Assembly: GCA_951406725.2 (NCBI GenBank)
Contig: OX597826.1
Span: 71,796,001 to 71,860,000, forward strand
Source: Octopus vulgaris
Lineage: Eukaryota
Reading direction: 5' to 3'
DNA length: 64,000 nt
A program made the position numbers and the translations under genes. Every line of letters begins with the position of its first letter. Within the stretch, counting starts at the first letter, position 1. The notes below the pieces were generated by a model. The model searched no databases. It was not told where the DNA came from and saw nothing but the letters and a program-made list of their open reading frames with translations. Positions 1-64,000 of the stretch are shown one piece after another.

Positions 1-99
1 GTCTTTGCTATGTGGAAGATACGTGGCAGCCTCAGAAAAAGAAAAGATGGTCAGGAAGAGGCTGAGCCATTACAAAGAAGAAAACTAATAAGCTGTAAA

Positions 100-460
100 T
101 GATGTGCAACAACAAATCAGTCGGCAATTGTGCTTGTCGGTGGTGCCCCATACAGTCTAGCACCCCCAGATCTCAACCTGTTGGGTCCAATGGAAAAACA
201 GCCTGCCATTGTGAAAGATTTATAAGTGCAAGTAGCAGCAAAGGAATGGGTACAACAATACATGCCTGAATATCTGAATATTTTCAAAGAGAATGTGAGA
301 GTTGAGTTCAACAAAGTAGCAAATATATCATTTGCTATGGAGATTATGCTGAGTGTGTAGAAGAAACATTCTATCAACGTGTGGAATTTCAATATCTAAT
401 GTCAGTTGGTAATAAAAAAAGGTTATGGCCACCTTAGCATTACTGAAACAAGTAAAGGAT
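100..460 (+). mobile_element. Decayed mariner transposase 3' remnant
   Basis: 148-198 translates PYSLAPPDLNLLGPMEK (cf. mariner YSPDLAPSDFHLFGPLK), followed by VQVAAKEWVQ and CYGDYAE-like C-terminal motifs. Confidence 0.65.
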
Positions 461-629
461 ATATATATATATATTTCCTCAATACAAAGGCTGCTTGTTT
501 CTCTGGGATTGGTCTAATTGATGTAGACACCTGGTGAAACCCAATAAGGTTTACAAATTAAGGCTGTTCATATTTTGAATCTATGATGAAATAGCTGAAT
601 TTGCCATATATATATATATATATATATAT

Positions 630-753
630 AGTTAATCCAAACACGAGCAAAGAGAAAACAATGCGAGGACGTGGAACAAGTATAGTGTTATTGGACGCTC
701 AGTAAAGGGAAGATGGAGAAAGAAAATCGCCAATGATACACATGTGGTCACAT
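630..753 (-). mobile_element. Internally deleted copy of the TA-embedded element also at 6221 and 54033 (hammerhead segment missing)
   Basis: Shares gttaatccaaac...gcgaggacgtggaacaag...ttggacgctcag and aatcgccaatgatacaca; flanked by (TA)n. Confidence 0.7.
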
Positions 754-758
754 ATATA

Positions 759-945
759 TTACCATGACCAACCAGGCTATCAGATGTTGCTAAACATCGC
801 TGGTCACAATGCGCTTTGCATTGTTTTAGCCTTCAAATGACGCCACCCCGCTGGCTAAGCGAGCAGGCCAACAGAAGAAAGTTGTGGCAAAAGAGTACAG
901 CAGGGATTGCCCACCCCCTGCCTGAGCCTCGTGGAGATTTAGGTG
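759..945 (-). mobile_element. tRNA-derived SINE family A, partial
   Basis: Reverse complement of the 3' part of the full copy at 25753-26044. Confidence 0.85.
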
Positions 946-1218
946 TAGAAAGTTAGTCAGCTTCAAGCAGTCTGTAGAAGGTATAAAAAACAACCTTCAG
1001 GAACAATAATTTATTGGCGTAAAAGGTTGTAGGTTTTTCTCATATTGAAGTTTGATAAGCTGAAAAAAGTTTTTTTATAGTTCACAGTTAGCAACTAGGG
1101 TTGCTATGAATGCGAATAAAAGTCCAAATTGAGGGAGTGGAGCAGTTAAAATACAGGTTACATTTGTTCTCTAGCAGAACCTCGGAAGTAATAATTACTC
1201 AACAAGGGGTACTCCATT

Positions 1219-1355
1219 ACTCATCAGGCCAAAGATACCCTAGTTAAATGAGGGTTGCATTGTCATCAAGGGATCCTAACTCCGGCAAGTTAACTTAGGG
1301 TCCCTTAACAACAATGTAACCTTCATTTAACTAGGATCTCTTCAGCTTGATGAGT
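1219..1355. repeat. Imperfect inverted repeat (~60-bp arms)
   Basis: ctcatcaggccaaagataccctagttaaatgagggttgcattg...cctaa pairs with ttagggtccc...catttaactaggatctcttcagcttgatgag. Confidence 0.8.
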
Positions 1356-1448
1356 TACATATTGTAATTATTACTTGTGAAGTTCTGCTGGCTGGGAAAC
1401 ATGTAACCTGGATTCTACCTGCTCATTTTGGGGACACACACACATATA

Positions 1449-1590
1449 TGGCGTTAGGAAGGGCATCCAGCTGTAGAAACACTGCCAGATCAGACTGGGC
1501 CTGGTGCAGCCTCCTGGCTTCCCAGACCCCAGTTGAACCGACCAACCCATGCTAGCATGGAAAACGGACGTTAAACGATGATGATGATGA
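1449..1590 (+). mobile_element. Retroposon 3' tail ending in (GAT)n (RTE-linked LINE/SINE tail); further copies near 3278-3520(-), 30360-30530, 38225-38590, 49585-49760(-), 51990-52343, 56411-56712
   Basis: gttaggaagggcatccagctgtagaaac...caacccatgctagcatggaaa...ggacgttaaacgatgatgat recurs many times. Confidence 0.8.
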
Positions 1591-1824
1591 TACAGACGTG
1601 TATGTATGTGTATATACATTTACACATGATGGCTGCAATGCAATTTCAAGCAATGTCATTGCTTGATTGTTTTCCTAAACATGAGCAGCTTGGATGTAGT
1701 TTTTTAGTCCTGCTAGGGACTTACATTCTTTTGCACAGATTTAACAATGATGGGTGCTTCTTGCAAATAGATGTCCAGAGGCTTTGCAACACACACTGAC
1801 ACATGCTTTCATTTTATCATAGAA

Positions 1825-2214
1825 CTAGCAGTATCGCCCGGCGTTGCTCGGGTTTGTTTCGGCCCTTTAGATTTGGAATTTTTGAAAAGTAAAAATTTTG
1901 CATTATGTAACTTGTTATTCTCTTTAAGTGAACATTTTTCTGGTTGAAATACACCAAAAAATGGCGACACAGCAATAAAAAAAATCACAAAAAATTGGGA
2001 TTTTCATAGAAAAAAAGCACCTTTTCGATGTAAATAATTTTTGGTTTTAGCATGGTCCGATTTGAATTTTTTCTTCTATGGAAGGAAGAGCAAGCCTTCT
2101 ATCATACTCTCAATTTTGGTCAACTTGCGCCGCAGGGTCTCGGAGGAGATAGTGTTAGTTGAAGGCTACCAAACCTGCCACATACAGACAACTTCAGCTT
2201 TATATATCGAGAGA
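1825..2214 (-). mobile_element. Non-autonomous Helitron
   Basis: Minus strand reads A|TC...cccgagcaacgccggg hairpin...CTAG|T: canonical Helitron termini and A/T insertion site, no TSD. Confidence 0.8.
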
Positions 2215-2359
2215 TTTCTTATTGAGTGTTTTACCTTTCTCAGCTATGACCAGACTAGAATACAACACATATTGATGTTAAAATCAAGTGATAGCTATGC
2301 AAGAAGCTTTTTTAGGAGAGGAAAAGCTTTGCCTTGCTCTCCATCAGTTATGACAAGAC

Positions 2360-3160
2360 GGTTCCAGTTGATTTCATCACCAGAAGGGTCAGCTCATGAA
2401 ATTAATGTGCAAGTGGCTTAGCACTCCACAGAAATGCATACTGTTAATGTATTGGGTTGTCCCGAAAGTTTGTGCCGATTTTTAAAGGAAAGAAAAAGGT
2501 CAATAAATACTTGCCATTACATTTTTAATCAACCAAATCCGAACCATTTTGTTGCACAATGCATCTCCATCTTTCCTTTAACTTGAAAAAAACCCTCTTC
2601 CCAGAATTGATGTGGTTTCATGGCAAAGAATTCATCAAGGTATCTTTTTACGTCATCCAAGGAATTGAAATTTTTACCATTAAGACTATTCTGCAGAGTC
2701 CTGAATAAGTGGAAATCCAAAGGAGCAATATCTGGTGAATATGGAGGGTAGGGTAACACATCCCAGCCGAGCTGCAGCAATTTTTGTCTGGTTCCAAAAG
2801 CATCAAGTGCCGAAAATGAACTTTCTTATCTTCCATTTTAAAGGGTTACAGGAACATAAACCTTCTTCCATGAAAAGATAGCTTAAACTGTGCTCTAAAT
2901 GGAGGTGTAGTAAAATCCTATTTTATGGACTCAACCATTTTCTAAAATAAGTCGAAAGGTAAGCTACTACAAATCGGCACGAACTTTCCGGACAACCCAA
3001 TAGTTCTCAGGGAGATTTAGCATGATATAGAATGTGAGAAGGCTGGCCTTTTCAATTAGAGGTACAACTCATTTTTATCATCTGAGTGGACTGGGGTAAG
3101 GAGAAATAAAGTGTCTTGTTACCAAGAACCGAACTCGTGATTGGTAGCCGAATACTCGGG
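2360..3160 (-). mobile_element. SINE family D copy split by a mariner insertion
   Basis: Sequence on both sides of 2452-3000 joins at TA to match the uninterrupted copies at 41235-41390 and 9744-10060. Confidence 0.7.
2452..3000 (-). mobile_element. Internally deleted non-autonomous mariner element (~550 bp)
   Basis: TIR ttgggttgtcc(c/g)gaaagtt(t/c)gtgccgattt at both ends, TA TSD; N-terminus MEDKKVHFRHLML joined to C-terminal LGWDVLPYPPYSPDIAPLDFHLFR. Confidence 0.95.
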
Positions 3161-3896
3161 TCATAAAGTGACGCACCTTGACAAGGGCCAGTCTCACTCC
3201 CTAAACAATATATGACTTTGGAAAATTACTATTTTTAAATCTCACAACGTGACATATTCAGCGACAGTACTTTGTCTCATCATCATCGTTTACGTCCGCT
3301 TTCCATGCTAGCATGGGTTGGATGAATGACTGTGGGCTAGCGAACCAGGCTTCAATCTTGATCTGGCAGAGTTTCTACAGCTGGATGCCTTTCCTAACGC
3401 TGACCACTCCGAGAGTGTAGTGGGTGCTTTTACGTGCCACCGGCATGAGGCCAGTCAGGCGGTACTGGCAACGACCTTGCTCGAATCTTTTACACATGCC
3501 ACCAGCACAGGTGCCAGGGCTAAATTACAGCAACATTCATCCTAGACCGAGACTACCATGTTATGTTGGCAAACAATCTTTACTACACTATATGCCTTTG
3601 TTCAGAAGTAACTGGTCACCATCATTGGATGCAGATGAAGTTGAAAGAATTATATCAGAGTTTTCCTTCTAAATAGATGTCCTAAAGGATTCTACTCCCA
3701 GCTATTAGATGGCTGCTGATTCTAGTCTACTCTTTGACATATTAGTTTTAAGTTCTCTAAGCTATCCAATAAAAACCACTCTCCTTACAAAGCGGGATTC
3801 ATAGGGTTGGTGTTGTAGTCACCAACAGCCCCACTATGCTACAAGCTGTACTGGATGATGTCTTGCCGCTAGCACTAAGAGTAATCTCACACAAAC

Positions 3897-3927
<31 letters not shown>

Positions 3928-4337
3928 TTTGTGAGTGTATATATATATATATATAAGAGAGAATGGTGTCATTGAGACCCAAAGGTGTCAGGTAATGCTG
4001 AATAAGTGCTATAGACAGACCATAGTTAAGTTCCAGATTCGGTAATATTGCGAATAAAGGGTTCAACGTTGGTTCTATGTCAGTGTGTGTATATAAGAAT
4101 TTTTTGTCTAATAAGATAAAAAACCAAGGCTGTATAGATATTAGGCAGTGGTTCAGCATGGATGGAGTCAAATGACTGAAACAAATAAAAGATATATATA
4201 TATATATTTATGTTACTTGGAAACAGGTGAAAGCTGACAGCAAAAAGGGCATCATCTATAGAAATTTTAGCTCAACAAAAGCCATCTGACACATGCAAGC
4301 ATGGAAAAGTAAACATTAAAACAATGATAATGGCGAT

Positions 4338-4400
<63 letters not shown>

Positions 4401-4588
4401 GTATATACATATATATATGTATATATATATATATGTATTATTGAAATGGATAAATGAATTATCTAGTTACGGATTATTCAAATGATAACCGATACCTGGG
4501 TAGCAAAAATCACAACAGAAAAATCACGGTTGAGGTTACGACCATGGGGTCTCAAAACCGTACCTTAGTGCGGAAATTTGAAGTTTTA

Positions 4589-5000
4589 TATATTTAGTGT
4601 AGGAAGAAATGGAGCTGAACGAAGATTTAACAAAATTCCTTTTTATTATTTTCTACATATGTTTCAAAGGCTGCAAAGTCCCTAATTCAGGAAAATCCAG
4701 GAACTTAATTCTCCAACAAAATGCACAGCAAGCTTTTCCACAAACGCTTGCGAGGAGCCCATAAATTTTTTTTTTTTTTTTTTTTTTTTTATCCCATGGG
4801 CTCCTCGCGAGCGTTTGTCGAAAAGCTTGCTGTGCATTTTGTTGGAGAATTAAGTTCCTGAATTTTTCTGAAGAGAAGGCTGCAAAATGGTCTCCTTATT
4901 CAATCCGAATTAGGGACTTTGCAGCCTTTGAAACATATGTAGAAAATAATAAAAAGGAATTTTGTTAAATCTTCGTTCAGCTCCATTTCTTCCTACACTA

Positions 5001-5005
<5 letters not shown>
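4589..5005. mobile_element. Fold-back element (inverted arms ~175/210 bp around a poly-T loop), probable Penelope-like terminus in (TA)n
   Basis: 4589-4762 is the reverse complement of 4796-5005 apart from a ~39-nt deletion; the right arm holds a hammerhead motif. Confidence 0.85.
4863..4946 (+). ncRNA. Type-I hammerhead ribozyme motif
   Basis: ttttt-CTGAAGA-[gaaggctgcaaa...tttgcagccttt]-GAAA-catatg-TA-gaaaa: full core, 12-bp stem II, palindromic stem III ACATATGT, GUA site at 4939-4941. Confidence 0.8.
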
Positions 5006-5350
<345 letters not shown>

Positions 5351-5837
5351 ATCACGTGATCATGTGACCGACCAGACCATCAGAAGAAAGAGTACAGCAG
5401 GGATCACCACCCACTGCCGCAGCCTCGTGGAGCTTTTAGGTGTTTTTGCTCAATAAACACACACAACGCCCGGGAATTGAAACCACTAGGCCATTGCGCC
5501 TCCACTATATGTATGTATGTATATGTATATATATATATGTATGTATATATATGTATATATATATATATATGTATACATATATATATGTATATATGTGTAT
5601 ATATATATATGTGTATGTGTGTGTGTGTATAATCAAAATAAGCAACAAGAATGACTCCGGTAATTTGGTACTATCATTTCGTACTACATCATTTTATTAA
5701 ATGTAAGTATTACAACAGATTTATGATGCTGAGTACTGTGTATATATATATGTATATATATATATATCTCTCTATATATATATATATATTTATATATACA
5801 TATATATGTATACATATAATATATTACACACACACAC

Positions 5838-5884
<47 letters not shown>

Positions 5885-6220
5885 TATACCTATCTATGTG
5901 TGTATATATGTTGCATTAAAGACCCAACTGTATTCCAGTTTTATCTTTTTATTACCAAAGTTTTGATACTTTAATATCAGTTTCTTGGCATTTAGTTAGG
6001 AATGATAAATGTTCCTAAATCCATTTTCAACATTTCCAGACCTTCTCATTTTCAAAAATTGAAATGGATTTGGCTTGTGCATTGCTTCTTATATAGTGGT
6101 TGAACATTTGTGTAGCAACGTCAATAGAAGTTCTCCAGCATGTCCAAAACTTATGGGCTGAGACAAAAGATAAATGATATGTACATGTGGGTGTGTATAT
6201 ATTAATATATATATATATAA

Positions 6221-6405
6221 AGTTAATCCAAACAAGAAAACAAAAACAAAAAACAACAACGCAAGGATGTGGAACAACAAATAAAGTATTATTGGACGCT
6301 CAGGTATAAGGAGGGTTTGACGTTTCGAGTGGAGCTCTTCGTCGGAAACATAGGAGAAGGGAAGACAGGGGAAAAAAATTGCTAGTGATACAGATGAGGT
6401 CACAT
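6221..6405 (-). mobile_element. TA-embedded element (probable Penelope-like terminal repeat)
   Basis: Homologous to 54033-54245 and 630-753; carries a minimal hammerhead. Confidence 0.75.
6315..6349 (-). ncRNA. Minimal type-I hammerhead motif (CCGACGA core variant)
   Basis: Minus strand: gttt-CCGACGA-a-gagc tcc actc-GAAA-c-GTC-aaac; stem I GTTT/AAAC, loopless palindromic stem III ACGT, GUC site. Confidence 0.7.
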
Positions 6406-6496
6406 ACTAAATATATATATATATATATAAGAAATTTTTTGCATAATGAGATAAAAAACCAAGGCTGTGTAGATATTAGAACATTTATAGATAGAA

Positions 6497-6550
6497 GGTC
6501 TTACAGCTGTTTCCAGAATATTTATTAATTATACCCCTTCATCGGAGAGG
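6497..6550 (-). ncRNA. Type-I hammerhead motif in a second TA-embedded element (6428-6787)
   Basis: Minus strand: tct-CCGATGA-aggggtata attaataaa tattctg-GAAA-cagctg-TA-aga; palindromic stem III ACAGCTGT, GUA site. Confidence 0.65.
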
Positions 6551-6971
6551 ATGGTTAAGTAATAATTAATTTTGATGGGATACAAAATAGAGAGTAAGGT
6601 GGAGGAAAGAAAATAGATGTGAGATATGTAGGGATATTGAATTTGTAGATCCATTTTTTAGGCAGAATGGTATTTTTGTAAGATTCCAATACCTTATGAG
6701 AAAAATCTAACAGCATTTAAAATTGTTCATTCCAAATATAGAGTTTATACCGAGTAAGATCCAATGGTATTTAAAATTGGTCAAGGTATATATATATATA
6801 TATATAAAGCATTGATTGCTAAATGTGGCTAGAGCTTGTGGATGAAGAAGATCCAGGAGACAGGGGACAAAGTAGTGAAGGCTGACCTTAGGAACCTAAG
6901 CCTTAAAGAAGAAGTGATGAAGGACCAGGATGCCAGGCAAACAAGGATTCCAAGAAGAGCTGCCCATCAAG

Positions 6972-7290
6972 ACAAAACCAACTTCTGGAAACACTATGCT
7001 TGTACATATTGTAGATGTGTGTGTATCTATCTTTAATTCTAAATCTAATTTTTCCCTGTAAGTTTGGATTTACTCCCTAATATTATTATTATTATTATAT
7101 ATATCATCATCATCATCATCATCATCATCATAAAACGGACACTAAATGATGATGATGATATATATAATAATAATAATAATATTAGGGAGTAAATCCATAC
7201 TTACAGGGAAAAATTAGATTTAGAATTAAAGATAGATACACACACATCTACAATATGTACAAGCATAGTGTTTCCAGAAGTCAGTTTTGT
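6972..7290. repeat. Near-perfect inverted duplication (~140-bp arms, ~30-bp spacer)
   Basis: acttctggaaacactatgcttgtacatattgtagatg...ctccctaatatt is mirrored at 7146-7290. Confidence 0.95.
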
Positions 7291-7845
7291 ATATATGTAT
7301 GTATATAGATAGATAGATATATAGATATAGTTATATACACATATATACACACACACATAAAATAGAGGCCTCGGGGAGGGTATCTGACATTAATTAATTT
7401 ATCACCACTAACAAGAACTTAACTGTCAGTTCCCAATGGATTTAATTCTAAGGGGTTGTAGACAACAGTTTGCATGAAGTCTTATGAATGTGATAAAGAT
7501 AAATACAAATGTTCCCATTATTTTCCTCTGCCACTCTCAATTGTAGGAGGCTTTAGGTATACATTTTTTCCCTAAATTCATTCTGCCACAAAAATAGCAA
7601 ATTGAAACAATGTAATTATTTTAGTCTCCTATACTGATAAAATTTTGCTAAAAAATAATGGTTTATCCTTTATGTTGGAAATCTATATGGTCATCTGCTT
7701 CTGAGAGAGCGGTTTATTTCAAATTCATATATTGTTTCCATTGATCAATTAAATGAAGCCGCTTGAAATGGCTGTAATGCACTGGACATCCTTGTTACTT
7801 TGATTTTTATAGGCACACACACATACACACACACATATATATATA

Positions 7846-8885
7846 CAGGGTGTAATGGGTAAATTGTCACCATATCATACTTTTAATATTGTGCATGCAC
7901 ATTGTTTGTTTTTTATTTTGTTGACTACACAGTATCGTAGGGTCGGTTGGGCACCATCTGTGAGAAAAACAGCACCATGATGCAATTCACTCTGCCAGAA
8001 ATGTAGAAATGACATGCTGTACTGCTTAGCATTCACACCAGAAGCTCTAATACGAACAAATAGTGAACACACAGAACAACCGTTGGCTTGCTGTGTCCCC
8101 AAAATATGTACCAAGAGTGATAAAAATCAAACATCCAGTCAACATCATGGTGTTTGGAGTAATCACTAGTGATGGCGACGTTATACCTCCATTCATTTTT
8201 CTCACATGGCTGCCCTGGATCAAGAGGGTGGCTACTGGACGACCTTACACTGGCAAAAATAAATTTAAGACCGATGATAAAAGTTCTATTTCCTACAAAA
8301 TATTTTGATACTAACACCATACAAATTATTTCTATCTTTTACACCTTATGTGGAATTTATTTTTCTTTCGAATAATGCAGACAATAACTATTCTTATACA
8401 ACTTGAAGAATTCTAATGCTAAATTAATATAAACGTTTCAAATTTACCATTTACCGGCAAAATTAGTTTAAGACCGTATCATTATAATTTTATTTAAAGC
8501 TTAAGATTGTAGCAAAAATGAGCAACAAGAACGAAATACATATTAGTACTTTGTGCCGTAGCCTTTATTCTTGATGACGGCTGAACAACGCCTTGGCATT
8601 GAATTCGCTTGAGCAAGAGACCAACAAAACACCAAAGACGAACTGAAGGTAAGGATTATGGCAGCGTTCACCAACTTAAACAATGAGACCATCCAGAAGA
8701 GTTGCAGGAGTTTCTGAAGTTGTCTAGAGGCTGTGGTTGAAGCCATGGGTAATTTTATTGAATAAATTTACTCTTTAGTATTTCAAGATATATTTATGTA
8801 ATTTTGGTGAATATATCTGTTAAAATGAGATGTCAGTGTTATTTTCATTTTTGCGTAATTTAGATGACAGTTTATACACTGCACC

Positions 8886-8888
<3 letters not shown>
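7846..8888 (+). mobile_element. Deleted Tc1/mariner element (maT/DD37D-like) with an unrelated insert at ~8247-8608
   Basis: Degenerate TIR cagggtgtaatgggtaaattgtcacc at TA; NTQNNRWLAVSP...KHPVNIMVFGVITSDGDVIPPFIF transposase motif. Confidence 0.8.
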
Positions 8889-8957
<69 letters not shown>

Positions 8958-9494
8958 GCTTTAACATCTCCTTTTCTGTGATTGCATGAGTCAGACAAAA
9001 TTTGATGAGATAGATATTTCACCGTTGGATGCTCTTTTTGCTGCCAACCCTCACCTATTTCCAAGTAAGGTAATAGTTCTTCTAATCCTTCCAACACGAA
9101 CAGACGACAATATATTTACCACAATCCTGTATGTATAATGTACGTAGAAGTAATCAACCCCTCTTCTCACTGCAGCTCTACTCCCCTCCTTCTGATACAG
9201 CATTTCTTTCTTGCTATCCAGAACCAATTTACTTGCTAGCCATTCTTCTTCCATTAATATTGCTCCCCCTCACCTGCTCTTGCCTTATCACCCAACTCTA
9301 CCTTTGTCTCCCTGCTGTTGCCAGTCACTCACCCTCTCCCATCTGCCTCTACTTATTCTTCACATCCGTCTTTTATTCCACCCTCCCAGTCATTCTGGTT
9401 CCTTGGATGTCATTGTTTTTTCTCTTCTTTCTCTCCAAATCCCTCTCCTTGGTCACCTGTGCAAATGTACATTCCCTAATTTATCGAGTATTCC

Positions 9495-9722
9495 TTAACC
9501 CTTTAGTGTTCAGATTATTCTGTCAAATGTGATGTTTGTTTATTTAAAATGGTTTGAATTAATCCTGCATTATCTTGTAGTTTAGAGATTTCAGTGATGT
9601 GATTTTTTAGTTTTAGAATGACATGGTAGGGCTGAGGTGAGAGGCGAGATCTGGTCAGTTTCAATATAAAACAGGTTAAATATTTTGGCCAGATATGGCC
9701 GGTTTGAATGCTAAAGGGTTAA
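9495..9722. mobile_element. TTAA-target (piggyBac-type) MITE
   Basis: ttaa-ccctttag...ctaaaggg-ttaa; same family at 28063, 56290, 58130, 59552. Confidence 0.85.
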
Positions 9723-9743
9723 ACTTACATTTAAGTCCCTATA

Positions 9744-10060
9744 TGAAGGTGCATGGCTTAGTGGTTAGTGTTTGGCTCATGCTTGAAAAGTTGTAAGTTC
9801 AATCCCAGTGCAGCACACCGTGTCCTTGAGCAAGATACTTCATTTCATGTTGCCCCAGTCCACTCAGCTGGCAAAAATGAGTTGTACCAGTAATTAAAAA
9901 GGGCCAGTCTTGTCACATTCTGAGTTACATTGAATCTCCCTGAGAACTATGGAGTGTTGTGGCATGCTCAACGACTTGCACATTAATTTCACTAACAAGC
10001 TATTCCATTTAACAGATTGACTGAAACCCTTGTTGTCATAACTGACAGAATAACAGTTTA
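9744..10060 (+). mobile_element. tRNA-derived SINE family D
   Basis: tgaaggtgcatggcttagtggttag (A box)...gttcaatccc (B box)...gtgtccttgagcaagatacttcatttca. Confidence 0.8.
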
Positions 10061-11504
10061 AGTCCCCATCTTCACATCTCAAATACTGTCACCATTGTTC
10101 CACTCTACAAATTCGAATTTCCTGTATACAAGTGCTCTACCACTACCACCACCACCATCACACACCCTTACTGTTTACACTGGAAAGTGGTTGACTATAT
10201 GAGCAGAAAACGTTCATGGTTATGAAGTCAACCTATCCAACCTCTCTAGTGCGGAGGCAACTGGGAAATGCACCCAGGAGTGGCTGTGTGGTAAGTAACG
10301 CCTCCTGAATCAGAATCAGCTATTGGTAGGTGTGGTACAATATTCTTACTAATCATTGCTCTGAATGCACACCTAAGAAAATATATATATATATATATAT
10401 TTTATAAGGTGTGCATTCAAAGCAGTGATTAGTAAATTTACGAAACCGGTATGCTTTTGAATCTCTTTAACAATTCACAATAATGACTTTTATTACTTTT
10501 ATTCCTACCTCAGTTCATCTAAGTGTATATATCTTTCGTTACTTTTCATAAAAAGCCTTTACTTTTTTTGATTTCCAATCTGCATTTTCGCTTATTTTTC
10601 TTCTCACTTCCCCCTTACATTTCCACGTGCAGCTTCTATTTTCTTTTCGTAACATATTTCTATTAAAAATATATGTATATATATATACACATACATGTAT
10701 GTATGTATGTGTATATTAAGAAAAAGGAAGGCAGTCAGGGTTTGGATAAAAAGTATTTATTTAATAAAAAGTGTTTGGCCCAAATCCTTACTACTTTCTT
10801 TTTCTGAATGCATAAAATGTGTACACTACTTCAAACAATTTCTTTCTCTTTTTCTCTCTCTCCCTCCCTCCCTCTCTCTCTCTCCCTCCCTCCCTCTCTC
10901 CCCCTCCCTCCCTCTCTCTCTCTCTCTCTGTATATGCATGCAAACACACACACATGTATGTATGTATGGAACTATATCTATCTATTTATCCATGTGTCTG
11001 TCAATGTGTATATGTGTATGTGTGTGTATGTGTGTCTTTGCGTTTGTCCACTGTCACCACCACTTGATAACTGGTGTTAGTTTGTTTACGTCCTCGTAAC
11101 TTCACGTTTTGGCAAAACAGATCGATAGTGTAGGCACCAGGCTCAAAGAAAATAAGTGCTGGGGTCAATTTGGTTGATTAATCCCTCCATGGTGGTGCCC
11201 CAGCATGGCCACAGTCCAATGATTGAAACAGATAAATGAAAAAAACATTGAATTATTTATTCAGCCAGGTGATTATTCTAATTACCTGTGAGTGTATGTA
11301 TATTGCTCAGTGTTACCTGTATTGGAGGCATTGAATCTTGTCTAGGCATGTGACTGGCTGCAAATACATGTCAATGGTAAAGACCAAAAAGATTGAAATA
11401 TACTCTGGTATTCTCACTAGCCACTGGCGGAAAGATTTTTCCATCTCTGTCCAGTATATGTTATTTTGAAACAAGACACATCCATAAGAGATGATTTCTC
11501 AAAT

Positions 11505-11905
11505 AGGCACAGGAGTGGCTGTGTGGTAAGTAGCTTGTTTACTAACCACATGGTTCCAGGTTCAGTCCCACCGCGTGGCATCTTGGGCAAGTGTCTTCCA
11601 CTATAGCCTCGGGCCAACCAAAGCCTTGTGAGTGGATTTGGTAGACGGAAAATGAAAGAAGCCCATCGTATATATGTATATATATATATGTGTGTGTGTA
11701 TCTGTGTTTGTCCCCCTAGCATTGCTTGACAACCGATGCTGGTGTGTTTATTTCCCCATTACTTAGTGGTTCGGCAAAAGACACCGATAGAATAAGTACT
11801 GGGCTTACAAAAGAATAAGTCCCGGGGTCGAGTTGCTCGATTAAAAGGTGGTGCTCCAGCATGGCCGCAGTCAAATGACTGAAACAAGTAAAAGAGTAAA
11901 GAGTA
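11505..11905 (+). mobile_element. tRNA-derived SINE family B, full length; other copies ~14415-14790, 16680-17090, 18430-18660(-), 30679-31105(-), 39381-39745, 50065-50470(-), 54905-55095(-), 55414-55852
   Basis: ggcacaggagtggctgtgtggtaag...ggttcagtccc...cttgggcaagtgtctt...internal TA/TG tract...gactgaaacaagtaaaagag tail. Confidence 0.92.
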
Positions 11906-11929
11906 ATAACTTGCTATCTTTTATTCCTT

Positions 11930-12145
11930 TATTCTTTTACTTGTTTCAGTCATTTGACTGTGGCCATGCTGGAGCACCGCCTTTAGCCGAGCAACTCGAC
12001 CCCCGGAACTTATTCTTTGTTAGCCTAGTACTTATTCTATCAGTGTCTTTTGCTGAACTGCTAAGTTACAGGGACATAAACACACCAATATCGGTTGTCA
12101 AGCGGTGGGGGGTGGCAAACACAGACACACACACACACACACACA
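11930..12145 (-). mobile_element. SINE family B 3' half, inverted tail-to-tail against the preceding copy
   Basis: Reverse complement of ~11700-11895. Confidence 0.9.
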
Positions 12146-12561
12146 CGTCTTTTGTTTTTCTAAAAATTTCAAATATATATATTTACATACATTTACATAC
12201 ACCCATATACATATATATACATATACCTACACACACGCACGCGCGCACACACAGACCATGTTTATTCAACCGTGTCGGCCTTCTTTTTAGGTGCAAAATA
12301 TACTGTCACATGACACTGTTGCACAAACACAGCGGGAAAACATACAAAAGGTTATAAACTTAATCATGTGTTAATTCTCTACAAGCACTTAACGAAAAAC
12401 ACATTCAGACATTGATTTTTTGGACATGTTCAGTCAACCATGTCAACCTTAACTGACGACACCAAGCATTATCACTTGATTCTAATGTAGCAGGGTACCT
12501 ACAAAAATTCCTAAGACTAGTCATGTGGCTATCCTCTACTAATTGAATCCTATTCAAAACA

Positions 12562-13010
12562 TATTGCTCAGAACATTGACCTCCTGGAATCTGTCCAGAG
12601 ACGTGCAACCAAACGCATACCCTCTATCAGACACCTACCATATTCTGAGCGCCTTGTTTCCCTGGGCATGGATTCACTGAAGCTCCAGCATCTGGCGACG
12701 GACTTGGTAAACACCCACAAAGTTATCAACCACCTCACCAACAACAACACTGAACACCTTTTTGATCTCCATGTGTCTAACACACGTGGACATGCCTACA
12801 AAGTCAGAAAACAACACAGCTCCCATGACTTTCGGAAACATTTTTTCACGCTCAGAGTTGCTGAAGCATGGAATAAACTGCCTGCGTCAGTTGTTGACTG
12901 CCATTACACTGCATCCTTTAAGGCCCTCATGCTTTCCGAAATCCGCCGAAACTACACCTGGTTATATATACACTTTAGATGAGTTGTAGTGCACCTGAGC
13001 ATTGTACACA

Positions 13011-13040
<30 letters not shown>
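12562..13040 (+). mobile_element. CR1-clade LINE 3' end (5'-truncated)
   Basis: LLESVQRRATKRIPSIRHLPYSERL...TRGHAYKVRKQ...RKHFFTLRVAEAWNKLP, then (ATT)n tail. Confidence 0.92.
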
Positions 13041-13045
<5 letters not shown>

Positions 13046-13197
13046 CTCCTCTGAGCCATGAACTCCCTAAGGCAAGCTTCAAACACTTGTCAGAAGCAAG
13101 ACAGCTGCGACATAAGCCATGTCTGTGAAACCTGTCAAAGCTTTAAATAAATTAATAAAAAAATATTTAACTATTCTCAGTGCATTTTCAACTTCTA

Positions 13198-13462
13198 TTT
13201 TTCAAAATATTCTGTTGTGTCTGGGGAGAGTCATTTTTTTTTTTTGTGCCTTGTAATGTAACACACTTGACTATTGAAAAGGTTGCAAGAACAACAAAAA
13301 TTTTAGGAAAATAAAAATAAAAAAATAAGTGGAAATTTTACCGGTGAGTGTGTTACATTATAAGGCACAAAAAGAAAATGACTCTCCCCAGACACAACAG
13401 AATATGCTTCAACACACGAACTCATATAAAGAATCTTGCAAACCAAATCCCCCCAAAAATTT
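13198..13462. mobile_element. Fold-back element; same family as 19945-20208
   Basis: tattctgttgtgtctggggagagtcattt...gtgccttgtaatgtaacacact is inverted at 13347-13404. Confidence 0.8.
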
Positions 13463-13703
13463 TTCAAAATATTATACATATATATATATAATGTGTGTGT
13501 GTGTATTTACACTAATTCCTGCGAACAATATGATGATGCCTTGAGTTTAATCCATAATCTTGTTCGTCTTCTGGAGTTTGTTGAAACAGAAAGCTAAAGA
13601 ACGTTTTCTCTTTCCTACTAATCCCTCACCACTTTCCCCAACTCACTGTATTCTGTTGTTATATTTAATATTATCATTTTCTCTCAGTAATATTTATAAT
13701 TTC

Positions 13704-13895
13704 AAGGCAGTGAGCTGGCAGAATCATTAGCATGCCAGGCAAAACGCTTAGCAGCATTTCATCTGTCTTTACATTATGAGTTCAAATTCTGCCGAGGTTC
13801 ACTTTGCCTTTCAACCTAACGGGGTCGATAAATTAAGTACCAGTGAAACACTGGGGTTGATGTAATTGACAAGTCCCCACCCCTCCAAAATTTCA
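13704..13895 (+). mobile_element. SINE family C; other copies ~21956-22147(-), 22716-22940(-), 36707-36920, 39215-39380(-), 46200-46390
   Basis: aaggcagtgagctggcagaatc...gagttcaaattc...actttgcctttca...ggggtcgataaattaagtaccag core. Confidence 0.85.
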
Positions 13896-13896
13896 A

Positions 13897-14397
13897 GAGA
13901 ATACCCTCCATCAGGCATTTGCCATATTCTGAACTCCTTACTTCCCTGGGCATGGATACATTGAAACTCTGACGTCTGGCAGCTGACTTGGCAGACACCC
14001 ATAAAATTATTAACCATCTTACAAACAATAACTCTGAGCACCTTTTCAAACTCCACCCATCTAGCACCCGTGGACATGATTACAAAGTCAGAAAACAGCA
14101 CAGCTCCCATGACTTTCGGAAACATTTTTTCACGCTAAGAGTTGCTGAAGCATGTAACAAACTGCCGGCATCAGTTGTTAGTAGTCAGAGCATTGCATCT
14201 TTCAAAACTTCTATGCTTCCTGAGATTCGCCAACACTACACCTGATTTCCTCTCCTCCATACACACACAAGCATGTATTTGACTCATACACTGCTCACTT
14301 CCCAGACATTTGTACATTACTGCATATGCTTTATACGCACTTTTGACAAGTTGTGGTGCACCTGAGCACTGTATACAATAATTTCATTATTATTATT
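13897..14397 (+). mobile_element. CR1-clade LINE 3' end, second copy
   Basis: Paralogous to 12562-13040; HKIINHLTNNNSEHLF...TRGHDYKVRKQ, longer 3' UTR, (ATT)n tail. Confidence 0.92.
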
Positions 14398-14799
14398 TAA
14401 TACATATTATATTGACACAGGAGTGGCTGTGTGGTTGGTAGCTTGTATACCAACCACATGGTTCCAGGTTCAGTCCCACTGCGTGGTACCTTGAACAAGT
14501 GTCTTCTACTATAGCCTAGGGCTGACCAAAGCCATGTGAGTGGATTTCGTAGACGGAAACTGAATGAAGCCCATCGTATATATAAATATATATATATATA
14601 TATGTGTGTATGTATGTCTGTGTTTCTCCCGCCACTATTACTTGACAACTGATGTTGGTGTGTTTACGTCCCCGTTCAGCAAAAGAACCGATAAAATAAC
14701 TTTTAGGTTTACAAAGAATAAGGGCTCCGGTCGATTTGCTTGACTAAAGGCGGTGCTCCAGCATGGCAACTGTCAAATGACAGAAACAAATAATAGAAT

Positions 14800-15080
14800 A
14801 TGATATAAATATTTGAAAGCAAAACTTCAAGCAATGCTGGTGAAACATTAGACAAAATACTTTTGTTAATGTCGATACCTGAAAACAAAGACAAAAAGGT
14901 ATTGTGTTACCTGATCTACATTGTTTAATGATCTTAAAATAGTATAGGATCATTAAATAACTATGTAAGGTAACACAATATCTTCTACCTTTGTTTCCAC
15001 TTTTTTGACGTACCTGTGTATGTTTTGTCTAAATTCTCACCTGCATTGCTCGTAGGTTTTTCAAAACATTGACATCAATT
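14800..15080. repeat. Old palindromic (fold-back) element
   Basis: Nested complementary blocks: agcaatgc/gcattgct, tagacaaaa/ttttgtcta, ggtattgtgttacct/aggtaacacaatatc, tttaatgatc/gatcattaaa. Confidence 0.8.
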
Positions 15081-15356
15081 ACACACACCATACACTGCAA
15101 TGTTTCATGCAAATTAGAATATTCTTTGATGTGTGTGTTTGTGTATTTGTGTGTATGTGTGTGAGTGTATATATATATACATATCAAAGAGAGGTTTAAC
15201 TTGCATGTATGTATGTATATATATGAACAGTAAGAGGGTATAAGAAATAAAGATAAAAGGAGAGGGAAAGAAAGACAATAAATCTACAACATAGTCTTTT
15301 GCTATGGGGCAAATTACATGTGTGTGTGTGTGTGCATGCATATTGAAATATATAAT

Positions 15357-15394
<38 letters not shown>

Positions 15395-15943
15395 ATAGGT
15401 TAGTATGATCCAAAGATCCTGGTATTTGAAATTAGTAAGCCTCTGGCATGTATATTCAATATGCCTACTCCACCTTTATATATATGTAAAGGGTTTTTTT
15501 TTTTTACGTGACATAGTTATTTGCTTTTAGCTGAAATTCCTTTATTTTTAATCTTATTATCTTATTTTACTATGTTTCATTTCTCATTTTTTTCATCTTC
15601 GTTTATTTATGCTTTTTTTTAATATATTTTTGCCGCCTAAATTCTATACATGACATCTATTTCTCCTTGTTTAGTTTACTACCCCTGTGTTAAGGATGCT
15701 CCAATAATTTATCTGTGTTAGTTGTCAAAAATTATTGGTCAACTTAATGCACAATTGGTTTCGTTGTCTGTTATCACCCTAATACCAATGTGCAATGGAA
15801 TTTCATTGCCCTTCCTTAGACTCTCATTCTCTTTAGTTCTTTCTACCTCACCGACCCCTCTATGTATCGTCCTTGTTTGATTAAATGACATCTATAAATA
15901 TGCTTGCCTTGTTTCTTTTTGGGGTGACTTACCTACAAACATA

Positions 15944-16362
15944 TGGACACTAAAGAAAGCTGACCAGAAGAGAATTAATGCATTCAAGCTTTGGTGTTGG
16001 AGAAGACTTTTACGGATTCCATGGACAGCAAGGCTCACCAATGGAGAAATTCTTAACCAGATCAAGCCGAAAGTGTCACTAGAAGCTAGGATCACCAAGC
16101 ATAGATTGACATATTTTGGTCATATTATGCAGAGAAAATTCCTGCAGACGGACATCATGCTCGGAATGGTCAGTGGCAAGAGATGAAGAGGCCGATCAAG
16201 AACCCGCTGGCTTGACACCATCAAGAGTAACACAGGAATGGATATAGCCAATCTGAAAGAAGCAACCTAGGATAGAACTGGCTGGAGGACACTGATCCAT
16301 CGAGTAACCGAGAGTCAACTTCAACTGAGCGGATAGATAGATAGATAGATAGATGGATAGAT
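15944..16362 (+). mobile_element. RTE-BovB-like LINE 3' end
   Basis: WTLKKADQKRINAFKLWCWRRLLRIPWTARLTN...RLTYFGHIMQR...RGRSRTRWLD with in-frame stops; (GATA)n tail. Confidence 0.92.
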
Positions 16363-16465
16363 ACCTACAAACATTTAATTTCATTGGTCATCTTATTTTG
16401 ATTTTGTCTTTTTTTTCTCGACTCACCATTTTTGTTGTGACTAAACTGATGACTCATTTACTCAC

Positions 16466-16504
16466 CTCCATGTGACAATGTAGGCAACTTGAAGGCAATG
16501 GAAC
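16466..16504 (-). other. Candidate 39-nt spliced exon of an unidentified transcript
   Basis: ggctaatcttcag|gttcc...atggag|gtgagt; strong donor, open in all three frames; product not recognised. Confidence 0.3.
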
Positions 16505-17180
16505 CTGAAGATTAGCCAAGAAGCTTTTATGTGTGTTACAAGTTATGTTACAAACATTGTTTTAGCTATGAAACATTTGTAGTCTTTATTGACCTTTTCC
16601 ATTCCATACATTCTCAGATTTCTTTGTTAGTGCTATTACATGGCAGTGAAACATGGACGCTGGAAAAGAAATTTTCTGGCTGCTCACGAACCGCATGGTT
16701 TTGGGTTCAGTCCCACTGCATGGCACCTTGGGCAAGTGTCTTCTACTATAGTCTCGGGTCAACCAAAGCCTTGTGAGTGGTTTTGGTAGACAGAAACTGA
16801 AAGAAGCCCGTCATATATATATGTATGTGTGTGTATATGTTTGTGTGTCTGTGTTTGTCCCCCCAACATTGCTTGATAACCGAAGGCAGTGATGATGGAC
16901 CGAGAAGGGAGGCAGCTGGACCAGGAGCCATGTGGTTGGGAAGCAAATTTCTTACCAGCCAGCCATGCCTATACCTATGCCTACATAAATATAAAGAAAA
17001 TAATGAGTACTGGGGTTGCTTAGTTTGACTAAAATCCCTCAAGGCAGTGCCCCAGCATGGCCACAGTCTAATGACTGAAAAAAGTAAAATATATATATAT
17101 ATATATATGATAAAGGGTAATATTATGTGGTGAAGCAAATTTTGCTGAACCCTAATTATAATTATATTCATAATTATAGA

Positions 17181-17223
<43 letters not shown>

Positions 17224-17283
17224 ATGTATGTATATATATATATCACACATGCACACACACACACATGCACACACACACACATG

Positions 17284-17314
<31 letters not shown>

Positions 17315-18222
17315 ATACTTGCACACACACACATGCACGCACATGCACACACACACACATGCACACACACACACACACACACATATGCACGCGCACACAC
17401 ACACACACACACACAAGCTCTTCTTCACAGGGTGAAGTGCCGGAACAGCCAGCCTCTCTCATGAGCTTCATCTCTGATTTTCTGCTGAGATGATGGTATC
17501 CTAACAATGACAAACGTTCGTTTATTTGTCTGAATAATTACCAGAAAAGAACGACACTTACCAACAATATATTATTGATTACTTCTTGTAGAAAACTTTT
17601 TAATAATATTTTACAAAAATGCACAATATATATAGGGTTAGGCAGAAACAACGATGTGTAGCTTCTTGCTGGTGCAAAACCACCACAGGTTCTTATAAAG
17701 CCTATCATCATATGCTTCCATGGTAACTAGCACCATAGTGACAGCTTCATTCTTCAACTGTCTCCATAACATCTCCACTGCCATTCATATTTATTGTTAT
17801 TGCTACAACTCTCTCTACATATACAGAAAACGCTTCAGCCCTGGAAATCTATCTGTCTAGTATGATAGCATGAAAAATGCACTGAGTTCACACTCTGGAG
17901 TGATTTTCAGACAGGGAGCAGAGGTGTAGCCTGGTTCTAAAATTAGGGGGAGCAAGTACTTAAAAAAAAAGGCACCAATTTTTAATACATTTCTCTTATA
18001 TTACACCAAATATTTCATTTGTTATAATATGCGTAAATGTATTTTATATTCATTAATTTCAAGTTTCAGTAATATGTCATTATATATGAAAGTTACAACT
18101 AGTAATATTAGTAACTAACGAGTATAAAAAAAATTGTTGAAGAGGCACCAATTTTGAAAAATGTTCTTGGAGGAAGTGATCGTTTCCCTAGCTCCCCTTC
18201 TAGGGGGTGCACTGTCATCATT

Positions 18223-18254
<32 letters not shown>

Positions 18255-19168
18255 TTAATGTCCACTTTTCCATGTTTGCATAGAGGAGAGGGAATTTGTT
18301 GAGGCAAATTTTCGACAGGCAGATGCCCTTCCTATGGAAAACCCTCATCTGTTTCCCAAGCAAGATAATATTTCCCCATGGCTAGACATGTTTTCCACAG
18401 AAGACAGGAAACTAACAGCATTGCTTGTATAATGGTAATGCTTACTTACAACCATGGGTACACTCAAACATACATATAAACATATATGCATATATATGTG
18501 ATGGGCTTCTTTCAGTTTCCATCTACCAAACCGACTGACAAGACTTTAGGTGACCCAGTGCTATAATAGAAGACACATGCCCAAGGTGCCACACTGTGGG
18601 AATGAATCCAAGATCGCATAGTAGGGAAGTAATTTTCTTGACTACACAGGCATGCCTGCATCTGTCCAACTGTGAAATACTCCAAGACATGAGTCATCGA
18701 TATATTAGTATAATACAAAAAGATCTATGCTTCCATGTTTATAATTATTGGCTGTAGTTCTTTAGTTAATGACGGAATAAATAGAAAATTGTTTTAAGGT
18801 AAAAACACCTGTTTATGTGTACAATCCATCAACCATCACCAAATGGTGTTGGAAACGGGTACCCACCCACCACCAGAAATTCATCTCTTGTTAGAAAACC
18901 AACATCAACCTCTGCATCCACCATCAATTAAATGTGTGCAAAATATAAGATGGAAACAAGCCTCAGCTAGACTCCTTTTGGGCAGGAAATTCTTCAGCAT
19001 GGGTAAAATGTTTTATTGGCAGAGAAAAAGATAAAGTAACTGAAATAGTTAGTGTGTAGTAAAATAATTAAGCTTAAACTGGTTATAGGTAATCTGACAA
19101 CAATACTAATATTTATATGTGTGCTACAAACAGCACATGTAGATGAACAAAAGGAATGCTTTTATGAG

Positions 19169-19480
19169 TACCGTAAATCCTCGAGCATAATCCACATTTT
19201 TTTCCCAAAATTTAAAGGTCAAAATCCCTAGTGCGTACTATATACAAGGGTAAAAAATGAAAACTATTTTCTAAGCAATGTTCAAGTCTCTATTTGCTGT
19301 CCGGAAATCTTTATTCAGACGCATTTTGTGATGTCGGGTGCGAAAATACCTTAAGCTAAGCCTGAAAGCAATGAAGTCATAAAAGAATCGTCCATAACTT
19401 GCAGTAAGCAACATTTATTAAACGTTATTACTGTTATTTCTTTATTTTCTGCAAACAAAATGCACAAAAAGGCTACAGAA
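19169..19480 (+). mobile_element. pogo/Tigger-like MITE, truncated
   Basis: ta-ccgtaaatcctcgagcataatcc; near-identical to the 5' part of 43950-44471. Confidence 0.85.
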
Positions 19481-19499
19481 TAATATATGAGAAAGAAAG

Positions 19500-19900
19500 A
19501 AATCTCCCAAAACTGTAATTTGAATGACCTAATCATTTTTAACTTCAGAAAACTGGTCATTAACCTAGTCACCAACCAATCAGGTGAATGGTCAAGCCAA
19601 ATAACCTTCGTAATCCCCAGGAAAAGGCATAAACTTATGGTTGTGTATTCTGAGTGTTTTCTTAGTGAATTATATACCACTCAACATAGACTAGTGATTA
19701 GTGATGTTAGTATAATAGTTAGATGGATCCAGAGATTCAGAGACACAAAACAATTCTGGAGAAGGATAGCATAGTGGTTGCAAGTTTTTTAAGTTCTGAG
19801 GAGTAATAGCTGATGCATATAATGAGAGAAAGAGCAATAGATTTATAACATAGAAGACAACTGGAATTTCTTCAAGACAGCCTGCAGAAGGCAACAGACT
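19500..19900 (+). mobile_element. RTE LINE AP-endonuclease remnant
   Basis: CNLNDLIIFNFRKLVINLVTNQSGEWSSQITFV...TTQHRLVISD resembles the APE motifs NTxFxK..TY.SG..SQIDY..HRLV. Confidence 0.7.
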
Positions 19901-19944
19901 AGGTCTGTGGCTCATGATAATTTCTTGCCAAATGGAGGCTGAAA

Positions 19945-20208
19945 TTTCGTTTTTGGATTGGGTTTGCAAGATTCTTTATATGAGTTCGTGTGTTGAAACA
20001 TATTCTGTTGTGTCTGGGGAGAGTCATTTTATTTTTGTGCCTTATAATTCAACACACTCACCAGTAAAATTTCCACTTTTCTCTTATTTTTTGCAAGACG
20101 CAACGAAAATTTTAGGACAATAAAAATAAGAAAAAAGTGGAAATATTACCAGTGAGTGTGTTATATTATAAGGTACAAAAAGAAAATGACTCTCCCCAGA
20201 CACAACAG
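19945..20208. mobile_element. Fold-back element, second copy in opposite orientation
   Basis: ctgttgtgtctggggagagtcatttt...cactcaccagtaaaatttccac mirrored at 20137-20207. Confidence 0.8.
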
Positions 20209-20899
20209 GAAGATGACATGATGATGGAATAATATTGTAAGTAGAGCCATGAAAACTATGAGTTAGATCTGGGAAAACTGAAGCAAAAAATTGTATAAAA
20301 TAACTAAAAAAATCTAGACATAAAAGTAAGAAAAGCAAGAAGAGGAGATGAAAGCAGGTTTTCACTTGTTTTGCAATGTAAGGATCAAGGTGTGAAGTGC
20401 TTTGGATTGTAAGGCAGTGCACCTGGGTAGATTATATCATCAAGGAGAGAAAGGTGTATAGGATGAATGCACTTGCTCTTGTTAATGTTGTAACGTAAAA
20501 GGCACAGAAATGCCATTGTGGAAGATTGGTGGAAGTGAAGATTGTAAAGAAAGTGAAAGTAAAAGGACCAACTCTGAGTAGATCTAACAGAAATTCAGCT
20601 TCTTGTAATCAGTCTTTACTGTATCTCTTGCCATCTTCTGTTGTTCTCTTCTTCTGGTTCTACACTCTTTGAGCACAGCACACAAGGCATTTTGTTTACA
20701 GCTATCATTCTCTACATGCATTAACTGCCAGTTCTTCTACAATTCTCCGTCCGGGTTGCGGATCCGTGATATAAGCTGCCAGACGAGATGGTGAAGATGC
20801 CGACGACCGCTCGGTTCAAAGTCTCCCTTGACCACAAGTGGCCTGAACTCTTTACATGAACACCACCCTGTACATAACTCCATGTCTCCCTACATGGCC

Positions 20900-23460
20900 T
20901 TGCTTTTTGCTTTTTGAGCCAAATTAACTAACTAACTAACATTTGATTCTTGCATGCTTTATCGGATTCCCCTGACACCCATTTTTCTCTCAGCTCATTT
21001 GTACACCGTCATTGCAGCACAGACTCACAGCAGTTTTTCAAGCGTTTGCACACAACTTATGCTTCCATGGCTCACATCTTGTGACCCTGCAGCATTGCAT
21101 TTTGCATCATATGTTTTAATCTTCACTCTCAGAGAGAAACCCTTTATTACCAGTAGAGGTAACAACTCTTTGAATTCCCCTATTCTGCTTTCAGTTCCAC
21201 TATATCACATGTGTATCTACAGTTTACATTAGATATATCATATGGAATTTCTATCTATTCCCTTATTTTACATATTGATCATGGCCATTTCACTGATGGT
21301 AGCAGGGTCCTGTCTTCTTTCCTACTTATAGCCACCTTTGTTTTTTGCTTAGTTTACTTTGAGGTCTTTCGATTCTAAGTGTTGATTTCATGTCTGGAAT
21401 TTCTTCTCTAAATCTTCAGCTATGAGAACTAGGTCACCAGCATGCAAGAGTTCCTACAGACAACTGGAAGATGGCTTTGGTAGTACTTTTACCTGGCATA
21501 AAGCCAAAGCACTTCTCATCCAAGCTAATTCTGGTCCTAAGCAATTGTGCTTTTGCTCTTTCCACAGCTTCCAGAACTTGGTCTAATAATGACTGGATGT
21601 TGCAGTAGTTACCTTCCCCAAGTACATTGCATATAATCTTGTTGCTGTTGATGATGGTAGTGTTATGCTAGTCATTGGGTATGATACATTCCTGTACCAC
21701 CTGATTGATTTTGTGAGTGACCTACTTCCCCAGATGTTTTCAGCATTTCACTGACTCTGTATGATCATCCAATTGTATCCCCTGCCTTCCTAAACTGGGC
21801 TTGCAACCAGACTATTGTCAATTTCAGTGGCTGATTCTTTTGTTGGGTCTATTTCAGGTACAACCTCTGTTTCCTATGCAGTCTCTCCTCACAAAAACAT
21901 TTCATAATAGCATTTCCTTTTAGTACAGTGAGGGCAAGTGTGCTGTTAACCTTCTTATTTCTTTATTGCTCACAAGGGGCTAAATATAGAGGGGGACAAA
22001 CAAGGACAGACAAAGGGATTGAGTCGATTAGATCGACCCCAGTGCGTAACTAGTACTTAATTTATCGACCCCGAAAGGGATGAAAGGCAAAGTCAATCTT
22101 GGCGAAATTTGAACTCAGAACATAACGGCAGATGAAATACCGCTAAGGGCAAATGTGCTGTTAATCTTCTATCCACACTTCTCCCTAATGACATCTGGAT
22201 TTTCTTTCACATGCAACCTTGCAATCCAGAATATTCCACTCTTCTGATCTTCATATTACCAAACAGATGCAAGCCTTTTACTTTCAGCTTCTCCTTTTAC
22301 TAAATATACTTGACCTGTAGCTTCTCTTCTAGATATATACTTTGCTCTTTCCTATGCATTTTTTTTTTCAGGTTTGTCTCTTAACTTTTGACTCTGTCTA
22401 CAGTGTTGCACTGTTACCTTCTCTTTGGCCTCTGATCCTATCCATAGCCTTTGGCAGATTGTCTTACAAGAACTACCAGTTGTTCTCAATGTCTCCATCT
22501 ACTTTTCCTTTTTATTTTCATCTTTTAGTTAGTAAAGAAGGCAGTATCTATGAGGTTACTGTAGGGCCTGTGAGACTGGATGGAGGGAGGGAGAGAGGGA
22601 GGGAAGGAAGCATTCTCAAAGCAGGAACCTGGCCTGAAAGCTTGCCATAGAAAGGATTCTGTTAAAGGCACCTAAGATGTGCAGGTACCAGGTGGTGGTA
22701 TTAGACCAGGTGACAAGTCTACCACCCAAGTAAGCTACAGCAGGATTTGAACTCAGAATGCAAAGTACTGGCACAAATATTGCAACCCATTCAATCTGAT
22801 ATTCTTTGAGCCCCACTAATTCAATTCCTGGTTTTTTATCGAATCCAAAAGGAATGAAAGGCAAAGTTAACCTTAGTGGGATTTGAACTCAGAACATTTT
22901 GAGTCAGAATAAATGCCACAAAGTGTTCTATCTGAATCTCTAATGATATTTCCAATGCACTAATTATTATTTCTTTGAACTTGCAACTCATAGCTGTCCC
23001 CTTTCAGCTTCCATACTTTCTTTCATCAGATTGTCTTGTGTCTTTAAGTCTGCCTAGCTCTTACCTGAAAAATCCCTGACTACTATTCTATCTTGTTCGC
23101 TGGTAGATTATTCACCAGGAAGAGATTTAGTATTCCCGATTGTTCCATTTCTTGGTGAGTATATAGCTTATCTAGCCTGTCTGTTCACCTGATTGGTCTG
23201 TGATTAAGTGTCTTGCTGGTTTCCTGAAATTTACACCAGTGAACAGTAAGAACCAAGTTCGCCCTACATATTCTGTACTATAAGGATAGCTTTTATGTGT
23301 GTCAGGGAATCCATCATGTTGTAGCTCAGCATTTCCATTAAAATTGCCAATTCTGATAATGAAGCCATTATCATTCGTAAGCAAAGTAGCCTACAAAACG
23401 ATCTTCTAAAAATCAGTATTTCTCTTCATCTGACAGACTGTTGTACAGAGACACAGACAA
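20900..23460 (-). mobile_element. Heavily decayed, interrupted RTE LINE (APE to RT pieces)
   Basis: 23172-23384 IIRIGNFNGN...NFRKPARHLITDQSG; RT-like LLHAGDLVLIAE near 21415-21455; SINE insertions within. Confidence 0.6.
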
Positions 23461-23996
23461 TTGCCACTGTCCTACTGTGCGTTCTTATGAGGTGGTATCA
23501 AAAATTTCCTGAACTAGTACTGTAGAGTGCCAACAGATGGCAGCATACAGTTGCGTGCAGTGAGAGCTAGCAGTAACCTTCATGAGGTGGTGTACTAAGT
23601 GACATTGCTGTATTTACTTTGCAAGTTGTAAAATTTGTGTTTTTGTAATCAGGTGCAAGCTGTAGTCTGTGGTGTTTGTCATGGAGAGGAGGTTGAGAGA
23701 AAGTGAAGTTTTGCGCTAAAGTTGGCAAGTCTGCTACAGAGACATGGAGCATGCTTTGGCAATGGGCCATATGCAAGGTTTTTGAGTGGCATGAGTGCTT
23801 CAAAAGTAGAATGTCCCTGGAAAACAGTGAGCAATCTAGAAGACCTGCCATGACCATCACCCCTGGAAATGTGGAGGAAATTCATCAGTTTGTGCATGAG
23901 GATTATCAGAGGACAATCAGTGATGTTTTGAAATGTTTGAGGGAGGACATTCGATGAAAGCAACTGAATCTGTGGAGCATGAAGAATTGGATTCTT

Positions 23997-24305
23997 GGAG
24001 GCACATGGCCTAGTGGTTAGAGCAGCAGACTCGCAGTCAAAGGATCACAGGTTCAAATCTCAGACCGGGCGATCTGTGTATTTATGAGTGAAACACCTAA
24101 GCTCCATGCGGCTCCAGCAGAAGGTAATGGCAAACTTCTGCTGACTCTTTCGCCACAACTTTCTATCATTCTTTCCTCTTGCATCTTGCAGCTCACCTGC
24201 GATGGACCGGCATCCCATCCAGGTGGGGAACTGATATGCCAAGGAAACCAGGAAATTGGCCCTTATGAACCAGGCATGACTAGAGAAGGAACAAACAACA
24301 AAAAC
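23997..24305 (+). mobile_element. tRNA-derived SINE with 12-bp TSD
   Basis: TSD aattggattctt at 23985-23996 and 24306-24317; A box tggcctagtggt, B box ggttcaaatc; (AAC)-rich tail. Confidence 0.92.
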
Positions 24306-24653
24306 AATTGGATTCTTCATGACAACAATGCACCCTGTTACTGATTTCTCCTCACTCATGAGTTTCTCACCACCAGCAACATGGTATTGCTTCCGCATCC
24401 ACCCTTTCCACCAGATTTAGCAGCTATAGACTTCCATCGCTTCCCCAAGATAAAAATGCAGCTCAAAGGTCGCATTTTAACACCATAGTTGAGATCAAGA
24501 GTAAATTGCAGAAGGTCTTTGACTTGCTTACAGAAAACAACTTCCAGGCTGGATTCCAAAAGTTGCAGGAATGCTGGAACTGGTGTATTGCTATGCAAGG
24601 TGACCATTTCAAAGGAGAAGATGTTAAAACTTAGATAAATAAGATATTTTTTA

Positions 24654-24882
24654 TTAACCCTTTCGTTACCAACCCGGCTGAAACCGACTCTGGCATTGTA
24701 GTACAAATGTCTTGTTTTCATAAGTTTTGAATTAAAATCTTCTACCAAACCTTAGTCACAATTTATGTTCTTAACACTTGCCGAATGATAACTAAGTTAT
24801 TTTACTAAATTCTTTGTTGTATTTAAAGTAACTGAAAGAAACACAGAGCATCTCAAAATAAATACAGTAACGAAAGGGTTAA
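24654..24882. mobile_element. TTAA-target MITE (second family)
   Basis: ttaa-ccctttcgttac...gtaacgaaaggg-ttaa. Confidence 0.9.
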
Positions 24883-25676
24883 ACATATCTTGTCCGGCAA
24901 ACTTTTTGATACCACTTTGTAAGTTTAAGCCTAATTTCTTTTTATTACACATTCTGGATACTTTATCTACATTATCCTTTTCTCTGTTTGTATCTACATC
25001 ATTTTCTACTATATATATATATATATATACTATACATGTATAATATATACTTGTTTCTGGTAGATTCGTTCAAAGAATTTGCCGGCATCTTTTTGCTGCC
25101 GACAAAAAAGACTGCGCTCACGTAGTGGATTTGAAAGAAATTAAAATGTATCAGCAATGAGGCACATGCTGGATTGGCCTCATTGTTTACATATTTAATC
25201 TTTGGTTTCCCTGTTGATGAAGACTTCGCCTGGTAAATTATTTTATTTACTAAAATAAATCATAAACCATTGGTCCAGGAAAGAGATGGTAAATGTTTTT
25301 ATTTTTCATTCCCTTCGAGAATTTATCCCTAATTAGTGGTTTGGACTTTAACTGTTCTTTCTAGCGTCAAGGATTCCTATGATGGATACCTCTTAATGTT
25401 TTTAAATGTACACTGTATTTTATATGAATAATATAGTCTATTGACTAATTTTTCTATATGCTTGGCCACTAGTAGTAAAAATTTCTAAAATCTTTATTAC
25501 CCTGATATTATTAATTATATATACTTGTATATATATATAGGTCTGTACACCTGTGTACTTTCACCCAAGCATGTAACCCATTTGTTATGTGCATAGCAAG
25601 CAATGTATATGCACTCCTATGCAAATGCAACAATCATGCATACATATGCATGGTCATATATGTATATGTATGTGTG

Positions 25677-25752
<76 letters not shown>

Positions 25753-25754
<2 letters not shown>

Positions 25755-26044
25755 AGGTGCAATGGTCCAGTGGTTAAGGCAGCGAACTCGTGGTCATAGG
25801 ATCGCGGTTTCGATTCCCAGACTGGGCATTGTGAGTGTTTATTGAGTGAAAACACCTAAAAGCTCCACGAGGCTCTGGCAGAGGTGGTGATCCCTGCTGT
25901 ACTCTTTCACCACTCTTTCTTCTGTTGGCCTGCTTGCTTAGCCAGTGGGGTGGCGTCATTCGAAGGCTAAAACAATGCGAACGCATTGTGATCAGCGATG
26001 TGTTACTGCATCTGATGAACTGGTCGGTCACGTGATCACGTGAT
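25753..26044 (+). mobile_element. tRNA-derived SINE family A, full length in (TA)n; also 5351-5505(-), 41450-41686(-)
   Basis: ggaggtgcaatggtccagtggttaag...ggtttcgattccc...ggtcacgtgatcacgtga. Confidence 0.92.
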
Positions 26045-26315
26045 ATATATATATATATATATATGTCATTATTCAGTTTATTTCAAGATTTCTTGCCAAT
26101 AGAGAAAGAACCAGTTTCTAAACAAGATCCAAGGCTCCTTCATTGGAATTTCAACATCAACAACAGGATATTTGTGTTTGTTTGAAAGTATATCTGTATG
26201 TATGTATGTGCAGATTCGTATGTTTTATGTATGTATTCTCATGCATATAGTTGCATATCTAAACATGCTCATATATATTTAAATGATAAACTTCTGCAAA
26301 GTTTTACAGATATGA

Positions 26316-26589
26316 TGTATGTATGTATGTATGTATGTATATATGTATGTGTGTATGTATGTATGTATGTATATATGTATGTGTGTATGTATGTATGTAT
26401 GTATATATGTATGTGTGTATGTATGTATGTATGTATGTATATATGTGTGTGTGTATGTATGTATGTATGTATGTATGTATGTATGTATGTATGTATATAT
26501 GTATGTGTGTATGTATGTATGTATGTATGTATATATGTATGTGTGTATGTATGTATGTATGTATGTATGTATGTATGTATGTATGTATG

Positions 26590-26623
<34 letters not shown>

Positions 26624-26909
26624 TATATGTATGTGTGTATGTATGTATGTGTGCATGTATGTATGTATATATGTATGTGTGTATGTATGTATGTATGTAT
26701 ATATGTATGTGTGTATGTATGTATGTATGTATGTATGTATATATGTATGTGTGTATGTATGTATGTATGTATGTATGTATGTATGTATGTATGTATGTAT
26801 GTATGTATGTGTGTATGTATGTATGTGTGCATGTATGTATGTATATATGTATGTGTGTATGTATGTATGTATGTATATATGTATGTGTGTATGTATGTAT
26901 GTATGTATG

Positions 26910-26973
<64 letters not shown>

Positions 26974-27075
26974 TGTGTGTATGTATGTGTGTATGTATGT
27001 ATGTATGTATATATGTATGTGTGTATGTATGTATGTATGTATATATGTATGTGTGTATGTATGTATGTATGTGTA
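26316..27075. repeat. ~760-bp (ATGT)n array with higher-order unit atatgtatgtgtgt(atgt)n
   Basis: Direct inspection; explains the 260-327 aa YVCM/HTYI ORFs. Confidence 0.97.
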
Positions 27076-28062
27076 TGTGTGCATACATACATGCATACAT
27101 GTAAATAATATTTATGTACATGCATGCATATACATATATGCATATATAATGTGTATGTGTATAATGTATAATGTAATGTAACGTGTGTGTGTGCTCGCAA
27201 CATGTTTCTATACTTGCATATGAGCCCTTAATGTGTGAATGCATGCGCATACATACTCTTACATATTAAACATTCGCACATACATGTGTGCACTTAAATG
27301 CAAAGTATGTAACTCTCAGTGTGTCTGTATCTAGATAAGTGTTTTCTCTCTGCATACTTTATGCACATTTTTTTCTTTTTTGTTTTATGAAAGTTCTTCA
27401 ATATGAAACCATTACTCATATCCACTCCCCACCCCCCCGACCACTACCTCCACTTATACACGTGCACCCAACAACAAAAACCATCGGCTTTTCAGTGAAA
27501 CGCGATGTTCATCACACCCCACCGCAAACCCCCTCTCACAATAAAACTACTTTATTAACCAGCCACTTACCTCACTACAGCAACACACCATTCAATCATT
27601 CTATTGATCTTCAAAAAATAATTAAGTTAATAATTTTTATTCTGCCACACCTTGAATTCCATCTGGCATAAGAGGCATTTTTTTTTCTTTCTCTCATTCC
27701 TATTAATAGCCAAATTACCATTCTTAGTTACCCACCACAAAACTGGCTCAAAAACCTAATTTATCTATTTATTTCTCTTCCACGACCAAAAATTTGTCAT
27801 CTAAGATAATACCCACCTCCATACATCACAAATACACATACAAACATACACTAACAAATACAAACAAATTATAGAACACACACACATGCATTTAAGGAAT
27901 GCCCTATTCCATAGCACACCCAACCCAATCATCTCCAAGACAAAACCCACCACCTATTAATACACCATCTATCTTTCAATCCTTCACCTGTCTAAAGATT
28001 GGCCATATGGGACAAAAGCACACATTATTGTGAAACATTGAACCTTCCCATTTCGTTTTAAT

Positions 28063-28678
28063 TTAACCCTCTAGCATTTAAACTGGCCATAAAATAAATA
28101 AATGCACCCTTTTAAAGCCTAGCCAGGCTCATGGGCCCGGTTTCTATGGCGTATGTGTTCCCCAGCTGGATGGGACGCCATACCATCGCAGCATTACTCA
28201 TTTTTTCCAGCTGAGTGAACTAGAGCAATGTGAAATGAAGTGTTTTGCTCAAGATCACAACACATAGCCCGGTCCAGAAATCAAAACCACAATCTTACGA
28301 TCATGGTGCTGACACCCTAACCACTAAACCACATGCCTCCACTTAAACTGGCCATATCTAACCCAAATGGTCTGCATATATTGAAACTGCATATATGTTG
28401 AAACTGGCTGGATCTAACCTCTCACACTTACCTTACGTGATGTCATTCTAAAATTTTATTATTACATCATGGAGATATTGAAGCTGCAAGATAATGCATG
28501 ACTAATTAAAAACAAGGCCAGCTGTAGCCTATCACACCTATCTTACACAATATCATTCTAAAAAATAAACACACATCATCAAAATCTCAAACCTACAAGA
28601 CAATGCATGATTAATTCAAAACAATGTGAGAAAATAAGCATTACATTTGACAGGGTAATTGGAATGCAAATGGGTTAA
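28063..28678. mobile_element. TTAA MITE interrupted by a minus-strand SINE (28092-28342)
   Basis: ttaaccct...gggttaa ends; SINE flanked by TSD ttaaactggccata (28078-28091, 28343-28356). Confidence 0.85.
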
Positions 28679-29431
28679 AATTCCTGTTTACTCTAAAGAT
28701 GTTTATTAGTAGGTAACAGTACATTCTAATTATCATTTCAATGACATACATACATGTATGCTTGTATGTATGTATGTGTGTCAATGTTTTTGCTTTGATT
28801 GCTGTCGTAGGGTTTGCATATCCTAATGACCCAAAGTACTATACCAGTGAGAATTTTACATCCAGCCAGTCCAACCAAGTTGGGAAGGCCTGAAGTGTGG
28901 GACCAGATTAAACATGAATCACCATCAAATGCATTTGGAAGCCGTGTGACCAAAGTACAGTTCTGAATGAGGAATCAATTAAGCAATGATCAATGGTGAA
29001 ACTCACAAGATCTTGGTAGATGTAATCATATTGATGATATTGACCAGGGTCACCTAGTTCTGAAAGTAAACCGCAACTAGCATCTACAGAACTGATCATC
29101 ATAGATGTCATTCAGTTATAGAAGATTTTGCATGATCTTATCACTACTACTGCCAAGACAGTTATACCTACACCATTCATCATGGAGTCAAACAAAGACT
29201 GCATTCTTCTGTGGCTTTCATTGACTACAGTGTTTGAAAAACCCCAAAATTCAACCTGAGCAATCTTGACCCAATGATGATGATACAGTTATATAGCTAT
29301 GTGTGTACATGTGTGTGAGAGGGAGATGTTAAAAGAACGTCCATTGTCCATGCTGGCATGGGTTGACTGGTTTGACCGGGGCTGGTAAGCTGGAAGGCTG
29401 CACCAGACTCCAGTCAGATTATATATATATA

Positions 29432-29788
29432 CGAGCAAAACGCCCCCTCCGCCCGTCCAATGGACGGTGCTGAGTTGTCAAACATTTAAACCAAATTTTC
29501 TCAAAACAATTTGTCAAACCGTCCCATAGGCCTCCCCTTTGAGAAACACTGATTTAACTTAAATTTGAAACCCCAGCAAAAGACGGATTTTGACTGATGT
29601 ACTTGTGCGTACAAATGCACGTTCCCATGGCTTTATCGATTGCATTCTCACCTGGAATCGATTTTTGTAATTTTTTCAAGACTTATACACACCCTGATAC
29701 CATCGGTATATTACATATCAAATTTGAGCGCAATCAGATGGAGGATACCCAAGATCCTAGAAGACACACACACAGACAGAATGGATTT

Positions 29789-29847
<59 letters not shown>

Positions 29848-29940
29848 TACATACAATGACATATCAAATTTGAGCGCAATCAGATGGAGGATACCCAAGA
29901 TCCTAGAAGACACACACACAGACAGAATGGATTTTATATA

Positions 29941-29945
<5 letters not shown>
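29432..29945 (-). mobile_element. Helitron-like non-autonomous element with tandemly duplicated end
   Basis: Subterminal hairpin ccgtccaatggacgg next to a degenerate CTAG; the acagacaga..tttatata end resembles 1825-2214; 29714-29790 is repeated at 29860-29940. Confidence 0.6.
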
Positions 29946-29975
<30 letters not shown>

Positions 29976-31109
29976 CACATATACACACGTACATACAATG
30001 ACATTCATTTACTAACACAACCAAGTGTACTGATAATTAATGATATAAATGTGAGTTTATAATCATTGTAGAGAAACTGTAGCTTTGAAAGTTAAGTTAG
30101 TCCACATTACTCTGTGAGGAACATTGAGCTGGTTTCCTGGTTTCTCTGGCATATACATTCATCCCTGGACAGGCGCCAGTCTGTTGCAGGGTCACTCAAT
30201 TTTACCAGCTGAGTGGACTCGAGCAACATGAAATGAAGTGTTTTGCCCAGTCCAGGAACTGAAACCACAATCTTACGATCATAAGCCCAACACCCTGACC
30301 ACAAAGCTAAGTAGTTGTCCATAAATGTTCTCCTTCTTACTGATTTTGGATTGTGCTGATGTCATGTAAAAAGCACCCAGTACACTCTGTAAAGTAGTTG
30401 GTGTTAGGAAGGGCATCCAGCTGTAGGAACCCTGCCAAATCAGACAACTGGAGCCTAGCCACCTCTCCAGATGGTCAACTCCTCTCAAACCATCCAACTT
30501 ATGCCAGCATGGAAAAGAAACGTTAAATGATGAAGCTCACATCTACAGGGCAGCTAACCTTTATGACTCTGCATAGTTTTTTTCTTTTCTGTCCCAAATA
30601 ACTCTATCAAACTTGTTGCATTTGCACTTGGTAGGAGCTTCAATGCTGTTACTTCACCAATATTCCCTGAATTGCTATACTCTTTTACTTGTTTCAGTCA
30701 TTTGACCGTAGCCATGCTGGAGCACTGCCTTTAGTCGAGTAAATCGACCCCAGGACTTATTCTTTGTAAGCCTAGTAGTTATTCTATCGGTCTCTTTGCC
30801 GAACTGCTAAGTTGTGGGGTTGTTAAGCAATGTTGGGGGGGGGGGGGACAAACAGACACACACACATATACATATACATATATATGTCCAACCCATGCTA
30901 GCATGGAAAACGGACGTTAAATGATGATGTTGATATATATATATATATATATATGATGGGCATCTTTCAGTTTCTGTCTACCAAATCCACACACAAGGCT
31001 TTGGTCGGCCCGAGGCTATAGTAGAAGACACTTGCCCAAAGCGCCATGCAGTGGGACTGAACCCGTAACCATGTGGTTCATAAGCAAGCTACTTACCACA
31101 ACAGACATG

Positions 31110-31870
31110 ATGTATATATTTATTTGAGAGCAGTCTTTTTTTGGGGATGGCATCGTACATTGTTTTCGAAACAACATCATGACATAATGGGCAAAAGTAC
31201 CTCAATGACATTTTTGGGCAGCTGCTGATTGCATGTGTTACATCCTCTACAGAAGTGTGGTGGCGTGATTGACATCTGACATCTTCATTTGCATCGTAAG
31301 AGCTTAAACATTTCAATGCCTCATTTATTCATTAAATATTTTGTAGCTATTTCCTAATTTCAGATATCAAAAACATAGTCTTCAAGATGTTGATGTGATG
31401 TAATGGTCACAAGTCCAAAAGAGAGGTTACACTTCATAATAATATTATTAATCTCCTTAAGTTTAAGGGAAACACCCTTGCATAACTTTTTTTCTGGTAT
31501 GCAGAGTATTATTAGTCTTTGTTGAAGTATGCAAGTCTGGCACTTCTGGGTTCACTCGGGAGGTCAGTAGAAAGCAAGTGCTTCTTAAGGAGTTCGCTGC
31601 CACCCGACAGGATGTTATTCATTTTGTTTTCGAGCACTTGGTTGTGATATAAAAATTAGTTTCAATAAAAAAGTCAACGTCTTGTGTCAGTAACGAACAA
31701 TGAGGCTCTGTCCTGGTGCCTTCCCATTATGCTTTGGTGACAGTTTCAGCATTGACCATGTAGGTTTTTCTGTTGATGTTGGTACACTATTCTTGTTTCA
31801 TTGTGCCTAGCCATGTTGAATTCTAATTAAAAATCTTCCCTTTCATTCCAGATCTGTTCATATAAATGCA
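31110..31870 (-). mobile_element. Decayed RLE-type (R4-like) non-LTR retrotransposon fragment
   Basis: VRCQSRHHTSVEDVTHAISSCPKMSLRYFCPLCHDVVSK resembles the CCHC knuckle plus RHD motif. Confidence 0.7.
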
Positions 31871-31899
<29 letters not shown>

Positions 31900-31904
<5 letters not shown>

Positions 31905-31964
31905 CATCATCGTTTAACGTCCGCTTTCCATGCTAGCATGGGTTGGACGAACCTATGCAAGTAA

Positions 31965-31997
<33 letters not shown>

Positions 31998-34103
31998 TAT
32001 GTATGTATGTATGATCGTACATGTAGATATATATCTATACACACACACTTTTTCTTAACTGATCAATGAACCGATTGAGTAAACCTATCAATAGTGAACC
32101 TATAACGATTACTGGAAACATCTGTAAGTCAAATTTATTGCAATAAAGGAAAATATGGAATGACCATTATTTATACCTTGTTTTATATATACACATATGT
32201 GTGCATGTGTGTATATAAAGTGCAAGTGGAAGCATAATAATTCTTGAACTCAGTGGAAAATTCTTCAGTGTTGACGTTGTGACCAACAACGGAAAGTGAA
32301 TGAATCCCACAACATCACGCCGCCTTTCCCTGTCTCTAGCAATCTGTCTATCTGAAGACTTCGTCATGAAAAGCGAAGATCACAACCATGATGACGATAA
32401 CGACAACGATAACCACGAAATTGATGATGATTAAAACGTATCTGTTGCATCCGATTCTTATTTTGACGTTTAAATATTCGTTGCCGTTATTGCTTAACCG
32501 CAGGCCAAAACATATGGTCAATCGCCTACTATGTAACTCTCCCCTCTTTTTCTTTCATATTCGTCCTTCCTCGTTTTAAGATGACAGGGTATGACGTAAG
32601 GCGATTCGGCTGCTCTTTCTAATAAGTCAAGTGATCAAGTGCTTGTGTTGGCGAGACATATTAGCGCCACAGCATCTAATCATTTCTGTATGTTAAAATG
32701 ACGAAGAGGAATAAAGAATCGTTTTTAATTCATTTAATTCATAATGTGTATGTTTATTAAGAATATATTTCTAATTGTGTGTATAAAAAATGAGAGCGTG
32801 AATGTAAAAGAAATATGTACTAGAGTGTATATATTAATGTATAAAGAGAGATACACATCGTTGAAAGCATGTGTATATGTGTGTATGTATGTAATTATGT
32901 ATGAATTATGTATGTAATTATGTAAGTGTATGCATGTAATTATGTACGCGTATGAATGTGCGTGTATGTATGCAATTATGTATGTGTGTGTGTATGATAA
33001 CCTGTCGCATTTTCCCATTATTTCCATTATGTAGACATTTCGTACATCAATTATTTATTAAATTAACAAAGCATAAATGAATAAAAAATAAGTACATTGC
33101 TTTAATATAATTAAGGGGGTTGGCGGTTATATATGAGCTAATCTCATATGTATGTATAATAATACATACACACACACACATTTATATAATATATTTATAT
33201 ATATATATAAAATATATAATATATATATAAAATATATAATATATATAAAAGCTAATCCCCTTCCATCCCTTATCCTGTAGATATTTGTATATTTGTGTCA
33301 ATTTAACAGCAACTGAGAATGAAAGAACAAAAAAAATTTAAGGAAGAACCCGGTTACAGTCGATAATTTCCTTGGGATATTTTTATCATTCACAGAAATA
33401 ACCAAAAACACACGTTCATACATTAGTTGAGCTTCTAGTGACTCAAGAGCTTAGAGTTTCGTTTCAATATATGAAGATCGCACTCTTCTTCAATACACAT
33501 ACACATGTATATATACACACATGTAATATGTATGTGTGTATACCACACACATATATATATATATACACACACACACATACATATTATAAATACGTATGTA
33601 TATATATATATGTATGAATATATATAATGTATGTGTGTTTTTAAAGGAAATTGACAGTGCGTGTATGTATGTAATGGATATTATTTCAAAGATTATGGAT
33701 GGATCGATATATTAAAAATGTATGACTATACTATAAACGTATTTATGTGAATGGAAGGGGGATGTATCACTAATACGAAATTTTCAGCGATCTATCTATC
33801 TCTCCGTCTACCTATCTATTTAATAAATTACACAGTAGATGTCCGCTTATTATACTTTATTACCGCACTAATCAGATTAATAAAGCAACCGCCAAGAAAG
33901 CGCCATGTTGTGTGTCACTTTCGCTTTTATCCTTGTTTCCAATATTTGCACGCTTTCTTCTTTACGTTGCTGCCTGATTCCGTTTTTTTTTTCTCCCTTC
34001 TTCTATTCTTGCAATGAGCGGTTGGCTAGGTTGATGTCATCGATCCGGTTCTCCGTGGTGCCGCCGCTACTTCCACCACCACTACGCTGAACTACATGAT
34101 ATA

Positions 34104-34144
<41 letters not shown>

Positions 34145-34159
34145 ATATATCATATATTA

Positions 34160-34198
<39 letters not shown>

Positions 34199-34231
34199 TA
34201 TAATATATATATATATTTATATATCATATAT

Positions 34232-34290
<59 letters not shown>

Positions 34291-34310
34291 CATATTATAT
34301 ATATAATATG

Positions 34311-34356
<46 letters not shown>

Positions 34357-34645
34357 GTGGATATACGTGAATATATTATCAGTATATTATATATCGTATA
34401 TATCATACACGTTCGGGCGCACGAAGAAGCTTTTATGGTTGCTTGACATGCTAGAGACAGCAGCCAAATTTCTATCAAAGCACATCCTTCTATCAAGGAA
34501 AGGACAAAAGAAAAAAAAAAAAGCACATATTTGATAATGTAGTCCAGGATACACAATTTCAAGGAGGGAAAAACTGGGTCGATATGATTGGAATACATTT
34601 CAGACCATTATCTCTATTAGCGCCGTCTTGGATCAAAACATACAT

Positions 34646-34739
<94 letters not shown>

Positions 34740-35442
34740 ATATATATATGTATATATTACCCACATATATACATACACGCACATGCATTATATATCTATA
34801 CACACAAACATATGTTATATATATGGTCTTTGATTTAGTAGAAATTAATTAAATCTAGGTTCCTGCAGGGAGGATTCTGAGACATTTATGCCTTTCCCAG
34901 GTATATTTAATTTCAATAACGGAAGTGAATCCATAGAATACCAAATCTGACTCAAATTTAAAAATTTCTTTCTAAAATTTCTTTCAAACCATTTAAAAAA
35001 AAAAATGTACTTCTCACATCATTCGATTCATAGCAGGGAGTGGGGGAGAAAACGTATGATATACGACATGATGTGGCTTTCATGCCTTTCCCAAAGACAT
35101 TATTAATAAGATAAAGGATGTTTTGTAGTTCTGAGCGGGAAGCGAAGTATTGACGCGCACCGACTCCTATCAACACCGGCGCCCAACCAGAACAGTTAGA
35201 ATAATATATGAATAAACTGTCATTTTTTTTTTCAAGTCTCTTCCCAACCAAATAAGGAAAACGAATTAAAATTCCGCTCAATTTGTTTTAAGGTGTGAGG
35301 AGTGATGATCATTGAAATAACTATTGTCTGCCGCTTACAGACGGCAGTCAATGCGACTAAGCGCGTGAGTTTATATATATATATATGTATACATACATAT
35401 ATATATATAATGAAACGAGTAAAAGATTAAATTTAAAAGCGT

Positions 35443-35479
<37 letters not shown>

Positions 35480-35510
35480 GTATGTTTGTATGTATGTATG
35501 TATGTATGTA

Positions 35511-35545
<35 letters not shown>

Positions 35546-35576
35546 ATCTGAAACGAGTAAAAGATAAACTATAATA

Positions 35577-35614
<38 letters not shown>

Positions 35615-35616
35615 TA

Positions 35617-35653
<37 letters not shown>

Positions 35654-35663
35654 CATATATATG

Positions 35664-35699
<36 letters not shown>

Positions 35700-35714
35700 T
35701 TAGAAGAAATGAGG

Positions 35715-35760
<46 letters not shown>

Positions 35761-36106
35761 GTATATAATGCTTTAAAACAAGGGAGGATTGTGGCAATTA
35801 GCGGTATATGTGTGTGGTTTTAAATACCGGTTTTTACAGATACCGGAGTATAATGTCAATCCATACTTTAATTTTAATGCCTATATTTATTTAAACCTTG
35901 TGGTCTGCGACCACACCTAAACTTGTATTCAAATAAAGACGAAACAGGCCTTTTTTTTTTTTAAATAAAAAACGTCATTACGTCCTCTCATCTCTCAAGA
36001 AAGAAAATATAACATATATATATGCTGCTCTACATCTAAGAGTGTGCTTCTCCGGATTTATGTTTTCTACAAATGATTATATATACATATATATGTGTAT
36101 ATATAC

Positions 36107-36166
<60 letters not shown>

Positions 36167-37200
36167 CCCCCCCTCTCTATAATATACATGCCTTACAGCA
36201 ATTATTCACATTTCCCGCTCATGTCTACCCTAAGTAAAAAAATAAAGCTAGTTTTTTGTGATTCTTTTAAAAATTGCTATTTTCTATTTTTAATTTAAAA
36301 TAATAATAATTTCTTTAGACCTTAGGTTTTAAGGAACAACAAAGGAGGCAATATTCATGTGATTCAATGACTTCCTCAGAATCTTTAAGGTAACGGGGAA
36401 AGGTAGAAGTTTGACTGCAGTTCTTGTAACGGTTCGTGTTGACCGAGGTTTAATCAACAGCTAAAATACCAGTTATATACTGCGGTTTCTTCCATACATC
36501 AAAAACACGTTTTTAACACAAACTCACAAAATAAATTCAGGGAAACTAATAATGTCGCACAATCTCTTTTTCTACAATAAATGTGTATGACCTTGGCTTC
36601 GATCAGAAATCACTATAATTTTTTTTAACATCAATATTATTATTACTATTTTATTATTATTATTATTATTTTATTATTATTATTTTTTTTAAATTTAAAT
36701 TTTTTTTAAGGCGGCGAGCTGGCAGAATTGTTAACGCGCCGGGCAAAGTGCTTGGCGGCATTTCGTCCGTCTTTACGTTCAATTCCTGCCGATGTCGACT
36801 TTCATCCTTTCATCCTTTCCAGGCCGATAAAAAATTAAGAACCAGTTGAACAATGGAATCAACTCACCCCCGCCCCCCAGTCCTTTCCACTCGAAATTGA
36901 TGGCCACGTACTAAAATTTAAAACCCGTACCATTATTATTAATTGCTTGCCGTTGTGGCTTTATTATATTTATTACTGACGAGAAAAATGTATAACTATC
37001 ACACATTCCCCCCTTTTTTTTTTTTTTACCGACGTCAGATATTGCCAGATATTATATATATCTACCTCCCCATTTGAATGAAATCTGACTGCAAAGATTC
37101 AATTTGCTAGGAAGCACTTCAATAGACGTTACAACATCGTAAGTTATCTTCCTTGGATATCTCATTATCATGCGGCTGACAGAGAGACAGAGAGAGAGAG
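31900..37200. promoter_or_regulatory. CpG-enriched, TE-poor domain; candidate unmethylated promoter/first-exon region
   Basis: Visibly more CG dinucleotides in unique sequence (33840-34090, 35110-35370, 32280-32660) than in the flanks; not counted. Confidence 0.5.
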
Positions 37201-38594
37201 AGGAAGGGGGAGTAGTGCTTTCTACTGCATTTCATTATTACCTCTCCTTCCCTTTTCTCTCTCTCTCTCTCTCTTTCTCGCTCTCATTTCAAATTCTGTC
37301 ACTGCCTTTTTTCTTACATCCATCCACCCACACGCGCACGCATATCAGCGTGTATACATACACACATACATACATACATACATACATACATACATACATA
37401 CATACATACATACATACATACATACATACATACATACACACACACATACGTATTATACATATTACATATGCTGATTATTTTGGCCTAATTTTGCAAAGAA
37501 ATTCACAATAATGAAAAAAAAAGTTGGAAACTAGATTTAAATAGGTAACCTTTTATTTGATAACATAATTTACACAGCTAAAATACACATGAAATATGTA
37601 TTTTCCTAGAAACATTTAAAAAAGACTATCACAGGATTATGATTTTTTGCATGTAGATGTGTCAGTAATTTAGTAAATAAGAACTTAATTGTCCTTAATT
37701 TAGACATAAAAATTCGTAGTTCATATTCAGCCAAATGAGGAATGGAGATTAAACTTATCAAAAGGTAATGCTTTTTTGAATTGGATTACCTTTGTTCAGG
37801 CCACTGCGAGAGGAAGGTCTCAGCATGTCCTCTCAACTGACCAGTCTGATGTGGAAGTCATGAATTTGAGCTTGAGATCAAATTGGTTTGATGAGTCTAC
37901 TCTGCCACCCTGGCTGGACATGGCTTTGCAGAGGGGTGCAGTTTTTATAGGCTCTTACACATAATTTGCTTATGTGAACCTATGCATAACTGATTATATA
38001 TTTTACCAACACTGAAGGTATGGAAAGCAAAGTTGAACTCAGAACGCTATAAAGTAAGTAAAACTCCCCAGGACACTACTGTCTCAAGTCCTTGGACTCA
38101 TAGAACCAGTTGCCCAATTCCCATAGTGTATAAGTGAGCGAGATCACAATACCTCTCGAACACCAGTCCATTGCAGGGTTAGCGTACTTTTCCTTCATTG
38201 AACACTAAACTTTACTTGTGAAGGCCTGTTGAGGCAAGTGAAATCGAAATCAAATTCGTTGACTGGCATCCATGCTAGTGGAGCACTAAGAGTACCATAC
38301 GAGCGTGATCATTGCCAGAGCAACAAGCTGGCCTCCATGCCAGTGGCACATAAAAAACACCATTCAAGTATGATCGTTACCTGCATCACCTTACTGGTAC
38401 TTGTGCTCATGGCACATGAAAAAACATTCAAGCGAGGTCGTTGCCAGTGCCACTAGACTGACTCCTGTGCAGGTGGCACATAAAAAGCACCATTTGAGCG
38501 TGGCCGTTGCCAGAACCACCTGACTGGCCCCCGTGCCAGTGGCACGTAAAAGCGCCCACTACACTCTCAGAGTGATTGGCATTAGGACCAAAAA

Positions 38595-38930
38595 GACACT
38601 TGGGTTTCAGTTGCACAAGATCTTGAATGTGTCGAGAATGATGAAAATCTTTTGAAAACTTTGCGTAGGCCTCTGAGCAGGTATCACCAAGCTTTTGGCA
38701 AAATTTGATGCAGATTCTCTGCTCAACTTCCTCTGTCATGGTCAATGCGATGATCACATGCTACACACCTTCCTTCCAAGCACTGCTGTAAATAGCGGAA
38801 ATGAGTTAGAATGTTAAAAACTTAGTGCACATGCACAGTAAAGTTCAAGGTCAACTGTGTCAAGCAGCTTCACACTGCGTACTTTAGCTTTTCTACAATG
38901 GCAACAGTCCGGATACTTTTGATCAGACCA
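38595..38930 (-). mobile_element. mariner 5' fragment
   Basis: MTEEVEQRICIKFCQKLGDTCSEAY N-terminus; TIR-like ggtctgatcaaaagtatccggact. Confidence 0.8.
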
Positions 38931-40627
38931 CATGTGCTGGAACAAAAAACAGTGGGACCAAGATGTAAAGGTAAAAAGGAGGTGAGTGATAGAAGAGTAG
39001 AAGAGCTGGTGGAGGAAGGGGGATAAAAAAGGGAGATAACAATGACAGGCACATGCTTGCTGGTGTGTAAAAAAAATCAGTTAAAATACTAACAGTATTC
39101 TGGGCCTTTGAAAACCTATCTCATTCATGATAGCAAAGAAAAATGAATTTATGGTTGATAAAGACACAACACTCAATATGTGGGAGACCTAATACATTGT
39201 CTGGTTTAATACCAGTTTCAAATTTTGGCACAAGGACAGCAACTTTAAGGGAGTGGGTAAGTTGATTATATTGACTCCCAGTAATCAATCGGTCCTTATT
39301 TTATCGACCCTGAAAGGATGAAAGGCAAAGTAGACTTCAGTGGAATTTGAACCCAGAATATAAAGACAGATGAAATGCCGCACATGGTTCCGGGTTCAGT
39401 CCTACTGCATGGCACCTTGGGCAAGTGTCTTCTACTATAGCCTCAGGCTGACCAAAGCCTTCTGAGTGGATTTGATAGACGGAAACTGAAAGAAACCCGT
39501 CATATATGTGTATATGTATATATGTGTGTTTGTGTGTCTGTGTTTGTCCCCGCTCCCCAATATCACTTCACAACCGATGCTGGTGTGTTTACGTCCGCGT
39601 AACTTAGCAATTCGGCAAAAAGAGCCCGATAGAATAAATACTAGGCTTACAAAGAATAAGTCCTGGGGTCAATTTCCTCGACTAAAAGGCCGTGCCCCAG
39701 CATGGCCACAGTCAAAAGACTGAAACAAGTAAAAGAATAAAAGAGTAAAGCATTTTACCCAGCGTGGTAACAGTTCAACCTGCTCGCTACACTATTTGTC
39801 TGGTTTAATATCACCAACTGATTAAACACCACCTTGTCCTTTGAGTGACTTTAGAAAGCATTTTGATTAGTTCTCATTTTCCTCCCTACCTTGTATTTTC
39901 CTGGAAACATTAGCCCACACATCAGTATGACCAGCCTGAGGGGGCCCGGCAAAGACCAAGGACACCACTACTCTTTCACCACCCTTGACTATGCGATTAG
40001 AAGCAGAACTTCTCTTCTTAATAAAATCACACCAGCAAAACATTAATATATCACATGCTGTAACTGTGTGGCCTCAATCTGTCTGGTTTTATAATATAAC
40101 ACAATTGCCAAAGGATCAAAGTGATAAGCAATCTCAGAGCTTTATAATACCTTCATGACAAATTCCTCAAAACAAACTCAGACAACCCCCCACATACAAG
40201 AACATATCTCCACCCACAACAACCTTCTGTTTGAATGCAACATGGAGTTGACATTCACATACAAAATCATGCAGTGTTTCCCAATTAGGTGCAGTGATTT
40301 ACATGTTTATACTTGACTATACAATGTCTCCAACTACAGGACACCACCTATATTCAGAATGGAATATATCACAAAAGAAAGTATGAGAAATATCTAGAGA
40401 CTCAAAAATAAAGCAGTTTTGTTTCACTTTTATTGGGGAATTTTTTTTTACCTAGAAATACTTTTGATTTTCATTTAAATATTTACAGTAAGTTATATAT
40501 TTCCTAGGCCTTGATAGGCTAAATCATGTTGTATAGAGATAGATATTGTGAGATATATATTAACCTATATGTATTTAAGCAAACATTGGTACTTACACAC
40601 ACATTCAAATACACACATTCATATATA

Positions 40628-41195
40628 TTGGGTTGTCCAGAAAGTTCGTGCCAATTTATAGTAACTTACCTTTCGACTTATTTTAGAACGTGGTTGAGTC
40701 CATAAAATAGGATTTGACTGCACCTCCATTTAGAGCACAGTTTAAGCTATCTTTTCATGGAAGAAGGTTTATGTTCCTATAACCTGTGTTAATTCTGTAA
40801 CCCTTTAAAATGGAAGATAATAAAGTTTATTTTCAGCAACTTGATGCTTTGGGAACCAGACAAAAATTGCTGCAGTTCGGCTGGGATGTGTTACCCCACC
40901 CTCACATATTCACCAGATATTGCTCCTTTCGGATTTCACTTATTCAGGTCTCTGCAGAATAGTCTTAATGGTAAAAATTTTAATTCCTTGGGTGATGTAA
41001 AAAGATACCTTGATGAATTCTTTGCCATGAAACCACCTCAATTCTGGGAAGAGGGTATTTTCAAGTTAAAGGAAAGATGGAGATGCATTGTACAACAAAA
41101 TGGTTCATATTTGGTTGATTAAAAATGTAATGGCAAGTATTTATTGACCTTGTTCTTTCCTTTAAAAATTGGCACAAACTTTCCGGACAACCCAA
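40628..41195 (+). mobile_element. Internally deleted non-autonomous mariner, same family as 2452-3000
   Basis: Same TIRs and TA TSD; YSPDIAPFGFHLFRSLQNSLNGKNF...RWRCIVQQNGSYLVD. Confidence 0.95.
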
Positions 41196-41396
41196 TATAT
41201 ATTATTAAAAAAAAAAACTGGCTGTCTGTTGATTAAGATGATGAGGGGTTTCAGTTGATCCAATCAATGGATCAGCCTGCTTATGAAAGTAACGTGACAT
41301 GCATACTCTTAATGTAGTTCACAGGGAGATTCAGTGTGACACAGAATGTGATGAAGCTGGCCCCTTTGAAATACAGGTACTACTGATTTATATGCA

Positions 41397-41445
<49 letters not shown>

Positions 41446-41686
41446 CTATATCACGTGATCCCGTGACCGACCAGACCATCAGACGTTGTTACACATCGCT
41501 GGTCACAATGCATTTGCATTGTTTTAGCCTTCGAATGACGCCACCCCGCTGGCTAAGCGAGCAGGCCAACAGAAGAAAGAATGAGAGAAAGTTGTGGTGA
41601 AAGAGTACAGCAGGGATCGCTACTCCCTGCCGGAGCTTCGTGGAGCTTTTAGGTGTTTTCGCTCAATAAACACTCACAACGCCCGG

Positions 41687-41852
41687 TATCTTTTTACATC
41701 ATCCAAGGAATTGAAATTTTTACCATAAAGACTATTCTGCAGAGACCTGAATAAGTGGAAATCCGAAAGAGCAACATCTGGTGAATATGGAAGGTGGGGT
41801 ACCACATCCCAGCCGAGCTGCAGCAATTTTTGTCTGGTTCCCAAAGCATCAA
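41687..41852 (-). mobile_element. Fragment of the same mariner family
   Basis: TRQKLLQLGWDVVPHLPYSPDVALSDFHLFRSLQNSL; includes the same deletion junction. Confidence 0.9.
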
Positions 41853-42529
41853 TATTTATATTGATATACATACATACATGCCTAATATAAATGATATATA
41901 AATATATGCATATATACATATATATATGTACATACCTACATATATATATGTATATATACATGCATATATGGGTACAGGACATGAAAAAAACGTTGAACAC
42001 AATGAGAAATGAAAATATGAAAACAAGGGTAGTAAAGAAATAGGTATAGTGAATGGGTGGGGGGGGGGTGATGTGGTTTGTAAGACATGGGGCATCAATT
42101 GCAGATATGAGGGAGTGTTAAAGATGATGTAAGTCAGTCCCTAAGATATAGCTCAGACAAGAGGAGAGACACCTAGTGGCATAGAAAAGAGTGATCAGTG
42201 AAAAAAAAAAGTGGGAAAGACTGATATTGAGAATGATGGATGGATTTTAAAGGAAGTGGTTCTTAAGAGCGGGGAAGGTCACTTGTAGCACAAGAGGAAG
42301 AAATATTGGCTGATTCTGTGACCATCTGATTACGGCAGCTGAATAATGCCATTATTAGAAAAATAATGTGGGGATGGATTAGGAAGATAAAAGGCAAAGA
42401 AGGTTTGATGGGGACAGATTAGGTGCAAGAGCTGAGCCCAGTGAGTGTATAAATATAAACCTTTGCTTTTAGGGCCTTCCTTTTTTCCATAACAAACTGG
42501 CTTTATTGAGCACAGCAAAATGCCAATCA

Positions 42530-44815
42530 TGTCGGTCCTTTGTCCCCTCTGTGAGGCTCAACATCTTGAGGTCAGCCTTTGCTATTTCATTTTGATGCCT
42601 TCCTCAGTCCCCACCTTCCCACAAATTCCATCCACTTTAAGCAATTAACACTTCTTTATACAGTTGTCATCATTGTTACACGTCACATGACCATACCAGT
42701 GCAGCTGTCTCTCCTGCACATTACACCTGATTCCTCTTATGCCCAGTTATTCTCTTTATACATTCGCACAGTGGCATACAAGCACACTCATGTTGCACAT
42801 TCATAGGAGCAGACTAGTTTAATTCGTTTCTAATCTTTTCATGTCCTCTGCATTCAGGGTCCATGGCTCACTAACGTGTAACATTGCTCTTTATACAGAA
42901 GCATTGTAGGACCCATCTTTCACTCAAAGAGAGACAGAAATTTTTTGTTACCAGCGTAGATAATAATAGCTCCTTGAACTTCCACCATCCTATTTCTTAT
43001 TCTAGCAACTAATACTTTCGGAACATCCTCCTCCACTACAAATTAGGTCACCTAGATAACAGAAACTATCTACTTCCTCTAGAGAACCTCTTAGACATTT
43101 GAGAGAATCTATTTCCCGAGTGCACTTAATGCTTATTGTCATGGCACATTTGCCGCATGCAGAATTTACTTTATCTATTAACCGTCCTGCAATTCTACTG
43201 TGTCTCTTGTGTGTCCATGGCTTGCACTGGGCTCATTCTATGAAATTTCTACCAACACTTTTGCTTCCAACTGAGCAGAGTCTTTTTTTCTGAAGAGAGT
43301 AAAGTCCAATCTGTTTTCTTGCTTTCTAGAACTTCCCCTTTTACTAAGTTAACTTTAAGAGTCTTTGATTCCAGGTCTTGAATCATCCACACCTGGAATT
43401 TCTCTAGTTCTACTACAGACTCCACAATAAAAATGAATATTTCCTGAGGGCAACTATACATACTTATATATATATATATATTAGGATATGGCTTAATCAT
43501 ACGTACAATCTGTATCAAGTTGTACAGGAAGATGTCATACCCAACAACTGGCATAGCAGTATTATAGTCAAATTATAGTTACAAGGGTAAAGGAAATGCC
43601 TTGGATGGTCGCAATTATAGAGATATTAAAATGCTGGATCAGGTCATAAAAGTTATGGAGTTATATAATCCAATCAGTTATGAGGAGAATTAATCCAGAT
43701 GAGATGTAGTTTAATTTTGTGTCAAGGAGAAGTACTTTTTTATGACCTTGAGGTCCATAAGGGTTAGAGGGGACAGACAACTGAGCTCTGGTAAACTTCT
43801 ACCTGCACACTAAACTTGCTGCTGTATTTGTTACTAACTCTCATTATTCTGATAGTACCCCTGTACATGGCTCTCACAAGCCATCCATTTACTCTTAGCT
43901 TCTTCAGAAACCACCGGGTTATAGAGAAAGGGATTTGACAAAAACCAAGTATCGTAAATCCTTGAGTATAATCCACATTTTTTTTCCTAAAATTTAAAGG
44001 TCAAAATCCCTAGTGTGTACTATATATGAGGTTAAAAATGAATAATATTTTCTAAGCAATGTCCGAGTCTCTATTTTTGCTGTCCGGCAATGTTTATTCA
44101 GAGGCATTTTGTGATGTTGGGCACGAAAATACCTTAAGCTAAGCCTGAAAGCAATGAAGTCATAAAAGAATCATCCATAACTTGCAGTAAGCAACATTTA
44201 TTAAACATTTATTATTACTGTTATTTCTTTATTTTCTGAAAACAAAATGCACAAAAAAGCTACATGTTTGCATTATGTTATATATACAATAATAATAAAG
44301 GATGTTACCATATAGAGTTTTACAAACCAAGGACGTTATATAGACCTCCTTGACTCAAGTTCGAGAAGGGGTGCATATTATACACAAAGTTTAGGTTTTT
44401 CAGAGGTACAGTCCCCTAAAATCCCCTGCGTATTATACTCAAGGACAGACTATACTTGAAGATTTACAGTAAAAATTGCTTGCTTTTCACTAAACACTTC
44501 TCCCCCAGTCATAGTACTTCTCCTTGACACATAATTAAACTACATCTCATCTAGATTAATTATCCTCATAACTGATTGGATTATAACTCCATAACTTTTA
44601 TGACCTGATCCAGCATTTTATCTCTATAATTGCGACCATCCAAGGCATTTCCTTTATCCTTGTAAATATAATTTGACTAGAATGCTGCTGTGCCAGTTGC
44701 TGGGTATGACATCTTCCTATACAACTTGATACAGATTGTACGTATGATTAGGCCGTATCCTACTTCCCCAATTATTTTAAGTATGTCAGTGGTAATAAAA
44801 ATCAACTAGCTGGTC
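42530..44815 (-). mobile_element. Decayed RTE LINE RT region, rearranged
   Basis: IPSNWHSSIL..YKDKGNALDGRNYR..MLDQVIKVME; WFLKKLRVNGWLVRAMY..FSVQVEVYQSSV; contains a MITE and an inverted duplicate. Confidence 0.8.
43950..44471 (+). mobile_element. pogo/Tigger-like MITE, full length
   Basis: ta-tcgtaaatccttgagtata...tatacttgaagatttacag-ta with subterminal repeats. Confidence 0.85.
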
Positions 44816-45210
44816 TGTTTCAGAGAAATTTCAGGTTGGGCTCACGAATGGTTTCCTGAAATCCCTGGCCAAGCAGTGCTACAGGGAAAGGGGGATTGCC
44901 AGTTTGAGATAAACTCTACAGAGACAGAGGTATCATCAGCTGGGCCTCTCCAAGATGCATACAGAGCAATGAAGCCATTCTGCATGCACTTTTCTAATGC
45001 TCAACCATTGCTAACTTGTGGAGTTATGTCAATCAGTTATGTCAATCATCCTGTAGGATGAATCCCTCTATTTGCTGAGTCCATTGTGAAGATTGTCCTG
45101 CCATCTACTTTTGGCAGGGTTTTATCTGTCTGGTGGCTTTGATAAAAGAGATTGCGTGATGAACAAAACTGAAAGGGCTAAAGACAAGCTTGTTCCTCTA
45201 TGGTCAAGCT

Positions 45211-45626
45211 ATTTCTTTACTACCCACAAGGGGCTACACACAGAGAGGACAAACAAGGACAGCCAAATGGATTAAGTCGATTATATCGACCCCAGTGCAT
45301 AACTGGTACTTAATTTATCGACCCCGAAAGGATGAAAGGCAAAGTCGACCTTGGTGAAATTTGAACTCAGAACGTAACAGCAGATGAAATACCTATTTCT
45401 TTATTACCCACAAGGGGCTGAACATAGAGGGGACAAACATGGACAGACATAGGTATTAAGTCGATTATATCGACCCCAGTGCTTAACTGGTACTTAATTT
45501 ATTGACCCCGAAAGGATGAAAGGCAAAGTCGACCTCGGCGGAATTTGAACTCACAACGTAACAGCAGATGAAATACTGCTAAGCATTTCGCCCGGCGTGC
45601 TAACGTTTCTGCCAGCTCGCCGCCTT
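45211..45626 (-). mobile_element. Dimeric SINE family C
   Basis: Two tandem core/tail units (45211-45392, 45393-45626); head aaggcggcgagctggcagaaacgttagcacgccgggcg. Confidence 0.93.
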
Positions 45627-45629
45627 TTG

Positions 45630-45785
45630 CCTACTGACCTGTGCTCAACCGCCATTGGCAAGGAACCCTTCTCCACTTCGGTCTTTAAAGGTCTCGTTCG
45701 AATATTTGCTACTACCCCCGAGATCTGCACCTGCGGTCAGCTTCACCTGGGCTTGCGCCCGCAGCTTCCATACAAGCCACGGCCG
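45630..45785 (-). pseudogene. 28S (LSU) rRNA fragment, retroposed
   Basis: Minus strand gcaggtgcagatctcgggggtagtagcaaatattcgaacgagacctttaaagaccgaagtggagaagggttcc matches the conserved LSU core GGTGCAGATCTTGGTGGTAGTAGCAAATATTC...CCGAAGTGGAGAAGGGTTCC. Confidence 0.92.
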
Positions 45786-46489
45786 TCTATGGTCAAGCTG
45801 TCATCGACTTTTTCAAGTTTCTCTTGGAAAGGAAGATGAAGGTGGAAAGGGAAAATTCTACTTCCAAGCAAATTTGTTGAAAAGTGGATGAGAATGTTGA
45901 GCTTGGTCCAGCTGAACACGGCTGCTCTGAGCATGTAACTATCAAATGGAGAAGGACAGCAAGGAGAAATCATTGCTTGGGTGATCAGAGAGGTAGTGGC
46001 TCTGAGAGGTTTTCACAAGTGGTCCTTGGTATTATTCTCTTCCCCTTTCAGATAAATTTTCTTTGAACATTTTTTTCCTTTAATTTTGTTATTTCCCCTT
46101 CTTTTTTTTTATATACTTTTTATGTAATGCCATACTGTATCGTCCTGCACCATCCTCGTTCCTTTTAACAATACTGGACTTGATAAAGAAAAACATTACT
46201 ATTAGTATAGCATGCCGGACAAGGTGCTTGGTGACATTTCATGTAGCTTTATATTCTGAGTTCAAAGGATGCCAACACCAACTTAACCATTCTGCCTTTC
46301 AGAGTGGATAAAGTACCAATCGAGAACTGGGGGGTAGTGTAACTGACTAGCACCTTCCCCACAACATTTCAGGCCTTGTGCCTATAAGTAGAAAGAATTA
46401 TTATTATTATTATTATTTATGTGGGGGTGGGATTTATCTTTTGTGACATATAAAAAATTCCTTTTATCTTTCTCCTCCTCCACATCATT

Positions 46490-46525
<36 letters not shown>

Positions 46526-46751
46526 GAGGAGGAGGCGGGAGAGTACCAACATCTCACTAACTCTCAATGAAAGTAAACTCAGTTAACCTTTGCCCACTCC
46601 TTAATACAATGAGTACAGCAGAGGAATGTCACCTCATTATGAAACAAAGCAAATTTACAGAAGTCTTATACAAATAGAAATATTTTCTGGCTTGTTACAT
46701 CTCTGAAGTTGTACAGACAAGTTAAAAAGTGAGTTTCAAACAAGACCTTAC

Positions 46752-46828
46752 TTCGTAGAAAATTTTTCTTAATAATATGGATTTAACCTCTAAATTTATA
46801 CAATTCAGAGCAAATTTCCATGTGTAAT
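46752..46828 (-). other. Candidate 77-nt coding exon of an unidentified gene
   Basis: tttcattgaacag|at...tacgaa|gtaagg; one open frame YTWKFALNCINLEVKSILLRKIFYE; not recognised. Confidence 0.3.
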
Positions 46829-47039
46829 CTGTTCAATGAAATGATATGCAAGTGTGACATGTAGTGAATACACACACAAATACATACACATAGCAAGTGT
46901 ATACATACATGCACATACAGTATAAACATATACATATACATATGTGTGTGTGTGTGTATGTATGTATTTAACACCCTCTCATATCCGCAGTTGATGCCCC
47001 ACCCACACCAAAATGTATATGCATATACCAGAGGATCAG

Positions 47040-47205
47040 TTAATTATGATTTTATTCAACATATTCCCCTCTCAGAGTCACACACTTGTTGCAGAGGTCC
47101 TTGAGATTTTCTAAGCCTTGTATAAAAGAACTTGGATGGTTGGGCCTCCAGCCAGGCCTATCATGATACCCTTAAAGCCAGGAGCTTTTCAGCCCCTCTT
47201 GATAT
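47040..47205 (-). mobile_element. mariner-derived fragment
   Basis: Minus strand NKCVTLRGEYVE* C-terminus and a gaggggctgaaaag TIR-like end. Confidence 0.6.
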
Positions 47206-47264
47206 CTCATACATATATACATACATACATACATACACACACACACATACATACATACATACAC

Positions 47265-47295
<31 letters not shown>

Positions 47296-47444
47296 TACAT
47301 ACATACATACATACACACACACACATACATACATACACACACATACATACATACACACACATACATACATACATACATACATACATACACACACATACAT
47401 ACACACACAGATACATACATACATACATACATACATACATACAT

Positions 47445-47475
<31 letters not shown>

Positions 47476-47500
47476 TTTTATGTGTGTGTGTTGTGTATTT

Positions 47501-47544
<44 letters not shown>

Positions 47545-47658
47545 TGCATGTGCGTGTGTATATATATATATATTCTGTACAGGAGAGAACCGGACCATGC
47601 AAGCATGGAAAATCAACTTTTGATTGGGGGATGGTATATTTTATGTGTGTGTGTGTGT

Positions 47659-47723
<65 letters not shown>

Positions 47724-47929
47724 CCAACTGCAGATTTCTTACATATGTCATGTAGAAAATAATGGCAGAGGGTGTGGTGGATGTTGTTAAGCAGTGGTAA
47801 AATGTGAATAGTTGTGACACAGGGTGTGGTAAAACGAACATTTTAATACACAAAGGAGTACTGTGTATTGTATGAAAACAGGGTGTGGTGGACATTATAA
47901 TATAGTGTTCCTATATAAGAAATATATTC

Positions 47930-48555
47930 CCTCAAAAGCTCAAAAATGCTCCCCAAGAAGTATTTGATAGCTTTTGTTACCTAGGTGACCTAATTGCAGT
48001 GAATGTCTCACTGCCCCTCCACTCTCGTCTAAAGCTTAGATGCTAGACTTAAAATATGTTGGGAAAAACCGTGTTCAGTTACGTATTACCTCTGCTGGTA
48101 ACAAAGGCGTATGTCCTCCAAGTGAAGGACAGATTGTATGTCACTTAAGTATGAGGTGTGATGTTACATAGTAGCAACACATAAGCCTTGAAATGCAGAT
48201 GGTTTCTGAAGAGTGGGAGAAAGCGAGGTGAATATGCTCCACCGGATGTGTAATGTTAGAATTGCGTAATGGAAAGCAGAAATGAGCCGTGAGAAAAACT
48301 GAACATAAAAAGAAACGGGATGTGGTGTGCAAGACATAAAGGTCGTATAAATTATGTATAAATCATATATCAGTACAGGTATGTCACTGATATAGCTGTG
48401 TGAGCCTTATAATGAAGTGCCTAGTGCACAGGTGAAGACTAGTGTCAAAGGGCTGAACCTCACAAAAGGTGCTGATCAGTCAGTGTGGAATTCTGTACAG
48501 GAGAGAATCGGACCATGCAAGCATGGAAAATCAACTTTTGATTGGGGGTTGGTAT
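47930..48555 (+). mobile_element. Decayed RTE LINE 3' region
   Basis: EVFDSFCYLGDLI and LPLLVTKG-like motifs; ends in a ccatgcaagcatggaaaa tail. Confidence 0.6.
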
Positions 48556-48659
48556 GTACAATATCTTAATTTGGGTCTCCCCTCCTCATTATGCTCTTTA
48601 TTACACACACACACACTTTTTCTCTCTCTTTCCTATTAATCCCTCCTCCCTCTCATTGA

Positions 48660-48850
48660 CAGCCAATATTTTCTTTCTTTCTCTCTCTCCCATTCTCTCT
48701 CTCTCTCTCCCCCATTATCTCTCTCTCTCCCCCATTCTCTCTCTCTCCCCCATTCTCTCTCTCTCTCTCTCCCCATTCTCTCTCTCTTTCTCTTCCCCAT
48801 TCTCTCTCTCCCCACCTCTCTCTCTCTCTTACTATCATCCATCACTCTGT
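48660..48850. repeat. Polypyrimidine minisatellite (ctctctctcccccatt)n
   Basis: About 7 imperfect units; similar tract at 10840-10929. Confidence 0.9.
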
Positions 48851-50545
48851 CTCTCTCCTCCCCTTCATCTGAACTCTCTTTCCTTACTCTATCTCTTTCA
48901 TCACACCCTGTTTATCTCCTGTCACTCTCATTATGATGCCATGCACTGTACTAAAACAGGATATGTTCATGAATATCATCTTTGATCTCGTCCTCATTGT
49001 ATGAGATATTTTGAGCCCACATGAGTAACCTAGTGTACATACTACCAAGGAGACATTGAAACTTTTCCTCCATAGCCCAGGTTTTGGCTCCACATGTCCT
49101 GGAGACGGCCAGCATTAGGATAAAGATAAAAATCCTTCCTGAGTAATATAGACTCATAGGGTCCAGTTTTCTGGTTTCTGCGGCATTTATCTATTTTCCC
49201 CTGGATGGGATGCCACTCCCTCACAGGGTTACTCGCTTTCGTCAACTTAGTGAACTGGAGCAACGTGAAATGACGTTTTCTGCTCAAGAACACAACCCAC
49301 CACCTGGTCCAAGAATCAAAACCATAATCTTATGATCATGAACGCAATGTCCTTAAAGGCTTAGCTACAGCACCTCCACTGAAGGCCAGTGTCTTTGACT
49401 CCCAAATACTTGATTACTGTATAACTGAACTCTTCAACTGTGGGTCATCATTGGAACAAATTATCAAGTGGCTTTTGTCCTCATTGATGGTCATGTATTC
49501 ACCCATCTCTACTACTATTTTTCAGTGCTGTTGGCAGACTTTGTTGCTTACTTCTATCATGCTGGGCATCTGTATTACATATCATCATCATCATCATCAT
49601 CATTTAATGTCAATTTTCCATGCTATGATGGAGCTGCCATGTCGAAGGGCTGCACTAGGCCCCAGTCGTCTGTCTTGGTGTCAGTTCTACAGTTTGATGC
49701 CCTTCCTAACGCCAACCACTTCACAGACTGTACTGGGTGCTGTATTTGTGGCACCAGCATGAGGGCCACATGACACAGTAACAAAGGACGAAGACCACTC
49801 AACTACATTGATGCCTTTGGCAGAAACACACATGGGATTAAGTATCCACCAAAGCTAACCACAGAGATTCCTTGTGCAGCACTTGAAGAAAAATTACATA
49901 AGGCCGTGTTAAGACATTCACTTCCTAATCATGGGGTTTCAGGTTCAATCCCATTTGAGCAAGTGTCTTTGATTCTAGGCCCATGATGACAAAACTCTTG
50001 TGAGTGGCTTTTGGAGATAAAAGCTGGAAGTCCATCATGTATGTATGTATGTATGTATGTATGTATTTTTTTTTATTTGTGTCAGTCATTTGACTGTGGC
50101 CATGCTGGAGTACTGCCTTTAATCAATCAAATCGACCTCAGGACTTATTCTTGTAAGCCTAATACTTATTCTATGGGTCTCTTTTACCAAACTGTTAAGT
50201 TATGGGGACATAAACATACCAACATCGGTTGTCAAGTGATGACACACAAACATATACGTTCATACATACATACATACATACATACATACAAACATACATG
50301 TATATGTACAACAGGTTTCTTTTAGTTTCTGTCTATCAAATCCACTCACAAGGCTTTATTCAGCCTGAGGCTATAGTAGAAGACACTTGCCCAAGATGCC
50401 ACATAGTGGGATTGAAACTGGGACCATGTGGTTGGTAAGCAAGCTACTTACCACATAGCCACTCCTGCACCTATATGTCTGTCTGTCTGTATGTATGTAT
50501 GCCTGCATGCATGTGTGTGTGTAAGTGTATATGTATATGTGGGTA

Positions 50546-50589
<44 letters not shown>

Positions 50590-51048
50590 CACATATGTAT
50601 GTATGTGTGTGTTGGTGTTTCTATGTATTGACATTGTATGGTAGTTGTTAAATGAGTGTCACTGTCTTACAAATGGTGTCATCCATTTCCAATCTGTCTT
50701 CTATGAAAACACGTCTAACAATGGGGGAATATTACCTTACTTGGAAACATGTAAGGGTTGGTGACAGGAAGGGCATCCAGCTGTAGAAAAGCAGACTTGA
50801 TTAATTCTCTCTGAGCCATTCAAGCCTTGGAAAAGTGGACATATATATATATATATATGTCCCTCTTTACCTCAACATCCAACCTCCTCATTCTATATCG
50901 AGTGAAAAATGGTATGGACGTTTTGTTTTGGTGTCTTGCTCTACTGTATACGACTATGAGGATTTGCATTCCCAACAAAACCCGTATTTTTCCCAAACTT
51001 CTCAAACCTGCTATAATGTAATACATGTCTTTGGTGTGGTAATTGTGC

Positions 51049-51135
51049 GTGGCTGAAGAAGGCTATTGACATACATGTTACATCAATTATGCATTGATAT
51101 AAACTGTCCAATAAAGCCAGAAACATATGTACCGC
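51049..51135 (+). ncRNA. Type-I hammerhead motif in a TA-embedded element (~50860-51245)
   Basis: gtgg-CTGAAGA-a[ggctattgaca...tgtccaataaagcc]a-GAAA-catatg-TA-ccgc; stem I GUGG/CCGC, palindromic stem III, GUA site. Confidence 0.75.
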
Positions 51136-51253
51136 TAAATCCTTTGCATCCTGTTTTTGTTTTGATAAATATACCCTATCACCTACACCACTAACTGGCA
51201 TATCCAGGTGCTTACAGTTATCAAGTATTCACCCTGAATTTGTTATATATATA

Positions 51254-53000
51254 CAGGGTGTCCCAAAAGATGTGTACACACTTTAACTGCTGATAACTCA
51301 CTTAATTTTCATTTTGTTTTATTTCACCCGTTGTAGCTAATGAAGGGATCCAGACTAAGTTTTGGTGCAAAAGAAATTTAATCAAAAGTGCTCCTGAAAA
51401 TTTGAAAATGCAGTCAAACTGCAAAGACAGTTTAGGAGGGAGTTTCAAAAACATTCACCTATGCAACTTGGAATCACACAAATTAGAGCTAAGTTTGAAG
51501 TGGATGGAACTGTTCAGAAATGTTCACAAGAAATATTCCCTGAGACCGTTGATGTTGATGAACCTCACAATACAAGAAAGGATACTAGAAAAATATTGCA
51601 AGAATTTTAAGAAAATCTATGCAGCAAGCAGGCCGTGAGACAGGTATCTCAAAATCAAATGTCCATTGCATTTTGAAGTGTTGTCATTGGAGAAGTTACA
51701 TACCAAGAATAGTTCAGGCTTTCAATGAAGATGATCTGAACTGAAGAGTGGAGTTTGGTGAATAGTACTTGGCAAGATGTATAGAATATGCACATTTCCC
51801 AATAAAGATTGAAGGGATAAGTCTACATTTAAATTAAATGACTCGAGACCCCTGAGATATGCTGTGACTGTGAAGACCTGACAAATGAAGTGAGTTCATG
51901 GCTCGCAGGATGGCCTGCTGTGCTAACCTTGGATCATAGAGTGACCCCGCTGTTCTTGAGGAGACCTATTGAGTCAAGTACGTCAACATCAAAATAAAAA
52001 TCAAATTGAAATTGTAGTTAAGACACCCGTGCCGGTGACATGTAAAAAGCACAGTCCGAACGTGGCAGATGCCAGCGCCGCCTGACTGGCATCCATGTTG
52101 GTGACACGTAAAAGCACCAACCGATTGTGGCCGTTTGCCAGTATCCTTTGGTCCCTGTGCCGGTGGCACGTAAAAAACACCCACTACACTCACGGAGTGG
52201 TTGGCGTTAGGAAGAGCATCCAGCTGTAGAAACACTGCCAAATCAGACTAGAGCCTGGTGCAGCCTCCATGGCTTACCAGACCTCCGGTTGAACCGTCCA
52301 ACCCATGCTAGCATGGAAAACGGACGTTAAATGATAATGATGAACCATCACAATTGTACATATGAGGAACCTGAGGAACAGCATGTTAATTCCAGAAGAA
52401 CATCATGTTAATTTCTCAAGAGTTACTATAAAGTGTGGCTTACCATCAAAAGGATTAATTGGGCTTTTTCCTTTTTTATGGTACTGTGAATGGTTCTTCA
52501 AATGTGGAGCCGCCAGTTTTTTTCTCAGAATTTGTTTGGGAATTTTTAATTATTTTATGCACACTATGAGACTGGATGAGTGTGGGATGACGTCAGCAGC
52601 TGGGTGCATTGACCGGAAATTGGGGCAACCAGAAGGGGTAGCCGTGAGGCGTGCGCAGGGAGCGGGGATTTCATCCTTTCCAACGAGGGTCGTCGAGGTG
52701 TTAAGACGTGTGAAGACGTTGCTAAGGTTGGGTGAAGCAGCTGCTATCTTTAGCATTCGGGTCAGGGCTGTGACGAAGGATCCGTTACCACTGAAGGGTC
52801 TCTATCAGAGCGAAGAAAAGGTAGGTGCCTTTATATATCGACTATCTCGCACACACTACAATGAGAACATTGATTAGAAGGCTTTCAGTCTTCTCCATCA
52901 ATGCGAGAAATGTAAGATCCAACTCATAAAGCAAGTCAAGCTTTAATTAGATGTACCAATATCTTCTAATCATGAAAGGTGATGCAGCTGTTTATGTCAG
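51254..53000 (+). mobile_element. Decayed Tc1/mariner element (rosa/DD41D-like) interrupted by a retroposon tail and a probable LTR
   Basis: ta-cagggtgtccca TIR; FENAVKLQRQFRREF..IRAKFEVDGTV; after the insert, HHNC..EEHHVN..KCGLPSKGLIG..FYGTVNG. Confidence 0.75.
52503..52860 (-). mobile_element. Probable solo LTR
   Basis: TGTGG...CTACA ends, minus-strand TATATAAA (~52830) and ATTAAA (~52545), CpG-rich, interrupts transposase sequence; no clean TSD. Confidence 0.55.
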
Positions 53001-53792
53001 ACCCAAAATAGATGGAGGAGAATACTATTTTTAGCTGCTAGTTATCTGTGAGCAGCTATGGTGTATAGTTTATTGGTCAGTATTACATCAGCACCTGGTT
53101 GGTGAAGTAACTATCTATACTGCTTCCTCTCAACTGGCAGGTATAATAACCCACATACTGTATGTATATACTAAATATATACATTATATCCTTACTGTAT
53201 CTAATCAGATATTAGCTAAAAGACAAAAATCTGTCTGTCTCTTTGTCTCTGAACACAAGACTGTAAATGTTCTTCTCTTTAATGATTTCTATTGATCGGT
53301 AACTTAAAATAAAAAGGGAATTACAGAAAGATTAGTTTTTTCAATTTTGAGGAAAAATGTTCATCTCAATAAAAAAAATGCACAAAAGGACAATTTTACT
53401 AAGATTTTTTTACCCCTAAGATATATTTTAAACCAAAATTAAATTTTAAACACCAAAATAGTAGATTCTAAATTTAGTACATTACAACTTATGTTGATAT
53501 ATTTATGTTATATTTGTATTACACTGGTGACTTGAACAGAGTTCCTTAATTTATCAGTTGGCATTTCTCAACAACCGTTTAATACCAGGTAGGCTGGTAT
53601 CAACAAACAAGTGTATATGTCACTATTCTTCAGACAAATCAGCACTTTAGACCTGTTGCATTGTGTCGTTGGCAGACTGTGTCATTGGATGTCATAAGTC
53701 TATTATAGTGTTTCATCAATGCTGCTATAGTAGACAATGACGACAACAACGACAACTTTATACAAATACATTTTGTCCATCATTCTTCTTCA

Positions 53793-53835
<43 letters not shown>

Positions 53836-53854
53836 ATCAAAATAAGTTCAGTAA

Positions 53855-54012
53855 AATTTAGATTCCGATGAATATGGTACTTAAGTTAAAGGAACCAGAA
53901 TATAGTTTGGTATTATCCATACCATAATCACCCCATTTTGAATTATATGGATAACACCATACTATATTCTGGTGCCTTTAACTTAAGTACCATATTCATC
54001 TGAATCTAAATT
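53855..54012. repeat. 66-bp-arm hairpin element in (TA)n
   Basis: aatttagattccgatgaatatggtacttaagttaaagg...atccat mirrored at 53947-54012. Confidence 0.92.
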
Positions 54013-54131
54013 ATATATATATATATATATATAGTTAATCCAAACAAGAAAGCACAAAAAAACACAACAACGCGAGGACGTAGAACAAGTATAGTATTAT
54101 TGGACGTTCAGGAAAGAAGGAAAGAAGGAGG

Positions 54132-54166
54132 GTTTAACGTTTCGAGCGGAGCTCTTCGTCGGAAAC
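54132..54166 (-). ncRNA. Minimal hammerhead motif within element 54033-54245
   Basis: gttt-CCGACGA-a-gagc tcc gctc-GAAA-c-GTT-aaac; perfect 4-bp stem II, GUU site. Confidence 0.7.
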
Positions 54167-54240
54167 ATAGGAGAAGGAAAGATCCAGAGAAGGGAAGACA
54201 GAGGGAAAAAAATCGCCAACGATACACACGCGGTTACATT

Positions 54241-54278
<38 letters not shown>

Positions 54279-54312
54279 TAAGGTCACAATATAGATGTAT
54301 TAAAGCACTACT

Positions 54313-54363
54313 AATTACTAATAGTTTCATATGTTGAGAGAACTCAAACATATTCTTCAGATG
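54313..54363 (-). ncRNA. Type-I hammerhead motif inside fold-back element 54272-54434
   Basis: CTGAAGA-atatgtttgag ttct ctcaacatat-GAAA-cta t tag-TA; flanking 45-bp inverted arms. Confidence 0.7.
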
Positions 54364-54494
54364 CAAAGCACATATCATAAGGAATTAAAGAAATTAGTAG
54401 TGCTTTAATACATGTATTGTGACCTTAAATAAATAATATTTATCTCTCACCAGATGGAGTACTTTTTTGTTGAATTTTCTTCATGGATCAGTAC

Positions 54495-54552
<58 letters not shown>

Positions 54553-55099
54553 TCCCTGGAGATATGCTGTGACTGCGAAAACCTGACAAATAACGTGAGT
54601 TCATGGCTGCTTCCTGCACCAGCTTCACATAGCTGCCCCAGCCCATCCAAAGTACCTTGGATCGCAGGATGGCCTGCTGTGCTTACCTTGGATCATAGGG
54701 CGACCTGCTGTGCTTGAGGAGACCTATTGAGTCAAGTACATCACTCTCTCAGTATGTAATTATTGCTGTTGTTAAATGAAAAAAAGCCAACACAGTTTGT
54801 CTTGGTGTGTGATGATAAATTCTTCTGTTAAATGTTTGCAGGTATTGTTCACTTACACAGCCCAAGAAACATATTTTCATTCATTAATACTAATTGGCAA
54901 GCAGTAGTGTGGGGGACAAAAACACATGCACACATGATGGGCTTCTTTCAATTTCCTTCGACCAAATCCACTCATAAGGCTTTGGTTGGCCCAAGGCTAT
55001 AATAGAAGATACTTGCCCAATGTGCCATGCAGTGGGACTGAACCCACAATCATATGGTAGGGAAGCAAGCTTCTTACCACAGCCACACCTGCGTCTGCG

Positions 55100-55585
55100 T
55101 AGGATCATTTCTGTCATGCATAGGATCAATAACTTTTCTGTCAAGCAACACTTTGATCAAGCATGTTGCAAGATATATTTAAGGTTGGGGACATCGCTTT
55201 GAAAGGTAATCAATAAAGAGAACAATTTATCAGAAATAAATACGCTGATGACATCGACATTAATTCATTGATGGTTCAACTTCCTGCATTTCAGGAAGTC
55301 TTATAAGACAGAGTTTTGTTAGTTGTTTAACTGACTTTGTAGAATGCATAAATGAAACCAAAAAAAAAAATCATCTGAAAGCAAGCATTTAATATTAGAG
55401 ATTTATAAAATATAGGCATAGGAGTGGCTGTATGGTAAGTAGCTTGCTTACCAACCACATGGTTCCGGGTTCAGTCCCACTGCGTGGCACCTTGGGCAAG
55501 TGTCTTCTACTACAGCCTTGGGCTGACCAAAGCCTTGTGAATGGATTTGGTAGATGGAAACTGAAAGAAGCCTGTCGTATATATG

Positions 55586-55650
<65 letters not shown>

Positions 55651-56100
55651 TTGTGTGTCTGTGTTTGTCCCCCCCCAACATCGCTTGACAACGGATGCTG
55701 GCGTGTTTACATCCCCGTAATCTAGCTGTTCGGCAAAAGTGAACGATAGAATAAGTACTAGGCTTACAAAGAATAAGTCCTGGGGTCGATTTGCTCGACT
55801 AAAAGGCAGTGCTCTAGCATGGCCACAGTCAAATGACTGAAACAAGTAAAAGAAAATTTGCCAACTTTTACTGGTAAATCCTGAAATATCTGCTGTAGTT
55901 GAACAAGCATTTTCTCTAACAAAATGATTAATGACATATCTTCAGTCAATAATGACAAAAGTAGATTAAATTATCTGGCTATATTTTCAGATCATAAAAA
56001 AAAAAAAATGGGTCGGCAAAATGAATCTAAAAGCAGTTGCTGCTGAATTTGTTTCCTAAAACGAGAATAGGTAGATTATAGCAAGTGGAATAATAAAGTT
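55100..56100 (+). mobile_element. hAT transposase C-terminal remnant split by SINE B (55414-55852)
   Basis: HFDQACCKIY, KYADDIDINSLMVQLP, SRLNYLAI, KMNLKAVAAEFVS resemble the hATC dimerisation region. Confidence 0.5.
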
Positions 56101-56289
56101 TCATTATTATGTCGTTTCCATTCTGAAGAATGGCATTCTGTAATTGCTTTTTTTCCTTTATTTTTTGTTATATATACATCACAAGATTCAATCAAGGCAT
56201 TCTAAGTCTCCTAGTCATAAAACATTACAGACCACAGTCTCAGAGAAATCATGTATTTTATTGTGTCTGTAAGCTCAAGGATTTCCTTT

Positions 56290-56668
56290 TTAACCCTTTG
56301 GCATTTAAACCAGCCATATCTAGCCCGAATCTTCTGCCTGTTTTGTGTTCAAAATGGCTAGGTTTGGGCTCTTACACCTACCCTACAATGTCATTCTAAA
56401 AATAAATAAGCGTCGCCTCACTGGCACTTGTGCCGGTGGCACGTGAACAAAACATTCCAGCGAGGTCGTTGCCAGTGCTGCTGGACTGACTCCTGTGCAG
56501 GTGGCACTTTAAAAGCACCCGCTACACTCTCGGAGTGGTTGGCATTAGGAAGGGCATCCAGCTGTAGAAACTCTGCCAGATCAGATTGGAGCCTGGCGCA
56601 GCCATCTGGTTCGCCAGTCCTCAGTCAAATCGCCCAACCCATGCTAGCATGGAAAGCGGACGTTAAAC

Positions 56669-56713
<45 letters not shown>

Positions 56714-56810
56714 ATAATCAAAGTCTCAAAGATAATGTGTGATTAATTCAAAATTAAGTGAATAAATAAGCTCTACACGTGACAAAGAAATCTGAATGCC
56801 TAAGGGTTGA
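56290..56810. mobile_element. TTAA MITE interrupted by a retroposon tail (56411-56712)
   Basis: ttaaccctttggcattt...aatgcctaagggttga. Confidence 0.8.
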
Positions 56811-56894
56811 TATTAATTTAGATTTTTAATGGAAGGCAAGGTTTTATGATATCGGAAGAATATTGTCTCCTTCCATCATCTTTTTTGTTCTTTG

Positions 56895-57285
56895 TGTAGT
56901 TCAGGCTTCCGGAAGGCGAAGAGAGAAGACTTCAAGTACAAATGCTATTTACAACTGCTTTATTTACAGGATTCACAGGATAAGTGTAGTTTGCTGCTCT
57001 CAGCCACCATCTTAAGCTGTGTGCGTTGTGCAGTAGCTCCGATAGTGTGGGCGCAAATTGCCTCCAGCCAGTGGTGTTGTTCAAGCCAGCGCTGCTGAAA
57101 GTGGCGCCAAAAAGAGAGAGATTTGAATCGGGTTTTCTTTTTTATATAAAGTTTTCCATCACGAACCTCGTTGTGATCTCGCGCAAGGTAAATGGATGCA
57201 GGTGAGGTCTCGTTCCAGTCTCGGAGATGGCAATGGTTGCCGCAAGATCTCATCCCATAAGGTGCTGTCTGCTTGTGCCGCTACA
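56895..57285 (-). mobile_element. Probable solo LTR
   Basis: TGTAG...CTACA inverted ends, TATATAAA at ~57141 and AATAAA at ~56960 in LTR order on the minus strand; TSD imperfect (ctttg/cattt). Confidence 0.65.
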
Positions 57286-57292
57286 CATTTAA

Positions 57293-58110
57293 AGGCAACA
57301 AGCTTGCGGAATCGTTAGGTGGACAAAATGTTGCTAAACATTTCTGACAACTTTGTGTTCTGAGTTCAAATTCTATCATGGTTGACTTTACCTTTCATCT
57401 TTTCGGGGTTGATAAAACAAGTCCTTATCAAGCACTGGGGTTGAAGTTGACTAGCCTCCACCCCAAACATTTTTTCAGGCCTTGAGCCAATTGCAGAAAG
57501 AATATTAATTTACACTTAAAGGTGGTGAGATGGCAGAATTGTTAGCACGCCGGGCGAAATGCTTAGCGGTATTTCGTCTGCCGCTACCTTCTGAGTTCAA
57601 ATTCCACCAAGGTCGACTTTGCCTTTCATCCTTTCGGGGTCGATTAAATAAGTACCAGTTATGCACTGGGGTCAATATAATCGACTTAATCTGTTTGTCT
57701 GTCCTTGTTTGTCCTCTCTGTGTTTAGCCTCTTGTGGGTAGTAAAGAAATAGGTATTTCGTCTGCTGCTATGTTCTGAGTTCAAATTCTGCCGAGGTTGA
57801 CTTTGTCTTTCATCCTTTCAGGGTCGATTAAATAAGTACCAGTTACGCATTGGGGTCAATATAATCGACTTAATCCGTTTGCCTGTTCTTGTTTGTTCCC
57901 TCTGTGTGTAGCCCCTTGTGGGCAGTAAAGAAATGAGAACTGTTAGCACCCTGGACAAAATGCTTAGTGGCTTTTCTTCTGGCTTTGTGTTCTGGGTTCA
58001 AATTCTACCGAAGTTGACTAAAATAAGTCTCAGTCTAGCACTGAAGTCAATGTAATATGTAATCAACTCGCCTCTTCCTCATCAAACTTCAGGATTTGGG
58101 TCTATAATAG
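57293..58110 (+). mobile_element. Head-to-tail cluster of SINE family C units
   Basis: Four gagttcaaattc...gactt cores; a young dimer at 57519-57935. Confidence 0.9.
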
Positions 58111-58129
58111 AGAGAGCCTTAATTTACAT

Positions 58130-58353
58130 TTAACCCTTTAACATTTAAACTGGTCATATCTGACCCAAATATTCTTATATTATGTTCAAACCAACCAGAT
58201 CCAGCCTCTCACACCTAACCTACAATGTCATTCTAAAGATAAACACTCACATCATCGAAATCTCAAAGCTACAAGATAATGCATGATTAATTCAAAATGA
58301 CATGATTAACAAGCAATACATTTGACAGAGTAAACTGAATACGAAAGGGTTAG
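58130..58353. mobile_element. TTAA MITE
   Basis: ttaaccctttaacattt...gaaagggttag. Confidence 0.85.
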
Positions 58354-58486
58354 ACATGATTCCAATGCTGTCAATGGGTCTCTTCTTGCCTTCCGTCTTT
58401 TTTACATTCTTATATAACAAATGACGCATAATGCCCACCAAATCCAAAAGTCAAGAAGGCAAATGCATTCTACAAAGTTTAAGCAC

Positions 58487-58577
58487 ATACACACACACAC
58501 ACAAGCATGTACACACATATGCACATACACACACACACGTGCACATACACATACTCACACCCACACACAAATTGCAG

Positions 58578-58608
<31 letters not shown>

Positions 58609-58772
58609 CATACACATACTCACACCCACACACAAATTGCTGGCACACACATACACACACACACACATGCATGCACACACACTTGCACATACACATACTC
58701 ACACCCACACACAAATTGCTGGCACACACACACACATACACACACACACACATACATACACACACACACACT
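58487..58772. repeat. CA-rich minisatellite, 3 units
   Basis: gcacatacacatactcacacccacacacaaattgc occurs three times. Confidence 0.9.
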
Positions 58773-58917
58773 GAGAAAACTAATGACAGTAGTTTTCACT
58801 ATAAAACAAGCATTTTGGAAGGAGAAAATATTGATATTTCTGTAGAAAATAATGCTGTTGAGAGTAGTTCTAGTGATATATATAGAGCTAAAGCAACAAA
58901 AACAACAAAACAACACT

Positions 58918-58965
<48 letters not shown>

Positions 58966-59551
58966 ATTTCTTAATGACAGAAATTTGAGCTAGAGATCAA
59001 CTTTAGCTTTTGCCTTGCAATTGATAAACTTTAGATAAAGAGCATTTAGATAAAAGCAGGAGTAAATGGTAGCATTATGCCACGGAAAATAGAAGGGGTT
59101 TTCCAATATGAAGCCATCAGAGAAGCACAAGGGCTTTCCAAGAAACGGTGGAAGCCAACCCTTATCAATATGGGGAAATCTCCTAAACAGGATAATATGT
59201 CGTTTGTTGCCTTTAAATATGTTGTTTTTATAAAACTGAAAATAGAAAAAGGCACTGATTCACTTTAGATAAGATGGGTTAGTGCTTTGCACTTTAACGA
59301 CAAAGTGAGGAAATAAGCTGAGTCAGTTCATTGCACTACTTAGAATGAAGGAAAATAAGGTTACTTTTGAAGCAGAATATGGACAGGTGGTCAGTGTTGA
59401 TGTGAAGTTTGGTGATATGATGAGGCTGGAAAGGGTCTCTGTGGATATACAAATTCTCATGACACCACAAGACTCCAAAGTGATCTGGAAATTATGTCTG
59501 TAGTGAGTGGTCAGACAAAGGCTTTATGACAGATCTTTTGTAGTAGAAAGC

Positions 59552-59772
59552 TTAACCCTTCAGTGTTTAAACCGGTCATATCCGGCTCAAATATTCTACA
59601 TGTTTTATATTCAAACTGGCGAAGTCTAGCCTTTCACACTCTAAAAATAAATAGTGACATTATTGAAATCTCAAAGCTATAAGATAATGCATGATTAATT
59701 CAAGTTGATGATGATGAATTTGAATGAAGAAGTATTACATTTAACAGAATAATTTAAACACTAAAGGGTTAA
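59552..59772. mobile_element. TTAA MITE
   Basis: ttaacccttcagtgttt...aaacactaaagggttaa. Confidence 0.88.
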
Positions 59773-60360
59773 AGGCTACATATATGGCAGTAAAGATCAT
59801 TTAAGGGCTTTTTGTGCAGGAAAGATAGGAAAGTTAAAAGAAGGAAAAACAGCAATATTAATAGCAGGCCATATGGCTTGTTATTCCTGGGCCATCCCTG
59901 GGGGAAGATCTGGAAACATCGAGTGAAAGCACCTTGTTATCAGTTCCAAGAGCCAATTAGAAAGCTGTGAGGCCTTTTCTCCCTCAGTTACAACCAGCAG
60001 CATCATCTCTTTATTGAGTGACAATGAAGAGGAGATAGAAAATGAACAAGAGTGGTAGACTGCTAGAGAGAGCCAGAAAACCCAAGGGAATGAAAATGCT
60101 GCACCTCACACCAAGTTTCCCCCAAGAGAAGGCAAACAAAAAGTGAGGAAGAGCCTATCTCTTCTGCATGATTGATGAAATTCATAGTTTTGTACTTAAC
60201 CAAAGAACTGATGGCAGATATAAAGGATCTACATGACCACCTCCACACAAATTTAGTATGGATTGGAGAAGAGATAGGCTGTGGAACCTGAGAAAAACTC
60301 TTCAACAATTCTCCAAAGAACTTTACCATTACCATGATGTGAGCCTTTCTTGGCTCACAG

Positions 60361-60444
60361 CCAAAATTGCTCACAGGAATCTATCTAACCCCAAAATTGC
60401 TCACAGGAATCTTCCTAATCCCAAAATTGCTTGCAGGAATCTTT
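60361..60444. repeat. 30-bp tandem repeat, ~3 copies
   Basis: ccaaaattgctcacaggaatct at 60361, 60391, 60421. Confidence 0.92.
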
Positions 60445-60677
60445 GAAAGGAGCAATTATGTAGACAAGGCCAGAAAAGAGGTGATAGAGAGAAAGGACCA
60501 GAGTCTTAGAAAGTCCTGTTTTAAGCCAGTTGTGGGGTCCTTACCCATGTGTGAATGAATTGCCCAATCTGTGTTTCAGTTTATGTTTTAAATTTAAATT
60601 GTATCCAGTTTTAATTATTGAGTCTATTATACAATCCTATATTATTCTGTGTTTTAATCCGTATCAAATTCTAAATG

Positions 60678-61018
60678 TGAAGGCGCATGGCTCAGTGGTT
60701 AGAGCGTTGAGCTTACGATCGTGAGGTTGTGAGTTCGAATCCCGGACTGGGCTGCATGTTGTGTTCTTGAGCAAGACACTTTATTTCACATTGCTCCAGT
60801 TCACTCAGCTGTAGAAATGAGTTGCGACGTCACTGGTGCCAAGCTGTATCGGCCCCTTTGCCTTTCCCCTGGATAACATCAGTGGTGTGGATAGGGGAGG
60901 CTGGTATGCATGGGTGACTGCTGGTCTTCCATAAACAACCTTGCCCGGACTTGTGCCTGGGAGGGTAACTTTCTAGGTGCAATCCCATGGTCAGTGTCGT
61001 AACCGAAGTGGGTCTCAG
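60678..61018 (+). mobile_element. Full-length tRNA-derived SINE with 12-bp TSD
   Basis: TSD aaattctaaatg at 60666-60677 and 61019-61030; A box tggctcagtgg, B box gttcgaatccc. Confidence 0.95.
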
Positions 61019-61186
61019 AAATTCTAAATGCACTCATTGTACATTATCCTAATCATCCATGTTTTTTTAAACTTTGTCTTGTCCTTCATTAAATGTTTTT
61101 GTAACTCTGTACTTAACATTTTATGCAAATGTATGTCTGGGTCCCTGTGACCTATAAAGACATCACCATCTTTATCATTGTCGTCG

Positions 61187-61219
<33 letters not shown>

Positions 61220-61471
61220 ATATCTGCTATGCACTCCTTCTTTTATCTAAATGCCCTTTATCTAAAGTTTATCAATTGCAAGGCAAATGCTAAAGTTGAT
61301 TTTGTCATTCATCCCTTTGGAGCTGATGAAATATAGTACCAGTCAAATACTGGGGACGATACAATGACTTAGCCCACTCGCCATATTCATAGCCAACCAA
61401 AACTGACTTTGCTTTCCATACCCTTGGAGTGATCATCATTGCAACCATCATCATCATCATCCATCATCATT

Positions 61472-61518
<47 letters not shown>

Positions 61519-62065
61519 TGTTATCTTCAATGTTTTAACATCTCTTTCTCTATTCTGTCCTAGATTAGACCAGTCTGCTGTGGAGTATGCAACTCTGGAA
61601 TATATTCTGCGAGAGCCACTGTCCTGAATTCTGGGACCACCGTTTTACTTAACGAAGAATAAGATTAATATCTGCAATACATTCTACAAACTTAATCCCT
61701 TGTACCAATGTGAGAGGTGAAAAAAAATCACCATTTTACACTGTTAAACTGCTGAAGACTACGTATTTGGATATCATCATACCATATTCTTGACAATAAT
61801 TTCTGCTAAATTGTTAAGTTTAAAGTAAATAAAAATAATAAAAAAGAGATTTTTAGAAATTTTTGGTGGAATATGAGGACATTGCAAGTGAAAGGCATCC
61901 ACTGTCACAACCAATCAGCTTGACTCAAGTAAAAAATGGGGAAATTTATTGATGTGCTAAACGAAAGAGGAGTAAATGATGTATATTTTAGACTCTTCCG
62001 GAATACATGAAGAAAAAAGGTCACAGATAAATCAATAAAGAACTAATATTGAAAATATATAAACT

Positions 62066-62067
62066 GC

Positions 62068-62098
<31 letters not shown>

Positions 62099-62408
62099 AA
62101 TGGTGGGATGGTAGACTTGCTGCTGCTGCCACTGCTACTACTACTACTACTACTGTTGTTGTTGTTGTTGGTGGTGGTGGTAGTGGTGGTGGTGGTGGTA
62201 ATGGTGGTGGTGGTAGTGGTGGTGGTGGTGGCGGTGGTGGTGGTGGTGGCGGTGGTGGCGATGGTGGTGGTAGTGGTGGTGGTGGTGGTGGTGGTGGTGA
62301 TGTTGATTTTGCTACTGCAGTTATAGTTGTTTGTGGGGATGGTAGTCTTGCTGCTGTTGCTGTTGTTGATGGTGGTACTGGTACTATTGCTGCTGCTGCT
62401 GCTGCTGC

Positions 62409-62472
<64 letters not shown>

Positions 62473-62650
62473 GGTGGTGGTGGTGGTGGTGGTGGTGGTG
62501 GTGGTGGTGGTGGTGATTGGTGGTTACAGTGGTCATGATTATGGTGGTATCGCTACTATTGTTGTATTTGTTGTAGGCAATACTGGTGCTAGTAGTGGTG
62601 GTCATGTTGTTGTTGTCCATGGTGCTATTATTATTACTGTTGTTGTATAA
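62066..62650. repeat. Compound trinucleotide array (GTT/GGT/CTG/CTA)
   Basis: Direct inspection. Confidence 0.95.
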
Positions 62651-62781
62651 CTTCCCTCCTCCCCATCTGCAACATGCAAGCGGTCAGCTGAATGATAACA
62701 CATGCCCTGCATATCCATTTTCCCACTGAGACAATCTGCCATGTAGCACACATGTGGTTGTGATGCACGTGCCTGGTGTAC

Positions 62782-63017
62782 CTATTTCTTTACTACCCAC
62801 AAGGGGCTAAACACAGAGGGGACAAACAAGGACAGACAAACAAATTAAATCGATTACATCGATCCTAGTGCGTAACTGGTACTTATTTAATCGACCCCGA
62901 AAGGATGAAAGACAAAGTCAACCTTGGCAGAATTTGAACTCAGAACGTAACGGCAGACGAAATACCGCGAAGCATTTCGCCCGGCATGCTAACGTTTCTG
63001 CCAGCTCGTCGCCTTAT
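62782..63017 (-). mobile_element. SINE family C monomer with 13-bp TSD
   Basis: TSD gtgcctggtgtac at 62769-62781 and 63018-63030. Confidence 0.93.
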
Positions 63018-63110
63018 GTGCCTGGTGTACTCTTACCAGACAGGTAGTCATGATGGGTATACTGGGCTTTGTATATTTCACCCCAGTGTCACTTTGATGG
63101 CATGCACTGC

Positions 63111-63983
63111 GAAGCTCAGGGCTAAAAGCAGAGAGTGAAGGTTTCATATTAACTACTCAAGACCAAAGCTTATTAACCCGGAACTACCAAGCCAATGTGA
63201 TAAAAAATGGAGCTGACCCAAAATGCTGATTCTGTAATGATAAGATTGAAACTATAGACCACCTAATCTCAGGGTGTAGAGTCTTAGCACCTGTAGAATA
63301 TAAAGCAAGACATGACAGAGTCGGCCAGTATTTACACTGGACAATATGTCGGCATTATAAAATCAAAACTGCTGACAAATGGTATAAACACCATCCTGAA
63401 GCTGTGACTGTGGGAGAAAATGTATCGATTCTCTGGGACTTCCCCGTACATACCGACAAAACTATAAAAGCTAATAAACCGGATATTATTATAAAAGATC
63501 AAACAAAAAAGATGTGTTTATTAATTGACATGAGTATCCCTTGCGATCACAATATAACGGCGAAACAATTTGACAAGATCAGTAAATATAAAGACTTGCT
63601 CATAGAAATTGAAAAAATGTGGCATCTCAAGGCAACTACAGTACCAGTGATTGTAGGATCTCTAGGAATGATAAAAAAAGGTACTGGAACTTATTTGAAA
63701 ATGATACCAGGCTTACCATCCCTACAGGAAGTGCAAAAAATCGTGTTAACTGGAACGGCTCATGTACTGAGAAGAGCATTATCGCTGTGAAAACAACATC
63801 CATTCATGAATTTATTTATTTATTAATTTTTTAAATACATATTTTACCTGTGAATTTGTGTGAGTAATCTGGGAATGCATACAATGAGCTTCTCTGCCCT
63901 AGGTGTACAGAAAACACTTGGTGGGAAACGGAAGAAAATTTGAAGAAAGAAGGAAAAAAGATAATAATTAAAATAATAATAAT
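63111..63983 (+). mobile_element. R4/Dong-like non-LTR retrotransposon 3' portion (zinc knuckle plus restriction-like endonuclease)
   Basis: LKAESEGFI..QDQSL.TRNY..C*FC..ETIDHLISGC..RHD..ILWDF..NKPDIII..LLIDMSIP..KISKYKDL; one in-frame TGA at 63227; (TAA)n tail. Confidence 0.93.
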
Positions 63984-64000
63984 AGCATTGTCACTGAATT

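What the first reader, a model, noticed from the sequence alone, without database searches (positions are those of the whole stretch)
45197..45799. 28S rRNA-SINE chimera inserted as a single retroposition event
Seen: tctatggtcaagct occurs at 45197-45210 and 45786-45799. It brackets, on the minus strand, ~155 nt of 28S rRNA joined in the same orientation to the intact head of a dimeric SINE. Established: LINE RTs form chimeras by template switching (e.g. U6-L1), and 28S-derived SINEs exist. Inference: this is either a one-off template switch from SINE RNA to rRNA, or a member of an undescribed 28S-headed composite SINE.
Basis: partly seen in the sequence, partly recalled or inferred. Interest (0 to 1): 0.8.

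Follow-up and report, generated by a model that had tools for sequence, protein, structure and literature searches.

The report
One-off 28S rRNA-SINE chimeric retrocopy
A 575-base insert made of about 150 bases of ribosomal RNA sequence fused to a complete short jumping element sits between two identical 14-base repeats inside a dead LINE; it is likely an old, single by-product of a copying enzyme that switched RNA templates, a kind of fossil already known from mammals and fungi.

Summary
An exact 14-mer (45197-45210, 45786-45799) brackets, on the minus strand, 151-154 nt of 28S rRNA, a 3-6 nt linker and a full-length dimeric tRNA-like SINE. The insert splits a decayed zf-RVT LINE reading frame. 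Uninterrupted relatives carry the duplicated stretch once and run in frame from left to right flank, so the 14-mer is a true target-site duplication. Read-laying tables imply that contigs of a second species cross both 28S junctions. The piece differs from rDNA-like contigs at 14 or more sites, 11 of the 14 listed being CpG transitions: old neutral decay, not mis-assembly. Depth able to cross the 28S-SINE junction is at most single-copy in one relative and zero in another, which argues against a family with this breakpoint; the window's own genome could not be searched. Best reading: a LINE reverse transcriptase copied the SINE to its 5' end and jumped onto a 28S fragment, in one insertion. 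28S/L1 and RNA/SINE chimeras are published, so this is a new member of a known kind. One open point: the 28S piece ends 2-5 nt before D7a, the protostome hidden-break segment.

The parts
44794..45210 (+). Host element, left part: decayed 3' end of a LINE-type ORF with a zf-RVT zinc knuckle (stops and frameshifts)
   Evidence: phmmer 28 relatives, best P0003 E 6e-22; P0003 carries zf-RVT above Pfam cut-off; window itself zf-RVT E 0.0046, below cut-off; tblastn span
45197..45210 (.). Target-site duplication, copy at the element's 3' end; its two inner bases (45209-45210) also fit the SINE tail end
45211..45392 (-). SINE, second (headless) 184-nt unit with the 3' tail
   Evidence: 91% to first unit; 3.8% from the majority of 6 window units
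45393..45576 (-). SINE, first 184-nt unit (holds a B-box-like motif and the 3' arm of the terminal stem)
   Evidence: 6.0% from the window majority; B-box motif recalled
45577..45626 (-). SINE head, full length at the 5' end; with 45535-45576 it folds into a long stem closed by a 5-bp terminal helix (tRNA-like, not a callable tRNA)
   Evidence: 5' end table 7; fold z = -2.2, 6 of 200 shuffles as good; ARAGORN 0 genes
45627..45632 (-). Linker of 3-6 nt assigned to neither part (non-templated bases, or altered 28S)
   Evidence: against L001/L005; rDNA-like contigs stop aligning at 45633 in X8 and X14 (table 3)
45633..45783 (-). 28S rRNA fragment, Rfam LSU model positions about 1393-1540, ending just before expansion segment D7a; CpG-decayed
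   Evidence: holds the 5' hidden-break marker of PMC6925239 at 45677-45658 (17 of 20 letters)
45784..45785 (-). Two extra bases between the 28S piece and the duplication
   Evidence: rDNA-like contigs stop at 45783 in X8 and X14
45786..45799 (.). Target-site duplication, copy at the element's 5' end
45786..45932 (+). Host element, right part: continues the LINE frame, frameshift near 45855-45860
   Evidence: P0003 residues 307-331 at 64% (E 8e-7) and 317-357 in the next frame

Best explanation
It is a 28S rRNA fragment fused to a full-length dimeric SINE inside one 14-bp target-site duplication, likely made once when a LINE reverse transcriptase jumped from the SINE RNA to a 28S fragment during a single insertion. 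Steps: (1) a LINE enzyme nicked a site inside an already resident LINE copy (shown: host frame and duplication); (2) it primed on the SINE tail, probably helped by 2 shared bases (inferred); (3) it copied the dimeric SINE RNA to its first base (shown: 5' end intact); (4) it added a few non-templated bases and jumped to a 28S fragment ending just before D7a (inferred from the linker and the sense orientation); (5) it stopped after about 151 nt and was joined to the second, 14-nt staggered cut (inferred); (6) the copy has since decayed neutrally, mostly at CpG (shown), and predates the split from organism C (inferred). No function is implied.
For: One exact duplication around both parts and none around the SINE alone, while 2 other window copies of this SINE carry their own 13-nt and about 20-nt duplications. 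Empty-site test by paralogs: the first codon of the duplicated stretch is in frame on the left (45199) and recurs exactly 589 nt on; P0003 and P0004 align to both flanks in register; 6 of 28 relatives show the downstream motif and run through the site without a duplication, and in P0003, P0004, P0011, P0012 the spacing equals that of the emptied window. Organism C (run X6): distances to alignment ends of 47, 53, 62, 60, 53 at 45748-45779 fit one contig aligned 45702-45831 (28S, duplication, right flank); 46 and 39 at 45640 and 45647 fit one aligned from 45595 or lower to 45685 (SINE head into 28S) (table 3). Copy number at 45640: X8 depth not accounted for by contigs that stop within 8 letters is 5.1 against single-copy 6.5; X14 0 of 30 against 7.3. 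Decay: 11 of 14 listed differences are CpG transitions (binomial p 7e-5; about 28% of CpG sites against 3% of others); SINE units are 3.8% and 6.0% from the window majority, a similar age. Precedent: non-templated addition and template jumping shown for L1 ORF2p (PMC10830420, passages); 18 human 28S/L1 chimeras, 83% sense (PMC13174262 section 11).
Against: No empty orthologous allele was seen: organism E's flank contig stops aligning at 45833, 47 nt short of where an empty allele should stop (table 8). The two bridging contigs of X6 are deduced from a column of table 3 and are not among the 24 pieces printed; no piece spans the whole stretch. X6 cannot bound the copy number (19 contigs, depth 2,014, at least one crossing). 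The only raw-read run (X22) laid 55 reads and none on the junction. The tool warns that not all differences and joints were counted (869 joints unseen). The organism's own 28S sequence past 45633 was not seen, so the linker may be altered 28S; an AAG shared by the D7a start motif and the SINE head leaves a microhomology switch open. The partner LINE was not identified. Sequence alone cannot separate a template jump from prior RNA ligation.
Confidence: 0.72

Rival explanations
1. The two RNAs were ligated first (RtcB-type, as proposed for U6/L1) and the fused RNA was retroposed once.
For: Same orientation and one duplication fit equally well; PMC13174262 names ligation or switching for sense 28S chimeras. 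A cleaved rRNA end could be a ligase substrate (recalled chemistry).
Against: The SINE begins at its usual first base; a primary Pol III 5' end is not the 5'-OH that RtcB needs (recalled). A linker of unassigned bases fits non-templated addition better.
Confidence: 0.08
2. Two insertions at one spot: a tailless 28S retrocopy made the 14-bp duplication and a SINE later landed exactly at its 3' end (or the reverse order).
For: Tailless 5'-truncated 28S retrocopies exist (10 in human, PMC5322556 passages); SINE copies are dense here (about 10 hits in 64 kb). No intermediate or empty allele was observed either way.
Against: The SINE has no duplication of its own (longest shared word between the 80 nt upstream and the downstream flank 6 nt, not adjacent), whereas 2 other copies do; base-exact targeting of a junction is needed; both parts show similar non-CpG decay.
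Confidence: 0.07
3. It is one member of a 28S-headed composite SINE family that was itself mobile.
For: 28S-derived SINE28 exists (PMC4994717 passages); the window's own genome was not searchable; X6 has 19 contigs with the rDNA letter at 45640, an unknown number crossing.
Against: Crossing depth at most one copy in X8 and none in X14; 0 of 3 other headed window copies carry 28S and no second 28S piece lies in the window; the Pol III promoter would start at the SINE head, downstream of the 28S piece, so the piece would not be in the transcript (inference).
Confidence: 0.06
4. The 28S piece came from rDNA or a dispersed rDNA copy at DNA level, as filler while the SINE's 5' end was being joined.
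For: Filler DNA and jumps to DNA at 5' junctions are among the models listed in PMC2912911 (passages); rDNA is abundant (depth up to 558,000 against 52 in X6).
Against: Sense orientation matches the bias reported for RNA-derived 28S chimeras (83%); the end lies at a boundary of RNA structure; the duplication is exact with no deletion.
Confidence: 0.05
5. Assembly or library artefact joining rDNA to a SINE.
For: No single listed piece spans the whole stretch.
Against: The piece is at least 9% from rDNA with CpG-type decay; 7 of 24 listed runs hold half or more of the words, 0.94 and 0.78 in two studies; both junctions are deduced in another species; an artefact would not create an in-frame duplication in the host.
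Confidence: 0.02

Closest known systems
[quoted passage not shown]
   Same: 5' 28S fragment (50-482 nt, median 269) in sense to a 3' retroelement, inserted together; template switch or ligation proposed
   Different: 3' partner here is a full-length non-autonomous SINE, not a truncated L1; the fragment comes from just before D7a, whereas human pieces often start near nt 3,636; an invertebrate genome
Bipartite chimeric retrogenes with a SINE as 3' part: WEIRD-MgSINE of Magnaporthe grisea; B2-U6-L1 of mouse (PMC2104539; passages)
   Same: Cellular RNA fused 5' of a SINE within one 12-16 bp direct repeat, single copy, ascribed to LINE RT template switching
   Different: There the SINE is 5'-truncated and the 5' RNA is not rRNA; here the jump is at the very 5' end of an intact SINE
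SINE28 (PMC4994717; passages)
   Same: 28S-derived sequence retroposed with target-site duplications
   Different: SINE28 derives from the terminal ~500 nt of 28S, has a simple-repeat tail and 27 loci in human; this piece is mid-molecule, has a whole SINE behind it and appears single
Tailless 28S retropseudogenes (PMC5322556; passages)
   Same: 5'-truncated internal 28S fragment with flanking duplication; ends at defined structural positions
   Different: Those are primed directly on the rRNA; here priming was on the SINE tail

Membership tests
LINE-made bipartite chimeric retrocopy | Two unrelated RNA-derived parts directly fused | tested here: met
   28S 45783-45633 and SINE 45626-45211 with a 3-6 nt linker
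LINE-made bipartite chimeric retrocopy | Same orientation of both parts | tested here: met
   Both sense on the minus strand
LINE-made bipartite chimeric retrocopy | One target-site duplication around both parts, none around either alone | tested here: met
   14 bp exact; host frame carries it once in relatives
LINE-made bipartite chimeric retrocopy | 3' part is a LINE substrate with an intact 3' end | tested here: met
   Tail ends as in other copies, 2 of which have their own duplications; no poly(A); partner LINE unidentified
LINE-made bipartite chimeric retrocopy | Both parts absent together from an orthologous empty site | tested here: inconclusive
   Paralog (protein) test passed; organism E shows no junction but no clean empty allele either
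LINE-made bipartite chimeric retrocopy | Endonuclease motif at the insertion site | not tested
   Target preference of the mobilising LINE is unknown
28S-headed SINE family (SINE28-like or new composite) | Many dispersed copies sharing the same head and junction | tested here: not met
   At most one copy in X8, none in X14, none elsewhere in the window; unbounded in X6; own genome not held
28S-headed SINE family (SINE28-like or new composite) | Derived from the 3' terminal ~500 nt of 28S with a simple-repeat tail (SINE28) | tested here: not met
   Model positions about 1393-1540 of 3401; followed by a SINE, not a simple tail
28S-headed SINE family (SINE28-like or new composite) | Transcript that includes the 28S head | not testable with these tools
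   No RNA raw reads of the species were offered
Copy of the mature 28S-alpha 3' end (hidden break) | 3' end lies between the two marker 20-mers of the break region | tested here: met
   Ends 25-28 nt after the 5' marker; markers about 105 nt apart in molluscs (PMC6925239 passages)
Copy of the mature 28S-alpha 3' end (hidden break) | 3' end coincides with the cut, which maps inside D7a | tested here: not met
   Ends 2-5 nt before the motif that starts D7a (PMC12880105 passages), so it is short of the expected cut; the cut is not mapped here for this species

The most novel reading that the evidence does not exclude
The free 3' end that the protostome hidden break leaves on 28S-alpha, trimmed back to the base of D7a, is a recurrent landing site for jumping LINE reverse transcriptases. 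Protostome genomes would then hold a class of chimeric retrocopies whose 28S parts pile up just before D7a, a genomic fossil record of where and since when the break is made. One locus cannot show this; the end here lies in the ~105-nt marker interval (a few per cent of a 28S, noticed after the fact) but short of the loop itself.
Probability: 0.15. Interest if true: 0.55.

Novelty: new member of a known kind. Interest (0 to 1): 0.27.

Why it matters
As it stands it extends rRNA-capturing chimeric retroposition, catalogued in mammals and a fungus, to a SINE partner in what looks like an octopus genome (organism recalled from the repeat sequence, not shown by a call). It is a clean anatomical example of an end-to-end jump and of the raw material from which composite SINEs arise. 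It would matter more if such 28S ends cluster at the hidden break, because the break's mechanism is described as unclear (PMC6925239, introduction).

Tried and rejected
Exact scans for a 30-nt SINE word found 0 loci in viral contigs and 0 in genome contigs: these collections lack the organism, no evidence either way. Raw-read run X22 laid only 55 reads from 1,934 million letters although the SINE is very abundant in the other runs; uninformative. Word-indexed protein searches with both flanks found nothing; the full HMMER search did. The octopus-specific H88 break (PMC13321053; first sixth of the text, passages and supplement passages) was considered as source of the 3' end and rejected: it lies at nt 4322, far downstream of this piece. 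L001, L005 and L006 all end at model positions 1546-1551, a few bases past the piece's end; tempting as support for an RNA end there, but I do not know whether they come from RNA or DNA, L001 runs upstream of the 28S start, and assemblies also break at the edge of a variable segment, so I give it no weight. High-depth contigs over 45805-45831 did not visibly extend through the 14-mer, so they gave no DNA-level empty site. The read-laying covered 45400-46200 only, so an empty allele could not appear as a joint. The SINE family could not be named: a recalled name gave 0 papers; OK/OR1/OR2 (named in a reference seen; OK and OR1 recalled) were not compared. The host's clade label L1/Tx1 is recalled, not tested by a tree. 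Supplements of PMC6925239 held none of 6 cephalopod names, so the hidden break in this group rests on a review statement (PMC10755191) and a figure legend (PMC13321053). Small word shares of runs X14-X21 and X24 were not used as evidence, except X14, which was laid.

Full report
Observation. The 14-mer is exact at 45197-45210 and 45786-45799 and occurs only there in the window. Read on the minus strand, the 575 nt between the copies are: 2 extra bases (45785-45784), a 28S rRNA piece (45783-45633, to 45630 with one mismatch), a linker of 3-6 nt, a SINE head starting at 45626, and two 184-nt units of 91% identity. Rfam places the piece at about positions 1393-1540 of the eukaryotic LSU model (E 0.00029, under the gathering score). 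Two fetched 28S contigs match it at 86% over 154 nt; the other 4 of 6 loci match 104-108 nt at 81-83%. It is the only 28S match in the window.

The SINE. About ten stretches of the window match it. A second dimer without 28S lies at 57518-57934, a monomer with a 13-nt duplication at 62779-63018 and a 5'-truncated copy with a duplication of about 20 nt at 21956-22147; no duplication was found for 57518, 13704, 36708 or 39258. The focal head starts where other heads start and where thousands of contigs per run stop matching (table 7), so it is full length. Dimers are common: 312 contigs in X8 continue at 45576 with the tail of a further unit. The head folds into a long stem (z -2.2) but is no callable tRNA. 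That the genome is an octopus's is my recall of this repeat, not a tool result, and I could not name the family.

The target site. The flanks are the decayed 3' end of a LINE-type ORF on the plus strand. The left flank, read with X at stops, has 28 relatives (best E 6e-22); 2 of 9 scanned carry zf-RVT above the Pfam cut-off and a third below it. The best relative aligns to the left flank up to the duplication and to the right flank from it (64% over 25 residues, E 8e-7), then on through a frameshift. The duplicated codons are in frame and 589 nt apart. Six of the 28 relatives show the downstream motif and pass through the site without a duplication; the others end earlier or have diverged. This is an empty-site test by paralogs: the 14-mer is a real target-site duplication and everything between the copies entered at one site.

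Other genomes. Seven of 24 listed runs hold half or more of the words of 44700-46300; the best may be the window's own source. I laid four runs on 45400-46200 at 80%. X22 was uninformative. In the three contig sets the column 'from_end' behaves as the distance to the end of the aligned part (checked on records 8 and 16 of table 8). In X6 (organism C) the values fit one contig aligned over 45702-45831, crossing 28S, duplication and right flank, and one aligned from 45595 or lower to 45685, crossing from the SINE head into 28S; both keep the rDNA letter at positions where the window has changed. These contigs are deduced, not printed. In X8 and X14 the rDNA-like contigs stop at 45633 and 45783, which fixes the borders. 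At 45640 the depth left for a crossing contig is 5.1 in X8 (single copy 6.5) and 0 in X14 (single copy 7.3). X6 gives no bound. Organism E's flank contig aligns over 45833-46192 and runs on for 171 unaligned letters towards the insertion; this hints that E lacks the insert but is no clean empty allele. The tool warns that counts are incomplete, and chimeras with other breakpoints would be hidden among 869 unprinted joints.

Age. The printed rows list 14 sites where rDNA-like contigs differ from the piece; L001 agrees with the contigs at all 14; 11 are CpG transitions. Seventy-two rows were not printed, so 14 is a minimum, and L001 differs at 7 more sites that may be species differences. Non-CpG change is about 3%, close to the 3.8% and 6.0% of the SINE units from the window majority. 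The insert is an old, decaying copy and not rDNA pasted in by an assembler.

Mechanism. Shown: single duplication, intact SINE ends, same orientation, short unassigned bases at both 28S borders, neutral decay. Inferred: target-primed reverse transcription from the SINE tail, non-templated addition at the SINE's 5' end, a jump to a 28S fragment, truncation after about 151 nt and joining to a cut 14 nt away. L1 ORF2p does non-templated addition and template jumping in vitro (PMC10830420, passages). RNA ligation, two stacked insertions, a mobile family and DNA filler remain as minor rivals.

The 28S end. The piece contains the 5' marker of the protostome hidden-break region and ends 25-28 nt after it (PMC6925239, passages), 2-5 nt before the motif that opens D7a (PMC12880105, passages). 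The cut itself maps inside D7a, so the piece is short of the mature 28S-alpha end. A trimmed 28S-alpha end is a plausible acceptor, but this is one locus, noticed after the fact, and the species' cut is unmapped. The octopus H88 break lies elsewhere.

Known relatives and novelty. Human genomes hold 18 28S/L1 chimeras, 83% in sense (PMC13174262, section 11); RNA-SINE chimeras within one repeat are described in a fungus (PMC2104539, passages); SINE28 comes from the 3' end of 28S and differs (PMC4994717, passages). I found no paper on a cephalopod case: 0 papers held all of cephalopod, SINE, 28S, chimera and target site duplication, and none of the 7 listed names one in its title or abstract start; subscription journals and Repbase were not searched, and the supplementary tables of PMC13174262 were not read. 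Earlier notes of this scan report similar rRNA-SINE and rRNA-LINE fusions in other genomes; these are unchecked leads. Verdict: real, most likely single and ordinary in kind; interest 0.27.

Noticed in passing
window 44794-45932 (+): The insertion's host is a decayed LINE ORF end with a zf-RVT knuckle; it also has a 13-bp tandem duplication at 45022-45047 at a frameshift. Depth over 45805-45831 in X6 is 212,670 against 52 for single copy, so this stretch matches something very abundant.
   Followed up: partly
L001 end, L005 end, L006 end: Three independent 28S contigs all end at LSU model positions 1546-1551, at the start of D7a; could be the hidden break or an assembly break at a variable segment.
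   Followed up: partly
window 57518-58019 (+): A second dimeric copy of the same SINE without 28S, followed directly by a decayed head of an older copy; the two dimers share only 1 unit-specific column, so dimers may arise repeatedly.
   Followed up: partly
window 45457-45459 (table 7): 1,000-2,500 contigs per run leave the SINE here for a different, G-rich-complement tail: a second subfamily sharing head and core; window copies at 13704 and 36708 appear to be of that type.
   Followed up: no
window 43482-43736 and 44513-44762: Inverted pair of 255 nt at 93% identity, 776 nt apart, just left of the host LINE; possibly a MITE or DNA-transposon remnant.
   Followed up: no
window 12617-13044 and 13901-14412: Direct duplication of about 430 nt at 80% identity, 1,284 nt apart, with a SINE copy (13704-13870) between them.
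   Followed up: no
run X22: A raw run with the same species label as the best holder laid almost no SINE reads, unlike the three contig sets; filtering or a label problem.
   Followed up: no
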